This document shows positions 1 to 64,000 of a DNA stretch of 64,000 nucleotides, piece after piece. A program made the translations under genes and the position numbers. Positions within the stretch are counted from its first letter, which is position 1. Each line of letters starts with the position of its first letter. The DNA comes from Gemmatimonas sp. (lineage in GTDB: Bacteria; Gemmatimonadota; Gemmatimonadetes; Gemmatimonadales; Gemmatimonadaceae), in contig OZ257156.1 of assembly GCA_965279375.1 (NCBI GenBank), positions 384,001 through 448,000 on the forward strand. Reading direction: 5' to 3'. A model generated the notes under the pieces. The model was not told where the DNA came from. It did no database searches and saw only the letters and a program-made list of their open reading frames with translations.

Positions 1-260
1 GCGAGGTCAGTCAAGCGGAATGATTTCTCGATGTCAACATCCCATCTCGATGCAGTTTTGCCTGTGAAGCAACGCAAGGTTAACCACGTTTCAGATCAAG
101 CCGACGCTCCATACCGACGATCTCAGGGACACGTTGTCGGCCACGAACTGCTTGTCCCGCTGACGCGCGTATTGTCCACCGATAGCGCCGTGTCGTGCAC
201 CATTCTCGCACTCGCGATCGGCCGCTGATCCCACACTGATCGGTGATATCCCGAAAACAC

Positions 261-296
261 CGAGGCCCCGAACGCAGATTCGCGTCCGGGGCCTCG
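261..296 (-). terminator. Intrinsic terminator downstream of susD
   Basis: Inverted repeat cgaggccccg...cggggcctcg. The aaaa just 5' on the + strand gives a U-tract on the minus strand, about 30 nt past the susD stop. Confidence 0.7.
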
Positions 297-327
297 ATTT
301 CATCGTCCATCAATCACGTCATGCCAA

Positions 328-1722
328 TCACGGCGCGCGATCGGTGCAGCCCTTGAAGTTCGGGTTGTTCCGCTCGTCGAACGAGACCGGCAGGTTCACG
401 TCCTTGCCGTAGTTGCCACCCTTGTAGTGCACGCCCTGCGGGAAGGTGTTGGCTTCCGTGCGGCCGTACTGCTTGATGAGACGGCGCATGTCGCCCAACC
501 GCTGGCCGCGGCTGAAGGTCCAGAACGCCTTCTCACGGAAGTGCAGCGAGACGCGCGCGTCCGTGGTGCCCGGATCGGTCAGCGCCGGAAGCGCCGCCGA
601 CTGAACGTCGCCCATCTTGGGCGGCGCCGCACGGAGTGCATTGTGAATCGCCAGCCACGACGTGACGTTGCCGGCCTTGAGGGCCGCTTCGGCTTCGATC
701 ATGCGCGCATCGATGCCGTTGGCAACGTCAACCGCGGTGACCTGGCCCCACATCGTCGTGGTGCGCGTGTACGTCAGGCCGTCCTGACCGTTGATGGCGC
801 CCGTGGTCGGAATCGTGACCGGGAGACGCGGATCGCGGGCTGACGAGAACGGAATGGCGTTGGCCACGCGGATGTCGCGACGGTTCCCTTCGATGCTGTC
901 ACCCACACTGTAGCGGCGGGAGCTGAGCCCCTGTCCCCACAGCGTGTTGGTGCCGGTGGCGAGCGACGACGTGTGCTGGTACGCGAACGTCGACGGGACG
1001 CCGGCCACAAAGCCCGCCGCCGCCGGATAGTCGTTCAACGCCAGCGCCACGCGACCGCGAGCCACACGCGACGCACGGTTGATGAGCACGCTCTGCGCAT
1101 CGGCGCCGTTGGAGAACGCGATCGCCGAGTCGAGCGAGGCCGCCGCGTAGCCGAACACTGCGGCGGTGGACTGCGGTGAGGCATCCGTCGGCGACGCCGA
1201 ATAGACGTTGCTGATCGGAATGCCGTTGCAGAAATCCGATGCCAGCTGCATCTCCGCAAAACCGCGCGCCAGATACATCTCGGCGATCAGCGAGCGGAGG
1301 TCCGGACGCACCTTCTGCAGCAGCGTGATCGACTCGCTGGCCCGCGTACGCGTGCGATACAGGTTGCGCAGCTGGCCGGTGATCGACGAGTTGTTTTCCT
1401 GAATGAAGCGCTGGTCCGTCTCGTCGTTCTGGATGAACGTCGAGCTGGTGCTCCATTCGTCGGCCAGCAAGCCGCCGAACATCCACGTGCTCTCACCGCC
1501 GCCCGTGATGCTGCGGAAGGTACCGATGGCACCGTTGGCGAGCGCGACGGCCGCTTCCGCGGAGACGACGTCGGACGGGTTGATGATGTCAGGATCGGTC
1601 ACCTGCAGGAGCCGGTCATTGGCCCCCTGACAGGCGACGGCGGAGAGCGTGAGCGAGAGGGCGAGCGTGCCGCCGATGCGGCGCGTCGAGAAGAGCCGGC
1701 CCGTGTTGTTGTATGAAGTCAT
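328..1722 (-). CDS. susD: SusD/RagB-family outer-membrane nutrient-binding lipoprotein
   Basis: Lipobox AVAC; SusD-like motifs (GLLADE, EMYLARGFAEMQLASDFC, EAEAAL, REKAFWTFSRGQRLGDMRR, LPVSFDERNNPN). Lies 13 nt downstream of the SusC gene. Confidence 0.9.
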   Translation of the reverse strand: MTSYNNTGRLFSTRRIGGTLALSLTLSAVACQGANDRLLQVTDPDIINPSDVVSAEAAVALANGAIGTFRSITGGGESTWMFGGLLADEWSTSSTFIQNDETDQRFIQENNSSITGQLRNLYRTRTRASESITLLQKVRPDLRSLIAEMYLARGFAEMQLASDFCNGIPISNVYSASPTDASPQSTAAVFGYAAASLDSAIAFSNGADAQSVLINRASRVARGRVALALNDYPAAAGFVAGVPSTFAYQHTSSLATGTNTLWGQGLSSRRYSVGDSIEGNRRDIRVANAIPFSSARDPRLPVTIPTTGAINGQDGLTYTRTTTMWGQVTAVDVANGIDARMIEAEAALKAGNVTSWLAIHNALRAAPPKMGDVQSAALPALTDPGTTDARVSLHFREKAFWTFSRGQRLGDMRRLIKQYGRTEANTFPQGVHYKGGNYGKDVNLPVSFDERNNPNFKGCTDRAP

Positions 1723-1735
1723 GGGTCAGTTCTCC

Positions 1736-4700
1736 TTAGTAGCCGATGTTGAAGCGGGCGATGAAGTAGCTCGGCGGTCCGATCGTCTGGAATTCCTGCG
1801 GCGCGTCGCCGCCGCCCGTCGTGTTGAAGCCCGATTCCGGATCGGTGCCACGGTAGTTCGTCCAGAGCTTGAGATTGCGGCCCGAGAGCACCACCGAGAG
1901 CGAGCGCGCCCGCGCCAACTTGCGCGCCAGCGTGTTGGAGAACGTGTACTGCACCGACGCTTCACGCAGACGGACGAACGCGCCCGGCTGGAAGAAGCCG
2001 TCAAGCGTACGAGCCGGGTGTTCGTTGGCGGCGATGTTGGTCGCCTGATCGATCAGCTCCGCCTTGAGGTCCATGCGGCCGGCGCAGTTCGGGCGCGTGC
2101 AGCGGATGCGCTCCGTGTTGTTGTACCACTTGTTGCCACCACGGTAGTCGAACATGGTGTTGATACGGAGCTTGCGATTGAACAGCTCGAATCCGTTGGT
2201 GAACGTCGCCTGGTACGGCGGCGTCGCATAGCCACGGAAGATCGCGGAGTCGCCCACGACCACTTCGTTCTTCGCCGGATCGGCCCAGTAGGTCAGCAAG
2301 CCGTCACCATTCTTGTCCTGATAGCTCTTGATCGGCGGCGCCCAGAGGCCGGCGATCGGGTAGCCAGCGACCGTGCGCGACGTCGTGCCGATCTGCGGCG
2401 GCGTGTCACCGAGCGAGACGACCTTGTTCGCGTTGATCGAACCGGCGATGGTGGCATCCCAGCCGAACTTCTCACCCTGCGCGAGCTGCGCGGTCAGGGC
2501 CAGTTCCATACCGGCGTTCTTCACGGCACCCAGGTTGCGCAGCTGCGACGCGACCGCGCCATACGACGGCGGGAGCACGGCGCTGATCAGCGCGTCCTGC
2601 GTGATTTTGCTGTAGTACGTCGCGTCGAGGTTGAGGCGGGAGTTGAACATCCCGATTTCGAAGCCCGTCTCCTGCTCAGCCGAGCGTTCCGGCTTGAGGT
2701 TCGCGTTACCGAGCGCCGCCTGCGTCACCGTCGGCTGGTCGACATTCGCAATGCTCGTGGTGCCCGCGTTGTAGAACTGCAACGCGTCGTTGGGGCCCGG
2801 CTGCACGCCGGACTGACCATAGGCATAGCGCAAGCGCACCGAGTTCACGAACGACGGTGCCTTCCACCAATCCTCCTGCGAAATCAGATACGACGCGGAG
2901 GCCTTCGGATAAATGATGCTCTGGAAGTTCGTGCCGAACGCCGAATTCTGGTCGGAGCGGATGGCGGCCGTCAGGAACAACCGATCGCGCACGGCAATGG
3001 CCTGCTCGATGAACACGCCGAACGTCTTCTGGACCGTGGTGCCTTCGGAGACCGAGAGCGCCGTGCCCGAGCCAACGTTCTGCGAGCCAGGCGCCAGCTG
3101 CGTGGAGCCCGTCGCCGCACCCTGCGAGCGGAAGCCCACGTACTGCGCACCGACGGTGGTCTTCATGCTGAACGCGCTCAACAGGTTGTATTGCGCCGTG
3201 GAGCCGACATCAACGGACAGGTTGTTGATGTTCACGCTGTTCAGGCCGCGCGAGCCAAGCCGCGTGGTGGCCGTGAGCGGCGGGCCTTCGCCACGATAGA
3301 GCAGGTTTTCGTCGAGACGACCGGTCCAGTCGTTACCGACCGTGACGCGATTGCTCAGCCACGTGAACGGACGCCAGTTGGCGTTCGTGGACCAGATGAA
3401 GCGATTGACCGACTGGCCCGTCTTTTCCGACCACGTGTAGTACGGCGTCCACGCGCGGTAGCCCATGAGCGGCGTACCCACACCGGAGATGGTGCCGTTG
3501 TCCGTCGTGCCCGGGCCGCCGAACACCTGCGAACCGACACCGGCCGTGGCGTTGGACTCGAGCGAATAGCGCTGCGCGATGTTGATGAAGTTCGTCGTCA
3601 GTGCAACGTCGAGCTTGGGATTGAGCGCCGCGTTGAGGTTCATGCGCAACGTCTTGCGATCGAGCGCATTGGGACGGCTCGTCCACGGACGCAGCGGCAG
3701 GCCGAGCGAATCGACGCGACGACGTTCGAACTGCGGCAGCGAGAGCGCACCGACTTCGATTTCGTCTTCCACGCCCATGAAGTAGCGCAGCGCCTCGGTG
3801 CCGCCGGAGACCTGCACGCCATACTTCTGGCGGTTGCCCGTTCCGATGGGCGTCAGGTCGGGGCGGGAGAAGATGTCGAGCGAGCTGGTCGAGTCGGCGA
3901 GGCATTCGCCCGTGCCCACGCGCTGCAGGTTGCAGAAGCCGCGCGTCGAGACGGTTTCACCCGGGCGCTTGCCCCACGTGGTGAACGCCGCCGGATAGTA
4001 GTTGCGGTCGGAGATGCTGCCACCCTCGCCGGTGATCGACCAGCGCGCGGCGCCGGCGCGTCCCTTCTTGGTCGTCACGAGAATCACGCCGTTGGCGGCG
4101 TCGGTGCCGTACAGCGTGGCCGCCGACGGCCCCTTCACGACTTCGATGTTCTCGATTTCGTCGGGATTGATGTCGCCGGTACGGCTGGCGTTGTTGCCGC
4201 CGGTGCCACCGCCGTTACCCGTCGCCGTGCCGAAGTTGGCATTGTTGCTGGTCATACGAATGCCGTCGATGATCCAGATCGGCTCGTTCGACAAGCTGAC
4301 CGAGTTCATGCCGCGCACGCGAATGCGCGAGCCGGTTCCGGTCTGCGTACCGGTCGTCACGGTGACGCCCGGCGCGCGCGAGTTGAGGAGATCGCTGATG
4401 CTGCCCACCGGCGCGGTCTCGAGCACCTTCGCCGCGTCAATATTCGCCGTGGCGTTGCCGATTTCCACGCGGCGCTGTTCGCCCGTCGCGGTCGTCACGA
4501 CCGGCTGCAGGTTCACGGCCGCCGTGGCGATCGCGAACTCCAGCGTCGCCGTCTGCCCCGACACGATCGTGACGCGCTTGGTGGACTCGGCGTACCCGAC
4601 GCGCAGAACGCGCACGGTGTAGTCACCGGGCGTCACCAGACGCAGCGTCAGTTTGCCGTCAGGCGACGTCGGACCGCCGATCGACGTGCCCACCAGGAAG

Positions 4701-4861
4701 ACGCGCGCGGCTTCGACCGGGCGTTTGCTGGCGACATCGGTGACGGTAACGGCCAGCGTGCCTCCGGCAGCCTGCTGGGCTTCTGCTTGCGGTCGCGCAA
4801 TCAATAGCGCGCCGAGCAGTGTGCCCATAAGCGCCGCACGTGGGCGCCAGAACTGGAGCAT
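1736..4861 (-). CDS. susC: SusC/RagA-family TonB-dependent receptor
   Basis: Signal peptide, carboxypeptidase-regulatory-like N-domain, plug signature INPDEIENIEVVKGPSAATLYGTDAANGVILVTTKKG, GNANLKPE motif and C-terminal aromatic residue. SD-like GAGGAG upstream. Confidence 0.95.
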   Translation of the reverse strand: MLQFWRPRAALMGTLLGALLIARPQAEAQQAAGGTLAVTVTDVASKRPVEAARVFLVGTSIGGPTSPDGKLTLRLVTPGDYTVRVLRVGYAESTKRVTIVSGQTATLEFAIATAAVNLQPVVTTATGEQRRVEIGNATANIDAAKVLETAPVGSISDLLNSRAPGVTVTTGTQTGTGSRIRVRGMNSVSLSNEPIWIIDGIRMTSNNANFGTATGNGGGTGGNNASRTGDINPDEIENIEVVKGPSAATLYGTDAANGVILVTTKKGRAGAARWSITGEGGSISDRNYYPAAFTTWGKRPGETVSTRGFCNLQRVGTGECLADSTSSLDIFSRPDLTPIGTGNRQKYGVQVSGGTEALRYFMGVEDEIEVGALSLPQFERRRVDSLGLPLRPWTSRPNALDRKTLRMNLNAALNPKLDVALTTNFINIAQRYSLESNATAGVGSQVFGGPGTTDNGTISGVGTPLMGYRAWTPYYTWSEKTGQSVNRFIWSTNANWRPFTWLSNRVTVGNDWTGRLDENLLYRGEGPPLTATTRLGSRGLNSVNINNLSVDVGSTAQYNLLSAFSMKTTVGAQYVGFRSQGAATGSTQLAPGSQNVGSGTALSVSEGTTVQKTFGVFIEQAIAVRDRLFLTAAIRSDQNSAFGTNFQSIIYPKASASYLISQEDWWKAPSFVNSVRLRYAYGQSGVQPGPNDALQFYNAGTTSIANVDQPTVTQAALGNANLKPERSAEQETGFEIGMFNSRLNLDATYYSKITQDALISAVLPPSYGAVASQLRNLGAVKNAGMELALTAQLAQGEKFGWDATIAGSINANKVVSLGDTPPQIGTTSRTVAGYPIAGLWAPPIKSYQDKNGDGLLTYWADPAKNEVVVGDSAIFRGYATPPYQATFTNGFELFNRKLRINTMFDYRGGNKWYNNTERIRCTRPNCAGRMDLKAELIDQATNIAANEHPARTLDGFFQPGAFVRLREASVQYTFSNTLARKLARARSLSVVLSGRNLKLWTNYRGTDPESGFNTTGGGDAPQEFQTIGPPSYFIARFNIGY

Positions 4862-5198
4862 GAGCGGGTCTCCTCAAAAAATTGGGGTACAGGGCAGTCG
4901 AGTCGCCGACTGTCGGCCTTTTCGCCGCGCTAATATCTCAGTGCTACCGGGAAATCGCCAATACTTGCGTCCGGTTGCCGAGCTGTTGCGCGGTGTTTCC
5001 GAACTGCGACCTCGCGGGACTAACAGCATTCGGCCGGTCTTTCGTCACATCGGCGCGTCGCCGTCGTCGCGCGACATCGAACGCCGCGCCATGGCATCTC
5101 GACCGCGCAACGTTTTCACCACGGCGACTGGCCTCGACGGTCTGCGCGTGTACCCTTAGCGCACCCGCCCACCACTCCACGCCAGCGTCCGAACTCCC

Positions 5199-6752
5199 AT
5201 GGATCGTCGCGATTTCCTCGTCGATGTCACGCGCGCAGCGGCCCTCTGTGCCGTCGTCCCCAACGTCTGGCGCGTCAGCAACCGCGCGCGCTTCGTAGAC
5301 AATCCATTCACGCTTGGGGTTGCGTCCGGCGACCCCACCGCAACGGGTGGCGTCCTTTGGACACGGCTCGCCCCACGACCGCTGGAAGCCGAAGGCGGCA
5401 TGGACGGCACGCGCGTCACGGTGACGTGGGAAGTGGCCGACGACGAGAACTTCAAGACCATCGTCAAGTCCGGTCGCGCGACCGCCGCGCCGGAGCTCTC
5501 GTACAGCGTCCACATCGACGTGGACGGACTCGCCCCCGATCGCTGGTACTTCTATCGCTTCTCCAGCGGCACCGCGACCGCCGGCGCCACAAGCCCGGTG
5601 GGCCGCTTCCGCACCACGCCCGCGGCAGGCGTCATCTCCCCGCTCAGCCTCGCCTTCGCCTCGTGCCAGCACTGGGAGCAGGGGCTCTTCACCGCCCACG
5701 GCCACATGGCCCGCGAGAACGCCGACCTCGTCGCGTTCCTCGGCGACTACTTCTACGAGTACGGCGGCTCCGAGGGCGCAGTGCGCAAGCACGTCGGACT
5801 CGAGATCCGCACGCTCGACGACTACCGCCGCCGCTACGCGCTCTACAAAGGCGACGTCAACCTGCAGGCCTCGCACGCCATGTGCCCATGGATCGTGGTG
5901 TGGGACGATCACGAGTTCGACAACAACTACGCCGGACTCAATGGCGAGAACAACATGGAGTCGGAAGAGCAGATGCACACACGTCGCGCTGCCGCGTATC
6001 AGGCGTGGTGGGAGCATCAGCCGGTGCGTGTGCCGCGCGTCAAGTCGTGGGCCGATCTCAACATCACGCGCCAGATCGAATGGGGCGGCCTCGCCAGCTT
6101 CTGGATGCTCGACACCCGCCAGTATCGCAACGATCAGGCGTGTGGCGATGGCACCAAGCGCGTGCCGTGCGGCGAGTGGGCCGATCCATCGCGCACGCTC
6201 ATGGGCGACGCGCAGGAGAAGTGGCTGCTCAACGGTGTCGGCGCCTCCAAGGCCAAGTGGCAGGTGCTCGCCAATCAGGTGATGATGGCGCCGTACGACA
6301 ATGATCCGACCGATGCGGTCATGGTCTCGATGGATCAGTGGAGCGGCTATCCCGTCGCGCGCGATCGCCTGCTCAAGGGGCTCGCCGATCGCGCGCCCAA
6401 TCGCACCGTCGTTATCACGGGCGACATCCACACGAACTGGGTGAACGAGCTGCACAGCGATTTCTCGCGTCCAGATCGCCCGATCACCGGCGCCGAGTTC
6501 GTGGCGACGAGCATTTCCTCGGGCGGGGACGGCGTGGCCGTGCTTCCCGCCAACGCCAAGGCGTCACTCGCGGCCAACCCGCACATCAAGTGGCACAGTC
6601 GGCAGCGCGGCTACGTGACGTGCAAGGTGGACGCGAGCACTTGGCACACGGAGTATCGCACGGTGCCGTTCGTGACCAAGCCGGACGCACCGATTGAAAC
6701 GCCGAGCAAGTGGCGGGTGGAGCATGGGAAGGCGGGGATCACCGCCGTTTAA
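5199..6752 (+). CDS. phoD: Alkaline phosphatase D (PhoD), Tat-exported
   Basis: Twin-arginine signal MDRRDFL; PhoD motifs FTLGVASGDP, FASCQH, FLGDYFYE, VWDDHEFDNN, LDTRQYR, DQWSGY, TGDIH. Confidence 0.95.
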   Translation: MDRRDFLVDVTRAAALCAVVPNVWRVSNRARFVDNPFTLGVASGDPTATGGVLWTRLAPRPLEAEGGMDGTRVTVTWEVADDENFKTIVKSGRATAAPELSYSVHIDVDGLAPDRWYFYRFSSGTATAGATSPVGRFRTTPAAGVISPLSLAFASCQHWEQGLFTAHGHMARENADLVAFLGDYFYEYGGSEGAVRKHVGLEIRTLDDYRRRYALYKGDVNLQASHAMCPWIVVWDDHEFDNNYAGLNGENNMESEEQMHTRRAAAYQAWWEHQPVRVPRVKSWADLNITRQIEWGGLASFWMLDTRQYRNDQACGDGTKRVPCGEWADPSRTLMGDAQEKWLLNGVGASKAKWQVLANQVMMAPYDNDPTDAVMVSMDQWSGYPVARDRLLKGLADRAPNRTVVITGDIHTNWVNELHSDFSRPDRPITGAEFVATSISSGGDGVAVLPANAKASLAANPHIKWHSRQRGYVTCKVDASTWHTEYRTVPFVTKPDAPIETPSKWRVEHGKAGITAV

Positions 6753-6776
6753 CTGCCGGTAGCGTTCGCACCATCG

Positions 6777-6829
6777 GAGCCGTCGCGCGCTATCGGATCG
6801 CTATCGGATCGTTAGCGTCGCGACGGCTC
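6777..6829. terminator. Hairpin between convergent phoD and the antiporter gene, overlapping the antiporter stop codon
   Basis: gagccgtcgcg-cgcta (6777-6792) pairs with tagcg-t-cgcgacggctc (6813-6829). The left arm and loop contain a tandem 11-mer (cgctatcggat x2). No U-tract. Confidence 0.55.
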
Positions 6830-8623
6830 TTTCGTACTCGGCGTCAACGACGGCATCAGTGAACTGAACTCGCGCGTCTGCATCCGCGCGCCGCCGCGCA
6901 GTTGCTCCACCACTTCGTCGGCACTGTCGTCGCTCACACCGAGCGACCGCAGGCTGTGGTACGCCATGCCAAACGCGAGTTCGCGTTCGCCCATCAGCGC
7001 CTTGGTCACGTTGAGCGCTTCGAAGAGCTGCTGTTCCTGATCGCTGTGCGTGCGCACCACAATCTCGATGTCGGGATTGCGCGCGCGCGCCAGCGTGATG
7101 ATGTGCCGCGCGTGATACGGATCTGGTGCCGCGATCACCAGCAGCTTGGCGTTCTCCGGATGTGTGTATTCGAGAATGCCCGGACGCGTCGCGTCGCCGT
7201 AGATGGTCGCAACGCCAGTCGTGCGCATCGCCTCCACTACTCGCCGATCCTGCTCCACCGCGACGAACGGAATGCCATAGCGCTGCAGCGCGTCGCCAAT
7301 AGTGCGCCCCACCCGACCATAGCCCACCACGATCGCATGATTGGGCACCATCACCACGTGCAGATCGGTCACCACCAGACTCGGCTCCTTCTGCCGTTCT
7401 AGTCGCTCCAGCAGACCGGGCTTGCTGGAGATCCAGTTGCCCACCACATCCGCCAGCCAGAAGAGCAGCGGATTGAGCACGATGGTGACCAGTGCGGACG
7501 CGAGAATGAGACTGCGCCCGGTCTCCGACAGCACACCGAGCGACACGCCGAGCGCGGCGAGAATGAAGGAGAACTCGCCGATCTGTCCGAGGCTCGCGCC
7601 CAGTCGCAGCGAAGCGCCCAGTGGATGCCGCAACAGCACCATCAGCACGGTCGAGACGAGTCCGTTGGCAATCAGCACGACGGCCACGGTGCTGAACACC
7701 TTCACCGGCTCCTGCACCAACACCAGCGGATCGATCAGCATGCCCACCGACACGAAGAACAGGACGGCGAATGCGTCCTGCAGCGGCAGCGCGTCGGCCG
7801 CGGCGCGATAGCTCAGGTCCGACTCGCTGATCACCACACCGGCGACGAACGCGCCCAACGCGAACGACACGCCAAACAACGACGCGGCGCCAACGGCCAC
7901 GCCCAATGCGACCGCCAGCACCGCCAGCGTGAACAGCTCGCGGGAGCCGCTGCGCGCGACGTGCATCAGCAGCCACGGCACCGCGCGACGCCCAACGATG
8001 CTCATCAGCCCGATGAAGGCCATAACCTTGAGCAAGGTCAGCGTGATCACCCACGCCACACTGCTGGTGGGCGACGTGCTGCTCAGCGGCGACGCGCCAA
8101 GCGCGGTGAGCACCGTTGGGAGCAGCACGAGCACGATGACGACGGCGAGATCTTCCACCACGAGCCAGCCTACGGCGATACGTCCGTCCACCGAGTCGAG
8201 CAGACCGCGCGCTTCGAGCACACGCAGCACCACCACCGTGCTGGACACGGACAGCGCGAGGCCAAATACCAGTGCAGCGGCCGGCGCCCATCCCCACGAC
8301 AGCGCCAGCCAGCCACCCAATGCAGTGGCGACGAGCATTTGCAGCAGCGCACCCGGAAGCGCGATACGCCGCACGCGCATCAAGTCGCCGGGCGAGAAGT
8401 GCAACCCGACGCCAAACATCAGCAGAATCACGCCGATCTCGGCGAGCTGACCGGCCAGCTCCACGTCGCCCACGAACCCCGGCGAGTGCGGCCCGATGAC
8501 GATACCGGCGAGCAGATAGCCCACGAGCGGCGGCAGTCCCACGCGGGAGGCCACGAAGCCAAGCACGAATGCGACCGCGAACGCGCCCGCGAGGGTGAAC
8601 AGCAACGCCGTGTGTGGATTCAT
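6812..8623 (-). CDS. ybaL: CPA2-family cation:proton antiporter (YbaL/Kef type) with C-terminal TrkA-N (RCK) domain
   Basis: About 12-13 TM segments; motifs LAEIGVILLMFGVGLHFS, GWLVVEDL, LGQIGEFSF and cytoplasmic IVVGYGRVG. Start taken at MNPHTALL (8623) to avoid overlap with the GNAT gene. Confidence 0.9.
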   Translation of the reverse strand: MNPHTALLFTLAGAFAVAFVLGFVASRVGLPPLVGYLLAGIVIGPHSPGFVGDVELAGQLAEIGVILLMFGVGLHFSPGDLMRVRRIALPGALLQMLVATALGGWLALSWGWAPAAALVFGLALSVSSTVVVLRVLEARGLLDSVDGRIAVGWLVVEDLAVVIVLVLLPTVLTALGASPLSSTSPTSSVAWVITLTLLKVMAFIGLMSIVGRRAVPWLLMHVARSGSRELFTLAVLAVALGVAVGAASLFGVSFALGAFVAGVVISESDLSYRAAADALPLQDAFAVLFFVSVGMLIDPLVLVQEPVKVFSTVAVVLIANGLVSTVLMVLLRHPLGASLRLGASLGQIGEFSFILAALGVSLGVLSETGRSLILASALVTIVLNPLLFWLADVVGNWISSKPGLLERLERQKEPSLVVTDLHVVMVPNHAIVVGYGRVGRTIGDALQRYGIPFVAVEQDRRVVEAMRTTGVATIYGDATRPGILEYTHPENAKLLVIAAPDPYHARHIITLARARNPDIEIVVRTHSDQEQQLFEALNVTKALMGERELAFGMAYHSLRSLGVSDDSADEVVEQLRGGARMQTREFSSLMPSLTPSTKEPSRR

Positions 8624-8640
8624 GCCGGACAGATCAGGAT

Positions 8641-9147
8641 TCAGGAGGTGCGACGCGCTTCGAACACCAGTTCCAGCAACACCGTGTCGCGCCACACGCC
8701 GAGGCGCTGCGCGATGCGGTCCCGACGCCCCACCACGCGGAAGCCAAGTCGCGTGTGCAGCGCCACGCTGGCCGCATTCTCAGGAAAGATGGACGACTGC
8801 AGCGTCCAAAAGCCGGCGAGCTCGGCCCGCGCGATGAGCGACGTGAGCAGTGCACGACCTGTGCCGCGCCCGCGTGCGCCATCGGCCACATACACGCTCA
8901 CTTCAGCCACCCCCGCGTACACCGCACGCCGCGAGATCGGCGAGAGCGCGGCCCACCCCGTCACGCGCTCGCCGTCCACCGCGACCAGTCGCGGCGCAGG
9001 CACGTGTGAAGCGTCCCACTCATCCCACGTCGGGACCTCCGTATTGAACGTTGCCTGCCCGGTCGCCATCCCCTCGGCGTAGATGCGCGCGACGTCGGGC
9101 CAGTCGGCCGGCGTCATCTCGCGAAGCTGGGGTGGGGAAAGCGTCAT
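8641..9147 (-). CDS. GNAT N-acetyltransferase, phosphinothricin/methionine-sulfoximine acetyltransferase (YncA/MnaT)-like
   Basis: IYAEGMATGQATF, RAVYAGVAEVSVYV, acetyl-CoA motif RGRGTGRALL, IFPENAASVALH..LGF, GVWRD. Start set at MTLSPPQ. Confidence 0.88.
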   Translation of the reverse strand: MTLSPPQLREMTPADWPDVARIYAEGMATGQATFNTEVPTWDEWDASHVPAPRLVAVDGERVTGWAALSPISRRAVYAGVAEVSVYVADGARGRGTGRALLTSLIARAELAGFWTLQSSIFPENAASVALHTRLGFRVVGRRDRIAQRLGVWRDTVLLELVFEARRTS

Positions 9148-9182
9148 GATCCGAGGCAATGTGCCCCCGCTGCGAGGGCGTG

Positions 9183-9208
9183 TGCAAGAAATCCGGGCAC
9201 TGGCGTCT
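9183..9208 (+). promoter_or_regulatory. Candidate ECF-sigma promoter (TGCAAG-N15-CGTC) upstream of the VIT-vWA / ECF operon
   Basis: Resembles the generic ECF -35 / CGTC -10 layout and lies about 30 nt before the operon start. Motif match only. Confidence 0.3.
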
Positions 9209-9235
9209 CCTGTGCGAACCCGACCTGGAGTCGTC

Positions 9236-11542
9236 ATGCGCCTGAACCGAATTGCCCTCAAGCTCGCCGCCACGCTGCTCCCTGCGCTGCTCCCCGCGAT
9301 TGCGGACGCGCAGGGGCGATTGATCGCACCGATCTGCGGGCGACCGTGCCCGCCCACTGCCATCTGCGAGATTCCGCGCCCGGACCCGGTGCGCGACGAG
9401 CCGATACAGGCCGTCCGCTGCGGTGCGCGCGTCGAGAAGCGCTCGAGCGTCACACGCGTGCAGTTGGTGGATCGCGTGCTGCGTTACGAAGTGACCGAGG
9501 TGTTCCGCAACGAAGGGAGCGCGGTTGGCGAGGCGGACTACATGTTTCCGCTGCCGGCCGGTGCGGCGTTCGAAGATCTCAAGCTCTCCATCAACGGCGA
9601 GCTCGTGTCCGGCGAAACGCTGAGCGCTGACCGTGCACGCGGCATCTACGAGGAGATCGTGCGCAAGCAGCGCGATCCGGCGCTGGTGGAATGGATGGGC
9701 AGCGGCATGCTGCGCGCGCGCATTTTTCCGATCGCGCCCGGCGAAGACAAGAAGGTCGTCGTACGCTTTCAGAGCGTGGCCGCGCGTGAAGGGGACGCGC
9801 TGCGCATCGACTATCGACGCAGCGGCGACTTCTCGCTCAGCTATCCACGCAACGACCAATTCGGCGAAGCGTATTCACCTACGCATCTGCTGCGCACCCG
9901 CGACGACGGACGCGTGCGCGTCGTGACTGCCGAAGGGAGCGCGACCGACCTGACGATTCTGCTGCCGCTACGCCGTGCGGACGCGGCCGGCATGAGCGTG
10001 CTCACGCACGGTGGCAGCAACGGTAGCGATGGCGCTGGCTTCGCGATGCTCACCATCACGCCGCCGTCGGCACCGGCACGCGCCACGCCGCGCGATCTTG
10101 CCTTTGTGCTGGACGTGTCCGGCTCGATGAGCGGCCGCAAGTTGGAGCAGGCAAAGGCTGCGGGACACGCGCTGCTCAACTCGCTGCGCCCCGCGGATCG
10201 CTTTCGCCTCATCGATTTCTCGACCGACGTACGCGCCTTTCGCGATCGCTGGGTAAATGCCACGCCCACGCAGGTGAACGAAGCGCATCGATATCTCGAT
10301 AGGCTCAACGCGGAAGGCTCCACCAACATCAGCGAGGCGCTGCGTACGGCGCTCGACTGTCTCGCATCCACCGGATCGGAGCGATTGCCGCTGGTGGTGT
10401 TCGTGACAGACGGAGAGCCGACGGTGGGCGAGCGCAACCCAGACGTCATCGCGGCGTCGGCCGCACGCCTGCGCGGTGATGCGCGCGTCTTCACCGTTGG
10501 CGTGGGCACCGGCGTAAACGCCACGCTGGTGGAGCAGCTCGCACTGCAGGGACGCGGCACAGCGCACTTCGTGCGCGACGACGAATCGGTGGAAGCGCCG
10601 GTCTCGCTGCTTGCGCGTCGTTTGTCGGAGCCGCTGCTGACGGATGTGAAGTTGAGTGCCACCGGCGTACGGCTGTCTCGCGTGATGCCCAACGGCCCCA
10701 TCGATGTGTTTGCCGGGCAGGATCTTGTGGTGCTGGCACGCTACGATGGCAGCGGCGACGCGGTCATCCGTCTCGAAGGGCGTTCGGCGACCGGTCCAGT
10801 CACCTGGACTACGCGCGCGCGATTCGATGCACGTTCCAGCGCCAACCCGTTCGTGGCGCGCCTCTGGGCGGCACAGCGCATCGGATGGCTCGCGGCGGAG
10901 AAGCGGCGCAGCGGCGGCACGAGCGAGATGGACGCGGAGATTCGCACACTCGGCGAGCGCTATGGCATTCCCACGGAGTTTTCTTCGTATCTCGTGCTGG
11001 AGCCCGGCATGACCGTGGGTAACCTCGCGCAGCCGCAGTCGGTGGATCGCAGCATGAGTCGTGGCGTGCTGGGCGCCGTCACACGCAGCGCCAAGACGTC
11101 GAGTGCGCCCATGCCGAGCGCTGTGGCGACCAGTGCACCCGCAGCTGCCCCCGCTGATTCGCGTTCTGATGCACGCTTTGAAGCCGCACGCGGTGCGGCA
11201 ATGCAGCGCGACGCCAAGTCCGTGGCGATGCTCGACAATCTGGCGGAATCGGATGCTCGGAGTGGCGAGCGCACCACACGCGTGGTCGGCAATCGGCGAC
11301 TGTCGCTCGCGTCGGGGGTATGGACCGATGCACGTTTCACCAATGCGATGCGCGTGGTGCGCGTGCGCCCCTTCTCCGTCCTCTACTTCGAACTGCTGCG
11401 ACGCATGCCCGACCTGCAGGATGTCTTCGCACTCGGTGACCGCGTGATCGTCGCCGGCCGCACCGTCGCCATCGAGTTGGCCGCAGACGGCGCGGAACGC
11501 GTGGACGCCGCGCAGTTGGCCGCACTGCAGCGCGACTGGTAA
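9236..11542 (+). CDS. Secreted VIT + von Willebrand factor A domain protein
   Basis: Signal peptide; VIT motifs (EADYMFPLP, ARGIYEEIVRKQRDPALVE, ARIFPI); vWA MIDAS residues DVSGS..GSTNI..FVTDG; RLWA. SD GGAG before ATG 9236. Confidence 0.9.
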   Translation: MRLNRIALKLAATLLPALLPAIADAQGRLIAPICGRPCPPTAICEIPRPDPVRDEPIQAVRCGARVEKRSSVTRVQLVDRVLRYEVTEVFRNEGSAVGEADYMFPLPAGAAFEDLKLSINGELVSGETLSADRARGIYEEIVRKQRDPALVEWMGSGMLRARIFPIAPGEDKKVVVRFQSVAAREGDALRIDYRRSGDFSLSYPRNDQFGEAYSPTHLLRTRDDGRVRVVTAEGSATDLTILLPLRRADAAGMSVLTHGGSNGSDGAGFAMLTITPPSAPARATPRDLAFVLDVSGSMSGRKLEQAKAAGHALLNSLRPADRFRLIDFSTDVRAFRDRWVNATPTQVNEAHRYLDRLNAEGSTNISEALRTALDCLASTGSERLPLVVFVTDGEPTVGERNPDVIAASAARLRGDARVFTVGVGTGVNATLVEQLALQGRGTAHFVRDDESVEAPVSLLARRLSEPLLTDVKLSATGVRLSRVMPNGPIDVFAGQDLVVLARYDGSGDAVIRLEGRSATGPVTWTTRARFDARSSANPFVARLWAAQRIGWLAAEKRRSGGTSEMDAEIRTLGERYGIPTEFSSYLVLEPGMTVGNLAQPQSVDRSMSRGVLGAVTRSAKTSSAPMPSAVATSAPAAAPADSRSDARFEAARGAAMQRDAKSVAMLDNLAESDARSGERTTRVVGNRRLSLASGVWTDARFTNAMRVVRVRPFSVLYFELLRRMPDLQDVFALGDRVIVAGRTVAIELAADGAERVDAAQLAALQRDW

Positions 11543-11549
11543 GGGACGC

Positions 11550-12089
11550 ATGGAAGACGAAGCCCTCGAACGCCTGTTCAAGCTCTATCACCAACCGCTC
11601 GTGCGCTATCTCACGCGGCGACTGGGCGACAGGGACTGGGCCGAGGAGGTCGCGCAGGAGACGTTCCTGCGCGCCCTCGGGCAGGACTCGCTTCAGAGCG
11701 AGCGTTCGTGGCTCTTCGCGGTAGCGACCAATCTCGTGCGCGACGAGGCCCGCAAGGACACGCGGCGTCGCTCGCGACTGCAGCAGCTCACGCTGGAATC
11801 ACGCGTGGAGCAGGAAGTGCACACGGTCGAGGATGACGCCGAGCAGACCGCTGAACGTGCGCATGAACGCGCCTTGGCGCGGAAAGCCGTGGACGCATTG
11901 GCGGAAAAGGATCGGCTCGCATTGTTGATGCGCGAAGAAGGGTTGGACTACGGAGAGATTGCCGCCGCGCTGGGGCTCTCGGTCGGCTCGGTGGGGACCA
12001 CGTTGTCGCGGGCGCGTCGTCGATTGACGGAGCACTACGAATCCATGCAGTCGGCGCAGGGGACGGGAGGAGCAGATGCAGCATCCTGA
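11550..12089 (+). CDS. ECF-type RNA polymerase sigma-70 factor
   Basis: Region 2 (AEEVAQETFLRA..SWLFAVATNLVRD) and region 4 (LDYGEIAAALGLSVGSVGTTLSRARRRL). Confidence 0.95.
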   Translation: MEDEALERLFKLYHQPLVRYLTRRLGDRDWAEEVAQETFLRALGQDSLQSERSWLFAVATNLVRDEARKDTRRRSRLQQLTLESRVEQEVHTVEDDAEQTAERAHERALARKAVDALAEKDRLALLMREEGLDYGEIAAALGLSVGSVGTTLSRARRRLTEHYESMQSAQGTGGADAAS

Positions 12090-13329
12090 TGAAGGCACCG
12101 TGCACGCGTGGCTGGACGATGCGCTGTCGGCGGAGGAAGCGCAGGCGCTCGAGACGCACGTAGCGTCGTGCGCGGAGTGCGCGGCGATGGTGGCGGAGGC
12201 GCGCGGACTGATCGCATCGGCGTCGCGGATCGTGCGGCAGTTGGATGGCGTGCCGGCCAAGGTGATACCCATCGCGTCGGCCAAGCGCGCGCCGGCGACT
12301 CGTTCGTGGACACGCTACTCCGGTCTGGCCGCTGCAACGCTGTTCGTGGCGACCACGGCGACGTGGGTGGCCGTGCGGGACAAGGGCGCGATCGGGGTGA
12401 CGGTGCCGTCGGTGGCGATGGAGTTCGACGCGTCGAAAGCCGCGCCGATGGCCGCCGACTCTGCTGCGCCGGCGCGATCGCCAATGCCGTCACCCGCGCC
12501 GTCTGCCATCGCCGATGCCGCGCCCGTTGCGCAGTCGCTCAAGTCAGCGCCGGCGCGTGAGAGCGTGGGTCGTGTGGCACAATCACTTGCCGATCGACGC
12601 AGCGAGGCGGTCGCCGCGCCGATGGCCGCCGCGCCGGCGGCAATAGCGCCGGCGACCACGGCCTCTGCGATGCCGGCGGCCGCCGTCGCGGCACGCATGT
12701 CCGTCGAGACGGCGAACGAAGCTCCGGTCTCGCTCGCGGGCTGCTATCGCCTCATGTCCATCGCAGCCACCGGAAACAGTGTGGCCACAACGCTCCGTCT
12801 CACCGACTCGCTCACTCCGTCGGACGCCGCCAAACGCGCCGACGCCACGCCCATCGATCGCCTCGTCGGCACGTACATCGGCTACGCGACGGGACTTGGT
12901 CCTGCAATGGCGCTGGCCGAACGCGTACAAGCCAGTGCGAAGGCGAATGACGCTGCGCTGGGCGCAGCGACTCGCGCCTCGCCAGCGGCCCCACCTGCTG
13001 CCGCGCGCACGGCAACCACGCGCTCCGCGATGGCGTCGGCTGCGGCACCAGCTGCAGCACCAGCTGCGGCTCCGGCGCTCGTACTCAACGCCAACGCGAT
13101 GATTCGCTGGTCACCCGCCGGCGACGGTCTCGTGCGCGTGCTGCTCGCCGATAAGTCCACGCTCCTGATACGACTCACGGCCGACGCCGCGGCGAGAGCC
13201 GCTGACATCAGCCGTGATCGAGATGCGTCTGCTACTGCGACTGCTACTGCTACTGCTACTGCTACTGCTACTGCTGCATCTGGGCCAACGGTGCAGTTCA
13301 CCGCGACACGCGTGAGCTGCCCGCAGTAA
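12076..13329 (+). CDS. Zinc-binding (ZAS/zf-HC2) membrane anti-sigma factor with Ala/Pro-rich extracytoplasmic part
   Basis: N-terminal H..HVASCAEC (HxxxCxxC), one TM (GLAAATLFVATTATWVAV). Overlaps the sigma stop and has SD GGAGG. Confidence 0.85.
   Translation: MQHPDEGTVHAWLDDALSAEEAQALETHVASCAECAAMVAEARGLIASASRIVRQLDGVPAKVIPIASAKRAPATRSWTRYSGLAAATLFVATTATWVAVRDKGAIGVTVPSVAMEFDASKAAPMAADSAAPARSPMPSPAPSAIADAAPVAQSLKSAPARESVGRVAQSLADRRSEAVAAPMAAAPAAIAPATTASAMPAAAVAARMSVETANEAPVSLAGCYRLMSIAATGNSVATTLRLTDSLTPSDAAKRADATPIDRLVGTYIGYATGLGPAMALAERVQASAKANDAALGAATRASPAAPPAAARTATTRSAMASAAAPAAAPAAAPALVLNANAMIRWSPAGDGLVRVLLADKSTLLIRLTADAAARAADISRDRDASATATATATATATATAASGPTVQFTATRVSCPQ
13231..13275 (+). 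repeat. Hexanucleotide microsatellite (GCTACT)n encoding an (Ala-Thr)n tract
   Basis: gctactgcgactgctactgctactgctactgctactgctactgct, about 7.5 units, in frame. Confidence 0.9.
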
Positions 13330-13340
13330 CCCAGCACGCC

Positions 13341-14102
13341 TTATCCCGGGCCTCCGCCCGGCAGGTGCGCAAACACTTTGCCCATGAAACCGAACATGTC
13401 CTGGTCGGGCGTGTTCGGCAGCTTCTGCGCCAACGCGGCCCCTTCGTGCTGGTACATCGTGCGCACGTTCTGGGCGATCTCGCGATTGCCCCCCGTGAAC
13501 TCGTTCACCAGCCCACGCCAACGCTCGGCGAGTGCCAGCAGCTCGGGATCGTTCGTTGCGGTGCCCTTGGCCATGTGCTCGCGCACGGCGGGGATGATCT
13601 CGCCCCACTCCGCGGCCACCTGATCCATCCGCTCCTGACTCACCGACTGTCGGCGCTGCTCCAGCTCCGCGAGTTGCTCGGTCGTGAAATACTTCTCCAT
13701 GATTTGCATGTCCTCGATGATGCGATAGAGATCTTCCGTGGAGATCGTCTTCGCCGTGTCCAAGTGATGCGCCAGCCGTCGCAACCGATCCGCGAGCCGC
13801 TGTTGCAGAGCGATCTGCATCTGAATGCGGTCGAGGTGCAGTTGAATCACGCGCTGTGCGGTGAGATCCGGTTGGTCCAGCAGCTGCCGGATCTCGTCGA
13901 GTGGAATACCGGTCATGCGCAACGACTGGATCTGTTGCAATCGCGACACGTCTGCATGCGCATACAGCCGATGTCCCGACGCCGTCCGCTGCGAGGGATG
14001 CAACAGACCGATCTCGTCGTAGTGATGCAGCGTGCGAACTGACAGCCCCGTCCGACGGGCCAACACGCCAACCTTGATGGGGACTGACCCTTCCGCTGAC
14101 AT
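13341..14102 (-). CDS. MerR-family regulator, TipA/AlbA/SkgA type, with a C-terminal TipAS-like drug-recognition domain
   Basis: MerR HTH (VGVLARRTGLSVRTLHHYDEIGLLHPS..GHRLY), coiled coil, then EKYFTTEQL..W..DP....LAERW..LVNEFTGG. SD AAGGAG before ATG 14102. Confidence 0.9.
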   Translation of the reverse strand: MSAEGSVPIKVGVLARRTGLSVRTLHHYDEIGLLHPSQRTASGHRLYAHADVSRLQQIQSLRMTGIPLDEIRQLLDQPDLTAQRVIQLHLDRIQMQIALQQRLADRLRRLAHHLDTAKTISTEDLYRIIEDMQIMEKYFTTEQLAELEQRRQSVSQERMDQVAAEWGEIIPAVREHMAKGTATNDPELLALAERWRGLVNEFTGGNREIAQNVRTMYQHEGAALAQKLPNTPDQDMFGFMGKVFAHLPGGGPG

Positions 14103-14169
14103 CCTGCGCTCCTTCAATGCAACCGGTGAATACGGTTCCGGTGAAACGGTCCTGCGTGGCCACGAGGAC

Positions 14170-14200
14170 ATGCTACGCCCTCACGTTGCGTGAGGTGCAA
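14170..14200 (-). promoter_or_regulatory. MerR-type promoter/operator: -35 TTGCAC, 19-bp spacer with palindrome CCTCACG-caa-CGTGAGG, -10 TAGCAT
   Basis: Minus strand reads TTGCAC CTCACGCAACGTGAGGGCG TAGCAT. A 19-bp spacer with a dyad overlapping the -35 is the MerR hallmark. It lies directly upstream of the MerR gene. Confidence 0.9.
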
Positions 14201-14230
14201 GGGGGGCACGCAAAGTTGTTTCGACGCGAC

Positions 14231-15118
14231 TCAGCGCACGAAGTCGAAGCTCGCCGCCGTCGTGCGTCCGCGCCAATACGGACGCGATACACCGCCCAGA
14301 ATCCACGCGACCTCACCCTGCTCGGGGATGAGCATGCCGTCGTGCCGCGCGTACTGCCAGAACCGCCCTTCCCACGGCGCTTCGGTCGTCACGCCGTCCA
14401 CCGCACGGCCACGCGCCTTCACATAGATGCCACTGACTTCATTCTGCGCATTGAAGCGAAACTCCATCGACGTGTGCACGTCGCCGTCATCGACGGTGGC
14501 CATCGCGACCGAATCGGAAACGGGCGTCCACGTCACGCCGGCCGACGGCAGCAACGCGGTCGGTAACCACACGCCTTCCGCCAGGTAGCGCATCAGTTCA
14601 CCCTCGGCCATCGCACCGCCACCGGACACGTCGGCCATCGTCTTGAGCCCCAGCACGTCGGCGCGCAGCGCGCCCACGCCGCGACTGTAGCTGTCGCGCA
14701 CGTACACCGGCAGCAGCGGTGCCTGCCGAATGGTGGCATCCCACAGCATGCCGATTGGTGCGACGGTGAACAGCTCACGCGCGGAGAACTTGCGCCAGCT
14801 CTCCTCGCTGTCACCCATCTTGAACGTCCCTTCCTGCTCGAAGCGGGCGACGTTCACCCGACGCTGTCCCGCCTTCAGCACGTGGCGGAAATAGCGCGCG
14901 ACCGGCGCTGGCAGCCCCTCCAGTTCGGACTCCGCATACCGTGCACCCGCGGAGTGCGGGTTGGCCGAGAGTGAGTTGACCCTCTCCCCCGCCAAATCCA
15001 CGAACGACTCGTCGATGCGGGACGACGCGGACGACCAGCGCCACCGTCCCACCGCCAGCAATACGCCGTAGAGCAGCAGCAGCGACACGGTCGCGCTGAG
15101 AAGGATCTTCACCCACAT
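14231..15118 (-). CDS. DUF6544-like membrane-anchored protein
   Basis: N-terminal TM; LEGLPAPVARYF, VRDSY, GELMRYLAEGVWLPTALL, GMLIPEQGEVAW are typical of this family. Confidence 0.75.
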   Translation of the reverse strand: MWVKILLSATVSLLLLYGVLLAVGRWRWSSASSRIDESFVDLAGERVNSLSANPHSAGARYAESELEGLPAPVARYFRHVLKAGQRRVNVARFEQEGTFKMGDSEESWRKFSARELFTVAPIGMLWDATIRQAPLLPVYVRDSYSRGVGALRADVLGLKTMADVSGGGAMAEGELMRYLAEGVWLPTALLPSAGVTWTPVSDSVAMATVDDGDVHTSMEFRFNAQNEVSGIYVKARGRAVDGVTTEAPWEGRFWQYARHDGMLIPEQGEVAWILGGVSRPYWRGRTTAASFDFVR

Positions 15119-15217
15119 GACTTGACTGCTCCGTTGAAGGCCACCCGCGCGTCGATCGTACGAAGGGTGCACGCTTCGTGCCGTCAAGGCGGGGGGCCGC
15201 AGGCGGGACCTACACGG

Positions 15218-16768
15218 CTACTTCCGCTCGCCAGTCCAGAAGACGATCACGCCACAGGTCGATCGTCCCGTGAACTGCGCGGGCGCCGTCATCGCACTTG
15301 GGTACACCTCCACCGCGCGCACGAAGTCAGCGGCCATCACGAACTCCAAGTCATCGGTGTCCACCACCGGCGCACCGTCGATGAAAAGGCTCGGCTGACA
15401 GAGCTCTCGTCCGGTCCCACGCATCCTCACGCGATACCCGCTGCCGCTGGGGATCACCCGCACGCCCGCCATGTTGCCGAAAATGTCCGTTGTCCGAAGC
15501 GGTGGCCGCTCGAGCAGATCCTCCGGCCCGAGGAACGTGCCGCTGGCTGCCGACTTGCGACGCGCGTCGAACTCGGCGAGCGAGCGGCTGCGCACGCCAT
15601 TCACCGCAGCGCGAATGCGCAACGTGTCCATTCGCGTCAGTCGCTCGAAGCTCACCACCAGCGTGGTGCTGTCGTCGCGGATCACGTCCACCACGCGCGT
15701 CTGCGGCAGATACCCGATCGCGCGCGCGTCCAGCGTGTGCGTGCCTGTCGGCAAGTCGCTCAGCACGAATACCCCGCTCGCTGTCGACGCGCTTTCCAGA
15801 CCCGTGCCCCACACGCTCAGCCGCACGTTGTCCAGCGGGGGGCCCTGCGCCTGCATCGCCTTGCCGCGCAACTGACCGTCGCCGCGCAGCACGTCGATCG
15901 CCGAGTCCTTGCTCGTGTCCGCTGCGACCCGTTTGGTCGAGTCGCGCGATCCGACGTCGGGCGACGCCGTATCCAACGGTGCCGCAATGCTCGCGTGTCG
16001 CACGCGCCCCACGTACAGATCGCGCAGCAGCAGGCCGTCCTCCGGCACCGTCAACTCGGCCGCACCGCTCGAATCCGCGCCGCTCCATCCGCGCACGCGC
16101 AGCACACCGTCCAATGGGACACCGCAGAGCGTGAAGATGCCGTCGGCATCGGTGTCCACCTCGAGGGTTGGCACCGTGCGCTCCGTGCCTGCGCTCGTGA
16201 GAGCCAGCTCCAGCCACTGCACACGCACGGTACCCCGTACCGGGCGTCGGCCCTGCTCGGCATCTCGTAATCGGCCACGCACATACCCCGAGCGTTCGCG
16301 CACCGCCGTGTCCCCGCACACGCTGCGGATCATGCTGCGCGCGCTCGGCACCGACAGACGCACGCGCTCCGACTTTCCGTCGCGAAGCTCGACCCCGCGC
16401 GCGAGTTGCTGCACGCCGAGCGAATCCAGACGCGGATGACGCGCGCCGACCGCGTATTGGGCGGCGGGCAACGAGTCGATCGTGTACTCGCCTTGCGTAT
16501 TCGTGCTGGCGTCGCGCACAATGGCCGGATTATCCAGTCGCACCAACTGCACGGTTGCGCCAACGAGCGGCCGCTTCGCCGAGCTGTCGAACACCACGCC
16601 GTGGATGCGCCCAAGTCGCACCGGCGGGGATCCCGACGACTGCGCCCGAAGCGCCGCAGGTGCGAGACTCGCCGCACCAACGAGTATCGCGTGCCGCAGG
16701 CGCCCCCTCGCGCGCGGCGGGAGCGACCACAGGCACGACAAAACGCGCAGCGCCGTCATTCCGATCAC
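15218..16768 (-). CDS. Exported protein with carboxypeptidase-regulatory-like repeats and a C-terminal TonB-plug-like domain, no beta-barrel
   Basis: Signal peptide; IHGVVFDS..PLVGATV; SDLPTGTHTLDARAIGY; C-terminal CQPSLFIDG..VRAVEVYPS..CGVIVFWT. Start uncertain (16768 or 16759). Confidence 0.75.
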   Translation of the reverse strand: MIGMTALRVLSCLWSLPPRARGRLRHAILVGAASLAPAALRAQSSGSPPVRLGRIHGVVFDSSAKRPLVGATVQLVRLDNPAIVRDASTNTQGEYTIDSLPAAQYAVGARHPRLDSLGVQQLARGVELRDGKSERVRLSVPSARSMIRSVCGDTAVRERSGYVRGRLRDAEQGRRPVRGTVRVQWLELALTSAGTERTVPTLEVDTDADGIFTLCGVPLDGVLRVRGWSGADSSGAAELTVPEDGLLLRDLYVGRVRHASIAAPLDTASPDVGSRDSTKRVAADTSKDSAIDVLRGDGQLRGKAMQAQGPPLDNVRLSVWGTGLESASTASGVFVLSDLPTGTHTLDARAIGYLPQTRVVDVIRDDSTTLVVSFERLTRMDTLRIRAAVNGVRSRSLAEFDARRKSAASGTFLGPEDLLERPPLRTTDIFGNMAGVRVIPSGSGYRVRMRGTGRELCQPSLFIDGAPVVDTDDLEFVMAADFVRAVEVYPSAMTAPAQFTGRSTCGVIVFWTGERK

Positions 16769-17001
16769 AAGACATTCCCTCCAGCCGTTCGGTGAGACGA
16801 AACCCTGTCGGGCCCACGTCGTTGTCCTCGCGCAATGTGCGCGGTGACCGCGGCGGCTGTCCAGGTCGCTCCCTCACGGCACGGGCCCGTCGCCCCCATC
16901 TATCCCGCACGCGTCACCTCGGAGCGGGACGAAGCGATATGCCGACGCCCTTGCCTCGTCGGCCGCCGTGAGGGATTCGGCGCGGGCAGCGCTTCCGCGC
17001 G

Positions 17002-17030
17002 TTGACAGGGGAGTCAGCATCCCGTATGAA
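17002..17030 (+). promoter_or_regulatory. Candidate sigma70 promoter for chaN (TTGACA-N17-TATGAA)
   Basis: Perfect -35 hexamer, 17-bp spacer and a partial -10, about 45 nt before ATG 17077. Confidence 0.4.
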
Positions 17031-17076
17031 CCGTACTTCCTGCACGCGGTCGCTATTCGCCAAACCGGATGTCTGC

Positions 17077-18075
17077 ATGACTCTTTTCGTTCGCCCACTC
17101 GTCATCGCGCTGGCGCTGACCTCCACGCTCACGCTGGCCGCCTGTGGTGGCGCCGCACGCGTCGGCTCGGCGTCACCCACCGTATCGCCTGAGCAGGGAC
17201 CGCAAAACCTGCGCGTCTACGACACGAAGGGCGCACGCTTCGTGCCGTTCTCCCGTCTTGCCGACGCGGTCAACAGCGTGGACGTCGTCTTCCTCGGCGA
17301 GCAGCACGACGATCCCGGCACACATGCCGCTGAACTCGCCGTGCTCGCCGCGCTCGGCGCGCGGCATGATCGCGTCGTACTGTCGCTCGAGATGTTCGAG
17401 CGCGACGTGCAGCCGGTACTCAACCGCTATCTCGCCGGTACGGTGAGCGAAAAGGACTTCCTCGCTGACTCGCGCCCGTGGCCGCGCTACACCACCGACT
17501 ATCGTGGCATGGTCGAGCTCGCGCGCATTCGTGGGTGGCCGGTGATCGCCGCCAACGTGCCACGCCGTATCGCCAGCGCGGTAAGTCGCGCCGGTCTCGC
17601 CACGCTCGACACGATGAACGCCGTCGAACGCGCCTTCTCCGCCAAGGAGAACAAGTGCCCGAAGGACCTCTACTACCAGAAGTTCGTCGCCACGATGGGT
17701 GACATGTCCGCCAGCCACGGCGGCAGCGCGCCTGCTCCCGCCGCCGCAGGCAGCGCCCCCAAGCCGTCCGCCGCGCCCTCGGTCGATCGCATCTACGAAG
17801 CGCAGTGCGTCAAGGACGAGACGATGGGCGAGTCGGCCGCCAACGCACTCGCTGCCGCAGGACGTGGAGCCGTCGTGCTGCACGTGGATGGTGCGTTTCA
17901 CTCGGACTTTGGACTGGGCACCGCCGAGCGTGTGCGTCGTCGCGCGCCCTCGGCCAAAACGCTGGTCCTGAGCGCGGTGCCTGTGTCAGATCTCGCCACA
18001 GCCAACGGCAGTGAGTACGCCACGCGTGGAGATTTCATTCTCTTCACGCGCGCACCGGTCAAGGATACGAAGTAG
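17077..18075 (+). CDS. ChaN/PhuW-family lipoprotein (putative haem-binding, iron-regulated)
   Basis: Lipobox LAAC; DVVFLGEQHDD, LSLEMFERDVQ, YRGMVELAR, VIAANVPR, AQCVKDETM, GAFHSDFGLG. Confidence 0.85.
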   Translation: MTLFVRPLVIALALTSTLTLAACGGAARVGSASPTVSPEQGPQNLRVYDTKGARFVPFSRLADAVNSVDVVFLGEQHDDPGTHAAELAVLAALGARHDRVVLSLEMFERDVQPVLNRYLAGTVSEKDFLADSRPWPRYTTDYRGMVELARIRGWPVIAANVPRRIASAVSRAGLATLDTMNAVERAFSAKENKCPKDLYYQKFVATMGDMSASHGGSAPAPAAAGSAPKPSAAPSVDRIYEAQCVKDETMGESAANALAAAGRGAVVLHVDGAFHSDFGLGTAERVRRRAPSAKTLVLSAVPVSDLATANGSEYATRGDFILFTRAPVKDTK

Positions 18076-18198
18076 TCGAGCCTCGCCCGTCGGCGATTCG
18101 CGCAGTCGAGGATTCCGTCGTAGCATCTACCGACACAGTGCCTGAGGCCGCTCGGCAGTTTCCCGAGCGGCAGACCCCACGGTTTCGGAGATTGCTCG

Positions 18199-21100
18199 AT
18201 GAATTGGACGCGCCGACACGGCGACGCGCTGCCGCTTTGCGTTCTCGCCGCCGCGACATTCACGCTCGTCGCCGCATCGATCGCCGGCGCGCAAAGCCCC
18301 GCGCAGAACGACAGCGCCGTCAAGGCGGCAGCCCGCACGAGCGCGCTTCCGCTCATCACATCGCGCTCACTGACCTTCACCACCGACGAAGCATCGTGGG
18401 TGTCGCTCGATGTCTCGCCCGATGGCAAGACAATCGTGTTCGATGTGCTGGGCGATCTGTACACACTGCCCATCACCGGCGGGAAGGCAACGCGCATCAC
18501 CAGCGGCACCGGATGGGATCAGCAGCCGCGATATTCGCCTGACGGCGCGCAGATCACCTTCGTCAGCGATCGCAACGGCTCCAAGAATGTCTGGATCGCC
18601 AATGCTGATGGCAGCAAGGCCAAGGTGCTGACCAAGAGCGAACGGATCAACTACGCCTCGCCGATCTGGTCCGCCGATGGGCAGTACGTGATCGCGTCGC
18701 GTTCGGGGCAGCTGTGGCTGTACAACAAGGACGGTGGATCGGGTGCACAGCTCACGGGACTGCGCGCCGAGGGCGCGGCGGCGACAACAGGACCGGCGCC
18801 TTCGCACTATGGCGCCGCGCCGAGCGGTGACCCGCGCTATCTCTGGGTGAACGTGAGTGGCACCGTACCGCCGGTGCTGGCCTCTGGTTTTCACGAGGAG
18901 AACGCTACGTCGGCGCAGGAAGAAAACGACGAAGCCCAGGCGCGCAGCAATGCGCGGCGCGTCGGTCAGTATCAGATCGCGCAGTTCGATCGCGAGAGTG
19001 GTCGCACGCTCGTTCGGACGCACGAAGCCGATGGAGCCTTTCGTCCAGTGGCCAGCCCCGACGGCAAGTGGCTTGTGTACGCCACGCGCCATGATGCGCG
19101 CGAAGCACTCAAGCTGCGCGAGCTGGCTACGGGTGAAGAGCGCTGGCTCGTGATGGATGTGCAGCGTGACAACTCGCAGGGCGGCGGCATCAACGATCGC
19201 GATGTCTATCCGGCGTCCGCCTTCACGCCCGACTCGAAGGCGCTGATCACGAGCTTCAATGGCAAGCTGTGGCGCGTGGAAGTGCCCGCGGGCACCGTCA
19301 GCGCGATCCCGTTCACGGCCGACGTGGACCAGCGCATGGGGCCACTCGCCAAGTTCGAGTACCCGATCAACGATTCCACGCTCGTCGTCACGCAGATTCG
19401 TGGCGCCAAGCCATCGCCGGATGGTGCGCGACTCGCGTTCGTTGCACTCGATGCGCTGTACGTTGGTGAGCTGGTCGCGTCTGCACCCAATACGCCCGCT
19501 GGCACACGCACGGTGCGCAACCCGCGGCGGTTAACCAAGGGTGGCACGGTGGAGCATGCGCCGGTGTGGTCGCCCGACGGCCGCTACATCGCGTATGTCA
19601 CGTGGAGCGACACGGCCGGCGGCAACATCTATCGCGTACGTGCCGACGGCGCCGTGGCGGCAGAGCGTCTGACGCGCACCGCTGCGTACTTCGACAAGAT
19701 CGCCTACACCAAGGACGGCACGAAGCTCTTTGCCGTGCGCGGCTCGCGCTACAGCCGCATGCGCAACTTTGAAGATTTCGGCAATCTGAGTAACGCCGCC
19801 GAGTTGGAGTACGTGTGGCTACCGGCGGCGGGTGGCGAAACGACGCGGATCGCGTGGACCGGCGGCGGTCAGTCGCAGGAAGGGCGCAACGTGCCGCACG
19901 TGGGGCCGGACAGCACGCGACTGTACGTGTGGGCCGGCAGCGAAGGACTCGTGTCGATGCGCCTCGATGGTACCGATCGCAAGGTCGTGGTGCGCGTGGC
20001 CGGGCCACCGCAACCCGCACAACCACTGCCCGCGGGCGCAACTCCTCCTCCGCCACCGGTGCCGGATGAAGTCGTGCTCTCGCCAGACGGCAAGCGCGCG
20101 CTTGTCCATGCAGACAACAACGTCTATCTGATCACCGTGCCGCCCATCGTTGGACAGGCACAGGCGGTCTCGGTGACCGGCGGTTCGGTGGTGCCCACCA
20201 CGCGCCTCACCAAAGTGGGCGGTGACTTCATCGGCTGGTCCGCTGACAGCCGCAGCGCGTTCTACTCGATTGGGCGCAGCTACTTCCAGTACGATGTGCG
20301 TACAGCGGACATCGCCATTCGTGATTCCGTCGCTCGTGCGGACTCCATTGCCAACGCCGGTGGTGCTGCACCGGGTGCAGGCGCGGCTGCAGCCGCTTCT
20401 GCCGCCACACGCGACTCCACGAAAAAGGCGACGGTCGCGTACGAAGCACAGCGGCACGACGTCGAGATCACGGCCAGCAAGGACAAGCCGCGCGGCACGG
20501 TCGTGTTGCGTGGCGCGCGACTGGTGACCATGAAGGGCGACGAAGTCATCGAGAACGGCGAGATCGTCGTCACCGACAATCGCATCGTGGCCGTCGGTGC
20601 CAGTGGTTCCCTGTCCGTTCCTGCCAACGCGAAGATCATCGACGTGGCCGGCAAGTCGATCATTCCGGGCTACGTCGACATCCACGCGCACAACTGGTTC
20701 GGCTGGGGCGTGCATCGCGATCAGATCACACAGCTCCTCGCCAACCTCGCGTACGGCGTCACCACGCAACGCGATCCGCAAACGTCGGCCACCGACATTC
20801 TCACCTACACCGACCTGATGGAAACGGGCGCGCTGATTGGTCCGCGCTTGTACTCCACGGGCCCCGGCATCTTTGCGGCCGACAACATCAAGAGCCTCGA
20901 CGAAGCACGCGATGTCGTGCGTCGCTACGCCGATCACTACAACACCAAGACGATCAAGCAGTATCTCGCCGGCGATCGCAAAGTGCGGCAGTGGGTGATC
21001 ATGGCGGCGAAAGAGCTTGGCCTCACCACCACAACGGAAGGCGGCTCCAACCTCTCGATGAACCTGACCCTGATGCAGGATGGCTACCCAGGGTTGGAAC

Positions 21101-21741
21101 ACGCGATGCCGATCTTCCCGCTCATGAAGGACGTCGTGCAACTCGAGGCGGCCAGCGGCATCACCTACACGCCAACGCTCATCGTCGGCTACGGTGGCCC
21201 CACGGGGCTCAACTACTGGCTCACACACTACAACGTGGACACCGACGCCAAGCTCCGCCGCTTCACGCCCCACGAAGAACTCGACTCGTGGAAGACCACG
21301 CAGTTCTTCCGCGACGACCAGTACATCTTCAAGGGACACGCCGAACAGCTCGCCAAGATGGTGAACGCCGGCGGTCGCGTGGGACTCGGCTCGCATGGCG
21401 AGCTGCAGGGGCTCGGCGTGCACTGGGAGATCTGGATGATGCAGTCCGGCGGGCTCACGCCGCACCAGACGCTGCGCGCCGCCACGCTGCATGGCGCCGA
21501 CGCCGTGGGACTCGGCCGTGACCTCGGCTCACTCGAAGTCGGCAAGCTCGCTGACCTGCAGGTGCTGGAGCAGAATCCGCTCACCGACATTCACAACACC
21601 AACACCATCCGCTTCGTAATGAAGAATGGTCGCCTCTACAATGGCGACACCCTCGACGAAGTCTGGCCGCGCACCAAGGCGCTCGCACCGCAGTGGTGGT
21701 GGAAGGAAGATCCATCCTCCAACTCGAACAGGAACCGATGA
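18199..21741 (+). CDS. Secreted amidohydrolase with N-terminal PD40/TolB-like beta-propeller repeats
   Basis: SLDVSPDGKTIVFDVLGDLY and repeated P..SPDG; amidohydrolase IIPGYVDIHAH, GSHGELQG, LGSLEVGKLADL. Confidence 0.9.
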   Translation: MNWTRRHGDALPLCVLAAATFTLVAASIAGAQSPAQNDSAVKAAARTSALPLITSRSLTFTTDEASWVSLDVSPDGKTIVFDVLGDLYTLPITGGKATRITSGTGWDQQPRYSPDGAQITFVSDRNGSKNVWIANADGSKAKVLTKSERINYASPIWSADGQYVIASRSGQLWLYNKDGGSGAQLTGLRAEGAAATTGPAPSHYGAAPSGDPRYLWVNVSGTVPPVLASGFHEENATSAQEENDEAQARSNARRVGQYQIAQFDRESGRTLVRTHEADGAFRPVASPDGKWLVYATRHDAREALKLRELATGEERWLVMDVQRDNSQGGGINDRDVYPASAFTPDSKALITSFNGKLWRVEVPAGTVSAIPFTADVDQRMGPLAKFEYPINDSTLVVTQIRGAKPSPDGARLAFVALDALYVGELVASAPNTPAGTRTVRNPRRLTKGGTVEHAPVWSPDGRYIAYVTWSDTAGGNIYRVRADGAVAAERLTRTAAYFDKIAYTKDGTKLFAVRGSRYSRMRNFEDFGNLSNAAELEYVWLPAAGGETTRIAWTGGGQSQEGRNVPHVGPDSTRLYVWAGSEGLVSMRLDGTDRKVVVRVAGPPQPAQPLPAGATPPPPPVPDEVVLSPDGKRALVHADNNVYLITVPPIVGQAQAVSVTGGSVVPTTRLTKVGGDFIGWSADSRSAFYSIGRSYFQYDVRTADIAIRDSVARADSIANAGGAAPGAGAAAAASAATRDSTKKATVAYEAQRHDVEITASKDKPRGTVVLRGARLVTMKGDEVIENGEIVVTDNRIVAVGASGSLSVPANAKIIDVAGKSIIPGYVDIHAHNWFGWGVHRDQITQLLANLAYGVTTQRDPQTSATDILTYTDLMETGALIGPRLYSTGPGIFAADNIKSLDEARDVVRRYADHYNTKTIKQYLAGDRKVRQWVIMAAKELGLTTTTEGGSNLSMNLTLMQDGYPGLEHAMPIFPLMKDVVQLEAASGITYTPTLIVGYGGPTGLNYWLTHYNVDTDAKLRRFTPHEELDSWKTTQFFRDDQYIFKGHAEQLAKMVNAGGRVGLGSHGELQGLGVHWEIWMMQSGGLTPHQTLRAATLHGADAVGLGRDLGSLEVGKLADLQVLEQNPLTDIHNTNTIRFVMKNGRLYNGDTLDEVWPRTKALAPQWWWKEDPSSNSNRNR

Positions 21742-23102
21742 GCACTCGTTCACGTCGTCCGGTCCGTGCCGTCGTCGCATTCGTTGCGACGACCGTGGCA
21801 TGGACCGCCGTTTCGGCGCAGCGCGCCCCCGCCGCCGACATCGATCCGCGCATCCAGAAGCTGGTCGCCGCAGTGTCCGAAGCGCACCTGCGTGAGCTTG
21901 ACACCAAGCTGGTCTCGTTCGGCACGCGCAACACACTCTCAGATGCGACGTCCACCTCGCGTGGCATCGGCGCGGCACGCCAGTGGATCTTCGATGAGCT
22001 CAAGCGCTCGAGCTCCAAACTGCAGGTCTCCTTCGACACGCATCAGATCGCGCAGCAGGGGCGAATCACGCGCGACGTGGAACTGCGCAACGTCATGGCC
22101 GTGCTTCCCGGCAAGTCGTCACGGCGCATCTACATCTCGGGGCATTACGATAGCGTGAACCCGGGCGGACAAGGCGCCAACAGCCAGGGCGGACCGGCGG
22201 TTCGTGACTCGCTGTACGTCAACGACGCGCCCGGCGCCAACGACGACGGCAGCGGTACGGTGCTCACGATGGAGCTCGCACGCATCTTTGCCGAAAGCGG
22301 CATCGAGTTCGACGCCACACTCGTCTTCATCTGCTGGGCCGGCGAGGAGCAGGGGCTCATCGGCTCGATGGCGCATGCGCAGAAGGCAGCCGCTGACAAG
22401 GTCGTGATCGACGCCAACTTCAACAACGACATCGTTGGCAACAGCACCGGCGGCAACGGCCAGGTGGATGGCAAGAGCGTGCGCATCTATTCGCTTGGCC
22501 CCGAAGACAGCATGTCGCGCTCACTGGCCCGCTACGTGGAGCGCGTGGCCGCGAAGTATGTGCCGTCGCATCGTATTCGCCTGATGGCGCGCGAGGATCG
22601 CTTCGGACGTGGCAGCGATCACTCGTCGATGACCGCCAACGAATTCCCAGCCATCGTTTTCCGCGAAGCCAACGAGAACTTCTCGCGCCAACACTCAGCC
22701 AACGACAAGCTCGAAGGCGTGGACTTCCGGTATCTCGCGCAGAACGCGCGCGTGAATGCGGCCAGCGCGGCGTCGCTGGCGCTGGCACCGGCCGCGCCGC
22801 GCGTCATGAGCGACCGCGGCGTCGTGCGGCTGGGTCGTACACCGTCTGGCTACGACGCGAATCTGCAGTGGGACGCCGTTCCGGGCGCGGTTGGGTATCG
22901 CCTGTACTGGCGCGACACGTGGAGCAACAGCTGGGAGCACTCGCAGACCATCGGCGCCGTGACGCAGTACGTCTTTGACGGACTCTCCATCGACGATTGG
23001 GTCTTTGGCGTCGCGGCGATCGGCGCCGACGGCCACGAAAGCCTCGTCAGCGCCTACGTCTCGCAGGTGCGCAAGATGACCGAGATCAAGCTCAAGAAGT
23101 AG
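21738..23102 (+). CDS. M28-family metallopeptidase with C-terminal FN3-like domain
   Basis: SGHYDS, PGANDDGSG, GEEQGLIGS, NNDIVG, GSDH, QHSAND. ATGA overlap with the amidohydrolase stop. Confidence 0.9.
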   Translation: MSTRSRRPVRAVVAFVATTVAWTAVSAQRAPAADIDPRIQKLVAAVSEAHLRELDTKLVSFGTRNTLSDATSTSRGIGAARQWIFDELKRSSSKLQVSFDTHQIAQQGRITRDVELRNVMAVLPGKSSRRIYISGHYDSVNPGGQGANSQGGPAVRDSLYVNDAPGANDDGSGTVLTMELARIFAESGIEFDATLVFICWAGEEQGLIGSMAHAQKAAADKVVIDANFNNDIVGNSTGGNGQVDGKSVRIYSLGPEDSMSRSLARYVERVAAKYVPSHRIRLMAREDRFGRGSDHSSMTANEFPAIVFREANENFSRQHSANDKLEGVDFRYLAQNARVNAASAASLALAPAAPRVMSDRGVVRLGRTPSGYDANLQWDAVPGAVGYRLYWRDTWSNSWEHSQTIGAVTQYVFDGLSIDDWVFGVAAIGADGHESLVSAYVSQVRKMTEIKLKK

Positions 23103-23109
23103 CGCGGTC

Positions 23110-23147
23110 GATCGCTCCGCGCTGCAGAACGTCAGCGCGGAGCGGTC
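23110..23147. terminator. Hairpin between convergent genes, overlapping the stop of the 23132 gene
   Basis: cgctccgcgctg (23113-23124) / cagcgcggagcg (23133-23144), a 12-bp perfect stem. No U-tract. Confidence 0.55.
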
Positions 23148-23731
23148 AGCGCTTGTTCGAGATTCTTTCGCAGGGAGCCGTGATTGCCGAACTCCCCGGC
23201 GCCGCCGTACATGACGTCCTCAATGACATCGAACGGCTTCTTCTTTCCGTTCTGCTTCTTGCCGATCAGCACCGTGTCGGTCCAGCTATAGCTGTCACCG
23301 TTGGTGATGTGGGTGAAAGCCACGATCGTCTTGTGCTGTCGCGCCGCGACGGTGTCGCGCACGAGCGCGAACTTGGTGGGCCCTTCGAAGAGACTCGAAT
23401 ACAGATCGCCCTCCGCAAAGGGGGGCTTTTCGTTGGGCGCCCGCGCCGCTTCGCGATCGCGCAGCGCACTCGCCGCACGTAAGAGCGCGGTCAGCGTATC
23501 GGACAACAGCGGCGCAAACTGCTGCAGCTCCGCCGCAGTCGGCGCACCAGTAGTGCGCGACGCCACGCGCCACGAGTAGAACGCCACCACGACAGGCGAT
23601 GGTGGTTCCGGACCGTCGTGCTTGCAAGCGCCCAACGGTAGCAGTAGCAGCGCACAAACCATTCGCGTCACTCGATCCGTCCAACGACGGTGCGGACGCA
23701 CGTTCGCAGTCCGCACCTGCTGCCACATCAT
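23132..23731 (-). CDS. Putative lipoprotein, YbjP/DUF3828-like
   Basis: Lipobox LGAC; LLSDTLTALL, GDLYSSLFEGP, WTDTVLI, VIEDVMY, GSLR resemble YbjP. Start uncertain (23767, 23731 or 23662). Confidence 0.6.
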   Translation of the reverse strand: MMWQQVRTANVRPHRRWTDRVTRMVCALLLLPLGACKHDGPEPPSPVVVAFYSWRVASRTTGAPTAAELQQFAPLLSDTLTALLRAASALRDREAARAPNEKPPFAEGDLYSSLFEGPTKFALVRDTVAARQHKTIVAFTHITNGDSYSWTDTVLIGKKQNGKKKPFDVIEDVMYGGAGEFGNHGSLRKNLEQALTAPR

Positions 23732-23776
23732 CGTTTCGTTTTGCAACGCGTCGCTGCCTGGTGCCACGAATATCCT

Positions 23777-24100
23777 CTAGCCGGGGTCGAGTATCGATAA
23801 TTCACCGTCGCGCGACGGATCGCCACTGTCCCAGTACCAGACCGTGACCACACCATCGCTGTGGTCTGCGGAATGCGAAATGCTGATCACCCTGTCCGGG
23901 CCCACGCTCGTCGCGAACGCCGCCGCCTGCGAGAACAGCGACTCCCACGACGACAGGATGCCGCGGAACGTGCGGAACGCTGCGAATGTGCTCGGCGCCG
24001 AGTCGATCACACCCGTCGCGCCCGGTACGGTCTCGTTGCAATTCCAGCAGCGATCGAAGCCGTCATCAATGTCACTGCCGCAGCGGCTGCAGCGATACAT
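23777..24100 (-). CDS. Small zinc-ribbon protein (CxxC-x10-CxxC)
   Basis: MYRCSRCG..FDRCWNC; SD GGAGG upstream of ATG 24100. Confidence 0.65.
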   Translation of the reverse strand: MYRCSRCGSDIDDGFDRCWNCNETVPGATGVIDSAPSTFAAFRTFRGILSSWESLFSQAAAFATSVGPDRVISISHSADHSDGVVTVWYWDSGDPSRDGELSILDPG

Positions 24101-24247
24101 AGGCCCTCCAGAGGTTGGGAGAATCTCTCGTTCACCTGCATCGTACGGAGCGGTGTTCCCGCAAGCGTCAGGTGTTCCCCGCCGTGGCCGTCGGCGAAAC
24201 GATGGTCCATCGTGGCGTGGATCGGTACGACACCACAACCTACTGAC

Positions 24248-25093
24248 ATGAATACCGTAAGACGCTCGTCAAAGCTCCCCTCTGTGCTCATCGCCGGCGT
24301 GTGGGTGAGCGCGGCGGTCCTCGCTGTCGCTGGCGTCGGGCTCCTGGCAGACCATCGCACTATCTCTGGCGCGCCCGCGTGGCTCAAGCCCGCAAAGTTC
24401 GGCGCGTCCGCGCTCGTCTATACGCTTTCGCTGGCGTTCATGACGCGCGACCTGCCCCCCACGCGATGGCTGCGCTTCGCTTGGTGGGCCACCACCCTCA
24501 TGCTGGCCGGTGAGCTCGCCGCGATCTGCATGCAGGCAGCACGCGGCACCACGAGTCACTTCAACATCGACAGCCCATTCGACGTCGCCATCTACTCCTC
24601 CATGGGCGTCGGAATTGCCACGGCGTGGCTCGCCTCAGCGATCATCCTCTGGCAGCACCTGCGCTTCCCAGCACCGGATCGCGCGCTGGCGCTCGCCCTC
24701 CGACTCGGTCTTGCCCTCAACATTCTCGGCGCGGGCATCGGCTGGACGATGACGCGCCCCTTCCCCGGGCAGGTCGAGGCGATCTCACGCGGCGAGCGTC
24801 CACGCGTGGCCGGCCGACACACCGTTGGCGCACCCGATGGCGGTGCTGGACTGCCCGTGACGCGCTGGAGCACGACGCACGGCGATCTGCGCGTGCCTCA
24901 CTTTATCGGCATGCACGCGCTGCAACTGCTTCCACTATTGGTGTTGCTCATGCGCCGCGTCCGCTCGACGCAGAATGAGGCGACAGCACGTATCGTGCTG
25001 TATGGTGCCACCGCCGCCTATGTCGCGCTCGTCGCGCTGACCTTGCAACGCGCGCTCGCCGACATTCCGCTCATCGCCGCCACGGGAAGTTGA
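24248..25093 (+). CDS. Multi-pass membrane protein of unknown function
   Basis: Several TM helices; WLKPAKF, QAARGTTSHFN, GDLRVPHFIGMHALQ. Abuts the ABA4-like gene. Confidence 0.75.
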   Translation: MNTVRRSSKLPSVLIAGVWVSAAVLAVAGVGLLADHRTISGAPAWLKPAKFGASALVYTLSLAFMTRDLPPTRWLRFAWWATTLMLAGELAAICMQAARGTTSHFNIDSPFDVAIYSSMGVGIATAWLASAIILWQHLRFPAPDRALALALRLGLALNILGAGIGWTMTRPFPGQVEAISRGERPRVAGRHTVGAPDGGAGLPVTRWSTTHGDLRVPHFIGMHALQLLPLLVLLMRRVRSTQNEATARIVLYGATAAYVALVALTLQRALADIPLIAATGS

Positions 25094-25095
25094 TC

Positions 25096-25518
25096 ATGTC
25101 AGATGCGCAGCTGTTTCAGATCGCCAACACAACGGCGCTCGTCAGTTGGATCGCCCTCGCGCTACAGCCCAGACGCGTCGTGCGCCTGTTGCAGCTGCTG
25201 GTGCCGGGGGCCTTCGCCGTGCTCTACATCTGGCTCATCGCCACGTCGCTCCCGGGCGCAGAGGGAGGCTTCGACTCGCTCGCGCATGTGAAGCAGCTCT
25301 TCACATCGGATCGCGCCGTCCTCGCGGGATGGGTGCACTATCTCGCGTTCGATCTCTTCATCGGATGCTGGGAAGTGCTGGATGCCCAGGAGCGCCGAAT
25401 ACATCATCTGTTGGTCGTGCCGTGCCTGTTCCTGACATTCATGTTCGGGCCGGCGGGACTGCTTCTGTACCTAACGCTCCGCAGCATCAAGGGACGTACT
25501 GTCGCCTCCGTCGCCTAA
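25096..25518 (+). CDS. ABA4-like (DUF4281) membrane protein
   Basis: GGFDSLAHVKQLF, LAGWVHYLAFDLFIG, VPCLFLTFMFGPAGLLLY are signature motifs. Start 25096 (ATG) or 25090 (TTG). Confidence 0.88.
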   Translation: MSDAQLFQIANTTALVSWIALALQPRRVVRLLQLLVPGAFAVLYIWLIATSLPGAEGGFDSLAHVKQLFTSDRAVLAGWVHYLAFDLFIGCWEVLDAQERRIHHLLVVPCLFLTFMFGPAGLLLYLTLRSIKGRTVASVA

Positions 25519-25578
25519 CCGTGTTGGATCGCCGCGCGCCGGGATCGCCATAGGCGCGGTACGCTCGTGAAAAACAAG

Positions 25579-25609
25579 CGGGCCCGGATCTCTCGCAGAT
25601 CCGGGCCCG
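25579..25609. terminator. Probable bidirectional intrinsic terminator
   Basis: 13-bp stem cgggcccggatct / agatccgggcccg, with an A-run on the left and a short T-run on the right, between convergent genes. Confidence 0.8.
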
Positions 25610-25632
25610 TCGTTTCGTACAGCAACCGCTGA

Positions 25633-28600
25633 TTAGTGCTTCTGCTTCACCGCACCGCGATCGTCGTCATCGCCACTAGCCGGCCCAAACGGGAAGCCAG
25701 ACTCACCCGCGCCCATGTTCTCGACGCGCAGCTTGGTCTTCATCGTCGTGCCGTTGACCGTCAGAACGACGCTGTAGTCGCCCGTGTTGGCCGACTGCGG
25801 ACGTCCGCCGCCGAAACCGCCGAAGCCGCCGCGACCACCCGGCGCCGCCGGAACAGGCAGGCCGATCAGCGCGAAGATCTTCCCGATCAGCGCCTGCTGC
25901 GCGGGCGTGGTCTGCGCGGGGGCACCCGGAGGACCACCTGCACCCGGAGGGCCACCTGCGCCACGACCACCGGCCGACTCCGCCGGACGCGCGCAGAACG
26001 GCTCCCACTGCGTCAACGGACGCTCGCAGGCGCCCTGACCACCGCGACCGCCACCACCACCGCCGCCACGTCCCGCCAACGCCGGGTTAAACGCGGGGAT
26101 CGGCGTCAGCAAGCGCTTCGCAGCCGCAATCGCCGAGCTGTCGAACTTCGCCTTCGTCAGCGAGTCGAGCACGACCGGCGCACGCACCGTGCGCAGGATG
26201 CTGTCTCGCTTCTCGCTTGGGCTGAGCGCCGCACGCGGCTGAGGACGCGGCGTGATGCCGTACGCCCAGTTCACCGTGTGCAAACCGGCCGTACCCGGGC
26301 CCGTGAGCGTCTGCACCGTGTCACCCGACGCATCGACAATGCTGATGCGCGCCGGCTGACCACCCGCACCCGTCACGCGATACGAGATGGTGGCACCGTA
26401 CGTCGGATTCTGCGTCGCGAAGAACGCCTGACCGTTGCCGTTGCCGGCCGCGCCGCCCGTCGGCGCCTCACCCCACATGAAGGCAGGCTTGGGATCGAAC
26501 AGGTGCGCGTTCTTGGCCACCACCGTCTTGCTCATTTGCTCGAGCGGCGCGATGTCCACGATCCAGAAGCTCCGACCATGCGTCGCGGCAATCAGCTCGT
26601 GGTCACGCGGATGGATCTGCAGATCGTACACCGGCACGCTCGGGAAATTCGCCGCGAACTTGCTCCACGTCGCGCCACGATCGATCGACACATACGCGCT
26701 GATCGACGTACCCACGAACAGCAGATCGCGGTTCCACGGATCTTCACGCAGCACGTGCACGTGATCGCCCGGGCCGTCGGTCGGCAGGTTGTTCGCAATC
26801 GACTTGAACGACTTGCCACCGTCGTTGGTCACGTAAACGTACGGCTTGAAGTCGTTCCAGCGATGGTTGTCGAAGGTGACATAGAACGTTTCCGTGTCGA
26901 ACTTCGACGCTTCGATGCGCGACACCACCACTTCGCCACCGTTCGGCAGACCGGGGATGCGCGCCGATACGTTCTCCCACGTCGCGCCATCGTTCACCGA
27001 CTTCCACACGTTGCCGTCATCGGTGCCAGCAAACAGCAAACCCTGCTTGGCCGGGCTCTCTTCCATCGCCACCACCGTGCCATACGTCTCGGCGCCGGTC
27101 GCATCGAGCGTGATGCCACCCGTCAGACGCAGCGACGTATCGATCTTGGCCGTCAGCAGCTTGGAGAGGTCGGGCGAGATGAGTGAGAAATCTTCACCGC
27201 GCTTGCTCGACTTGAGCACGCGGTTGCCCGCGAAGTAGATCACCGCCGGATTGTGCGGCGAGATGAAGAACGGCGAGTTCCAGTTGAAGCGCAGCGCGAG
27301 ATCGACCGAGTCCTTCTTCTGCTGCACGCGCAGCGCGGCAATGGCCGCATTCTGCGCCTTCGTCGCCGGTACCAGCGGATCGCCACGGACGATCGCGATG
27401 GAGTCTTCCCACGCGCGGTACTGGGTCGGCCAGTTCGGCTTGGAGAACGCGAGACGCTCGCCCGTCTTGAGATTCAAGCGCGTGGCGTTGCCGCCCTGCG
27501 ACTCGCCGTACACGATCGTTGGGTCCGTCGGATCCTGCGCCGTGTAGAAGCCGTCGCCGCCAGCGATGGTGAACCAGTACCCGAGCGTCGTCGTACCAGC
27601 GCGACGCTTGCTCGGGCCACACCACGAGCCGTTGTCCTGCGCGCCGCCGCAGATGTTGTACGGCACCGCCATGTCGTAGCTGACTTCGTAGAACTGTCCG
27701 ATGGGCAGGTTCTGCATCTGATTGAAGTTGCCGCCCTTGTCGAAGGTGAACGCAATGCCACCGTCGTTGGCGAGCACCCAGCGCTCCGGATCATTCGGAT
27801 CGATCCAGATGCCGTGGTCGTCCACGTGCACGTTCTGCGCAGCGTTCTTGGCGGTCTTGCCACCGTCGTCCGAGACCTGCAGCTCGGTGCTCGAGTAGTA
27901 CACGCGATCCGGGTTCTTCGGGTCGCTGCGCACCTGCGAGTAGTAGAACGGGCGCACGTTGGTGTTGTTCATCTGCGTCCACGTCGCACCGCCATCCGTC
28001 GACCGCCACAAGCCGTTGTCCTTCGGCGCGCGCTCGGGCGTGTAGCTGCCGTCGGCACTCGGCGCGGCCGCTTCGATCATCGCGTAGATGACATTCGGGT
28101 TGCTGCGGTTGATGTCGAGCCCGATACGTCCCTTGGCGCCGGCGGGGAAACCACCGCCCTTCACCTCGGTCCACGTCGTACCGCCATCGGTCGTCTTCCA
28201 CAGGGCCGAGCCCGGTCCGCCGCTCTTGAGTGAGTACGGCGTGCGATAGCGCTCCCAGCTGGCCGCGAACAGGATGTTCGGATCCTTCAGGTTGATCGCG
28301 ACGTCGACGAAGCCCGCCTTGTTGCTGACGAACTTGGACATCTGCCACGTGTTGCCACCGTCGGTGGACTTGTACAGGCCACGCTCCGGGTTGGACGCCC
28401 ACGCTGCACCCAACGCCGCCACGTACAGGACGTTCGGGTTGGTGGGATGCACCACGATGCGACCGATGTGCTGCGTCTTCTCGAGACCCTTGAGGGTCCA
28501 GGTCAGGCCGCCGTCGGTGGACTTGTAAATGCCGCCACCCGCTTCGATCGAGTTGCGCGAATTGGGCTCGCCGGTGCCGGCCCACACCTGCTGCGTGTCG

Positions 28601-28902
28601 CTCGGCGCGATGGCCAGCATGCCCATGGAGATGACGCGCTTGTCATCGAACACGGGACGCCAGGTGATGCCGTTGTTGGTGGTCTTCCAGATGCCGCCCG
28701 CCGCCGCAGCGACGAAGAGCGTCTTGGACGGACCCGGAATGCCGACGACGTCGGAAAGGCGGCCCATGAAATTGGCCGGACCGACGGTGCGCCAGCGCAA
28801 GCCGGCGATCGTCGCCGAGTCGAGCGTCTGGGCCGCTGCTGTGCCGGACAGCAGCAGAGCTGCGGCACCAGCGAGCGTGGGGAGAGTACGATGCAGTCGC
28901 AT
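25633..28902 (-). CDS. Secreted VPS10/BNR (Asp-box) beta-propeller protein, glycosyl-hydrolase-like
   Basis: Signal peptide; many S/TxDGGxTW repeats; HVDDHGIWIDP, GGAQDNGSW, LIAATHGRSFW; Gly/Pro-rich C-terminus. Start at MRLHRTL. Confidence 0.88.
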   Translation of the reverse strand: MRLHRTLPTLAGAAALLLSGTAAAQTLDSATIAGLRWRTVGPANFMGRLSDVVGIPGPSKTLFVAAAAGGIWKTTNNGITWRPVFDDKRVISMGMLAIAPSDTQQVWAGTGEPNSRNSIEAGGGIYKSTDGGLTWTLKGLEKTQHIGRIVVHPTNPNVLYVAALGAAWASNPERGLYKSTDGGNTWQMSKFVSNKAGFVDVAINLKDPNILFAASWERYRTPYSLKSGGPGSALWKTTDGGTTWTEVKGGGFPAGAKGRIGLDINRSNPNVIYAMIEAAAPSADGSYTPERAPKDNGLWRSTDGGATWTQMNNTNVRPFYYSQVRSDPKNPDRVYYSSTELQVSDDGGKTAKNAAQNVHVDDHGIWIDPNDPERWVLANDGGIAFTFDKGGNFNQMQNLPIGQFYEVSYDMAVPYNICGGAQDNGSWCGPSKRRAGTTTLGYWFTIAGGDGFYTAQDPTDPTIVYGESQGGNATRLNLKTGERLAFSKPNWPTQYRAWEDSIAIVRGDPLVPATKAQNAAIAALRVQQKKDSVDLALRFNWNSPFFISPHNPAVIYFAGNRVLKSSKRGEDFSLISPDLSKLLTAKIDTSLRLTGGITLDATGAETYGTVVAMEESPAKQGLLFAGTDDGNVWKSVNDGATWENVSARIPGLPNGGEVVVSRIEASKFDTETFYVTFDNHRWNDFKPYVYVTNDGGKSFKSIANNLPTDGPGDHVHVLREDPWNRDLLFVGTSISAYVSIDRGATWSKFAANFPSVPVYDLQIHPRDHELIAATHGRSFWIVDIAPLEQMSKTVVAKNAHLFDPKPAFMWGEAPTGGAAGNGNGQAFFATQNPTYGATISYRVTGAGGQPARISIVDASGDTVQTLTGPGTAGLHTVNWAYGITPRPQPRAALSPSEKRDSILRTVRAPVVLDSLTKAKFDSSAIAAAKRLLTPIPAFNPALAGRGGGGGGGRGGQGACERPLTQWEPFCARPAESAGGRGAGGPPGAGGPPGAPAQTTPAQQALIGKIFALIGLPVPAAPGGRGGFGGFGGGRPQSANTGDYSVVLTVNGTTMKTKLRVENMGAGESGFPFGPASGDDDDRGAVKQKH

Positions 28903-29052
28903 GGAAAGTGGTACGAGGAAGGAACGCGGAACCGATGGCCTACAGTGTGCACTTAGCCACATAATGCAAGACGTGACTTGGGCGCTGCGCGTTGAGACGC
29001 ATCGCAGCGCATCTGGAGATGCCAAATCAGCAGCTAGATCGACGCGCGATAA

Positions 29053-29070
29053 CTTTCATAAACTTTTCAT
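29053..29070 (+). promoter_or_regulatory. AT-rich 7-4-7 direct repeat (CTTTCAT-aaac-TTTTCAT), OmpR/PhoB-box-like
   Basis: A conspicuous AT island in GC-rich DNA with 11-bp periodicity, just upstream of the alcohol dehydrogenase ATG. Confidence 0.4.
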
Positions 29071-29079
29071 AAATCAACC

Positions 29080-30132
29080 ATGACCACCGTTCACGCTTAC
29101 GCGGCGCACAGCGCCACCACGCCCCTCGCACCGTGGTCCTTCGAGCGCCGCACGCCCGGCCCGCGCGACGTGCAGATCGACATCCTCTTCTGCGGCGTCT
29201 GCCACTCCGACCTGCACACCGTGCGCGGCGAGTGGGGCACCATCGCGTACCCGCAGGTGCCGGGACATGAAATCGTCGGTCGGGTCGTCTCGGTCGGCGC
29301 CGACGTCACGACGCACAAGGTCGGCGACATGGTCGGCGTCGGTTGCCTCGTCGACAGCTGCCAGCACTGCGCGTCCTGCAGCGACGGCCTCGAGCAGTAT
29401 TGCGAGAACGGCAGCACGGGCACCTACGGCGGCGTCGAAAAGGAGTCCGGCAAGCCCACGCAGGGCGGATACTCCTCGGGCATCGTGGTCGACGAACGCT
29501 TCGTCGTCCGCATCCCCGCCGGCATGGAGCTCGCCGCAGCCGCGCCGCTGCTCTGCGCCGGTATCACCACCTACTCGCCGCTCCGCGAATGGAAGGCGGG
29601 CCCGGGAAAGCGCGTCGGTGTCGTCGGACTTGGCGGACTCGGCCATATGGCCGTCAAGCTCGCGAACGCGATGGGCGCGCACGTTGTGCTCTTCACCACG
29701 TCGCCCAGCAAGATCGAGGACGCCAAGCGCCTCGGCGCCCATGACGTCGTCATCTCCACCGATCCGGCACAGATGAAGGCGGTCCGCAACTCGCTCGACC
29801 TCATCATCGACACCGTCAGCGCCCCGCACGACCTCGACGCCGAGCTGGGGCTCCTGCGCCGCGACGGCACGCTCGTCCTGCTCGGTGGGTCGCCGGTCCC
29901 GCACCCCGCCACGTCGGTGTGGCCGTTCATCCTGCAGCGGAAGCGACTGGCCGGCTCCCTGATCGGCGGTCTGCGCGAAACGCAGGAAATGCTCGACTTC
30001 TGCGCCGCGCACCACATCGCCTCGGACATCGAAGTCATCGCGGCGAAGGACATCAACACGGCGTACGAGCGCATGCTCAAGTCGGACGTCAAGTACCGCT
30101 TCGTCATCGACGTCAGCACGATCGGCGCCTGA
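29080..30132 (+). CDS. NAD(P)-dependent Zn alcohol dehydrogenase (cinnamyl-alcohol dehydrogenase / YahK-like)
   Basis: CGVCHSD, GHEIVG, structural Zn cysteines CQHCASC..C, LLCAGITTYSPL, GLGGLG, DVKYRFVID. Confidence 0.95.
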   Translation: MTTVHAYAAHSATTPLAPWSFERRTPGPRDVQIDILFCGVCHSDLHTVRGEWGTIAYPQVPGHEIVGRVVSVGADVTTHKVGDMVGVGCLVDSCQHCASCSDGLEQYCENGSTGTYGGVEKESGKPTQGGYSSGIVVDERFVVRIPAGMELAAAAPLLCAGITTYSPLREWKAGPGKRVGVVGLGGLGHMAVKLANAMGAHVVLFTTSPSKIEDAKRLGAHDVVISTDPAQMKAVRNSLDLIIDTVSAPHDLDAELGLLRRDGTLVLLGGSPVPHPATSVWPFILQRKRLAGSLIGGLRETQEMLDFCAAHHIASDIEVIAAKDINTAYERMLKSDVKYRFVIDVSTIGA

Positions 30133-30144
30133 TCCTCGCTTGGC

Positions 30145-30170
30145 GCTCGCGCCGCGACCGCGGCGCGAGC
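30145..30170 (+). terminator. GC-rich hairpin after the alcohol dehydrogenase gene
   Basis: gctcgcgccgc-gacc-gcggcgcgagc, an 11-bp stem 12 nt after the stop. No U-tract. Confidence 0.5.
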
Positions 30171-30286
30171 AGGGGAGCATCGCGCTCTCAGCGGTTCACG
30201 CTATTTTGTGCCGTACAGCACGAACCGTCGTACTCGTTTGCGCTTCACACCGGCAAAGCAACGTCTTCCCCCGCCTTCTCCGCTGA

Positions 30287-31006
30287 ATGCCCTTCGCAGC
30301 ACTCGCGCAATGGACTGAACCGCGCTCGCTCCTCGTGGTCGAGGACGACGATGCGCTCCGGCAAACGCTCGTGGAGTCGCTTACCGCGATCTGTCCGCGC
30401 GTACGCTCGGCCGCCACGCTGGCCGAGGCGATGCGTGAGTGCGCCGAAGAACAGCCCGACCTCGTGCTACTCGACCTCGGCCTGCCCGACGGCGACGGCT
30501 CCGAGCTGCTGACTCGACTCCGCGCGATCACCACGGTCCCCATGATCGTGCTGTCGGTGCGCGAGAACGACGAAGACAAAGTGCAGATGCTCGACGCCGG
30601 GGCTGACGACTTTCTGACGAAGCCCTGCAGCTCGGCCGAATTGCTGGCCCGGGTGCGCGGCCAGCTCCGGCGGTCGGCGGCGTCGATGGCGGCCCGCTCC
30701 GTCGCGCACATGGTCTGCGAAGACGTCGAGATCGACCTGATCAACCAGCGCGTTTCCCGCGCGGGCGTCCCGCAGCGCCTCACCCCCACCGAGTGGGCAC
30801 TCCTGCGCACGCTGGTACTGCACGCTGGCCGTCCACTCACACCGCGCCAGCTCTGGGATCTGGTGTGGGATCGCGAGTTTGGCGACTACGCCGTGCATGT
30901 TCGCGTGCACATGACGCATCTGCGCCGAAAGATCGAGCCCAATTCGGCCTCACCTCGGCTGATCATCACCGAACCGGGCGTGGGCTACCGCTTCGTCATG
31001 CCGTGA
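30287..31006 (+). CDS. OmpR-family response regulator, KdpE-like
   Basis: LLVVEDD, LLDLGLPDGDG, LDAGADDFLTKP, LTPTEW.LL, LRRKIE, ITEPGVGYRF. Confidence 0.92.
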   Translation: MPFAALAQWTEPRSLLVVEDDDALRQTLVESLTAICPRVRSAATLAEAMRECAEEQPDLVLLDLGLPDGDGSELLTRLRAITTVPMIVLSVRENDEDKVQMLDAGADDFLTKPCSSAELLARVRGQLRRSAASMAARSVAHMVCEDVEIDLINQRVSRAGVPQRLTPTEWALLRTLVLHAGRPLTPRQLWDLVWDREFGDYAVHVRVHMTHLRRKIEPNSASPRLIITEPGVGYRFVMP

Positions 31007-32118
31007 AGGAGAAAACGGCCTGGCAATGGGCCCGTTGGTTCCTCCTCTACGCGGTCGTCTCGCTCGCCATCGCGCGCTTTGGCGACCCGTCGTCGCTGCG
31101 AATCTCGTACGGCGTCTTGTTGTACCTGCTCATCATCGTCGGCACGGCCCTAGAGGGTGGCCGGATCGCCTCGGTGTGCATGGTCGGCGCCGGCTACCTC
31201 GCGGTGAACTGGCTCTTCGTGCCGCCACGACGAGCGTTTGGTCAGCCGAGCCATCTCGACGTAGTCATTCTCGTGGGGTTTCTCGCCACCGGGCTCGTCA
31301 TCTCGCAGTTGGTGGTCACACTCAAGCAGACGGCAACCATTGCCATTGCGCGTGCGGAAGAGATCGAGCGACTGAGTACCGAGCGGCTGCAACTGGAACG
31401 CGTTGCGTCGCGCGCGCATGTGTTGCAGGAGGCCGAGCGATTGAAGAACGCGCTGCTCGCCTCACTCACGCACGACCTGCGCTCGCCCATCACCACAATG
31501 GGGATGTTGGCCGAGTCGAGCTCTGTGGTGCCGCACAGCGAAGCACTCCGGCGCATCGGCGACGAAGTCCGTCGTCTCGAGGAATTCGTGAGCGCGATCG
31601 GTCGCTTCGCGAGTGTCGCTGGCGCCGAAACGCTGCTGGTGCTCGAGACGCACGTGGTGGAGGATCTCGTCGGCGCCGCGCTGCGCTCGAGCGAGGCTGG
31701 CCTCATCGGACATCCCGTACACGTGGAGTCCGGTCCGATGCTGCTCGTCCACTGCGACTTCACGCTGTCGCTCAAGATTCTCGACAACCTGCTCGTCAAT
31801 GCTGCGCGCTACACACCGCCCGGATCACCGATCGATATCTCGGCACGCGAAGTCGATCGCCAGGTCTACATCACCGTGGCAGATCGAGGGGCAGGACTGG
31901 ATCGGGAGGAGGCGGTCCGACTGTTTCGCCCGCTTGAGCGCGGCCGCGAGACCGCTGACGGCCCGCCGGGGAGCGGCATGGGGCTCTCGATCGCCCGTGC
32001 CTTTGCCCACGCCCAACATGGGAGCGTGGTGTTCAGAGCGCGTGAGGGCGGCGGGTCCTGCTTTGAACTGCGACTGCCAGCGGCGCCGGCGTCAGGCCCC
32101 GCCGCCGTAATCGCCTGA
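31003..32118 (+). CDS. Sensor histidine kinase with DUF4118 membrane domain (shortened KdpD-like)
   Basis: GTG start overlaps the regulator stop (GTGA); 4 TM with NWLFVPP; H-box LTHDLRSP; NLLVNAARYTP, DRGAG, GMGLSI. Confidence 0.85.
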   Translation: MKEKTAWQWARWFLLYAVVSLAIARFGDPSSLRISYGVLLYLLIIVGTALEGGRIASVCMVGAGYLAVNWLFVPPRRAFGQPSHLDVVILVGFLATGLVISQLVVTLKQTATIAIARAEEIERLSTERLQLERVASRAHVLQEAERLKNALLASLTHDLRSPITTMGMLAESSSVVPHSEALRRIGDEVRRLEEFVSAIGRFASVAGAETLLVLETHVVEDLVGAALRSSEAGLIGHPVHVESGPMLLVHCDFTLSLKILDNLLVNAARYTPPGSPIDISAREVDRQVYITVADRGAGLDREEAVRLFRPLERGRETADGPPGSGMGLSIARAFAHAQHGSVVFRAREGGGSCFELRLPAAPASGPAAVIA

Positions 32119-32126
32119 CAGTCGCT

Positions 32127-32315
32127 CTAGACCGGTTCCGGCTCCGCTTCGCCTTCGGAGTCGTCGCTCGAGCGCGGATTTCCGTACTCGTCCACATCGT
32201 CAGGGAGCCCGGCGGCCTTCCGGCGCGCGCGCTCTTCCTTCTTGGCGTCCTTCTTCGCCTGCCGCTCCATTTCCTTGCGGCGCTTCTCGTAATCGTAGTT
32301 GGGTTTGCGAGCCAA
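32127..32315 (-). CDS. Small charged hypothetical protein (MARKPNYDYEKRRKEMERQAKK...)
   Basis: TTG start. Resembles the widespread small bacterial 'KPNY.FEKR..E' proteins; good codon bias. Confidence 0.65.
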   Translation of the reverse strand: MARKPNYDYEKRRKEMERQAKKDAKKEERARRKAAGLPDDVDEYGNPRSSDDSEGEAEPEPV

Positions 32316-32465
32316 ACGCGGAAGCTCCGGTACGTGCGTGTCGCTGAGAAAAGGGGACGCGCACGGGGGCGCATCAGCCGCACGACCGCCGTTCGGCATG
32401 CCGCAACATAGTACCGGGGGGCGCGCGCCGTCAGCGCGGAGCGCGGCCAGCCCCCCAACCGTCAC

Positions 32466-33716
32466 TCAGTTCGTGCCCACGCACTCGTCGAAGACACGCT
32501 TTTGTGCCTCTTTCGCGTTCGGGATCGACTTGTAGAAGTCGTCGAAGTAGGACAGGGTTTCCTTGATGATGCGCGGCGAGAGCAGCTGCCCCAGTGGATC
32601 GGCGTACAGCGCGTAGATCTCGGGCTTCTTCGCGATGAAGAGGTCGATGACCTTCTGGTATTCCAGCTTGTACGCGCAGTAGCCGCGGAATTGCCGTTCG
32701 CGCACAGAGCGAATACGCAGCTTGGGATCGGGTGCCGCATAGTGCGTGTTGACCGCACCGGAGAAATCGAAATCGTAGGCGATGGGGAGAATCTGCCCCG
32801 TGCGCGTGCGAATCAGCTCGGCGTTGTGCAGGCCACCGAACGAAAAATCGGTGTTGCCGATCATGTACTGGAAGACGAACGCGATCGCCGACTGCGGCGC
32901 ATCGAGATCGTCGGAATCCGCGCCAGTCTGACGTACGACTTCTCCGCCGACGCGCTCGGCGAGTGTGGCGGGATCCTCCACGACGAAGCTGTAGCGCGTC
33001 GCTTCGACCTTGCCCGTGGCGCTGTCGGCGTAAGTCATCTTGAGCAGCCGCACGTGATGACTGACCGGCGTCAGCAGTCGGTAGATGCGATACAGCATGA
33101 ACTCCTGCAGGATGTAGTTGTCGTACACATCGCTGTTGCGGCAGTACGTCACCAGCTTGGGTTCGGCGATGTTGTTGAACACCGTCTGCTTGCCCGCCTT
33201 GTCGGCGACCTTCATGCGCACCGGCGGGAACTCGCAGTTCTTGAGCCGCCAGATGCCGCGCGTGCGCGCGCGCGCATCCACCGTCACGACCTTGCCCGTG
33301 CTGTCCGTGTAACTCAGCGTTGCTGCGTGATACGGCGCCTTCGCGCCCCGATCCTTGCGCAGCTGCTTGATGTTGGTCGTGAACGTGACCGCCAGCGGCG
33401 TCTCGCTCGTGAAAAGCGGTGACAGCTTGGGCGGCTTCTTCTCGGACTTCTCGGTGCTGTCCGAGGGCGTGCGTTTCCCCGCCTTCTTCTCCCCAGACTT
33501 CTCACCGGACTTGTCGCCCTTTTGTTCATCCTTGGGCTTCTTCGACTTGCCCGACGCGCGCACGGAATCGGGCGATTGCGCCTGCAGCAACGGAGCCGAC
33601 GCGCTCGTCGCGAGCGTCGCGGCGGTGAGCAGGGCGATCGCTCGGACGGAAAGCATGGACAGGCGACGACGTGATGTGGTCATGGGCGGGACATGCGGAT
33701 GGACGTTGGCGCGCAT
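32466..33716 (-). CDS. Exported CotH-like / atypical kinase-fold protein
   Basis: Signal peptide; RTRGIWR..CEFPP, KLVTYC, EFMLYRIY, FQYMIGNTDFS..HN..PIAYDFD (kinase catalytic-loop-like). Starts 3 nt after the DUF4956 stop. Confidence 0.65.
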   Translation of the reverse strand: MRANVHPHVPPMTTSRRRLSMLSVRAIALLTAATLATSASAPLLQAQSPDSVRASGKSKKPKDEQKGDKSGEKSGEKKAGKRTPSDSTEKSEKKPPKLSPLFTSETPLAVTFTTNIKQLRKDRGAKAPYHAATLSYTDSTGKVVTVDARARTRGIWRLKNCEFPPVRMKVADKAGKQTVFNNIAEPKLVTYCRNSDVYDNYILQEFMLYRIYRLLTPVSHHVRLLKMTYADSATGKVEATRYSFVVEDPATLAERVGGEVVRQTGADSDDLDAPQSAIAFVFQYMIGNTDFSFGGLHNAELIRTRTGQILPIAYDFDFSGAVNTHYAAPDPKLRIRSVRERQFRGYCAYKLEYQKVIDLFIAKKPEIYALYADPLGQLLSPRIIKETLSYFDDFYKSIPNAKEAQKRVFDECVGTN

Positions 33717-33719
33717 CGG

Positions 33720-34739
33720 CTAGCGGAGTTCCACATCGAGCACGTACTGGGAGCCGGCGGCGCGAACGAGCGCGAGCAGATCGTCCGGCGAGGACTTCTT
33801 GCGTAGCTGCAGCACATACTCCACAACATCACCCTCAGCGCTCGGCGTGACCGACCCGAAGCGCCATTGCTTGACGAAGTCCTGCAGGCGTGGCTCCACG
33901 CCGCGGCGCAATGCCGCGACGTCCGACGTGACGATGCGCAGCCGAGCATCCGTAACAGCGGCTGGCGCCGTCTCCTCATCACCCGCGGCGTTGGCGCGCT
34001 TCCAGGCGCGCTCGGCGACGCCCTCGAGCTGCTCGCGTGTCATGTTGCGAAAGACTTCGTCGTCGATGCGTGCGACGAAGGTGCCCGTGCGTGCCAGCTC
34101 CCGCGCGCGCTTGAGCCGCTTGTCGGCAATGCGTCCCTCGAGCTCCATCGGCGCGCTTCCGAAGTCGGTGAACCAGAGCCCGAGCACCGTGACGTTGAAG
34201 CCGATCGACAGTACTGCGGCGACGGGCAGATTGACTGCAGAGGCGAGCCCGATGGCCGTGGCGAGAAAGACGTAGACGGCGTCCTTGCTGTCGTCGAGCG
34301 TATTGCGAAAACGGACGGCGGCCACGATGCCAGCGAGACTGAACGCGAGCGCGATGCTGTACTTGACCAGCAGCACGATGCCGGCGACGACGACCGGGAG
34401 GATGATCAGCAGCTGCACCACCGACTGCTGGTATCCGCGCTTGGCGCGAGTGAGCTGGTACACCCACGCCACCGGCAGCGAAAGCAGCACCGCGGCGAGC
34501 ATCGCCACGCCCACCGTGATGGAGAGCGTGACCTCGTCGAAAGGAACGGCAGCAGGAGCTGTTTGCGGCGCCGTCGTGGGCAGCCCGCCAAACAGTTCGT
34601 TGAGCGAGGCGGGAGCCATCGCGCCGGCGTGGGGTAAACGACTCCAGGCCAGCGCAGCGCCGCCGATCAGCGCCACGTAGTACACGAGCGTCCGCACGAT
34701 CACGCGAGTCGCCGGTGCTGCTTGCTTCGAACTTGCCAC
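33720..34739 (-). CDS. DUF4956 domain membrane protein
   Basis: SIALAFSLAGIVAAVRFRNTLDDSKDAVYVF..AIGLA signature; C-terminal ACT-like part. GTG start with GGAG upstream. Confidence 0.85.
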   Translation of the reverse strand: MASSKQAAPATRVIVRTLVYYVALIGGAALAWSRLPHAGAMAPASLNELFGGLPTTAPQTAPAAVPFDEVTLSITVGVAMLAAVLLSLPVAWVYQLTRAKRGYQQSVVQLLIILPVVVAGIVLLVKYSIALAFSLAGIVAAVRFRNTLDDSKDAVYVFLATAIGLASAVNLPVAAVLSIGFNVTVLGLWFTDFGSAPMELEGRIADKRLKRARELARTGTFVARIDDEVFRNMTREQLEGVAERAWKRANAAGDEETAPAAVTDARLRIVTSDVAALRRGVEPRLQDFVKQWRFGSVTPSAEGDVVEYVLQLRKKSSPDDLLALVRAAGSQYVLDVELR

Positions 34740-34848
34740 GAACGACGTCTCCAGAGAGGTTGCCGCGCAAGTATCGTGCGCTCCGCGGCTTCCCGCCATG
34801 CTTCCGTGCGTGCTTGCCGCATCCCGGGCTCACATCCACATTCGCCGC

Positions 34849-36426
34849 ATGACTCGTCTCGCCCTGTCGGCACTTGCCGCGATGGCCCTCGTCGGCTGCA
34901 GCCAAGCCCCCCTCCGCGGACAGAGCGCGGCCAAACGCCCGTCGCTGGTCGTGATGATCACGATCGACCAGATGCGCGGCGACTACATCACGCGCTTTGG
35001 ACCGCAACTCACGGGCGGGCTGGCACGGCTGTCACAGGGCGGCGCGTGGTACACCAACGCGCACCACGATCACGCCATCACCGAGACGGCCCCAGGCCAC
35101 GCTACCCTGCTGTCGGGGCGCTTCCCGCGCTCGACCGGCATCATGATGAATGCAATCGGCGTGGAAGACGAAAGCATGCCGCTGCTGGCGGGCGCCTACG
35201 GTACCGGCGCCAGCCCGCGTCGCTTCAACGGGACCACGCTCACCGACTGGCTGCGCGCGGACGAATCCAAGTCCCGCACTTTCTCCGTCTCGATGAAGGA
35301 CCGCGGCGCCATCCTGCCCGCCGGTCGCTCCAAGAGCGAGGTGTACTGGTATTCGCCGGACGGTCGCTTCACCACCAGCAAGTACTACCGCGACAAGCTG
35401 CCCAGGTGGGTGGACGCGTTTAACGCGCGGTTGATGCCAGCCAGCTACGCCGGCAAGTCGTGGACACTGCTGCTCCCCGACTCCGCCTACGCGGAGCCGG
35501 ACAGCAGCCTTGCCGAAGGGTTCGCGGACATCGTCTTTCCACACAAGCTTCCCGATGACGAGGTGGATGCGCAGAGCCTCGTGCGCACGACGCCATTCAT
35601 GGACGATCTGGTGCTCGCGTTCGCGCTCAACGGCGTCAACGAGCTGGCGATCGGCAAGGGACCGCAGACGGATGTGCTGGCGATTTCGCTGTCCGCCACC
35701 GACGTCATCGGCCATCGCTACGGCCCCGATTCGCGCGAGATCCACGACCAGATCCTGCGCGTCGATCGTGCCCTCGGCCGCTTTCTCGATTCGCTCTACA
35801 CGCTGCGCGATTCCTCGACGGTGACCGTGGTGTTGAGCGGTGATCACGGCGTAGGCACCATCCCCGAACTCGCGCGCGAACGCGGACAACAGCCGCCACC
35901 GCTGCGCGTGAGCCTCGCGCCGGTGCTTCCCGCGCTGCGCGCATCACTCCGCGCGGCGCGCGTCGATACGCTGGCCATCGAACTCGATCAGCAGCTCGTG
36001 CTGGTCGACCGCGCGGCGTTCAAGAAGGCGGGCGTCTCCCCCGAGCCAATTCTGGAATCGTTGGCGACGAGCGTTCGCGCGAGTGAAGGCGTCGCCCGCA
36101 TCGACCGCTTCAAGCAGCTGCTCGCCGACACCCTGTCCGATCCAATCGCACGTCGCTGGGCACACCAGTTTCCCGCGACGGTCAACATCGAGATGATCGT
36201 GACGCTGACGCCCTACAGTACGTGGGGCGGCAACACAGCCTCGCACGGCTCACCGTACGACTACGACTCCAACGTGCCGCTGATATTCGCCGGTGCCGGC
36301 ATCGCGCCGGGCAAGCACACCGAGTTCGTGCGCACGGTCGATCTCGCGGCCACGCTGGCCCAGCTACTGGGGATCAAGCCGCTGGAGAAGATCGACGGCG
36401 TCCCACTGACCAACGCGCTTCGCTAG
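34849..36426 (+). CDS. Alkaline-phosphatase-superfamily lipoprotein (PafA / nucleotide pyrophosphatase-phosphodiesterase type)
   Basis: Lipobox LVGC; ITIDQMRGDY, TETAPGHATL (Thr nucleophile), KDRGAI, SATDVIGHRYGP, SGDHG, SHGSPYDYD. Confidence 0.92.
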   Translation: MTRLALSALAAMALVGCSQAPLRGQSAAKRPSLVVMITIDQMRGDYITRFGPQLTGGLARLSQGGAWYTNAHHDHAITETAPGHATLLSGRFPRSTGIMMNAIGVEDESMPLLAGAYGTGASPRRFNGTTLTDWLRADESKSRTFSVSMKDRGAILPAGRSKSEVYWYSPDGRFTTSKYYRDKLPRWVDAFNARLMPASYAGKSWTLLLPDSAYAEPDSSLAEGFADIVFPHKLPDDEVDAQSLVRTTPFMDDLVLAFALNGVNELAIGKGPQTDVLAISLSATDVIGHRYGPDSREIHDQILRVDRALGRFLDSLYTLRDSSTVTVVLSGDHGVGTIPELARERGQQPPPLRVSLAPVLPALRASLRAARVDTLAIELDQQLVLVDRAAFKKAGVSPEPILESLATSVRASEGVARIDRFKQLLADTLSDPIARRWAHQFPATVNIEMIVTLTPYSTWGGNTASHGSPYDYDSNVPLIFAGAGIAPGKHTEFVRTVDLAATLAQLLGIKPLEKIDGVPLTNALR

Positions 36427-36448
36427 TCGGCTGCGCCAGGCGGCAGGG

Positions 36449-36892
36449 CTAGTCGGCGTACGGGTAGTCGGGATCGGACAGGCGTTTGGCGAGCGCGACG
36501 GCGTCCGGCCCGGCGATCTGGTGAACCAGCTCCACCAGCATGTGGCTCAGATGCGTGCCGTACTTGAGCAGGCTGGTTGCCCGGGCCGGCCGCTCCAGCA
36601 GGAAGGCCAGAAAGCTCCGGTCCTTCTTGGCGGCGTTACACGTCTTGCAGCAGAGCACGAGGTTGTCGCGCCGATCGTAGGCGCTCTGCCCTTTGCGCGG
36701 AGTCACGTGGTCCAGCGTGATCGCGCGCTCGGCCACTTTCTGCTGGCAGTAGGCGCAGACGGGTCCGTGCTGCGCCAGCAGCCATCGCCGCGTTTCCGCG
36801 TAGGCGATGCGGCTGGTTGGGACGGATGTCTGCGGCTGGATGGGACGACCCGCCCCGGCTCGACCACGGCGCTTGCGCGGCGCGGGACTCAC
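36449..36892 (-). CDS. HNH endonuclease
   Basis: CAYC..TLDHVTP..DNLVLCCKTCNAAK. Start uncertain (GTG 36892 chosen). Confidence 0.8.
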   Translation of the reverse strand: MSPAPRKRRGRAGAGRPIQPQTSVPTSRIAYAETRRWLLAQHGPVCAYCQQKVAERAITLDHVTPRKGQSAYDRRDNLVLCCKTCNAAKKDRSFLAFLLERPARATSLLKYGTHLSHMLVELVHQIAGPDAVALAKRLSDPDYPYAD

Positions 36893-36996
36893 GGGCGACC
36901 GCCGCTGGTCACTGATTCGTACAGGCACATGCAGGAAGTGTAACTGTCCGGCATCCCACTGGGTTATCTTTCCGCATCGCCTACAACGAGGACCCA

Positions 36997-37314
36997 CTGC
37001 TAGAAGCATTCGAATTCGAAAACGACGGACTCCGCTTTTCCTGCCGCATCGAGGCAGCAACCGGTGCCCGCAAGGATGCCTGGTGGTGGTTCGGCGTCTC
37101 CACCGACGATCGGCACCGCTACGCCCCGTTCCGCGCCGACGAATCGGACACGCAGGCTGACATTCGCGCCCGCGTCCTCCAGTACTACGCCGACCTTCTA
37201 GCACGTCGTGCTGAGCCAGTGGCTTCGCACTGGCGTCGTGGTGTCAGGCCAGCGCCGGCCGCAGTGGCCGCGCCGGTCGCCGAAATCGAGCCGACGACCC
37301 CCGCCGAGGCCTGA
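36997..37314 (+). CDS. Hypothetical protein missing from the ORF track; probable CTG start
   Basis: Open frame (L)LEAFEFENDGLRFSCRIEAATGARKDAWWWFGVSTDDRHRYAPFRADESDTQADIRARVLQYYADLLARRAEP..AEA*. GAGGA precedes CTG 36997. The stop lies 5 nt before the DUF423 start. Confidence 0.65.
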   Translation: MLEAFEFENDGLRFSCRIEAATGARKDAWWWFGVSTDDRHRYAPFRADESDTQADIRARVLQYYADLLARRAEPVASHWRRGVRPAPAAVAAPVAEIEPTTPAEA

Positions 37315-37319
37315 GGCTG

Positions 37320-37691
37320 GTGGAGCGTCTGTTCGTGATGATCGGGGCGCTCTCGGGCGCCATCGGAGTGGGCGCGGGCGCGTTTGGTGCGCACGCGCTT
37401 CGGGCCAAGCTCGAACCGCGGATGCTCGAAGTCTTCGAGACGGGCGCCCGCTATCAGATGTACCATGCCGTCGCGATGCTGGCGGCGGCGTGGGTGGTGT
37501 CGCGATTCCCGGGGTCACTGGCCAATGCCAGCGGCTGGCTGTTTCTGGCCGGCACCGTCTTCTTCTCCGGATCGCTCTACGCCATGGCGCTGACCAATGT
37601 GCGCGCGTTGGGCGCCATCACGCCGATCGGCGGCGTCTGCTTCATCGCCGGGTGGGTGTGCCTGGCGCTGGCCGCGGCCAAGTCGGCCTAG
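37320..37691 (+). CDS. DUF423 (YgdD/TMEM256) membrane protein
   Basis: GAFGAHAL, FETGARYQMYHA, FSGSLY, LGAITPIGG. Confidence 0.93.
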   Translation: MERLFVMIGALSGAIGVGAGAFGAHALRAKLEPRMLEVFETGARYQMYHAVAMLAAAWVVSRFPGSLANASGWLFLAGTVFFSGSLYAMALTNVRALGAITPIGGVCFIAGWVCLALAAAKSA

Positions 37692-37702
37692 CCTGACCTG
37701 CA

Positions 37703-37735
37703 GCTACCGGCGGAGGGGTCACCCCTCCGCGTAGC
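37703..37735. terminator. Hairpin whose loop is the stop codon of the 37719 gene
   Basis: gcggagggg-TCA-cccctccgc (37710-37730), extended by gctac/gtagc with a 2-nt bulge. Confidence 0.6.
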
Positions 37736-38273
37736 CGCGCTCCTGCAGGAATTTCGCGATCGCCTCGCGCTCGTAGACCACGTCGATCGAGTACGGGGCT
37801 AGGCCGGTGCGCACCAGTACGCCGCTCCCCGCCTTCGACGCGACCACGATTCCGTCGGTGGTGAGGATCACGACCTCCGCTTGCTCGGGCACCTGCCCCG
37901 GATGCCCGCTGAAGTGCATAGACTGGCCCGGTGCCAGCGACGAGGCTTCATCCGCCACCGGCGGCGCCATGGGCACGCTCCACGCGGCACCCGTGAACAG
38001 CACCAGATCATTGCCGCCCGCAGCGAAATCGCCTGCGGCTTCCATTGGCACGCCGATCAGCGTATCACCGATCGGCTCCGCGGTCGCCTCCAGTCGGAAC
38101 GCTTCGAACAGATCTTCGACGTCCGCGGCGCCAACGCGCACCGAGACAGTACTGCCGTCCGGGAGCGTGACCGCAAAGGCCTTGGCTGAAACGCGAAAGC
38201 CCTTCCACGGGCCGCGCAACCGGCGCAGGAGTTCAACGGTGTCTTCGGAGGCTTGGAAGTTGTACTGACGCAT
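37719..38273 (-). CDS. Hypothetical protein
   Basis: 184-aa ORF from MRQYNFQ with plausible composition and codon bias; no recognised motif. Confidence 0.6.
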   Translation of the reverse strand: MRQYNFQASEDTVELLRRLRGPWKGFRVSAKAFAVTLPDGSTVSVRVGAADVEDLFEAFRLEATAEPIGDTLIGVPMEAAGDFAAGGNDLVLFTGAAWSVPMAPPVADEASSLAPGQSMHFSGHPGQVPEQAEVVILTTDGIVVASKAGSGVLVRTGLAPYSIDVVYEREAIAKFLQERGYAEG

Positions 38274-38388
38274 GACGCAACCGAGGAAATCCGCAATGAA
38301 TGCGAGTGAGTGTCGCTGAGTCGGAAGAGACCGACCGGTCAAGGCTAATCGGGAGCGTTTCGAACGGAATTGCGGCGGGCCGACTACC

Positions 38389-38414
38389 TCAAGTATTTCA
38401 GCAATGAACCGACG
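38389..38414 (+). promoter_or_regulatory. Candidate sigma28 (FliA) promoter TCAAG-N14-ACCGACG upstream of the MCP
   Basis: Approximates TCAAG-N14-GCCGATA and sits upstream of a chemoreceptor gene. Confidence 0.45.
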
Positions 38415-38491
38415 CTCAGGAGTAGCAGAGGCCTCACGGCAGCCTTCGGGCGGCGGGGCCCCCACGTTTCTTCAAAAAGACAACGACTCCA

Positions 38492-41056
38492 GTGAACCTC
38501 AAGAAGTGGCCAATCGCGCGTAAGCTCGCGCTGCTCTGCTTGGCGTTCGGCCTCGTGCCGGTCGCCCTCGTTTCCAGCATCATGCTGCAGCGATCCGCCG
38601 CCGCCGTGCGTGAGCGCGCCTCGGATCGATTGCGCGAGACCGCTGGACACGTGGCCGACAAGATCGATCGCAACCTGTTCGAGCGATACGGCGACGTGCA
38701 GGCCTTTGGCTTCAACGACGTGGTCCGCGACAAGTCGCAGTGGTATCAGGTCGGCTCAGCGAAGAACCGCATCGCCGATCGCACGAATGCGTACGTGGCC
38801 GCCTACGGCTTGTACCAGCTCTCGATTCTTGTCGACGACAAGGGTCGCGTCATCTCGGTGAACGACCGCGATGCGATGGGCAAGGAAATCCAGACCGCGG
38901 AGCTCTACAACAAGTCGTATGCGTCCTTCGAATGGTTCCGCTCCTGCATGAGCGGCAACTATACGCGACGCATGAATTTCAGCGATTCGAGCAACACGAT
39001 CGCGAGTGGCACGGTCATCACGCCGTCCGCGCCCGACGTCGACGTGCGCCAGGTGTACGGCGCGAACTCACCGGATGTCGTCGGCTTCTCGGCACCGGTA
39101 AAGAGCAGCGATGGCACGACGATCGGCTGCTGGCACAATCTCGCGACGGTCTCGCTCGTGAGCGCGATGCTCGCCGATGCGGCGCGTGAACTGAAGCTGG
39201 CCGGCTACCCGGGCGCAGTCCTCACCGTGGTGGACAGCCTGGGTCGCAAGGTCGCCGACGGCGGACAGCCGCTGTCCGACTCGCTCTTGGCATCGCAGAA
39301 GCACGCTGAGGACGCGCTCGCGGCAGTGACTCGCGGCGAAGCCGGTCATCGCGAGGCGATGATCGCCGGACAGGCGATGCAGCTTGGCTTCTCGCACCTG
39401 CATGGCGCGCTTGGCTATCCCGGCATGAACTGGGGCGTGATCATCGGCGTGCCACAAGCCGAGATCGATGTCGCTGCCAATCTCGACGGACTGCGCTGGA
39501 TGGCGATCGGGTTGGCGGTGGGCATGGGACTGGTGATCGTGATTGTCGCGCTCTGGCTCGGTGGTCGGATCGCGAAGCCGCTCATCTCGATGGCTCACGT
39601 CGCACGCGATGTGGCGGTTGGCCGACTCGATGTGCAGGCCGCGTGGTCCGGCGAGGATGAGATCGGGATGGTGGCCACGTCGCTCAACGACATCGTGCAC
39701 GCGCAGCAGAAACTCGCCTCGACCGCGCGTCAGCTCGCCAAGGGCGACACCTCCGTGGTGGCCGACGTGCGCTCCGATTACGATGTGCTCGGGCAGGCGT
39801 TCACGACGCTGCGCGACACCCTCGCCACGCTGCTCGCTGACGTCAATCGCATGGTCGCTTCAGCGCAGGAAGGCGATCTCGCCTCCCGCGGACACGCCAC
39901 CAAGTTCGAAGGTGCGTTCCAGCAGTTGGTTGCCGGCTTCAACAGCACGCTCGATGCCGTCACCGAGCCGCTCGCCGAAGCGCAGACGATTCTCGGCCGT
40001 GTCGCCGAAGGCGATCTGACGGCGCGCATGAGTGATGGGTACCGCGGTGACTACGCCGTGTTGTCCAGGAGCCTCAACACCGCCGTCTCCGACCTCGCCA
40101 AGGCGATGGTGGAGGTGCGTCAGGAAGCACAGGGCATTCGCGCAGCCACACAGGAGATCGCGGCCGCCGCGCAGGAGCAGGCCAACGGTGCCACCAAGCA
40201 GGCAGGCTTGCTGCAGTCGGTGAGCGCGGAGGTCAATGGCCAGCGCAATCGCAGCAACGAGGTCTCGTCGCGCACGCAGGAGCTGTCGACGCTGATGGAG
40301 AACACGCGCTTGGCGGCACAGGATGGCCATGCGCGGGTGGAAGAAGTCGCAGTCGCGCTTACGCGCATTCGCGAACGAGCGACCGCCACACAACGCATTG
40401 CCCGCAAGATCGAAGCAATTGCGTCACAGACCAATCTCTTGGCGCTGAACGCCGCGGTGGAAGCCGCGCGCGCAGGCAGCGCGGGTGCCGGCTTCGCGGT
40501 CGTGGCCGACGAAGTGCGCGCGCTGGCACTACGCGCGACCGATGCCGCCAAGGAATCGCAGTCGGTCATCGACGAGGCGGTAGAGAGCGTGGCCACTGGC
40601 GTCTCGCTCGGTCAGGGTGCCGTGCTGACGCTCAAGGGCATTCAGGCGCACGCCACGAACGCGGCGACGGTCGTCTCGGAGATTTCGATGTCCATCTCGT
40701 CGCAGACGTCTGGATTGGAAGCGATCAACAACACGACCGCGTCCGTCTCCGATCTCACGAGTGCATCGGCCGCGAACGCAGAGGAAACGGCCGCTGCCTC
40801 CGAAGAGATGGCGGCGCAAGCCAGTACGCTGAGTGCGCTCGTCAGCCGCTTCAAGCTGGGGGCAGAAGTGCCAGACGCGGTATCGCGCGCCACACAGAAG
40901 GCGAGCAAGTTCGGAGCCGGCAAGGCTACCACAAGCAAGCCGTCGCGCGCACGTGCGTCGGCAGCGCCCGCTGCACCGGCCCCGAACAGCAACGCAAACA
41001 GCGACGACGCATCGTACTCCGATGACGATGTCGAGAGTCTGCTGAGCTCGTTCTAG
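38492..41056 (+). CDS. Methyl-accepting chemotaxis protein (Cache-like periplasmic domain, poly-HAMP)
   Basis: TM - [15 protein letters not shown] sensor - TM - HAMP repeats - [35 protein letters not shown]. Confidence 0.95.
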
Positions 41057-41134
41057 CGCACGCACCACTGCAGGCCCGCTGGCGATCGATATGACCTGAG
41101 CACGCAATGTGAATGATTGGCAGTGAGATGCACC

Positions 41135-41166
41135 CGAAGGGCGCCGGAGCAATCCGGCGCCCTTCG
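41135..41166. terminator. 14-bp hairpin with GCAA tetraloop after the MCP gene
   Basis: cgaagggcgccgga-gcaa-tccggcgcccttcg. Confidence 0.65.
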
Positions 41167-41301
41167 TGCGTCACACCCTCGATGCCGTCGGCAACCGTCG
41201 CCAGGCCAAGCGTTTCACCCAGAGAGAGAATTGCGCGCGTAAGTGCATCATCGCTGAACGAGACGCGTCAGGGGAGCACGCCCGAGGGTCGCCCGAGGGG
41301 G

Positions 41302-41736
41302 CTACGCGTCTTGCTGTCCGACGTCGGGGTCGGGAAAAAGCTGTCGGAGATCATTCATCAGGATTCTGTCGCGATTCGAACGCCCCAGCTTCTTCACGCC
41401 GCTCACAAGTCCGAGTGTTCCCAATACAAGCGCCACGATTCCGGCCACGGGCGTCTGGGAAAAGAACAGAACCAGGATTCCGGCAATCCACGCAGGTATT
41501 GACCAGGCCAACCGCAGTTTGCCGGACCTCGAACAATCGGCCGCATCCATGGTGGCACTGGCGGCGATCGAGCTCAGATCCTCACCCGGAAGTCGCGACA
41601 GGACTTCGTGACGATCATAGCTGCTATCCAAGGCATAGATGCCCATGTCATTCGCTGGCGCTGGAGCCAGTTGTGCAAGTCGTGCTTGAATCTGAGCCCG
41701 GCTCGGATTGGCGCGATTGATAACTGTGCTCACCAT
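41302..41736 (-). CDS. Hypothetical 2-TM membrane protein
   Basis: Two hydrophobic helices (LAWSIPAWIAGILVLFF; VAGIVALVLGTLGLV); visibly more A/T-ending codons than neighbours. Start uncertain. Confidence 0.45.
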   Translation of the reverse strand: MVSTVINRANPSRAQIQARLAQLAPAPANDMGIYALDSSYDRHEVLSRLPGEDLSSIAASATMDAADCSRSGKLRLAWSIPAWIAGILVLFFSQTPVAGIVALVLGTLGLVSGVKKLGRSNRDRILMNDLRQLFPDPDVGQQDA

Positions 41737-42147
41737 GCTGTCATCACTCCGGCTGGGATCGAACATGTCTGGCCGTGAGCGGCCAGTCGTGTGAAGCACC
41801 GTTCAGACCGCCCGCACTGCCATGCGAATCGCCAACGTCCACGCCGGCCTGCACGTCCGAAGCGTTCGCCGCGTCCGTGCGACGTTCCTCATCGTGCTCG
41901 AGCTCGACGTTTCATGTTCACGAATCCGAGCATCGGCCTGATGCAGCAGCTTGTGCCGCAGTTGTGGATAGGAAGCGCAATCGAGAACGGTTGAGTATAC
42001 GCCGTGGTCACTGGCCTCGTGAGCGGCGGCGCGTCAGGGTGCGCCGAGCGCGGAAGTACGCGAGGAACTGGTCGATCACCGCCGCGTGCGGGACCTGGCC
42101 TGTGTGACAATGCCTACGCCTCCGCAGTCAACGGCATCGCACTCCAC

Positions 42148-44898
42148 CTACGGTACCAGCGGCGTCCCGCGACTCGGCGTCGGCATGTTGTGCGGACGGT
42201 GCAGCGGCTCGCCCGTGGCCACGAGACGCGCGAACGCCGGGCCATTGAGCGGCTTGGACATGAGATAGCCCTGCCCCATCGTACAGCCAAGTGACTGCAG
42301 TTCGGCGAGTTGCGCCTCACCCTCAATGCCTTCGGCAACCGTGGCCAGTCCGAGCGTTTCGCCGAGCGAGAGAATCGCGCGCGTGAGGGCGTCATCGCTG
42401 GCGGAGCCGCCGAGCTGCTTGATGAAGCTGCGGTCGATCTTGAGCACGTCAATCGGGAAGCGCTGCAGATACGACAGCGACGAGTAGCCCGTGCCGAAAT
42501 CGTCCAGCGCCAGCGTGACGCCGAGCTCCTTGAGCGCCTTCATTGCCGCGATGACGGTGTCGGCGTTGTGCATCATCACCGACTCGGTCATCTCGATCGT
42601 GAGCTGCGACGGATCGAAGCCGGTCTGTTCGAGCGCTTCGCGCACGTCGTCCACCACGTTCGGTTCCTGCAGGTGGCGTCCGGAGATGTTGACGGCCACG
42701 TGCAGCGTCGGCTCATCGTAGCCTGGCGTGCGCCACGACTTGGCGTCTCGGCAGGCGGTGCGCAGCACGCGACGAGTGATCTCGCTGATGAGCCCCGCTT
42801 CTTCCGCGATCGGTACGAAGACGACGGGCGAGATGAGTCCTCGTACCGGGTGATGCCAGCGGAGCAGCGCTTCGGCGCCAAGGATCTCGCCCGACTGCAA
42901 GTCCACCAGCGGCTGATAGTGCACCTGCAGTTCGTCGGTGCCGATGGCACGCCGCAGATCCGTCTCCAGCTCTGCGCGATCGGCAACTTTCTCGCGCATC
43001 GCTGTTTCGAAGCGCACGACGCGACCCCGCCCTTCGGCCTTGGCCACGTACATCGCGGCGTCGGCGTCGCGCACCAGTTCTTCTAGCGTGACACCGGGAA
43101 GCGCCTCGGACAGGCCAATGCTCGCGCCCACGAACACATCGCGCCCTTCGATGCTGAAAGGACGGGTAAGCTGCGACAACAAGCGATCGGCCGTCGCCAT
43201 GCACGAGGACACGTCGGAATCCTCGAGCAAGACGGCAAACTCGTCGCCACCCAGTCGTGCCACGGTGTCCGCCGCGCGCACCTCGACCTCGATGCGTCGC
43301 GCTGCCTGACGCAGCAACTCGTCGCCCGCCGCGTGGCCCAACGTGTCGTTGATGGCCTTGAAGTGATCGAGGTCGATGAAGATGACGCCGATCTCCACCT
43401 GCACGCGCTCGCGTCGCGCGAGGGCGTGCGTGACACGGTCGGAGAAGAGCACGCGATTGGCGAGGCCCGTGAGAGGATCGTGGAACGCCTGCCAGGCGAT
43501 CTTCCCTTCCAGCTCGCGCCGCTCGGTCACATCGCGTGCATTGAGCACGAGCCCTTCGATGGTCTCGCGTTCGAGCCGGTTGGTGCCGACCACCTCGAGC
43601 CAGCGCCACTCGCCTCCGTGCGTCGCCTGCGGCGTGGCGGCCCGCAGCACGATGGTCTCTTGCGCCTTCGGATTGCCAGCCAGCTTGTCGAGCATGAGCC
43701 GCGCTGCATCCACGTCGTTCGGGTGCACCAGTGTGACGATGTCACGTCCCAGCAGATCCGAGGCCGCGAACCCGGTGAGATGCTCCACCGAAGGACTCAC
43801 GTAACGCGTGGTGCCATCGACGTCCACGATGAAGATCAGATCGGACGCATGCTTCACGAGCGCCGCGAGGCGATTCTCCGCGATACGACTCTCAGCCAGA
43901 CGATCGAGGCGTCCGTTCTCGCCGATCACCACGGCCTGACGCACCAGCACGATGCCAAGGAGCAGCAGGAGCCCAACGACGACGCCACGCACAGGCACGA
44001 GGTCGCCCATCTGCACCAGCACGAGCATGAGGGCGCCGACAATGCCAACGCTGACGTACGGCAGCCATCCCGTACGACGCGCCGCGCGGAGCTGCACGTC
44101 TTCGTCGGGCGTGAGCGCACCGGCCCGCATGGCAGCGAAGGTGACGAGTCCGTACCAGCCGAACCACGCGACGTCGGTGATGACCGAGACGACCATCGAA
44201 TCGCCGATGACGGTGCGCGCGTAGATCAGGTCGGCGAACGTCTTGAGCGCGAACGCGAAGAAGAGCAGGCTGATCGCGTTGATCTGCTCGCGCTTGGTCT
44301 GCCGCGAGAGCAGCACGAGGCTTGCGCTCAACAGCATGACATCGGCCAAGGGATAGCCGAGGTTGACCGCAGCGGTGAGCAGAGGCAGGAGGCCGGGTTG
44401 CGCCGGGTCTACTGGCCAGAGCCAGTACATGACCGTGCCGGCGGTCACCGCCGCGATGACGGCATCCAGTTGGACACGCACGCGTTCGGCGCGCGTGGGG
44501 CCAAGTCCGGGGAAGGAACCGAGGCTCCAGAGCGCCAGCGGGAAGAACGACGTGTACAGCAGATCGGCGACGCTGAGCGGCGGGCGACTGCCGTTGACGA
44601 TCGCCATCATCGACCAGAGCGCGTCGGCCGACCAGTAGGTGCCAATGGTGATCAGGAGACGTCGCCACGCCTTCCGACTGTGCGGGTCCACCGATTCGGA
44701 GCGCGACGCGCGATGGAGCGCGATCAACGTCGGCGCCCCGATCACGAGGTAGGTCAGATTGACAATCAGCTCGCGCGACGCGGGCCCCGGGATACCGAGG
44801 AGCCCACTGATTGCCAGCACAAGCGCCGCCGCGCATTGAAGCAGGGCGAACGTCGGGGCAATTCGGGGGGCGCGCGTGGGCAACAGGCCGTTCTCCAA
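42148..44898 (-). CDS. Membrane-bound PAS-GGDEF-EAL diguanylate cyclase / phosphodiesterase
   Basis: Multi-TM N-terminus, PAS, HDPLTGLANR, RLGGDEF, EALLRW, DDFGTGYSS, KIDRSF, QGY. Confidence 0.95.
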   Translation of the reverse strand: MENGLLPTRAPRIAPTFALLQCAAALVLAISGLLGIPGPASRELIVNLTYLVIGAPTLIALHRASRSESVDPHSRKAWRRLLITIGTYWSADALWSMMAIVNGSRPPLSVADLLYTSFFPLALWSLGSFPGLGPTRAERVRVQLDAVIAAVTAGTVMYWLWPVDPAQPGLLPLLTAAVNLGYPLADVMLLSASLVLLSRQTKREQINAISLLFFAFALKTFADLIYARTVIGDSMVVSVITDVAWFGWYGLVTFAAMRAGALTPDEDVQLRAARRTGWLPYVSVGIVGALMLVLVQMGDLVPVRGVVVGLLLLLGIVLVRQAVVIGENGRLDRLAESRIAENRLAALVKHASDLIFIVDVDGTTRYVSPSVEHLTGFAASDLLGRDIVTLVHPNDVDAARLMLDKLAGNPKAQETIVLRAATPQATHGGEWRWLEVVGTNRLERETIEGLVLNARDVTERRELEGKIAWQAFHDPLTGLANRVLFSDRVTHALARRERVQVEIGVIFIDLDHFKAINDTLGHAAGDELLRQAARRIEVEVRAADTVARLGGDEFAVLLEDSDVSSCMATADRLLSQLTRPFSIEGRDVFVGASIGLSEALPGVTLEELVRDADAAMYVAKAEGRGRVVRFETAMREKVADRAELETDLRRAIGTDELQVHYQPLVDLQSGEILGAEALLRWHHPVRGLISPVVFVPIAEEAGLISEITRRVLRTACRDAKSWRTPGYDEPTLHVAVNISGRHLQEPNVVDDVREALEQTGFDPSQLTIEMTESVMMHNADTVIAAMKALKELGVTLALDDFGTGYSSLSYLQRFPIDVLKIDRSFIKQLGGSASDDALTRAILSLGETLGLATVAEGIEGEAQLAELQSLGCTMGQGYLMSKPLNGPAFARLVATGEPLHRPHNMPTPSRGTPLVP

Positions 44899-44930
44899 CC
44901 GGTGAAGACTGCACGAAATCTCCGATTGAG

Positions 44931-44956
44931 TTTCGGCTCCGGCGGGGGCGACTTGA
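44931..44956 (-). promoter_or_regulatory. Candidate sigma28 (FliA) promoter TCAAG-N14-GCCGAAA
   Basis: Minus strand TCAAG tcgcccccgccgga GCCGAAA, about 30 nt upstream of the GGDEF-EAL start. Confidence 0.65.
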
Positions 44957-45082
44957 TTGTTACAGGCAGGGCAAAGTCGTTTCGCTGCTGGCAGTTAGCA
45001 GCGCCAACGTGAACCCGTGTACACTTGCGCGCAGGCGCGTCCGCTCGCCCGTGGTGCGCGGGTCACGCCTACGGCACGATCG

Positions 45083-47224
45083 TCACGCCCTGAGCACACT
45101 CGCGATCGTTTCGGCGATCTCCGCGACGTCAGGAAGCACGGCGCTCAGCAACTCCGGGTGATACGGCATCGGCACATCGCGCGGCGCCAACCGCTCCACG
45201 GGCGCGTCGAGATGCCAGAACGCGTCCTTCGCCACGGCCGCGGCGATCTCGGCGCCAAAGCCTGCCGTGAGATTGTCTTCGTGCACGATGAGGCAGCGTC
45301 CCGTCTTGCGCACCGATGCCAGCACCGCGTCGCGATCCCACGGCGAGATGGTCCGCAGATCGATCAACTCCACCTGCTCACCAAAATCGGCCAGTGCGGC
45401 GGTGCAGCGATGCACCATCGCGCCCCAGGTGACCAGCGTGACATCGCTTCCCTCTCGCACGATGCGCGCACGCCCGAAGGGCAGCACGTAGTCGTCACCC
45501 GGATAGCGCGCGCTGCCATCGCCCGTCATCAACAGCGAGCGATGCTCGAAGAACACCGTCGGGTTGGCACCACGCATCGCGGCGCGCAGCAGTCCCACCG
45601 CATCAGCGGCGTTGGACGGCATCGCCACCTGCCAGCCATATGCGTGCGCAAACCGCACTTCGTCCGAGAGACTGTGCCACGGATCGCCCACGTCCTTGCC
45701 GAAGCCACCGGGCATGCGCACCACGATGGGAGCGGCAAAGCGATTGGCAGTGCGCCAGCGCAGCGTGCCGCAGTTGTTGAGCTGCTCCGCGGCAGGGTCG
45801 GCGTACTTCCTGAACTGAATTTCGGCGACGGGCATCATTCCGCTGATGGCCATCGCCACCGCACGACCGATGATGCCTTCCTCGGAGAGGCTTGTGTCGA
45901 AGACGCGCTGCGCGCCGAACTGCTTCTGCAGCCCTTCGCTGACGAGATGCACGCCGCCCTTCTTGCCCACGTCTTCACCAAAGACGACGACCTTGGGATT
46001 GACGCTCAGCTCGTGACGCAGCGTGCGGCGAATCGCTTCGGCGAAGCGCAGCAGCTCACCGTCTTCGTTGGCCACATCCGTGCCACCGAGCGCGCTCCGT
46101 TCGGCGCGTGTCAGTCCGCCAAAGGCCTCGGACACGTCTGCTGCATCGTCGACCATGACGTGCTGCGCGATGCGCGATGGATCAGGCGTCGCGCGTGAAC
46201 GCGCGCCATCGAGCGCGACGGCGATATCGCGCGCGACATTCGCTTCGATCTCCGCCCACTCCGCGATCGAGAGGAGCGATGGCACGAGATACTCACGCAA
46301 TCGCGGCAGCGGATCACGCGCAGCGTCTGCATCGATCTCGGCCGGCGTGCGATAGCCCTTCTGATTGTCCGGACCGGAGTGGCTGGACAGTCGCGGCACG
46401 GTGAGATGCACGAGCGCCGGGCCCTTCCCCTCGCGCACGTGCGCAACCGCTTCGCTGAGCAACCCGGACGCCTGATGCGGATCTGTCCCGTCGCCATCAC
46501 GCACGAGCAGATTCGTGAATGACGCGAGATTGCGCGCGATGTTGCCCCCCGGCGTCTGCATCTCGCCACGAACGGAAATGCCGAGGTCATTGTCTTCGAT
46601 GTAGAAGAGCATCGGCAAGTTGAGCGTCGTGGCCATCGTCAGCGCCGACCAGAAGCCGTTGGTTGCCACTGAGCCATCGCCACCGAGCGCGACGGCGATG
46701 CTGTTGCCATACGTCGCGTCCGAGAGTGCGTCACGATGATAGGTGATCGCCTGTGCCCACCCGGCAGCTGGCGTGTACTGCGAGCCGACATCGCCGGCCA
46801 TCGGCAGCACGATGGGGCCGTTGCGATTAGGGAAGTTGCACACCACGCCGATGTCGCGACCGTCACTGAATCCACCGGCGCGACCGAGCGGACTCCCAAA
46901 GGCATCTTCGAGCGTCAGGCCGAGCGCGAGCAGCAGCGGACGCGAGCGATAGTACGCACCCACGCCATCGTGTCGCCCGTTGAGCAGCGAGCCCAGAATG
47001 ATCTGTGCCGTTTCGTGACCGCGCGCGGAGAACTGATAGAGCACCTGATGCTCGCGCGGCACCGAGCCGCGATTGCGATTGGTGCCTTCTTCCGTTTCGT
47101 CGAGCGCACGCGACGCGAGCACCTGGTACGCGATACGGCGCCAGTCGAAGCCAGTGCGGGGCGAAGCGGCGGGGAGAGCGGAAGCGTCAGCGGTCACTGC
47201 GGAGGGAACGACGGTGGATGCCAT
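45083..47224 (-). CDS. Fused alpha/beta 2-oxoacid dehydrogenase E1 (2-oxoisovalerate dehydrogenase-like)
   Basis: GHE, YYRSR, TPP motif GDGS..IEDN, HSGPD; beta part FGEDVG, FDTSLSEEGIIG, EIQF, DLRTISPWD, VHED. Confidence 0.9.
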   Translation of the reverse strand: MASTVVPSAVTADASALPAASPRTGFDWRRIAYQVLASRALDETEEGTNRNRGSVPREHQVLYQFSARGHETAQIILGSLLNGRHDGVGAYYRSRPLLLALGLTLEDAFGSPLGRAGGFSDGRDIGVVCNFPNRNGPIVLPMAGDVGSQYTPAAGWAQAITYHRDALSDATYGNSIAVALGGDGSVATNGFWSALTMATTLNLPMLFYIEDNDLGISVRGEMQTPGGNIARNLASFTNLLVRDGDGTDPHQASGLLSEAVAHVREGKGPALVHLTVPRLSSHSGPDNQKGYRTPAEIDADAARDPLPRLREYLVPSLLSIAEWAEIEANVARDIAVALDGARSRATPDPSRIAQHVMVDDAADVSEAFGGLTRAERSALGGTDVANEDGELLRFAEAIRRTLRHELSVNPKVVVFGEDVGKKGGVHLVSEGLQKQFGAQRVFDTSLSEEGIIGRAVAMAISGMMPVAEIQFRKYADPAAEQLNNCGTLRWRTANRFAAPIVVRMPGGFGKDVGDPWHSLSDEVRFAHAYGWQVAMPSNAADAVGLLRAAMRGANPTVFFEHRSLLMTGDGSARYPGDDYVLPFGRARIVREGSDVTLVTWGAMVHRCTAALADFGEQVELIDLRTISPWDRDAVLASVRKTGRCLIVHEDNLTAGFGAEIAAAVAKDAFWHLDAPVERLAPRDVPMPYHPELLSAVLPDVAEIAETIASVLRA

Positions 47225-47314
47225 GTCGGAAAGCTGTGCGAACGGCTGCGTCAGCGGGAGAGTGTGTGGCACTTACGGGGCGCGGCGCGACGCCGATGGG
47301 AGTATCTTGGGCAC

Positions 47315-48106
47315 ATGTCCTACCACTTCATAGCTGTAGACGTCAGTGAGGGTGTCCTGACGTTGACGCTCAACCGACCGGACGTGCTGAACAGCTTCAC
47401 TCGGGCCATGGCGCTGGAGGTTCAGCAAGCGCTACAGCAGGCCGCCGACGACGCGTCGATCCGCGCGGTACTGCTGACAGGAGCCGGGCGAGGATTTTGC
47501 GCGGGACAGGATCTGGCTGAGGCGCTTCCCTCCGGGGACGGACCGATGCCGAACATCGGTGAATTTGTGCGCACGAACTACAACCCGATCATTCGCGCCA
47601 TCCGTGCGTTGGAGAAGCCGGTGATCTGCGCGGTGAACGGTGTCGCCGCCGGTGCTGGCGCGAACCTCGCCTTCGCCTGTGATCTGACGATCGCCGCCGA
47701 AGAAGCGTCATTCGTCGAGAGCTTTGCCAAGCTTGGCCTGATCCCCGACACCAGCGGAACGTTCTTCGTGCCGCGCCTGGTGGGCATGCAGCGCGCGACC
47801 GGGATGTTCTTCCTCGCCGAGAAGATGTCGGCCACGAAGGCGAAGGAGTGGGGGCTGATCTGGGATGTGGTGCCGCTAGCGGCACTCGCCGAAACCACGC
47901 GCGATCTGGCGCGCGCGCTCGCCACACAGGCGACCCGCGGCTTCGGTCTGACCAAGCGCGCGCTCAACGCGTCGTTCACCAATTCGCTCGATGAGCAGCT
48001 CGAGGTGGAAGCCGTCGCGATGGACGAGGCGGGGCGCACCGCCGACTACGAGGAAGGCGTGCGGGCGTTTCTCGCGAAGCGGAAGCCGGTGTATCGCGGC
48101 GCATGA
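47315..48106 (+). CDS. paaG: 2-(1,2-epoxy-1,2-dihydrophenyl)acetyl-CoA isomerase (crotonase fold)
   Basis: LTLNRPD.LNSF, GRGFCAGQDL, YNPII, VNGVAAGAGANLA, GLIPDT; paa gene context. Confidence 0.88.
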   Translation: MSYHFIAVDVSEGVLTLTLNRPDVLNSFTRAMALEVQQALQQAADDASIRAVLLTGAGRGFCAGQDLAEALPSGDGPMPNIGEFVRTNYNPIIRAIRALEKPVICAVNGVAAGAGANLAFACDLTIAAEEASFVESFAKLGLIPDTSGTFFVPRLVGMQRATGMFFLAEKMSATKAKEWGLIWDVVPLAALAETTRDLARALATQATRGFGLTKRALNASFTNSLDEQLEVEAVAMDEAGRTADYEEGVRAFLAKRKPVYRGA

Positions 48107-49299
48107 CGGACGCGATTTCGATGACTCGAACGACGGTGGGCGTGGTCGGTGCCGGCGCGATGGGTGCCGGCATCGCGCAGGTGGCCGCGCTGCATGGACA
48201 CCGCGTGTTGCTGGCGGACGCGCAGCTCACCGCCATCACCCGCGCGCGCGACGTGCACGCCAAGGCGCTTGCGCGCGACGTCGAGAAGGGGAAGCGAAGC
48301 CGAGTCGACGCCGACGCCGTGCTCGACCGGATCAGCTACATCGGCGGTGTGGACGTGGACGACCTTGCGCCGTTCGACGCGTGCGACGTCGTGATCGAAG
48401 CGATCGTCGAGGAGCTGTCCGCCAAGCGCGGGCTCTTCCAGACGCTCGAACGCGTGGTGCGCGACGACACCATCCTCGCGACCAACACCTCGTCGCTGTC
48501 CATCGCGGCCATCGGTGGCGCATGCAAGCACGACGAGCGCGTGGTGGGGATTCACTTCTTCAATCCGGCGCCTGTGATGCCGCTGGTTGAAATCATCCCG
48601 TCCATCACGACCGCTTCCGAGATCACGCTGTCGGCGCGTGCGTTGGTGGATACGTGGGGCAAGACAACCGTCGTCGCGAGCGACACGCCGGGCTTCATCG
48701 TCAATCGCGTGGCGCGGCCGTTCTACGGCGAGGCGATGCAACTCGCCAGCGAAGGCGTGGCCGACATCGCCACCATCGACTGGGCGATGCGTGAGATCGG
48801 TGGCTTTCGCATGGGCCCGTTCGAGCTCACGGACTTCATCGGCCATGATGTGAACTTCGCGGTCACGCGCTCCGTGTTCGACGCCACGTTCCACGACCCG
48901 CGCTATCGTCCGTCCATCTCTCAACAGCGTCTCGTGGAAGCGGGGCTCTTGGGACGCAAGTCGGGACGCGGCTACTACGACTACCGCGAGGGCGCGACCA
49001 AACCCGAGCCGACGCGCGACGAAACACTCGGCCGTCAGATCGTGGATCGCATCCTTGCACTGTTGATCAACGAAGCGGTGGAAGCGGTCCATCTGCGTAT
49101 CGCGTCGGCCGCAGACGTGGAGCTCGCGATGACCACGGGCGTCAACTACCCGAAAGGGCTGTTGGCGTGGGGTGACGAGATCGGCGCGAGCACGGTGCTG
49201 GCGCGACTCGATGCGCTGCACGCCGAGTATGGCGACGATCGGTATCGCGCGAGTGTGCGGCTGCGGCGGATCGTGCGCGATGGCGGGCGGTTGCTGTGA
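48103..49299 (+). CDS. paaH: 3-hydroxyacyl(adipyl)-CoA dehydrogenase
   Basis: GAGAMGAGIA, EAIVE, TNTSSLS, HFFNPAP, PGFIVNR, second C-terminal domain GVNYPKG. Confidence 0.88.
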   Translation: MTDAISMTRTTVGVVGAGAMGAGIAQVAALHGHRVLLADAQLTAITRARDVHAKALARDVEKGKRSRVDADAVLDRISYIGGVDVDDLAPFDACDVVIEAIVEELSAKRGLFQTLERVVRDDTILATNTSSLSIAAIGGACKHDERVVGIHFFNPAPVMPLVEIIPSITTASEITLSARALVDTWGKTTVVASDTPGFIVNRVARPFYGEAMQLASEGVADIATIDWAMREIGGFRMGPFELTDFIGHDVNFAVTRSVFDATFHDPRYRPSISQQRLVEAGLLGRKSGRGYYDYREGATKPEPTRDETLGRQIVDRILALLINEAVEAVHLRIASAADVELAMTTGVNYPKGLLAWGDEIGASTVLARLDALHAEYGDDRYRASVRLRRIVRDGGRLL

Positions 49300-49733
49300 G
49301 TGATGATACGACGCGCGCGCGGGCGGTTGTCGATTCGCTCGTTGTCACCGACGCGTTCTCGCGTTGGCTGGGCATATCGGTGCTCGAAGCCGATGTGGGC
49401 CATGCGGTGTGCCGCATGACCGTGCGCGGCGAGATGGTCAACGGCTTCGGCACCTCACACGGCGGCATCGTCTTTTCGTTGGCGGATAGCGCCTTCGCGT
49501 TTGCCACCAATGCCGGCGGCTTTCTCAGTGTCGCCGTTGACTGCTCCGTCAGTTTTCCGGTCGCGGTGCGCCCCGGAGATGTGCTGACTGCCACCGCGGT
49601 CGAAGAGAGCACCACCAACCGACTCGCCTTCTGCGCCGTGACCGTCCGCAATCAGCAGGATGCCATTGTCGCGCACTTTCGTGGCACGGTGTATCGCACC
49701 ACCCGCCCGCATCAACTTCCCACGCCCGACTGA
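49296..49733 (+). CDS. paaI: Hotdog-fold phenylacetyl-CoA thioesterase
   Basis: DAFSRWLGI, NGFGTSHGGIVFSLADSAFAFATN, FRGTVYR. Confidence 0.9.
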   Translation: MSDDTTRARAVVDSLVVTDAFSRWLGISVLEADVGHAVCRMTVRGEMVNGFGTSHGGIVFSLADSAFAFATNAGGFLSVAVDCSVSFPVAVRPGDVLTATAVEESTTNRLAFCAVTVRNQQDAIVAHFRGTVYRTTRPHQLPTPD

Positions 49734-49742
49734 GCGCGCTGC

Positions 49743-50978
49743 ATGTCCGACGACATCTCGCATAACCTCGCCCACGCGTACATCGTCGACGGTGTGCGCA
49801 CGCCCATTGGCAACATCGGCGGCACGCTGAGCCCAGTCCGCGCGGACGATCTCGGCGCGCACGCCATTCGCACGCTGCTCGCGCGACATGCCGGCATCGA
49901 TACGTCGCGCATCGCCGATGTCATCATGGGATGCGCCAATCAGGCCGGTGAAGACAATCGCAACGTGGCGCGCATGTCGGCGCTGTTGGCCGGGCTACCG
50001 GTCTCGGTGCCGGGCGAAACGGTGAATCGGCTGTGCGCCTCCGGCCTGAGTGCCGTCGCGAGTGCGGCGCGCGCCATCAAGGTGGGCGAGGGCGACCTGT
50101 ACGTCGCCGGCGGCGTGGAGAGCATGACCCGCGCACCGTTCGTCATGTCCAAGGGGACGAGCGCATTCGCGCGCGATGTGCAGCTCTTCGACACGAGTTT
50201 GGGCTGGCGCTTCGTTAACCCCAAAATGCAGGCGCTCCACGGCACCGACTCCATGGGAGAGACGGCCGAGAATGTCGCCGCGCAGTTCGGCATCTCGCGA
50301 GCGGATCAGGATGCGTTCGCGGTGCGCTCGCAACAGAAGGCCACCGCTGCGCGCGAGGCCGGAGTCTTTGCCGACGAGATCGTGCCGGTGGAGATCCCGC
50401 AGCGAAAGGGTGATCCCGTTCATGTGTCGCAGGACGAGTTCATTCGCCCTGAGACGACGATGGAGATTCTGGGCAAGCTGCGCCCCGCGTTTCGCACCGA
50501 TGGGCAGGGGAGCGTGACGGCGGGCAACGCGAGTGGCCTGAATGACGGCGCCGCCGCGCTCTTGCTCGCCTCTGCTCGCGCCGTCCAGGAGTTCTCGCTC
50601 ACACCGATCGCGCGCGTGGTGTCGAGTGCCGCGGCCGGCGTGGAACCGCGCATCATGGGGATGGGCCCGGTGCCGTCGAGCCGACGCGCGCTGGAGCTCG
50701 CCAGACTCACGCTCGACCAGATGGACGTAATCGAGCTCAACGAAGCGTTCGCGGCACAAGCGCTTGCGTGCCTGCGCGAGTTCGGCCTCGCCGACGACGA
50801 CCCGCGCGTGAACCCCAACGGAGGCGCCATCGCGCTCGGACACCCGCTCGGCATGAGCGGCGCACGGCTGGCACTTACGGCCGCACGTGAGCTGCAGCGC
50901 CGCGGCGGACGCTATGCGCTGTGCACGATGTGCATCGGTGTGGGTCAGGGATTCGCGATGATCATCGAACGGGTGTGA
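49743..50978 (+). CDS. paaJ: 3-oxoadipyl-CoA / 3-oxo-5,6-dehydrosuberyl-CoA thiolase (PaaJ/PcaF)
   Basis: [44 protein letters not shown]. Confidence 0.92.
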
Positions 50979-50988
50979 GGCTCGACGC

Positions 50989-51633
50989 ATGATCTACGCC
51001 TTCGATGGATTCATTCCGGTGGTGCACGAGAGCGCATTCGTGCATCCGCAGGCCGCCGTCACGGGCAACGTGATCATCGGGCGCGATGTGTACATCGGCC
51101 CAGGTGCCGCTATTCGCGGCGACTGGGGCGGCATCGTGATCGAGGATGGATGCAACGTGCAGGAGAACTGCACGATTCACATGTTCCCCGGCGTGACCGT
51201 CGTGCTGGAAGCGGGCGCGCACATCGGGCACGGTGCGATCGTGCACGGCGCGCGCATCGGCGCCAACGCGCTCGTAGGCATGAATGCGGTCATCATGGAC
51301 AACGCGACGATCGGCGCGGGATGTGTGGTGGGCGCGCTCTGCTTCGTGCCCGCCGACATGCAGGTGCCACCGCGCAAGGTGGTGGTGGGCAATCCCGCCA
51401 AGATCGTGAAGGACGTGAGCGATGAGATGCTGGCGTGGAAAAGTGAAGGAACCGCGCTCTATCAGCGCCTCCCGGACGCGATGCGCGCATCGTACGCGCC
51501 CGTCGACCCGCTGCGCGAAGTACCCGCAGACCGACCAACGCAATGGGCGCTGCTCAAGACGTGGAACGACACGAAACCGACGACGACGTCAGCACCGAAT
51601 ACATCTCCAAATACATCGGAACCGACATCATGA
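50989..51633 (+). CDS. paaY: PaaY-like hexapeptide-repeat (gamma-carbonic-anhydrase fold) protein
   Basis: PVVHESAFVHP, IRGDWG, NVQENCTIH, IGHGAIVHG, WKSEGTALYQ.L. Confidence 0.88.
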   Translation: MIYAFDGFIPVVHESAFVHPQAAVTGNVIIGRDVYIGPGAAIRGDWGGIVIEDGCNVQENCTIHMFPGVTVVLEAGAHIGHGAIVHGARIGANALVGMNAVIMDNATIGAGCVVGALCFVPADMQVPPRKVVVGNPAKIVKDVSDEMLAWKSEGTALYQRLPDAMRASYAPVDPLREVPADRPTQWALLKTWNDTKPTTTSAPNTSPNTSEPTS

Positions 51634-53678
51634 CGCTGCTCAACTACGCGATGGGCGAGTGGGTGGAAGGCACGGGCAAGAAGGCTGATCTCATTCACGC
51701 CGTCACCGGCGAGAAGATCGGCGAGGCGTCGAGCGGTGGTCTCGATTTCCAGGCGATGACGCACTACGCGCGCAATGTCGGCGGTCCGGCGCTGCGCGCG
51801 CTGACGTTTCATCAGCGTGCGGCGATGCTCAAGGCGATGGCCAAGCATCTCATGGAGCGCAAGGAAGCGTTCTACGCGCTCTCCGCGATGACCGGCGCGA
51901 CGCGCAGCGACTCGTGGGTGGATATCGACGGCGGCATCGGAACCTTCTTCGCGTACTCGAGCCGTGGGCGGCGTGAGTTTCCCAACGAAACGTTTCATGT
52001 GGAAGGTCCAGCCGAGTCGCTCTCCAAGGGCGGCACGTTCGCTGGCCGCCACATCTGCGTACCGTTGGAAGGCGTCGCGATTCACATCAACGCATTCAAC
52101 TTCCCCTGCTGGGGAATGCTCGAGAAGTTGGCCCCTGCCCTGCTTGCCGGCGTGCCGTGCATCGTGAAGCCGGCCACCGTCACGAGCTATCTGACCGAAG
52201 GCATGTTTCGCGAAATGGTTGCGGCCAACATTCTGCCGCCCGGTGCGATTCAGCTCATCTGCGGCAGCGCGGGTGACTTGCTCGATCATGTGACCGAGCA
52301 GGATGTCGTCGCCTTCACCGGCTCTGCGGCCACCGGCCAGATGCTCAAGGAGGGCAAGGCGATGATGAAGCACTCCGTGCGCTTCAACATGGAGGCCGAT
52401 TCGCTCAACTGCTCCATCCTAGGCCCCGATGCCGTGCCGGGCACCGAGGAGTTCGATCTGTTCGTGAAGGAAGTGGTGCGCGAGATGACGACCAAGGCGG
52501 GGCAGAAGTGCACCGCGATCCGTCGCACGATCGTGCCCAACGGCATGGAAGAAGACGTCATCAAAGCGCTGCGCGCGCGGCTGGAAAAGACCACCATTGG
52601 TGATCCATCCGTGGACGGTGTGCGCATGGGGCCGCTCGCCAGCAAGGGGCAGGTGCGTGACGTGGGCGCTGCGGCCGCGCGCATCGGCGCGAGCGCCGAG
52701 CTGGTGTTTGGTGGCGGTGACTTCAACGTGGTCGGCGCCGATCGTGAGCGCGGCTCGTTCTTCGCGCCGATGCTGATGGCTTGCGCCGATCCGTTCAACC
52801 ACAGCGAGCCGCACGACATCGAAGCGTTCGGCCCGGTCAACACAATCATGCCGTATCGCACGCTCGACGAAGCGATCGAACTCGCCAAGCGGGGTCGCGG
52901 CTCGCTATGCGGCTCGCTCATCACCGCCGATCCGAGCGTGGCACGCAAAGTTGTCATCGGCGTAGCGCCGTATCACGGCCGCCTGATGGTTCTCGACCGC
53001 TCGAGCGCCAAGGAAAGCACGGGACACGGCTCACCGCTCCCCAACCTCGTGCATGGCGGTCCGGGGCGCGCCGGCGGCGGCGAAGAGATGGGCGGCGCGC
53101 GTGGCGTGTTGCACTACATGCAGCGCGCGGCCGTGCAGGGGAGCCCCTCCATGCTCGCCGCCATCACGCGCGAGTGGAGCAAGGGCGCGGCCACCACGAC
53201 CGACGGCATTCATCCGTTCCGCAAGACGTTCGACGAATTGCATGTGGGTGACGCGCACATCACCGGCGAACGACTGATCACGCTGGAAGACGTCGTGAAG
53301 TTCGCGGATCTCAGTGGCGATCACTTCTACGCGCACATGAACGACGACGAGGCGCGCACGAACGGCGTCTTCACCGGTCGCGTGGCACACGGCTACTTCA
53401 TCGTGTCGGCGGCGGCCGGCCTGTTTGTCGATCCGGCGTTAGGCCCCGTGCTCGCCAACTACGGCATGAACAACCTGCGCTTCACCAAGCCGGTGTATCC
53501 GGGCGACACCATCCACGTGCAGCTCACCGTCAAGCAGAAGACGGCCAAGGACACGCCGGAAGGCGGCATCCCGCAGGGCGTCGTGGAGTGGGACGTCGAA
53601 GTGCTCAATCAGGACAACGAGGCGGTCGCCGTCTACTCCATTCTCACACTGGTACGACGGTCAGAGTCATTGTCGTAG
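51630..53678 (+). CDS. paaZ: Bifunctional oxepin-CoA hydrolase / aldehyde dehydrogenase
   Basis: ALDH (INAFNFPCW, EADSLN, GQKCTAIRR, HGGPGRAGGGEE) fused to MaoC (SGDHFYAH, AHGY, LRFTKPV). ATGA overlap with paaY. Confidence 0.95.
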   Translation: MTLLNYAMGEWVEGTGKKADLIHAVTGEKIGEASSGGLDFQAMTHYARNVGGPALRALTFHQRAAMLKAMAKHLMERKEAFYALSAMTGATRSDSWVDIDGGIGTFFAYSSRGRREFPNETFHVEGPAESLSKGGTFAGRHICVPLEGVAIHINAFNFPCWGMLEKLAPALLAGVPCIVKPATVTSYLTEGMFREMVAANILPPGAIQLICGSAGDLLDHVTEQDVVAFTGSAATGQMLKEGKAMMKHSVRFNMEADSLNCSILGPDAVPGTEEFDLFVKEVVREMTTKAGQKCTAIRRTIVPNGMEEDVIKALRARLEKTTIGDPSVDGVRMGPLASKGQVRDVGAAAARIGASAELVFGGGDFNVVGADRERGSFFAPMLMACADPFNHSEPHDIEAFGPVNTIMPYRTLDEAIELAKRGRGSLCGSLITADPSVARKVVIGVAPYHGRLMVLDRSSAKESTGHGSPLPNLVHGGPGRAGGGEEMGGARGVLHYMQRAAVQGSPSMLAAITREWSKGAATTTDGIHPFRKTFDELHVGDAHITGERLITLEDVVKFADLSGDHFYAHMNDDEARTNGVFTGRVAHGYFIVSAAAGLFVDPALGPVLANYGMNNLRFTKPVYPGDTIHVQLTVKQKTAKDTPEGGIPQGVVEWDVEVLNQDNEAVAVYSILTLVRRSESLS

Positions 53679-53685
53679 CGGCGGC

Positions 53686-53709
53686 CGATCGTCGAGCCTC
53701 CGACGATCG
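53686..53709. terminator. Hairpin between convergent paaZ and the kinase gene
   Basis: cgatcgtcg-agcctc-cgacgatcg, a 9-bp stem. Confidence 0.5.
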
Positions 53710-53718
53710 CGAGGGAAC

Positions 53719-54993
53719 TCAGGCGACGCGAGGAAGCAGGAGCGTGACCGTCGTGCCGCTACCGACGGCGGTTTCGACCTGTACGCCTCCGCCTGATTGC
53801 ACCATGACATCGTAGATCATCGACAGCCCAAGGCCGGTGCCTTTGCCTTCTTCCTTGGTCGTGAAGAACGGCTCGAAGATCTTCGACCGAACCTCATCGC
53901 TGATCCCCGTCCCCTCGTCCCGCACCGCGACTGTCATGTAGACGCCGGGGCCGACAGGCGGGGATGTCGGCGCCGACTCAGGGGCGACGACGACTGCACC
54001 GGTCTCGATCGTGACGGTGCCGTTGCCGCGTCCAGCGCTCGCGGTGGCGTCCCGTGCGTTGACGATGAGATTGAGGATCGCCTGCTGCATCTGATTGACG
54101 TCGACCTGCACGAAGCCTTCCGCGACGCTGGCGCGTACCGTGAGCCGCATCTCGGACGGCAGTGCGCGCTGCAGCAGACGCAACTCCTTGGCCACCAACG
54201 CATCGAGTGTCGTGCGCTGCGTCGTGCCTCGCTCCTTTCGACTGAAAGCGAGGAGGCGGCGCGTCAATTCGGTGGCATGCTCCGTCGCGAGTCCGATCTC
54301 TTCGAGGTGACTCACAACGGCCGCGTCGTCCGCGATCTCCGTGCGCATCAGGTCCACGTTGCCCTGGATGACCGTCAGCAGGTTGTTGAAGTCGTGAGCC
54401 ACACCGCTCGCAAGGCGACCCATCAGCTCCATCTTCTGCACCTGATGCAGATGGACTTCGAGCAATTGCCGTTCGCGCAGACTATCCGCCAGCCGTTCAT
54501 TCGTGAGCGTGAGCTGCTGCGATTGTGAGAGGAGCACTTCATTCGACTCAGCGAGAGCAGCCTCGCGGGCCTGGGCGCGTTCGACCTCTCGAGCGAGCTT
54601 CGCGTCGCGCACCAGCGCACTGACACGCGGAACGAAGAACGGGAGCAGGCTGGCGGTCAGCAGCGAAACAGCGGCGGTCGCCACCATGGTCGCGGTTTCG
54701 ATCGTGCCGCGGCTCGCACCCAAGGGCAGCACACCCATGATGTGCGTTGCCCCGCAGAGGACGATGAATGCGCCGAACAACACGAACACGATCGGGAACG
54801 GCAGTTCGTGGCGGAGGCGTACCACAAGTACGAGCAGCGTGGCCGCGATGGCGAAGTACGACAGCGCAGTCACGATGTCGGCAACGTGAAACGCGGTGCT
54901 GGCCGTCGCGGAAATTCCGGGCGGTGCGGCGTGCGTCGACAGCTGATTGGCAAGCACCTGCATCGCGTACAGCATCGGTCGGAGCCGCCTCAT
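53719..54993 (-). CDS. Sensor histidine kinase with N-terminal ETR1-type ethylene-binding (3-TM) domain
   Basis: [34 protein letters not shown]; His[38 protein letters not shown]. Start 54993, 54975 or 54963. Confidence 0.85.
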
Positions 54994-55170
54994 TGAATTC
55001 GAAGTACGCGCTAATTCTGCACCAGTCTGTCCGGAAATCTCCGAACGTGAGTCGGGCTGGTCAATGCAATCGGAGAACTGCACTCGTTCACGTCATGTTC
55101 GATACGGCTGAGTGCGCTCGCCGTCGATAGGAGAATTGAGCGAGCGCGCGACCGTTGCGTCCTGCGACTG

Positions 55171-56889
55171 CTACTGCAGCGACTTTGCCCTCCATGTCTC
55201 GCGTCCACCCATCACCGTCAGCAGCACCTTCGTGCGCGCGATTTGTTCGATCGGCACGGTCAGCACATCCTGCGACAGCACGACGAAGTCGGCGAGCTTC
55301 CCAACGCTGATCGTGCCCTTCTCCTGCTCGTCGAAGCTCGCGTAGGCGGCATCGCGCGTGAAGTGTCGCAGCGCAGCCTCCACCGTGATGCGATGTTCCG
55401 GATACCAGCCGCCGCGCGGAGTACCGTCTGGCATCTGCCGCGTGACCGCGACTGCGATGCCGCGCATCACGTCCATCGGGAAGACGGGATAGTCGCTGCC
55501 GAACGCCTGCACGGCCCCGGCATCGTCGAAGAGCTTGAACGCGTTGGAATGCGACGCGCGCGCGGGCCCGAGCAGCGGGGCGTAGTTCTGGAGCGTGGTC
55601 GCATCGGGGCTTGCGAAGATCGCCTGTGTGGACGCGATGACGCCGAGCGCCTTGAAGCGCGGCAAGTCGCTGAGTGCAGGCACTTCGATGTGCTCGATCC
55701 GATGGCGACGATCGCGCGGGCCGTTCACGCGCGCGGCGTGCTCATACGCATCGAGCGCCATGCGAACCGCGCGATCTCCGATAGCGTGGAGTTCGATCTG
55801 CAGCCCTGCCTTGTCGTACGCCACCACGGCGTCGTTCAATGCCTTCTGTTCCCAGAACGGAAGCCCTTCGCCCCCACCGACGTATGGCTCGAGCATCGCG
55901 GCGGTCTTGGCGTCGACGGTTCCATCCAACATCCCCTTGGCGATGCCGTAGCGCAGCAGCGGAGCGTTTGCTGGCGTATTCGCACCTGCACGTATGCTTT
56001 GCCCTGCTGGTTGACCCGCCCGCGAGTAGCGCGAGAGCTGATCGGCGGTGACGTCATGCGCAAAGGGGACCGATACACGCCACCGCACCTTCAGCGCGCC
56101 GCGAGCAGCAGCCTGCTGCATTGCGTCGAACGTTGCACCGGATGGCTCGCCGGCCGAGGCTTCCTGCAGCGACGTGATGCCGAACGACGCCGCGCGTGTC
56201 ATCTCCGCATCGAGCGTGGCCGCGACTTCTGCCGCCGATGGCGCCGGCACCAACCGCGACACCAGCGCTGCCGCGGACTCCTTGAGCACGCCGGTGAGTT
56301 CGCCCTGTGCGTCGCGATCGAGTTGACCGCGTGGCGGGTCTGCTGTCGCGCGCGTGACACCGGCCAACGCGAGTGCCTTGCTGTTCACGAGTGCCTGATG
56401 CCCATCGCGATCGCGCAGTAGTACCGGTCGGTCTTGGAACAGCAGGTCCAAGTATTTCCGATGCGGCGCGTTCCGCGGAAAGTCGGCGGCGCTCCAGCCG
56501 CGCCCCAGCAACCACGCACCGGCGGGGAGCCCCTGAGACGCCGCACGCAGACGGCGTTGTATCGACTCGACAGAGCCTGCGCCGGCGAGATCCACCTGCT
56601 GTCGAGAGGGCAAATGCCAATGCGCGTCGTTGAATCCCGGCACGACCCGTTGGCCACCGAGATCGACGATGGTGCTCCCAGTGCGTGCGGCCGCGCGCAG
56701 TGCCGCCGATGTGCCGACGGCCACGATCCGATCGCCTCGGACGGTGAATGCCTCCGCCGTGGGCGAGGCGGCATCGCCCGTCCACACCTTTGCGTTGAGA
56801 TAAATCCGGTCGGCAACAACCGTTTGCGCGTCAACCTTCGCGTGGGCCAAACAGAGCGCGCCGACGCTCGCGAGTTGGTGGAATCTCAT
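55171..56889 (-). CDS. Exported metal-dependent amidohydrolase (YtcJ / Amidohydro_3)
   Basis: Signal peptide; PGFNDAHWH, GHQALVNS, TGVLKE, HAIGDRA, RIEHIE, GSDYPV, GKLADFVVL. Confidence 0.9.
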   Translation of the reverse strand: MRFHQLASVGALCLAHAKVDAQTVVADRIYLNAKVWTGDAASPTAEAFTVRGDRIVAVGTSAALRAAARTGSTIVDLGGQRVVPGFNDAHWHLPSRQQVDLAGAGSVESIQRRLRAASQGLPAGAWLLGRGWSAADFPRNAPHRKYLDLLFQDRPVLLRDRDGHQALVNSKALALAGVTRATADPPRGQLDRDAQGELTGVLKESAAALVSRLVPAPSAAEVAATLDAEMTRAASFGITSLQEASAGEPSGATFDAMQQAAARGALKVRWRVSVPFAHDVTADQLSRYSRAGQPAGQSIRAGANTPANAPLLRYGIAKGMLDGTVDAKTAAMLEPYVGGGEGLPFWEQKALNDAVVAYDKAGLQIELHAIGDRAVRMALDAYEHAARVNGPRDRRHRIEHIEVPALSDLPRFKALGVIASTQAIFASPDATTLQNYAPLLGPARASHSNAFKLFDDAGAVQAFGSDYPVFPMDVMRGIAVAVTRQMPDGTPRGGWYPEHRITVEAALRHFTRDAAYASFDEQEKGTISVGKLADFVVLSQDVLTVPIEQIARTKVLLTVMGGRETWRAKSLQ

Positions 56890-57007
56890 GGCGGAACATT
56901 CGCGCGAGTATTGCAATGCGGCAACAGATGTATGAAGGTTCTATCGAGCCGGACGCGATGTCGCGACGGGTGCACCATGCGAAGACATCTCTTTCGGAGA
57001 CGATGCG

Positions 57008-58768
57008 ATGACCCGGACTTCCCGGGAGGCCACGCGTCTCGTATTGAGCGTGCCGAGCTCGCACGTCCTGCTCGCGCTGACCGCGTACGTGGCGGTCGTG
57101 GTCGCAGCATTCGCGCTGCGCGATGCGCCCGCGGCGCGCGGTGTGACGATCAGTCTTGCCTTCGTCGCCTTCACCAGTGCGGCGCTTTACTTCAACGCGC
57201 GTCGTGTTCGCAGCGAAGTGGATGGCCGCGCGGGCTGGCTCCTGATCTCATTCGCTGGCGCCGTCGCCATTCTGTTCGAGCTCACGCTCGCGGCCGAAGC
57301 GGCCTTTCCGAGCGTCATCGCACCATCTCCGGCACTCTGGCTCACGCAGTCGCTGCTGTCCAACCTCGCGATGTCGGTGGGCATTCTGCTGCTGCCCTAC
57401 GGCACCGAGTCGGTGCGTCATCGCACGCGCATGGCGTGCGATGCGTTCGCGTTCTTCGTCGGGGCGTTTCTCGTCTTCTGGGTGGTCGGCGGGCGTCGCG
57501 AAGTGTACGACTCCGCCCAGCCGCTGCTGACGCGCGTGGAAGCGCTGGTGAGCTACAGCTTCAACGCGCTCGAACTGGGGATCGTGATCTACATCGGCTC
57601 GCGTGCGATGCAGCGATTCCGTGGCCCGCTCGGCTGGTTCCTGCTGGCCTTCTCGGCGCTCACCATCGGATCCGCGGTCGTGGCCTTCGCGCGCGTGCGC
57701 GGCGAGCCGAGTGTCGGCAGCGCAGGTGAACTGGTGCAGATGCTTGCGTTCCCGTTCTTCGTGCTGGCGCCGTTGTCGAAACAGCCGCGGCGCATGGCGT
57801 GGCGCGACGAAGCGTCGCTGGCTGGCGATCTGCTCACTTACGGACCGGTGATGCTGGCGATGCTGATCGTACTGCCCGCAAGCATCGCCTCGGGCACCTC
57901 CGACTTCGTGCTGGTTGCCGGCGTACCACTGCTCGCGTTTCTGCTCCTCTTCCGGCAATTCCTCGCCGTGCGCGATGTGCGCGACCTGAGCCGCACACTC
58001 GAGCAGCGCGTGCTGGAGCGAACCGAGGCGCTGCGTCGGAGTGAGCAGGCGCTGGCGCAGGCGAAGCGTTTGGAAGCGGTCGGTCGCGTCGCCGGCGGCG
58101 TGGCCCACGACTTCAACAACGTGCTGCACGCCATCCAGCTCGCCGCGAGCACGATGGAAGACTCCCCGCAGACGGAGCCTTGGCGCACGGAGCTCAACAT
58201 CATTCGCGATGCCACGCGCACCGGTGCGTCGTTGGCGCGCGAAGTGCTCGACTTCTCCAAACCGGAGCTGGCCGCCGACGAGGACGCGAGCGTAGCCGAC
58301 TCGTTGCGCGCACTCGAGTGGATGCGACACCAGCTTGGCCAGCGACACATTCGCTACGACGTCACGCTGCCGTCGGAGTCGGTGCATGTGCGGCTGGCGC
58401 GCACGCGCCTCGAGCAGGTGCTCGCCAACCTGATCACGAATGCACGCGATGCAGTGGCCGACGGTGGCTCGATTCGCGTCACCGCCGAGCGCACCTGGGT
58501 GGACGACGGCTCGGCGGCGGAGGAGCTGGGGATCCCGTCGGGAGCATACGTGCGGCTCACCGTGGCAGACGACGGCGCGGGGATCGCGGAGGAAGTCATG
58601 CCGCAGATCTTCGAGCCGTATTTCACGACCAAGACGGAGAATGCGGGGACCGGGCTCGGCTTGGCGACCTGCTACAACGTGGTGCGTCGCGCGGGGGGGA
58701 CGGTGACCGTGACGTCCACCCCGGGTGGCGGGGCGACCTTTGATGTGCTGTTGCCGACGGTGGTCTAG
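57008..58768 (+). CDS. Multi-TM sensor histidine kinase (HDFNN class), no receiver domain
   Basis: About 9 [46 protein letters not shown]. Confidence 0.9.
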   Translation: MTRTSREATRLVLSVPSSHVLLALTAYVAVVVAAFALRDAPAARGVTISLAFVAFTSAALYFNARRVRSEVDGRAGWLLISFAGAVAILFELTLAAEAAFPSVIAPSPALWLTQSLLSNLAMSVGILLLPYGTESVRHRTRMACDAFAFFVGAFLVFWVVGGRREVYDSAQPLLTRVEALVSYSFNALELGIVIYIGSRAMQRFRGPLGWFLLAFSALTIGSAVVAFARVRGEPSVGSAGELVQMLAFPFFVLAPLSKQPRRMAWRDEASLAGDLLTYGPVMLAMLIVLPASIASGTSDFVLVAGVPLLAFLLLFRQFLAVRDVRDLSRTLEQRVLERTEALRRSEQALAQAKRLEAVGRVAGGVAHDFNNVLHAIQLAASTMEDSPQTEPWRTELNIIRDATRTGASLAREVLDFSKPELAADEDASVADSLRALEWMRHQLGQRHIRYDVTLPSESVHVRLARTRLEQVLANLITNARDAVADGGSIRVTAERTWVDDGSAAEELGIPSGAYVRLTVADDGAGIAEEVMPQIFEPYFTTKTENAGTGLGLATCYNVVRRAGGTVTVTSTPGGGATFDVLLPTVV

Positions 58769-58941
58769 CGCCGAGCGGTTCTTCGAGACGCGACCACGCG
58801 CCGTGGTTTGAGAGCGACGCCGTGAGCAGCGTCGCGGTTATGCGTAGCGTTCGCGAGGGGTCAGCCGTAGCATGACACAGAGGTCGCTCCCGTCATCTGG
58901 GCGGGAACGCGGCGCTCGCGTCCATTCTCCGACCGCTGACC

Positions 58942-60903
58942 GTGCTCCGGACCAACCCTGTTTCCCGAATCTCGCGCGCGCTGGCGCCGGCTTTCGCATG
59001 CGCACTCGCGCTATCGTCCGCCGCCCAGACTGCCCAGGCACAAGCACCCAAGCCCGCTGCCAAGTCCAAGTCAGCCCCGGTGAAGCCGGTCTGGCCAGAC
59101 GAAGGCCCGATGACGTGGGCGCCGCGGCCGACGACCGCCGAGATCACGGCCAACGACCTGCGGACGCGCCTGTACGGGTTCGCGGACGACTCGATGATGG
59201 GTCGACGGATCGGAGAGCTGGGGAACTACAAGGCGACCGACTACATCGCCCGTGAGTTCAAGCGACTGGGGCTCAAGCCGGCCGGCGACAACGGCGGGTA
59301 CTTCCAGGAGATGCCCTTTGGCCCGATCGGCTTCGACAGTGCCACCATCGCGCTGACGGTGGGCGGGAAGCCGCTGGCGGTGCGCTCCGATTGGGTGCCG
59401 ATGTCCCCGACGGCAACGAATGGTTTTGGCGGCAAGGCAGCGATGGCCGGCGCGACGGCAGTGTTCGCCGGTCGCTGGGGCGACACGACGGTTGCGCTCG
59501 ATCCCGCGGTGTTCTCGGGCAAGGTCGCGGTCTTCGTCGCGACATCAGCGAATCTGACTGCGCTGGGTCCAGTGGCTGGAAGAGGTGCCGGTGCTGGCGC
59601 TGTGGTGCTTCGATGTGACTCGGTACCGGACAAGTTTGGTGCGGCCGCTGCGGCGGCGGTTGAGGCCAAGGCGCGCGAGACGGCCGCGGCGACGGCGGCG
59701 GCTGGGCGTGGCGGACGGGCTGGCGGCGCGGGTGCGCCAGCAGTTCGGGCAGGCGCGGCGGCAGATCCGCGGGCGGCTGCCGCAGGCGCGATCGGCATCC
59801 TGATTGTTTCGCCGGAGCCGATGAGCACGACGTCACCGTCACCGTTCACCGCACGCATGGCGATGCAACCAACGGGCGCTGCGACCACGGCCGCCGGCAT
59901 TGCGGCGGCCACGATTTCGCCCGCGGCGGCGGCCACGGTCTTCGGCAAGCCCGTCGACCAGCTCTCCGTTGGCGCGGCAGGCCAGACCGTGGGCGGGTCG
60001 TGGAGCTACGAGTGGCGCATGTCCAAGACGCCGGCCCGAAATGTCGTCGCGATCCTTCCGGGCTCGGACCCGGCTCGGGCCAGCGAGTACGTCCTGGTGG
60101 GTGCCCACAACGATCATGTCGGCGTCAACGCCGTGGCGGTGGACCATGACTCGCTCCGCGCGGTGAACACGGTCACGCGCCGACAGGGCCAGAACGATCC
60201 CGTTTGCCGCCCCACCGTCGCCCAGCAACAGCAGATCGACTCACTGATCAAGCGTGCCCGGAGCATCCGGGCGCCCCGTCGCGATTCGATCATGAACGGC
60301 GCCGACGACGATGGCTCCGGCACGGTGGTGCTGCTGGAAATCGCCGAGAAGTTCGCGAAGGAGAAGCCGGCCCGTTCGATCATCTTCGTGTCGCATGAAG
60401 GCGAGGAAGCCGGACTGCTCGGCTCCAAGTGGTTCACCGATCATCCGTCGGTCCCTCTCACGTCCATCGTTGCCGCGCACAACATGGACATGCTGGGCAA
60501 GGGGCGCGCGGACCAGGTGAAGTTCGGCGGCCCGACATCGGTCCAGATGCTGGGGGCGCGCCGAGCCTCGCGCGAGTTCGGCGACGTGATCGATTCAGTG
60601 AACGCCGTCCGCGAAGAGACGATGGCGATCGACAAGACGTGGGACGTGGTGGCCAACCCCATGAACCGCTTCTGCCGCAGCGACCAGGTGAACTATGTCT
60701 ACCACAACGTGCCGGTGACGTACTTCTCGCTGGGCTACGCGCAGGACTATCACCAGCCCACGGACGAGCCGCAGTACATCCAGTACGAGCACTCGGCGCG
60801 GCTGGGACGGTTCATCCACGACGTGATGATGGCCATCGCGAATCGGAAGGATCGATTGGCGCTGACCGGGCCGGACGCGGCGTACCCGACCTGCCGGTTC
60901 TGA
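58942..60903 (+). CDS. Secreted M28-family aminopeptidase with PA-like insertion
   Basis: ADDSMMGR, VGAHNDH, NGADDDGSG, GEEAGLLGS, NMDM, RSD, YHQPTD. Confidence 0.9.
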   Translation: MLRTNPVSRISRALAPAFACALALSSAAQTAQAQAPKPAAKSKSAPVKPVWPDEGPMTWAPRPTTAEITANDLRTRLYGFADDSMMGRRIGELGNYKATDYIAREFKRLGLKPAGDNGGYFQEMPFGPIGFDSATIALTVGGKPLAVRSDWVPMSPTATNGFGGKAAMAGATAVFAGRWGDTTVALDPAVFSGKVAVFVATSANLTALGPVAGRGAGAGAVVLRCDSVPDKFGAAAAAAVEAKARETAAATAAAGRGGRAGGAGAPAVRAGAAADPRAAAAGAIGILIVSPEPMSTTSPSPFTARMAMQPTGAATTAAGIAAATISPAAAATVFGKPVDQLSVGAAGQTVGGSWSYEWRMSKTPARNVVAILPGSDPARASEYVLVGAHNDHVGVNAVAVDHDSLRAVNTVTRRQGQNDPVCRPTVAQQQQIDSLIKRARSIRAPRRDSIMNGADDDGSGTVVLLEIAEKFAKEKPARSIIFVSHEGEEAGLLGSKWFTDHPSVPLTSIVAAHNMDMLGKGRADQVKFGGPTSVQMLGARRASREFGDVIDSVNAVREETMAIDKTWDVVANPMNRFCRSDQVNYVYHNVPVTYFSLGYAQDYHQPTDEPQYIQYEHSARLGRFIHDVMMAIANRKDRLALTGPDAAYPTCRF

Positions 60904-61033
60904 TCCGGTTACCGGCCGGGCGCTTTGCTGGTCGGATACCGGTGAACTCCCGCTCGGCTCCCGGTTACAATACAGCGTGCTTCACGGCGCCCGACGTTCC
61001 CCGGGCGCCCGACCTTCTGAGAGCAATCGCCAT

Positions 61034-61759
61034 ATGGAATCGACCAATCCCGCGCTTCGTACACGTGCCCTTGATGAGCTGAGCCGCCGCGCAGTCGGCG
61101 ACGCCGCCATGACCGTAAGCGGCACCGCCACCAAGACGCTCATCCTGCTGTTGGCCACCGCGTTTTCCGCGGGTCTCGTTTGGACGAAGCCCGAGTCGTG
61201 GGGCGCCGCCATGATGTTCGGCAGCATTGGCGGATTGGTGCTCGCTCTGGCCACCTCGTTCAAGCCCACCTGGGCGCCCGTCACCGCCCCGCTCTATGCC
61301 GTGGTGGAGGGCCTCGCGCTGGGCGCGATCTCGGGTCTGTTCAACGCGCGCTTCGCCGGCCTGCCGATGATGGCTGTCTCGGCGACGCTCGTCACCGCAT
61401 TGCTCCTGTTCGCCGCGTACCGCGCGCGTCTGATCACCGTCACGGAGCGCATGCGTGCGGTCGCCAGCATGGCGTTGCTTGGACTGCTCGCCACGTATCT
61501 CGTGCAGTTCGTGCTCGGCTTCTTCAACATCGCCGTCCCGTTCATCAACGGCGGCGGCATGCTGGGGATCGGTTTCAGCCTGTTCAGCACCGGCCTGGCG
61601 GCGTTCTTCCTGTTGCTCGACATGGATCGCGTGGAGCAGATGGTGCGCTCCGGCATGCCCAAGTCGATGGAGTGGTACGGCGCCTTCGGCTTCCTCGTGA
61701 CGCTGATCTGGCTCTACATCGAAATGCTCAAGCTCCTGAACAAGCTCAATCGGCGCTAA
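61034..61759 (+). CDS. Bax inhibitor-1 / YccA-family membrane protein
   Basis: S.NP start, MTVSGT..KT, YAVVEGL.LG, LLLDMD, EWYGAFGFLVTLIWLYIEML. Confidence 0.9.
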   Translation: MESTNPALRTRALDELSRRAVGDAAMTVSGTATKTLILLLATAFSAGLVWTKPESWGAAMMFGSIGGLVLALATSFKPTWAPVTAPLYAVVEGLALGAISGLFNARFAGLPMMAVSATLVTALLLFAAYRARLITVTERMRAVASMALLGLLATYLVQFVLGFFNIAVPFINGGGMLGIGFSLFSTGLAAFFLLLDMDRVEQMVRSGMPKSMEWYGAFGFLVTLIWLYIEMLKLLNKLNRR

Positions 61760-61783
61760 GCACGCGCGCACGACCGCAGTTCC

Positions 61784-61826
61784 CCACCGGCGAAGATCTG
61801 TCTCAACGACGGGTCTTCGCCGGTGG
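61784..61826. terminator. Hairpin with the DUF2490-like gene's stop codon in its loop
   Basis: ccaccggcgaaga (61784-61796) / tcttcgccggtgg (61814-61826), a 13-bp perfect stem; stop TCA at 61803-61805. Confidence 0.6.
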
Positions 61827-62582
61827 CGCATAGTTGAGCAGCATCACGAGCGTGCCGTTGTTCTCCGACGCGCGCAGTCGCGGCACCGCGATCCACTGCT
61901 GCATCCAGAGTGCATCCACGCGATACGTGCTCGACAGCGGGATGCCCGCCCCGACCGAAAAGCGATTCTGATCCACCGAGACGCCGCGGTCTACGCTGGA
62001 CAAACCGACGAAGAGTTCGTTCTGGACGATCGCTAACGGCGCCTTGCCGCGCAGCGACAGCGCGGGCACCGGATGCGAGAAGCGTTGCAGCGAACGCACG
62101 CGCCGACTGTAGCGCGCCTTACTGAGATAGTTATCGCCATTGGCGCTGGTGCGTACGTCGGCAATCCAGCGCGCCTCCAGACGAAAGCGGTGCATGATGT
62201 CGAAATCGCCCGCCTTCTGATTGAGCTGCAGCAGGGCGAAGGCCTGCCGCTCACGGGTGGGATACGGCAGCGGCAGTTCACCATACGTGGCCGTCGCGAC
62301 GCGATTGATTCCTGCTCCCAGTCGAAGCCCCGGTCGCAGCCGATACGTCACGCTGCCACGCGTGAGCAACTGCTGCGGCTTGTCACCCAATCCGGTCCGA
62401 CGCCAACTCAGATCGCCGAGGAATGCGACACGGTCGGTGATGGGCCGATCGACCGCCAGCGTAAGCCAAGTGTGCTCCGCTCGCACGGTGCGCCAGTCGC
62501 TGTCGGTTTGTGCCGCAACTTCGTGCGGCAGCAGTGCCAGACCAACCACGGTCGCCGCTGTCGCGAATGCACTTCGGGCCAT
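61803..62582 (-). CDS. DUF2490-like outer-membrane beta-barrel protein
   Basis: Signal peptide; QQLLTR, HRFRLEARW, NELF, DQNRFSVGAG. Confidence 0.75.
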   Translation of the reverse strand: MARSAFATAATVVGLALLPHEVAAQTDSDWRTVRAEHTWLTLAVDRPITDRVAFLGDLSWRRTGLGDKPQQLLTRGSVTYRLRPGLRLGAGINRVATATYGELPLPYPTRERQAFALLQLNQKAGDFDIMHRFRLEARWIADVRTSANGDNYLSKARYSRRVRSLQRFSHPVPALSLRGKAPLAIVQNELFVGLSSVDRGVSVDQNRFSVGAGIPLSSTYRVDALWMQQWIAVPRLRASENNGTLVMLLNYAPPAKTRR

Positions 62583-62588
62583 CGCGTC

Positions 62589-64000
62589 TCACTCCGTCTG
62601 GGATCGTTCAAGCGCGACGACTCGCGCCTCGAGTTGCTGGAACTGCTCCAGTGAGACTAACGCAGTGCGCCGATCACCCACTTCCGCGAACGGTGCGTTC
62701 GCTGGTACGGATGCGGCGGGGCCACCTGCGCGCGGCACCGACGACGCGGGCGTCAACTGCACCGCCGTCACGCGACCGCTCGAGGCTCCCCCGGCACGCC
62801 GCTCCACGCGGCGCAACACACTGCCACCGAGCGGCCCGAGCCAGAAGGCGCGCATCAGCCATTCGCCCGGAGGCCGACGCAGCGGACTACGGACCAGGCT
62901 GACGATGGTGAGTCCCCGAATCACCGCAATCGCGTACAACATGATCGAACCGGGCAGCTTCACCCCGTACCAGTCGGGACGGAGTTCGACACGCTGGTAC
63001 TTGAAGACGTACCACTTCATCACGAGGGTGGATGCGAAGAGCAGCACGCTGACGATCACCTGCTTGCGACGTCGTGCCACCACGCGCGCGTCCGCACGGA
63101 GCTGCGCCCGATCGGCGTCGCGTTCGGCGAGAATCGCAGTGAGGCCTCGCTGGGTCTCGGACACGCCAAATCCGCGTAGCGCGAGGCGTCGCGCCTGCTC
63201 CAGCGTCTGCGTCAGACGTCCCCACACCACCGCCGCGAACATCACGACCGGCAGAATGATGTCCAGGTTGCCGTTGTAGAGGCGCCCGAGCGCCACGTAC
63301 AGCAGCACGCCCATTACCAGACCACCGCCAAGCACGAGCCCCGCTTGCGAGGCCTCCTCGGCGAAGAGGCGGATAGGCAGCGGGACCTCGGGGCCAGCCA
63401 GCTTGGCGGCGTCGAGGGTATCCACCAGCTCTTCCGCGTTGGCGAAGCGCGCGGCGGGATCCTTCTGCACGCAACGGTCGATCGCGTCGGCCAGCGGACG
63501 CGGCAGATCGGTGCGTTGCTCGAGTACCGGCGGCACCTGCTCGGTCAGCTGCTTGACCAGCACCTTCTGCGTGTTCTCGCCGCTGATCGCCAAGTGGGCC
63601 GTTGCCGCGAACCACGCGACGAGCCCCAGCGAGTACAGATCACTACGGCCATCCAGTGCGTCCCCCGCAGCCTGTTCGGGGCTCATGAACTCCGGTGTTC
63701 CGACGATCTCCCCGACGCGCGTGAGGCCCTGCGCCGCCGCAGGCGCCGCGATGGTGCGGGAGATGCCGAAATCCATCAGCAGAGCGCGACCGGTGGCCCG
63801 CTCCAACATGATGTTGTCGGGCTTGATGTCGCGGTGCACGACGCCCCGCCCATGCGCATACGCCAGCGCGTAACCGACGTCCTGCAGCAGTCGCACCAGC
63901 TCCTTCACACTCAACGCGCCGGCACGCTTCACCCGTTCAGCAAGACTCTCCCCTTCCACGTAACCCATGGCGAAGGCGAGCAGCCCGTCTTGGTCTTCCA
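62589..64000 (-). CDS. Hanks-type Ser/Thr protein kinase with C-terminal TM segments (5'-truncated by the window edge)
   Basis: MGYVEGESL, HRDIKPDN, MDFG, GTPEFMSPEQ, SDLYSLG. Confidence 0.93.
   Translation of the reverse strand, partial: EDQDGLLAFAMGYVEGESLAERVKRAGALSVKELVRLLQDVGYALAYAHGRGVVHRDIKPDNIMLERATGRALLMDFGISRTIAAPAAAQGLTRVGEIVGTPEFMSPEQAAGDALDGRSDLYSLGLVAWFAATAHLAISGENTQKVLVKQLTEQVPPVLEQRTDLPRPLADAIDRCVQKDPAARFANAEELVDTLDAAKLAGPEVPLPIRLFAEEASQAGLVLGGGLVMGVLLYVALGRLYNGNLDIILPVVMFAAVVWGRLTQTLEQARRLALRGFGVSETQRGLTAILAERDADRAQLRADARVVARRRKQVIVSVLLFASTLVMKWYVFKYQRVELRPDWYGVKLPGSIMLYAIAVIRGLTIVSLVRSPLRRPPGEWLMRAFWLGPLGGSVLRRVERRAGGASSGRVTAVQLTPASSVPRAGGPAASVPANAPFAEVGDRRTALVSLEQFQQLEARVVALERSQTE

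What the first reader, a model, noticed from the sequence alone, without database searches (positions are those of the whole stretch)
53719..54993. Histidine kinase with an ETR1-type ethylene-binding domain: candidate bacterial ethylene/alkene receptor
Seen in sequence: the N-terminal 3-TM region reads [78 protein letters not shown]. It joins directly to a coiled coil, HisKA and HATPase, with no GAF or receiver domain. Established (from my recall of the sequence): Arabidopsis ETR1 helix 2 carries the same 12-mer [12 protein letters not shown] with the Cu(I) ligands Cys65/His69, and helix 1 carries Asp25, Tyr32, Ile35 and Pro36. Here Asp (54877-54879), Tyr (54856-54858), Ile, Cys (54754-54756) and His (54742-54744) are kept at matching spacing, while the Pro36 and Lys91 positions appear to be Ala and Met. 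Bacterial receptors of this type have been studied in Synechocystis and Azospirillum; I know of none characterised in a Gemmatimonadota-like organism. Inference: a copper-dependent sensor of plant or algal ethylene, or of a related ligand given the two substitutions, that signals to a response regulator encoded elsewhere.
Basis: partly seen in the sequence, partly recalled or inferred. Interest (0 to 1): 0.85.

Follow-up and report, generated by a model that had tools for sequence, protein, structure and literature searches.

The report
Ethylene-receptor kinase with remodelled ligand pocket
A Gemmatimonas bacterium encodes a sensor kinase with the copper-binding membrane domain of plant ethylene receptors, a domain common in bacteria, but its small lineage has swapped pocket residues that plant receptors need for tight ethylene binding, so it likely still holds copper yet likely binds ethylene only weakly or senses another small ligand.

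Summary
In detail: a 418-aa ETR1_N (PF25487) + HisKA + HATPase kinase, single copy, with no regulator nearby, in a phototrophic Gemmatimonas. An ETR1-type domain alone is ordinary: about 6,700 clusters at 50% identity match it, and this scan has logged 46 such findings in other genomes. The variant is the notable part. The protein belongs to a small clade (30 sequences, Gemmatimonadota wherever named) that keeps Asp25, Tyr32, Ile35, Ile62, Cys65 and His69 in 30 of 30 members under purifying selection. The clade has fixed Pro36→Ala, Lys91→Met/Ser/Leu and Ile28→Thr (29 of 30), and lost the bacterial periplasmic Cys/Trp cap. The window's Lys91→Met is the exact ETR1 lab mutant that keeps copper, retains about 6% ethylene binding and uncouples signalling (PMC10266040). 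Pro36 loss is older and shared with a large untested subfamily, so it is weaker evidence. Best reading: a Cu(I)-cofactor sensor kinase with weak, fast-exchanging binding of ethylene or a similar small ligand (0.45). Rivals: compensated high-affinity receptor (0.22), different input such as copper or a larger ligand (0.2), uncoupled kinase (0.13). No ligand was tested.

The parts
53719..54975 (-). CDS, 418-aa membrane sensor histidine kinase (ETR1_N + coiled coil + HisKA + HATPase_c); upstream in-frame ATG at 54993 is the less likely start
54616..54885 (-). ETR1_N (PF25487) ethylene-binding-type transmembrane domain
   Evidence: 74 bits, E 1.2e-20; only copy in the genome
54814..54909 (-). helix 1 (TM1): Asp25 54877-54879, Ile28→Thr 54868-54870, Tyr32 54856-54858, Ile35 54847-54849, Pro36→Ala 54844-54846 (ETR1 numbering)
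   Evidence: AlphaFold2 helix 12-43; alignment
54736..54795 (-). helix 2 (TM2): Ile62 54763-54765 and the predicted Cu(I) ligands Cys65 54754-54756 and His69 54742-54744
54574..54720 (-). helix 3 (TM3) running on into the coiled coil: Lys91→Met 54685-54687, Thr94 54676-54678, Ser98 54664-54666, Pro110 54628-54630
54910..54936 (-). N-terminal periplasmic segment: His (54931-54933) kept; Pro, Cys and Trp of the bacterial PHGxCxxW motif lost
54436..54621 (-). helical linker (predicted coiled coil) between sensor and HisKA; no GAF or PAS
   Evidence: limits approximate
54226..54423 (-). HisKA domain, H-box GVAHDFNNL with phospho-accepting His at 54394-54396
53728..54102 (-). HATPase_c domain with N, G1, F and G2 boxes present

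Best explanation
It is an orphan membrane histidine kinase with an ETR1-type three-helix sensor that likely holds Cu(I) on Cys65/His69, but whose pocket is remodelled so that it likely binds ethylene, or a similar small copper-binding ligand such as CO, only weakly and with fast exchange. Shown: domain layout, intact copper ligands and kinase motifs, clade-fixed Ile28→Thr, Pro36→Ala and Lys91→Met, purifying selection, no adjacent regulator. Inferred from ETR1: Asp25 polarises His69, Cu(I) sits mid-membrane, ligand binding shifts helix 3 and changes (probably lowers) autophosphorylation. Inferred only: Thr28, one turn from Asp25, takes over part of the polar contact that Lys91 made; phosphate passes in trans to one of the genome's receiver proteins.
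For: Asp25, Tyr32, Ile35, Ile62, Cys65 and His69 are kept in 30 of 30 clade members. Sensor dN/dS is 0.12 against 0.125 for the ATPase domain (7 genes). ETR1 K91M binds copper like wild type, keeps about 6% ethylene binding and is uncoupled; K91A keeps 1% (PMC10266040 section 8). ETR1 P36L binds under 5% (PMC3212723 citing Wang 2006). Ile28 lines the simulated ethylene site and is untested (PMC6586836); it is Thr in 29 of 30 clade members against 12 of 264 other domains. The helix-3 relay residues Thr94, Ser98 and Pro110 are kept in 30, 29 and 30 of 30. Low-affinity but functional receptors exist (D25N). CO and isocyanides also trigger ETR1-type responses (PMC13012798). AlphaFold2 gives three helices at pLDDT 87.
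Against: All binding numbers come from single mutants in the plant backbone; a naturally co-evolved set may restore affinity. Pro36 loss is common: 129 of the 148 nearest outside clusters lack it while mostly keeping Lys91. Non-basic residue 91 also occurs elsewhere (Gln in 18 of 252 bacterial A/B rows). Plant receptors lack the bacterial cap as well and still bind tightly. No ligand, copper or expression data exist for this protein; the neighbourhood gives no hint of the signal.
Confidence: 0.45

Rival explanations
1. A working high-affinity ethylene receptor like AzoEtr1 or SynEtr1, in which the loop insertion and Thr28 compensate for the loss of Pro36 and Lys91.
For: Six of the seven classical residues are kept (Tyr32's place among the seven is recalled, the other six come). 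Pro36 loss travels with a one-residue insertion (44 of 46 non-Pro domains have spacing 41; 103 of 104 Pro domains have 40), which looks like a compensated design. Thr28 co-occurs with Lys91 loss. The sensor is under purifying selection.
Against: Every bacterial receptor described in the papers read (SynEtr1, AzoEtr1, GeiEtr1/2) keeps all seven residues. K91M and K91A leave 6% and 1% binding. The clade's stem is long (0.57 changes per column), and the changes cluster around the pocket.
Confidence: 0.22
2. A repurposed sensor: with the periplasmic cap and the Lys91 bridge gone, the Asp/Cys/His site reports Cu(I) occupancy itself or binds a larger or more polar ligand (thioether, isocyanide, alkyne) arriving from the periplasm.
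For: The residues lost (N-terminal Cys and Trp, His four before Asp25, the W-x-P-x-Y-W loop, Lys91) all lie on the predicted outer face above the copper site, while the core and the cytoplasmic half are invariant. The pocket gains a hydroxyl (Thr28). Met or Leu at 91 was seen only in this clade (24 rows). A Cu(I) Cys/His site used for organosulfur sensing is the model cited for a mouse olfactory receptor (PMC10266040).
Against: No copper, alkene or sulfur genes are conserved nearby; the two P1B copper-type ATPases above cut-off lie elsewhere. Met91 is unlikely to be a copper ligand: sister branches have Ser or Leu, and in the ETR1 model residue 91 lies beyond Asp25, away from the metal. Topology is inferred from ETR1, not measured.
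Confidence: 0.2
3. An uncoupled or largely constitutive kinase whose membrane domain now serves mainly as an anchor or dimer scaffold; an accessory gene on its way out.
For: ETR1 K91M cannot hold on and off states. The gene is patchy (clade members in 10 of 87 genus genomes), moves between loci, and is broken in 2 of those 10 genomes, with a C-terminally disrupted copy in a third (assembly error not excluded).
Against: Cys65, His69 and Asp25 are invariant in 30 of 30 despite synonymous divergence of dS about 1.4; a mere anchor would not keep buried polar metal ligands.
Confidence: 0.13

Closest known systems
AzoEtr1 of Azospirillum brasilense Sp7 (PMC11819568)
   Same: N-terminal three-helix ethylene-binding domain fused to a histidine kinase with no receiver; proven copper-type receptor family in a non-cyanobacterial bacterium.
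   Different: AzoEtr1 has a PAS domain, all seven essential residues and an overlapping single-domain regulator gene. This protein has no PAS, lacks Pro36 and Lys91, has Thr28, and has no regulator within about 23 kb.
Arabidopsis ETR1 and its K91M and P36L mutants (PMC10266040; PMC3212723; PMC12214528)
   Same: Identical helix-2 12-mer (seen in plant orthologues P0059, P0053); Asp25, Tyr32, Ile35, Ile62, Cys65, His69, Thr94, Ser98, Pro110 kept. The natural Met91 copies the K91M lab mutant.
   Different: No GAF or receiver, no N-terminal disulfide cysteines, one-residue insertion after TM1, three-residue shorter TM2-TM3 loop, Ala36 and Thr28; the kinase is of the CckA/NtrB-like type.
SynEtr1 (Slr1212) of Synechocystis and GeiEtr1/2 of Geitlerinema PCC 7105 (PMC6682694)
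   Same: Bacterial members of the same domain family, signalling by histidine phosphorelay.
   Different: They keep all seven residues and one N-terminal cysteine; this clade has lost that cysteine (0 of 30).
Uncharacterised bacterial 'B' subfamily (Ser/Ala36, +1 insertion, Lys/Arg91), defined here
   Same: Shares Pro36 loss and the insertion; B plus this clade form one branch (100/96; 95/92 with trait columns removed).
   Different: B keeps Lys91, Ile28 and the periplasmic cap; this clade has lost or replaced all three.

Membership tests
ETR1_N / ethylene-binding domain family (PF25487) | Profile match above the curated cut-off | tested here: met
   74 bits against 27
ETR1_N / ethylene-binding domain family (PF25487) | Three N-terminal transmembrane helices | tested here: met
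   AlphaFold2 model with three helices, pLDDT 87; three hydropathy peaks
ETR1_N / ethylene-binding domain family (PF25487) | Cu(I) ligands Cys65-x3-His69 plus Asp25 | tested here: met
   Present, and invariant in 30 of 30 clade members; copper binding itself not measured
Functional high-affinity ethylene receptor (ETR1, SynEtr1, AzoEtr1) | All seven residues essential for ethylene binding in ETR1 | tested here: not met
   Six of seven; Pro36 is Ala. Papers read name Asp25, Ile35, Pro36, Ile62, Cys65, His69; Tyr32 as the seventh is recalled
Functional high-affinity ethylene receptor (ETR1, SynEtr1, AzoEtr1) | Basic residue at 91 bridging to Asp25 | tested here: not met
   Met at 91; Met 22, Ser 6, Leu 2 of 30 in the clade; K91M gives about 6% binding
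Functional high-affinity ethylene receptor (ETR1, SynEtr1, AzoEtr1) | Saturable, copper-dependent ethylene binding and a physiological ethylene response | not testable with these tools
   Needs bench work
Active HisKA/HATPase_c sensor histidine kinase | H-box His and N, G1, F, G2 boxes | tested here: met
   All five motif patterns found in P0002; Pfam HisKA and HATPase_c above cut-off
Active HisKA/HATPase_c sensor histidine kinase | Cognate response regulator identified | tested here: inconclusive
   74 receiver matches in the genome, nearest at window 30332-30656; none assigned

The most novel reading that the evidence does not exclude
A Gemmatimonadota lineage has converted the ethylene-receptor domain into a sensor for something else: it kept the Asp/Cys/His Cu(I) core, removed the periplasmic cap and the Asp25-Lys91 switch, and added a Thr in the pocket, so that it reports copper itself or a different copper-binding ligand. 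That would be the first natural ETR1-type domain with a non-ethylene input and a lysine-free coupling route.
Probability: 0.25. Interest if true: 0.72.

Novelty: new variant of a known kind. Interest (0 to 1): 0.4.

Why it matters
As one more bacterial ETR1-type domain it adds little. As a natural experiment it is useful: a selected, intact protein carries the very Lys91→Met change that breaks ETR1 coupling in the lab, plus a polar change at the untested pocket residue Ile28. Testing it, with a B-type relative as the intermediate, would show whether the Asp25-Lys91 bridge is required or replaceable, whether the seven-residue rule used to call bacterial ethylene receptors holds, and whether this copper site can be retuned to other ligands. 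It is a short receptor without GAF or PAS, with a named relative in Gemmatimonas groenlandica (P0012), and no solved structure of the domain was found.

Tried and rejected
Gene neighbourhood as a clue: 20 loci plus the window were compared (output partly cut, three loci re-read). No neighbour is conserved across the clade; the adjacent phenylacetate-type cluster is convergent and was not found beside any relative. A receiver scan found no receiver gene directly next to the short, receiver-less form in the window or in 11 related loci (several are near-duplicates or end close to the gene); in four of them a regulator lies 3-4.5 kb away, belonging to its own kinase-regulator pair in the two that were gene-called. 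Link to phototrophy: 7 of 8 genomes with an intact clade gene have reaction-centre genes against 50 of 79 others (Fisher p 0.25); any ETR1_N domain gives 12 of 13 against 45 of 74 (p 0.03), but kin are not independent and three comparisons were made; rejected. Alkene monooxygenase-type family PF02332: no match in the genome, but the control rang nowhere, so uninformative. Expression: no RNA holder listed. Promoter/terminator scan: none found. PDB: no sequence match, no Foldseek match at E<=0.001, only generic helical bundles by VIA-align (best Z 10.6, ORAI, rmsd 3.2, 108 aligned; below the helical-bundle noise level). Homodimer prediction was not run, so dimerisation of the cysteine-less sensor is untested. 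The first, quick tree did not join clade C to subfamily B and flagged long-branch attraction; two careful trees on a longer region did. Five rows labelled C (P0130, P0142, P0167, P0194, P0205) are misregistered B-type domains and were moved out of the clade count; four rows were skipped there. Longer fused forms: 2 distant hits only. Wang et al. 2006 was not held.

Full report
1. Observation. Pfam assigns ETR1_N (PF25487, residues 37-126, 74 bits, E 1.2e-20), HisKA and HATPase_c, and no GAF, PAS or receiver. It is the only ETR1_N gene in the genome. The H, N, G1, F and G2 boxes are present. The likely start is 54975 (418 aa), as in the closest relatives. AlphaFold2 on a 25-row alignment gives three helices, mean pLDDT 87.4, the third running on into the linker. 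GC3 is 0.79, and GC 0.64 is close to the window's 0.66. The host is a Gemmatimonas: named close relatives are Gemmatimonas sp. and G. groenlandica (75-76% identity over the sensor), and a same-genus genome encodes the latter protein exactly. It has two photosynthetic reaction-centre genes.

2. The domain as such is ordinary. A profile of the clade finds 6,672 clusters at 50% identity with E<=0.001 and 3,215 with E<=1e-10. Papers already state that putative receptors occur in many bacterial phyla, and two bacterial receptors are proven, SynEtr1 and AzoEtr1 (PMC11819568 sections 4, 6 and 12 part 1, read). This scan has 46 earlier findings with these words in at least 44 genomes (AI notes, leads only). 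In Gemmatimonadota the domain is patchy: 10 of 401 phylum genomes over the cut-off, 22 of 401 in the family, 13 of 87 in the genus by protein query.

3. Three groups by residue state (ETR1 numbering, anchored on plant P0059). Among 150 non-redundant domains, a set biased towards relatives of the query: group A has Pro36 and Asp-Cys spacing 40 (103 of 104 Pro rows); non-Pro rows have spacing 41 (44 of 46). Group B has Ser or Ala36, the insertion and mostly Lys/Arg91. It is large: of the 148 nearest outside clusters, 129 lack Pro36, 18 keep it, 1 is a fragment, and 141 have Lys or Arg at 91. Group C, with the window's protein, has 30 members: Ala36 30 of 30; Met 22, Ser 6, Leu 2 at 91; and Asp25, Tyr32, Ile35, Ile62, Cys65, His69 all 30 of 30. 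Ile28 is Thr in 29 of 30 against 12 of 264 others (after moving five misregistered rows). The N-terminal cysteine of the bacterial HGxC motif is absent in 30 of 30 and present in 110 of 114 A and 121 of 138 B rows; the Trp of the TM2-TM3 loop is kept in 1 of 11 against 31 of 31. C is small: only 2 of the 150 listed clusters score in its range (209 and 190 bits, next 106; a third hit is a 69-aa fragment of it). All nine C-type loci in named genomes are Gemmatimonadota; the database proteins are mostly unnamed.

4. History and selection. In a careful tree of 45 domains C is one clade (100/100), and B plus C form one branch (100/96), with C next to the Gemmatimonadaceae B proteins at weak support (93/79). 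With the trait columns removed, B plus C holds at 95/92 (42 rows; bootstrap not fully settled). An earlier quick tree on a shorter region placed C elsewhere with a long-branch warning. The inferred order is: Pro36 loss with the insertion first, then loss of Lys91 and the cap with gain of Thr28, then Met91. Across 7 genes of the Met91 branch, dN/dS is 0.12 for the sensor, 0.12 linker, 0.17 HisKA and 0.125 ATPase; dS is 1.2-1.7 and near saturation, so the values are rough. Against this, the gene is dispensable: 10 of 87 genus genomes carry a C-type gene, 2 of them only as broken copies, and one more has a disrupted copy beside a second one (assembly error not excluded).

5. What the substitutions mean. 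PMC10266040 (passages, sections 5, 8 and 9 part 1 read) tested this exact change: ETR1 K91M binds copper like wild type, keeps about 6% ethylene binding, and neither holds the on nor the off state; K91A keeps 1%, K91R 63%. Its copper data are in a supplement that I did not open. PMC6586836 (passages and section 9) lists Ile35, Pro36 and Ile62 among the essential residues and names Ile28 as lining the simulated ethylene site and untested. P36L binds under 5% (PMC3212723 passage citing Wang 2006; PMC12214528 passage). Wang 2006 itself was not held, so P36A data are inferred from the statement that the seven residues came from alanine scanning. PMC11971883 (passages, section 10 part 1) shows that a 100-fold weaker receptor still signals. 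PMC6682694, PMC9603746 and PMC13012798 were seen as passages. Limits: these are single mutants in a plant protein; Pro36 loss is evidently tolerated in group B; Gln at 91 occurs in 18 other bacterial rows; plants lack the bacterial cap yet bind tightly.

6. Context. The gene stands alone between a convergent Aldedh-MaoC (PaaZ-like; name recalled) gene and an upstream amidohydrolase. The nearest receiver domain is about 23 kb away. Neighbours differ among relatives. One sister branch (Ser91) carries PAS and receiver domains. The kinase core is 33-43% identical to at least 19 other kinases in the genome, so no partner can be assigned among the 74 receiver matches.

7. Mechanism. Shown: layout, residues, clade, selection. 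Inferred from ETR1: a dimer with Cu(I) on Cys65/His69, Asp25 polarising His69, ligand entering from the membrane, helix 3 passing the change to the kinase, and ligand probably lowering autophosphorylation. Inferred here: without Lys91 the site exchanges ligand fast, and Thr28 partly replaces the polar contact to Asp25. I put weak, fast sensing of ethylene or a similar small ligand at 0.45, a compensated high-affinity receptor at 0.22, a different input (copper or a larger ligand) at 0.2, and an uncoupled kinase at 0.13.

8. Novelty. It is a member of the ETR1_N family and works like an ETR1-type sensor, but it fails two sequence tests for a high-affinity ethylene receptor, so I do not file it as one. 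Searches for 'Gemmatimonas' with 'ethylene receptor' gave 0 papers; 'Gemmatimonadota', 'ethylene', 'histidine kinase' gave 4 unrelated listings; a search on bacterial putative receptors gave 7 listings, none on this clade by title. The surveys cited as refs 27 and 32 in PMC11819568 were not read and may list Gemmatimonas proteins. Verdict: new variant of a known kind, interest 0.40.

Noticed in passing
P0064-P0211; L033-L039, L050, L081, L093, L140: A large bacterial subfamily of ETR1_N domains replaces the 'essential' Pro36 by Ser/Ala together with a one-residue insertion while keeping Lys/Arg91 (129 of the 148 nearest clusters lack Pro36). No member is described as tested in the papers read.
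   Followed up: partly
L006 (G391:C15:64507-64794) and L136: ETR1_N domains with swapped polarity at the 25/91 pair: Asn25 with Asp91 in L006, His25 with Glu91 in L136.
   Followed up: no
L044 (G739:C332:10322-10600): Gemmatimonadaceae ETR1_N-like domain with His69→Tyr and Tyr32→Thr, so probably without the copper site.
   Followed up: no
L094, L096, L099, L110, L118, L120, L130, L133, L134, L141, L145, L146: Mostly cyanobacterial ETR1_N domains with Gln at position 91 and otherwise canonical residues.
   Followed up: no
window 57008-58768 (+): A second receiver-less histidine kinase of the same CckA/NtrB-like type, 2 kb away, with a long hydrophobic N-terminus that matches no Pfam sensor.
   Followed up: partly
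window about 47300-53678 (+): Cluster resembling phenylacetate catabolism genes (enoyl-CoA hydratase, hydroxyacyl-CoA dehydrogenase, thioesterase, thiolase, PaaY-like, Aldedh-MaoC fusion), convergent with the kinase; only the last was scanned, the other names are recalled resemblances.
   Followed up: partly
window 42148-44898 (-): Multi-membrane-spanning PAS-GGDEF-EAL protein whose hydrophobic N-terminus has no Pfam match.
   Followed up: no
G000:C1:3117089-3118746: Two photosynthetic reaction-centre genes: the host is a phototrophic Gemmatimonas; 57 of 87 genus genomes have them.
   Followed up: yes
L023 (G424), L024 (G427), L016/L053 (G461), L155: Broken or disrupted copies of the clade's gene: deletions and frame changes, an in-frame stop, a divergent C-terminus.
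   Followed up: partly
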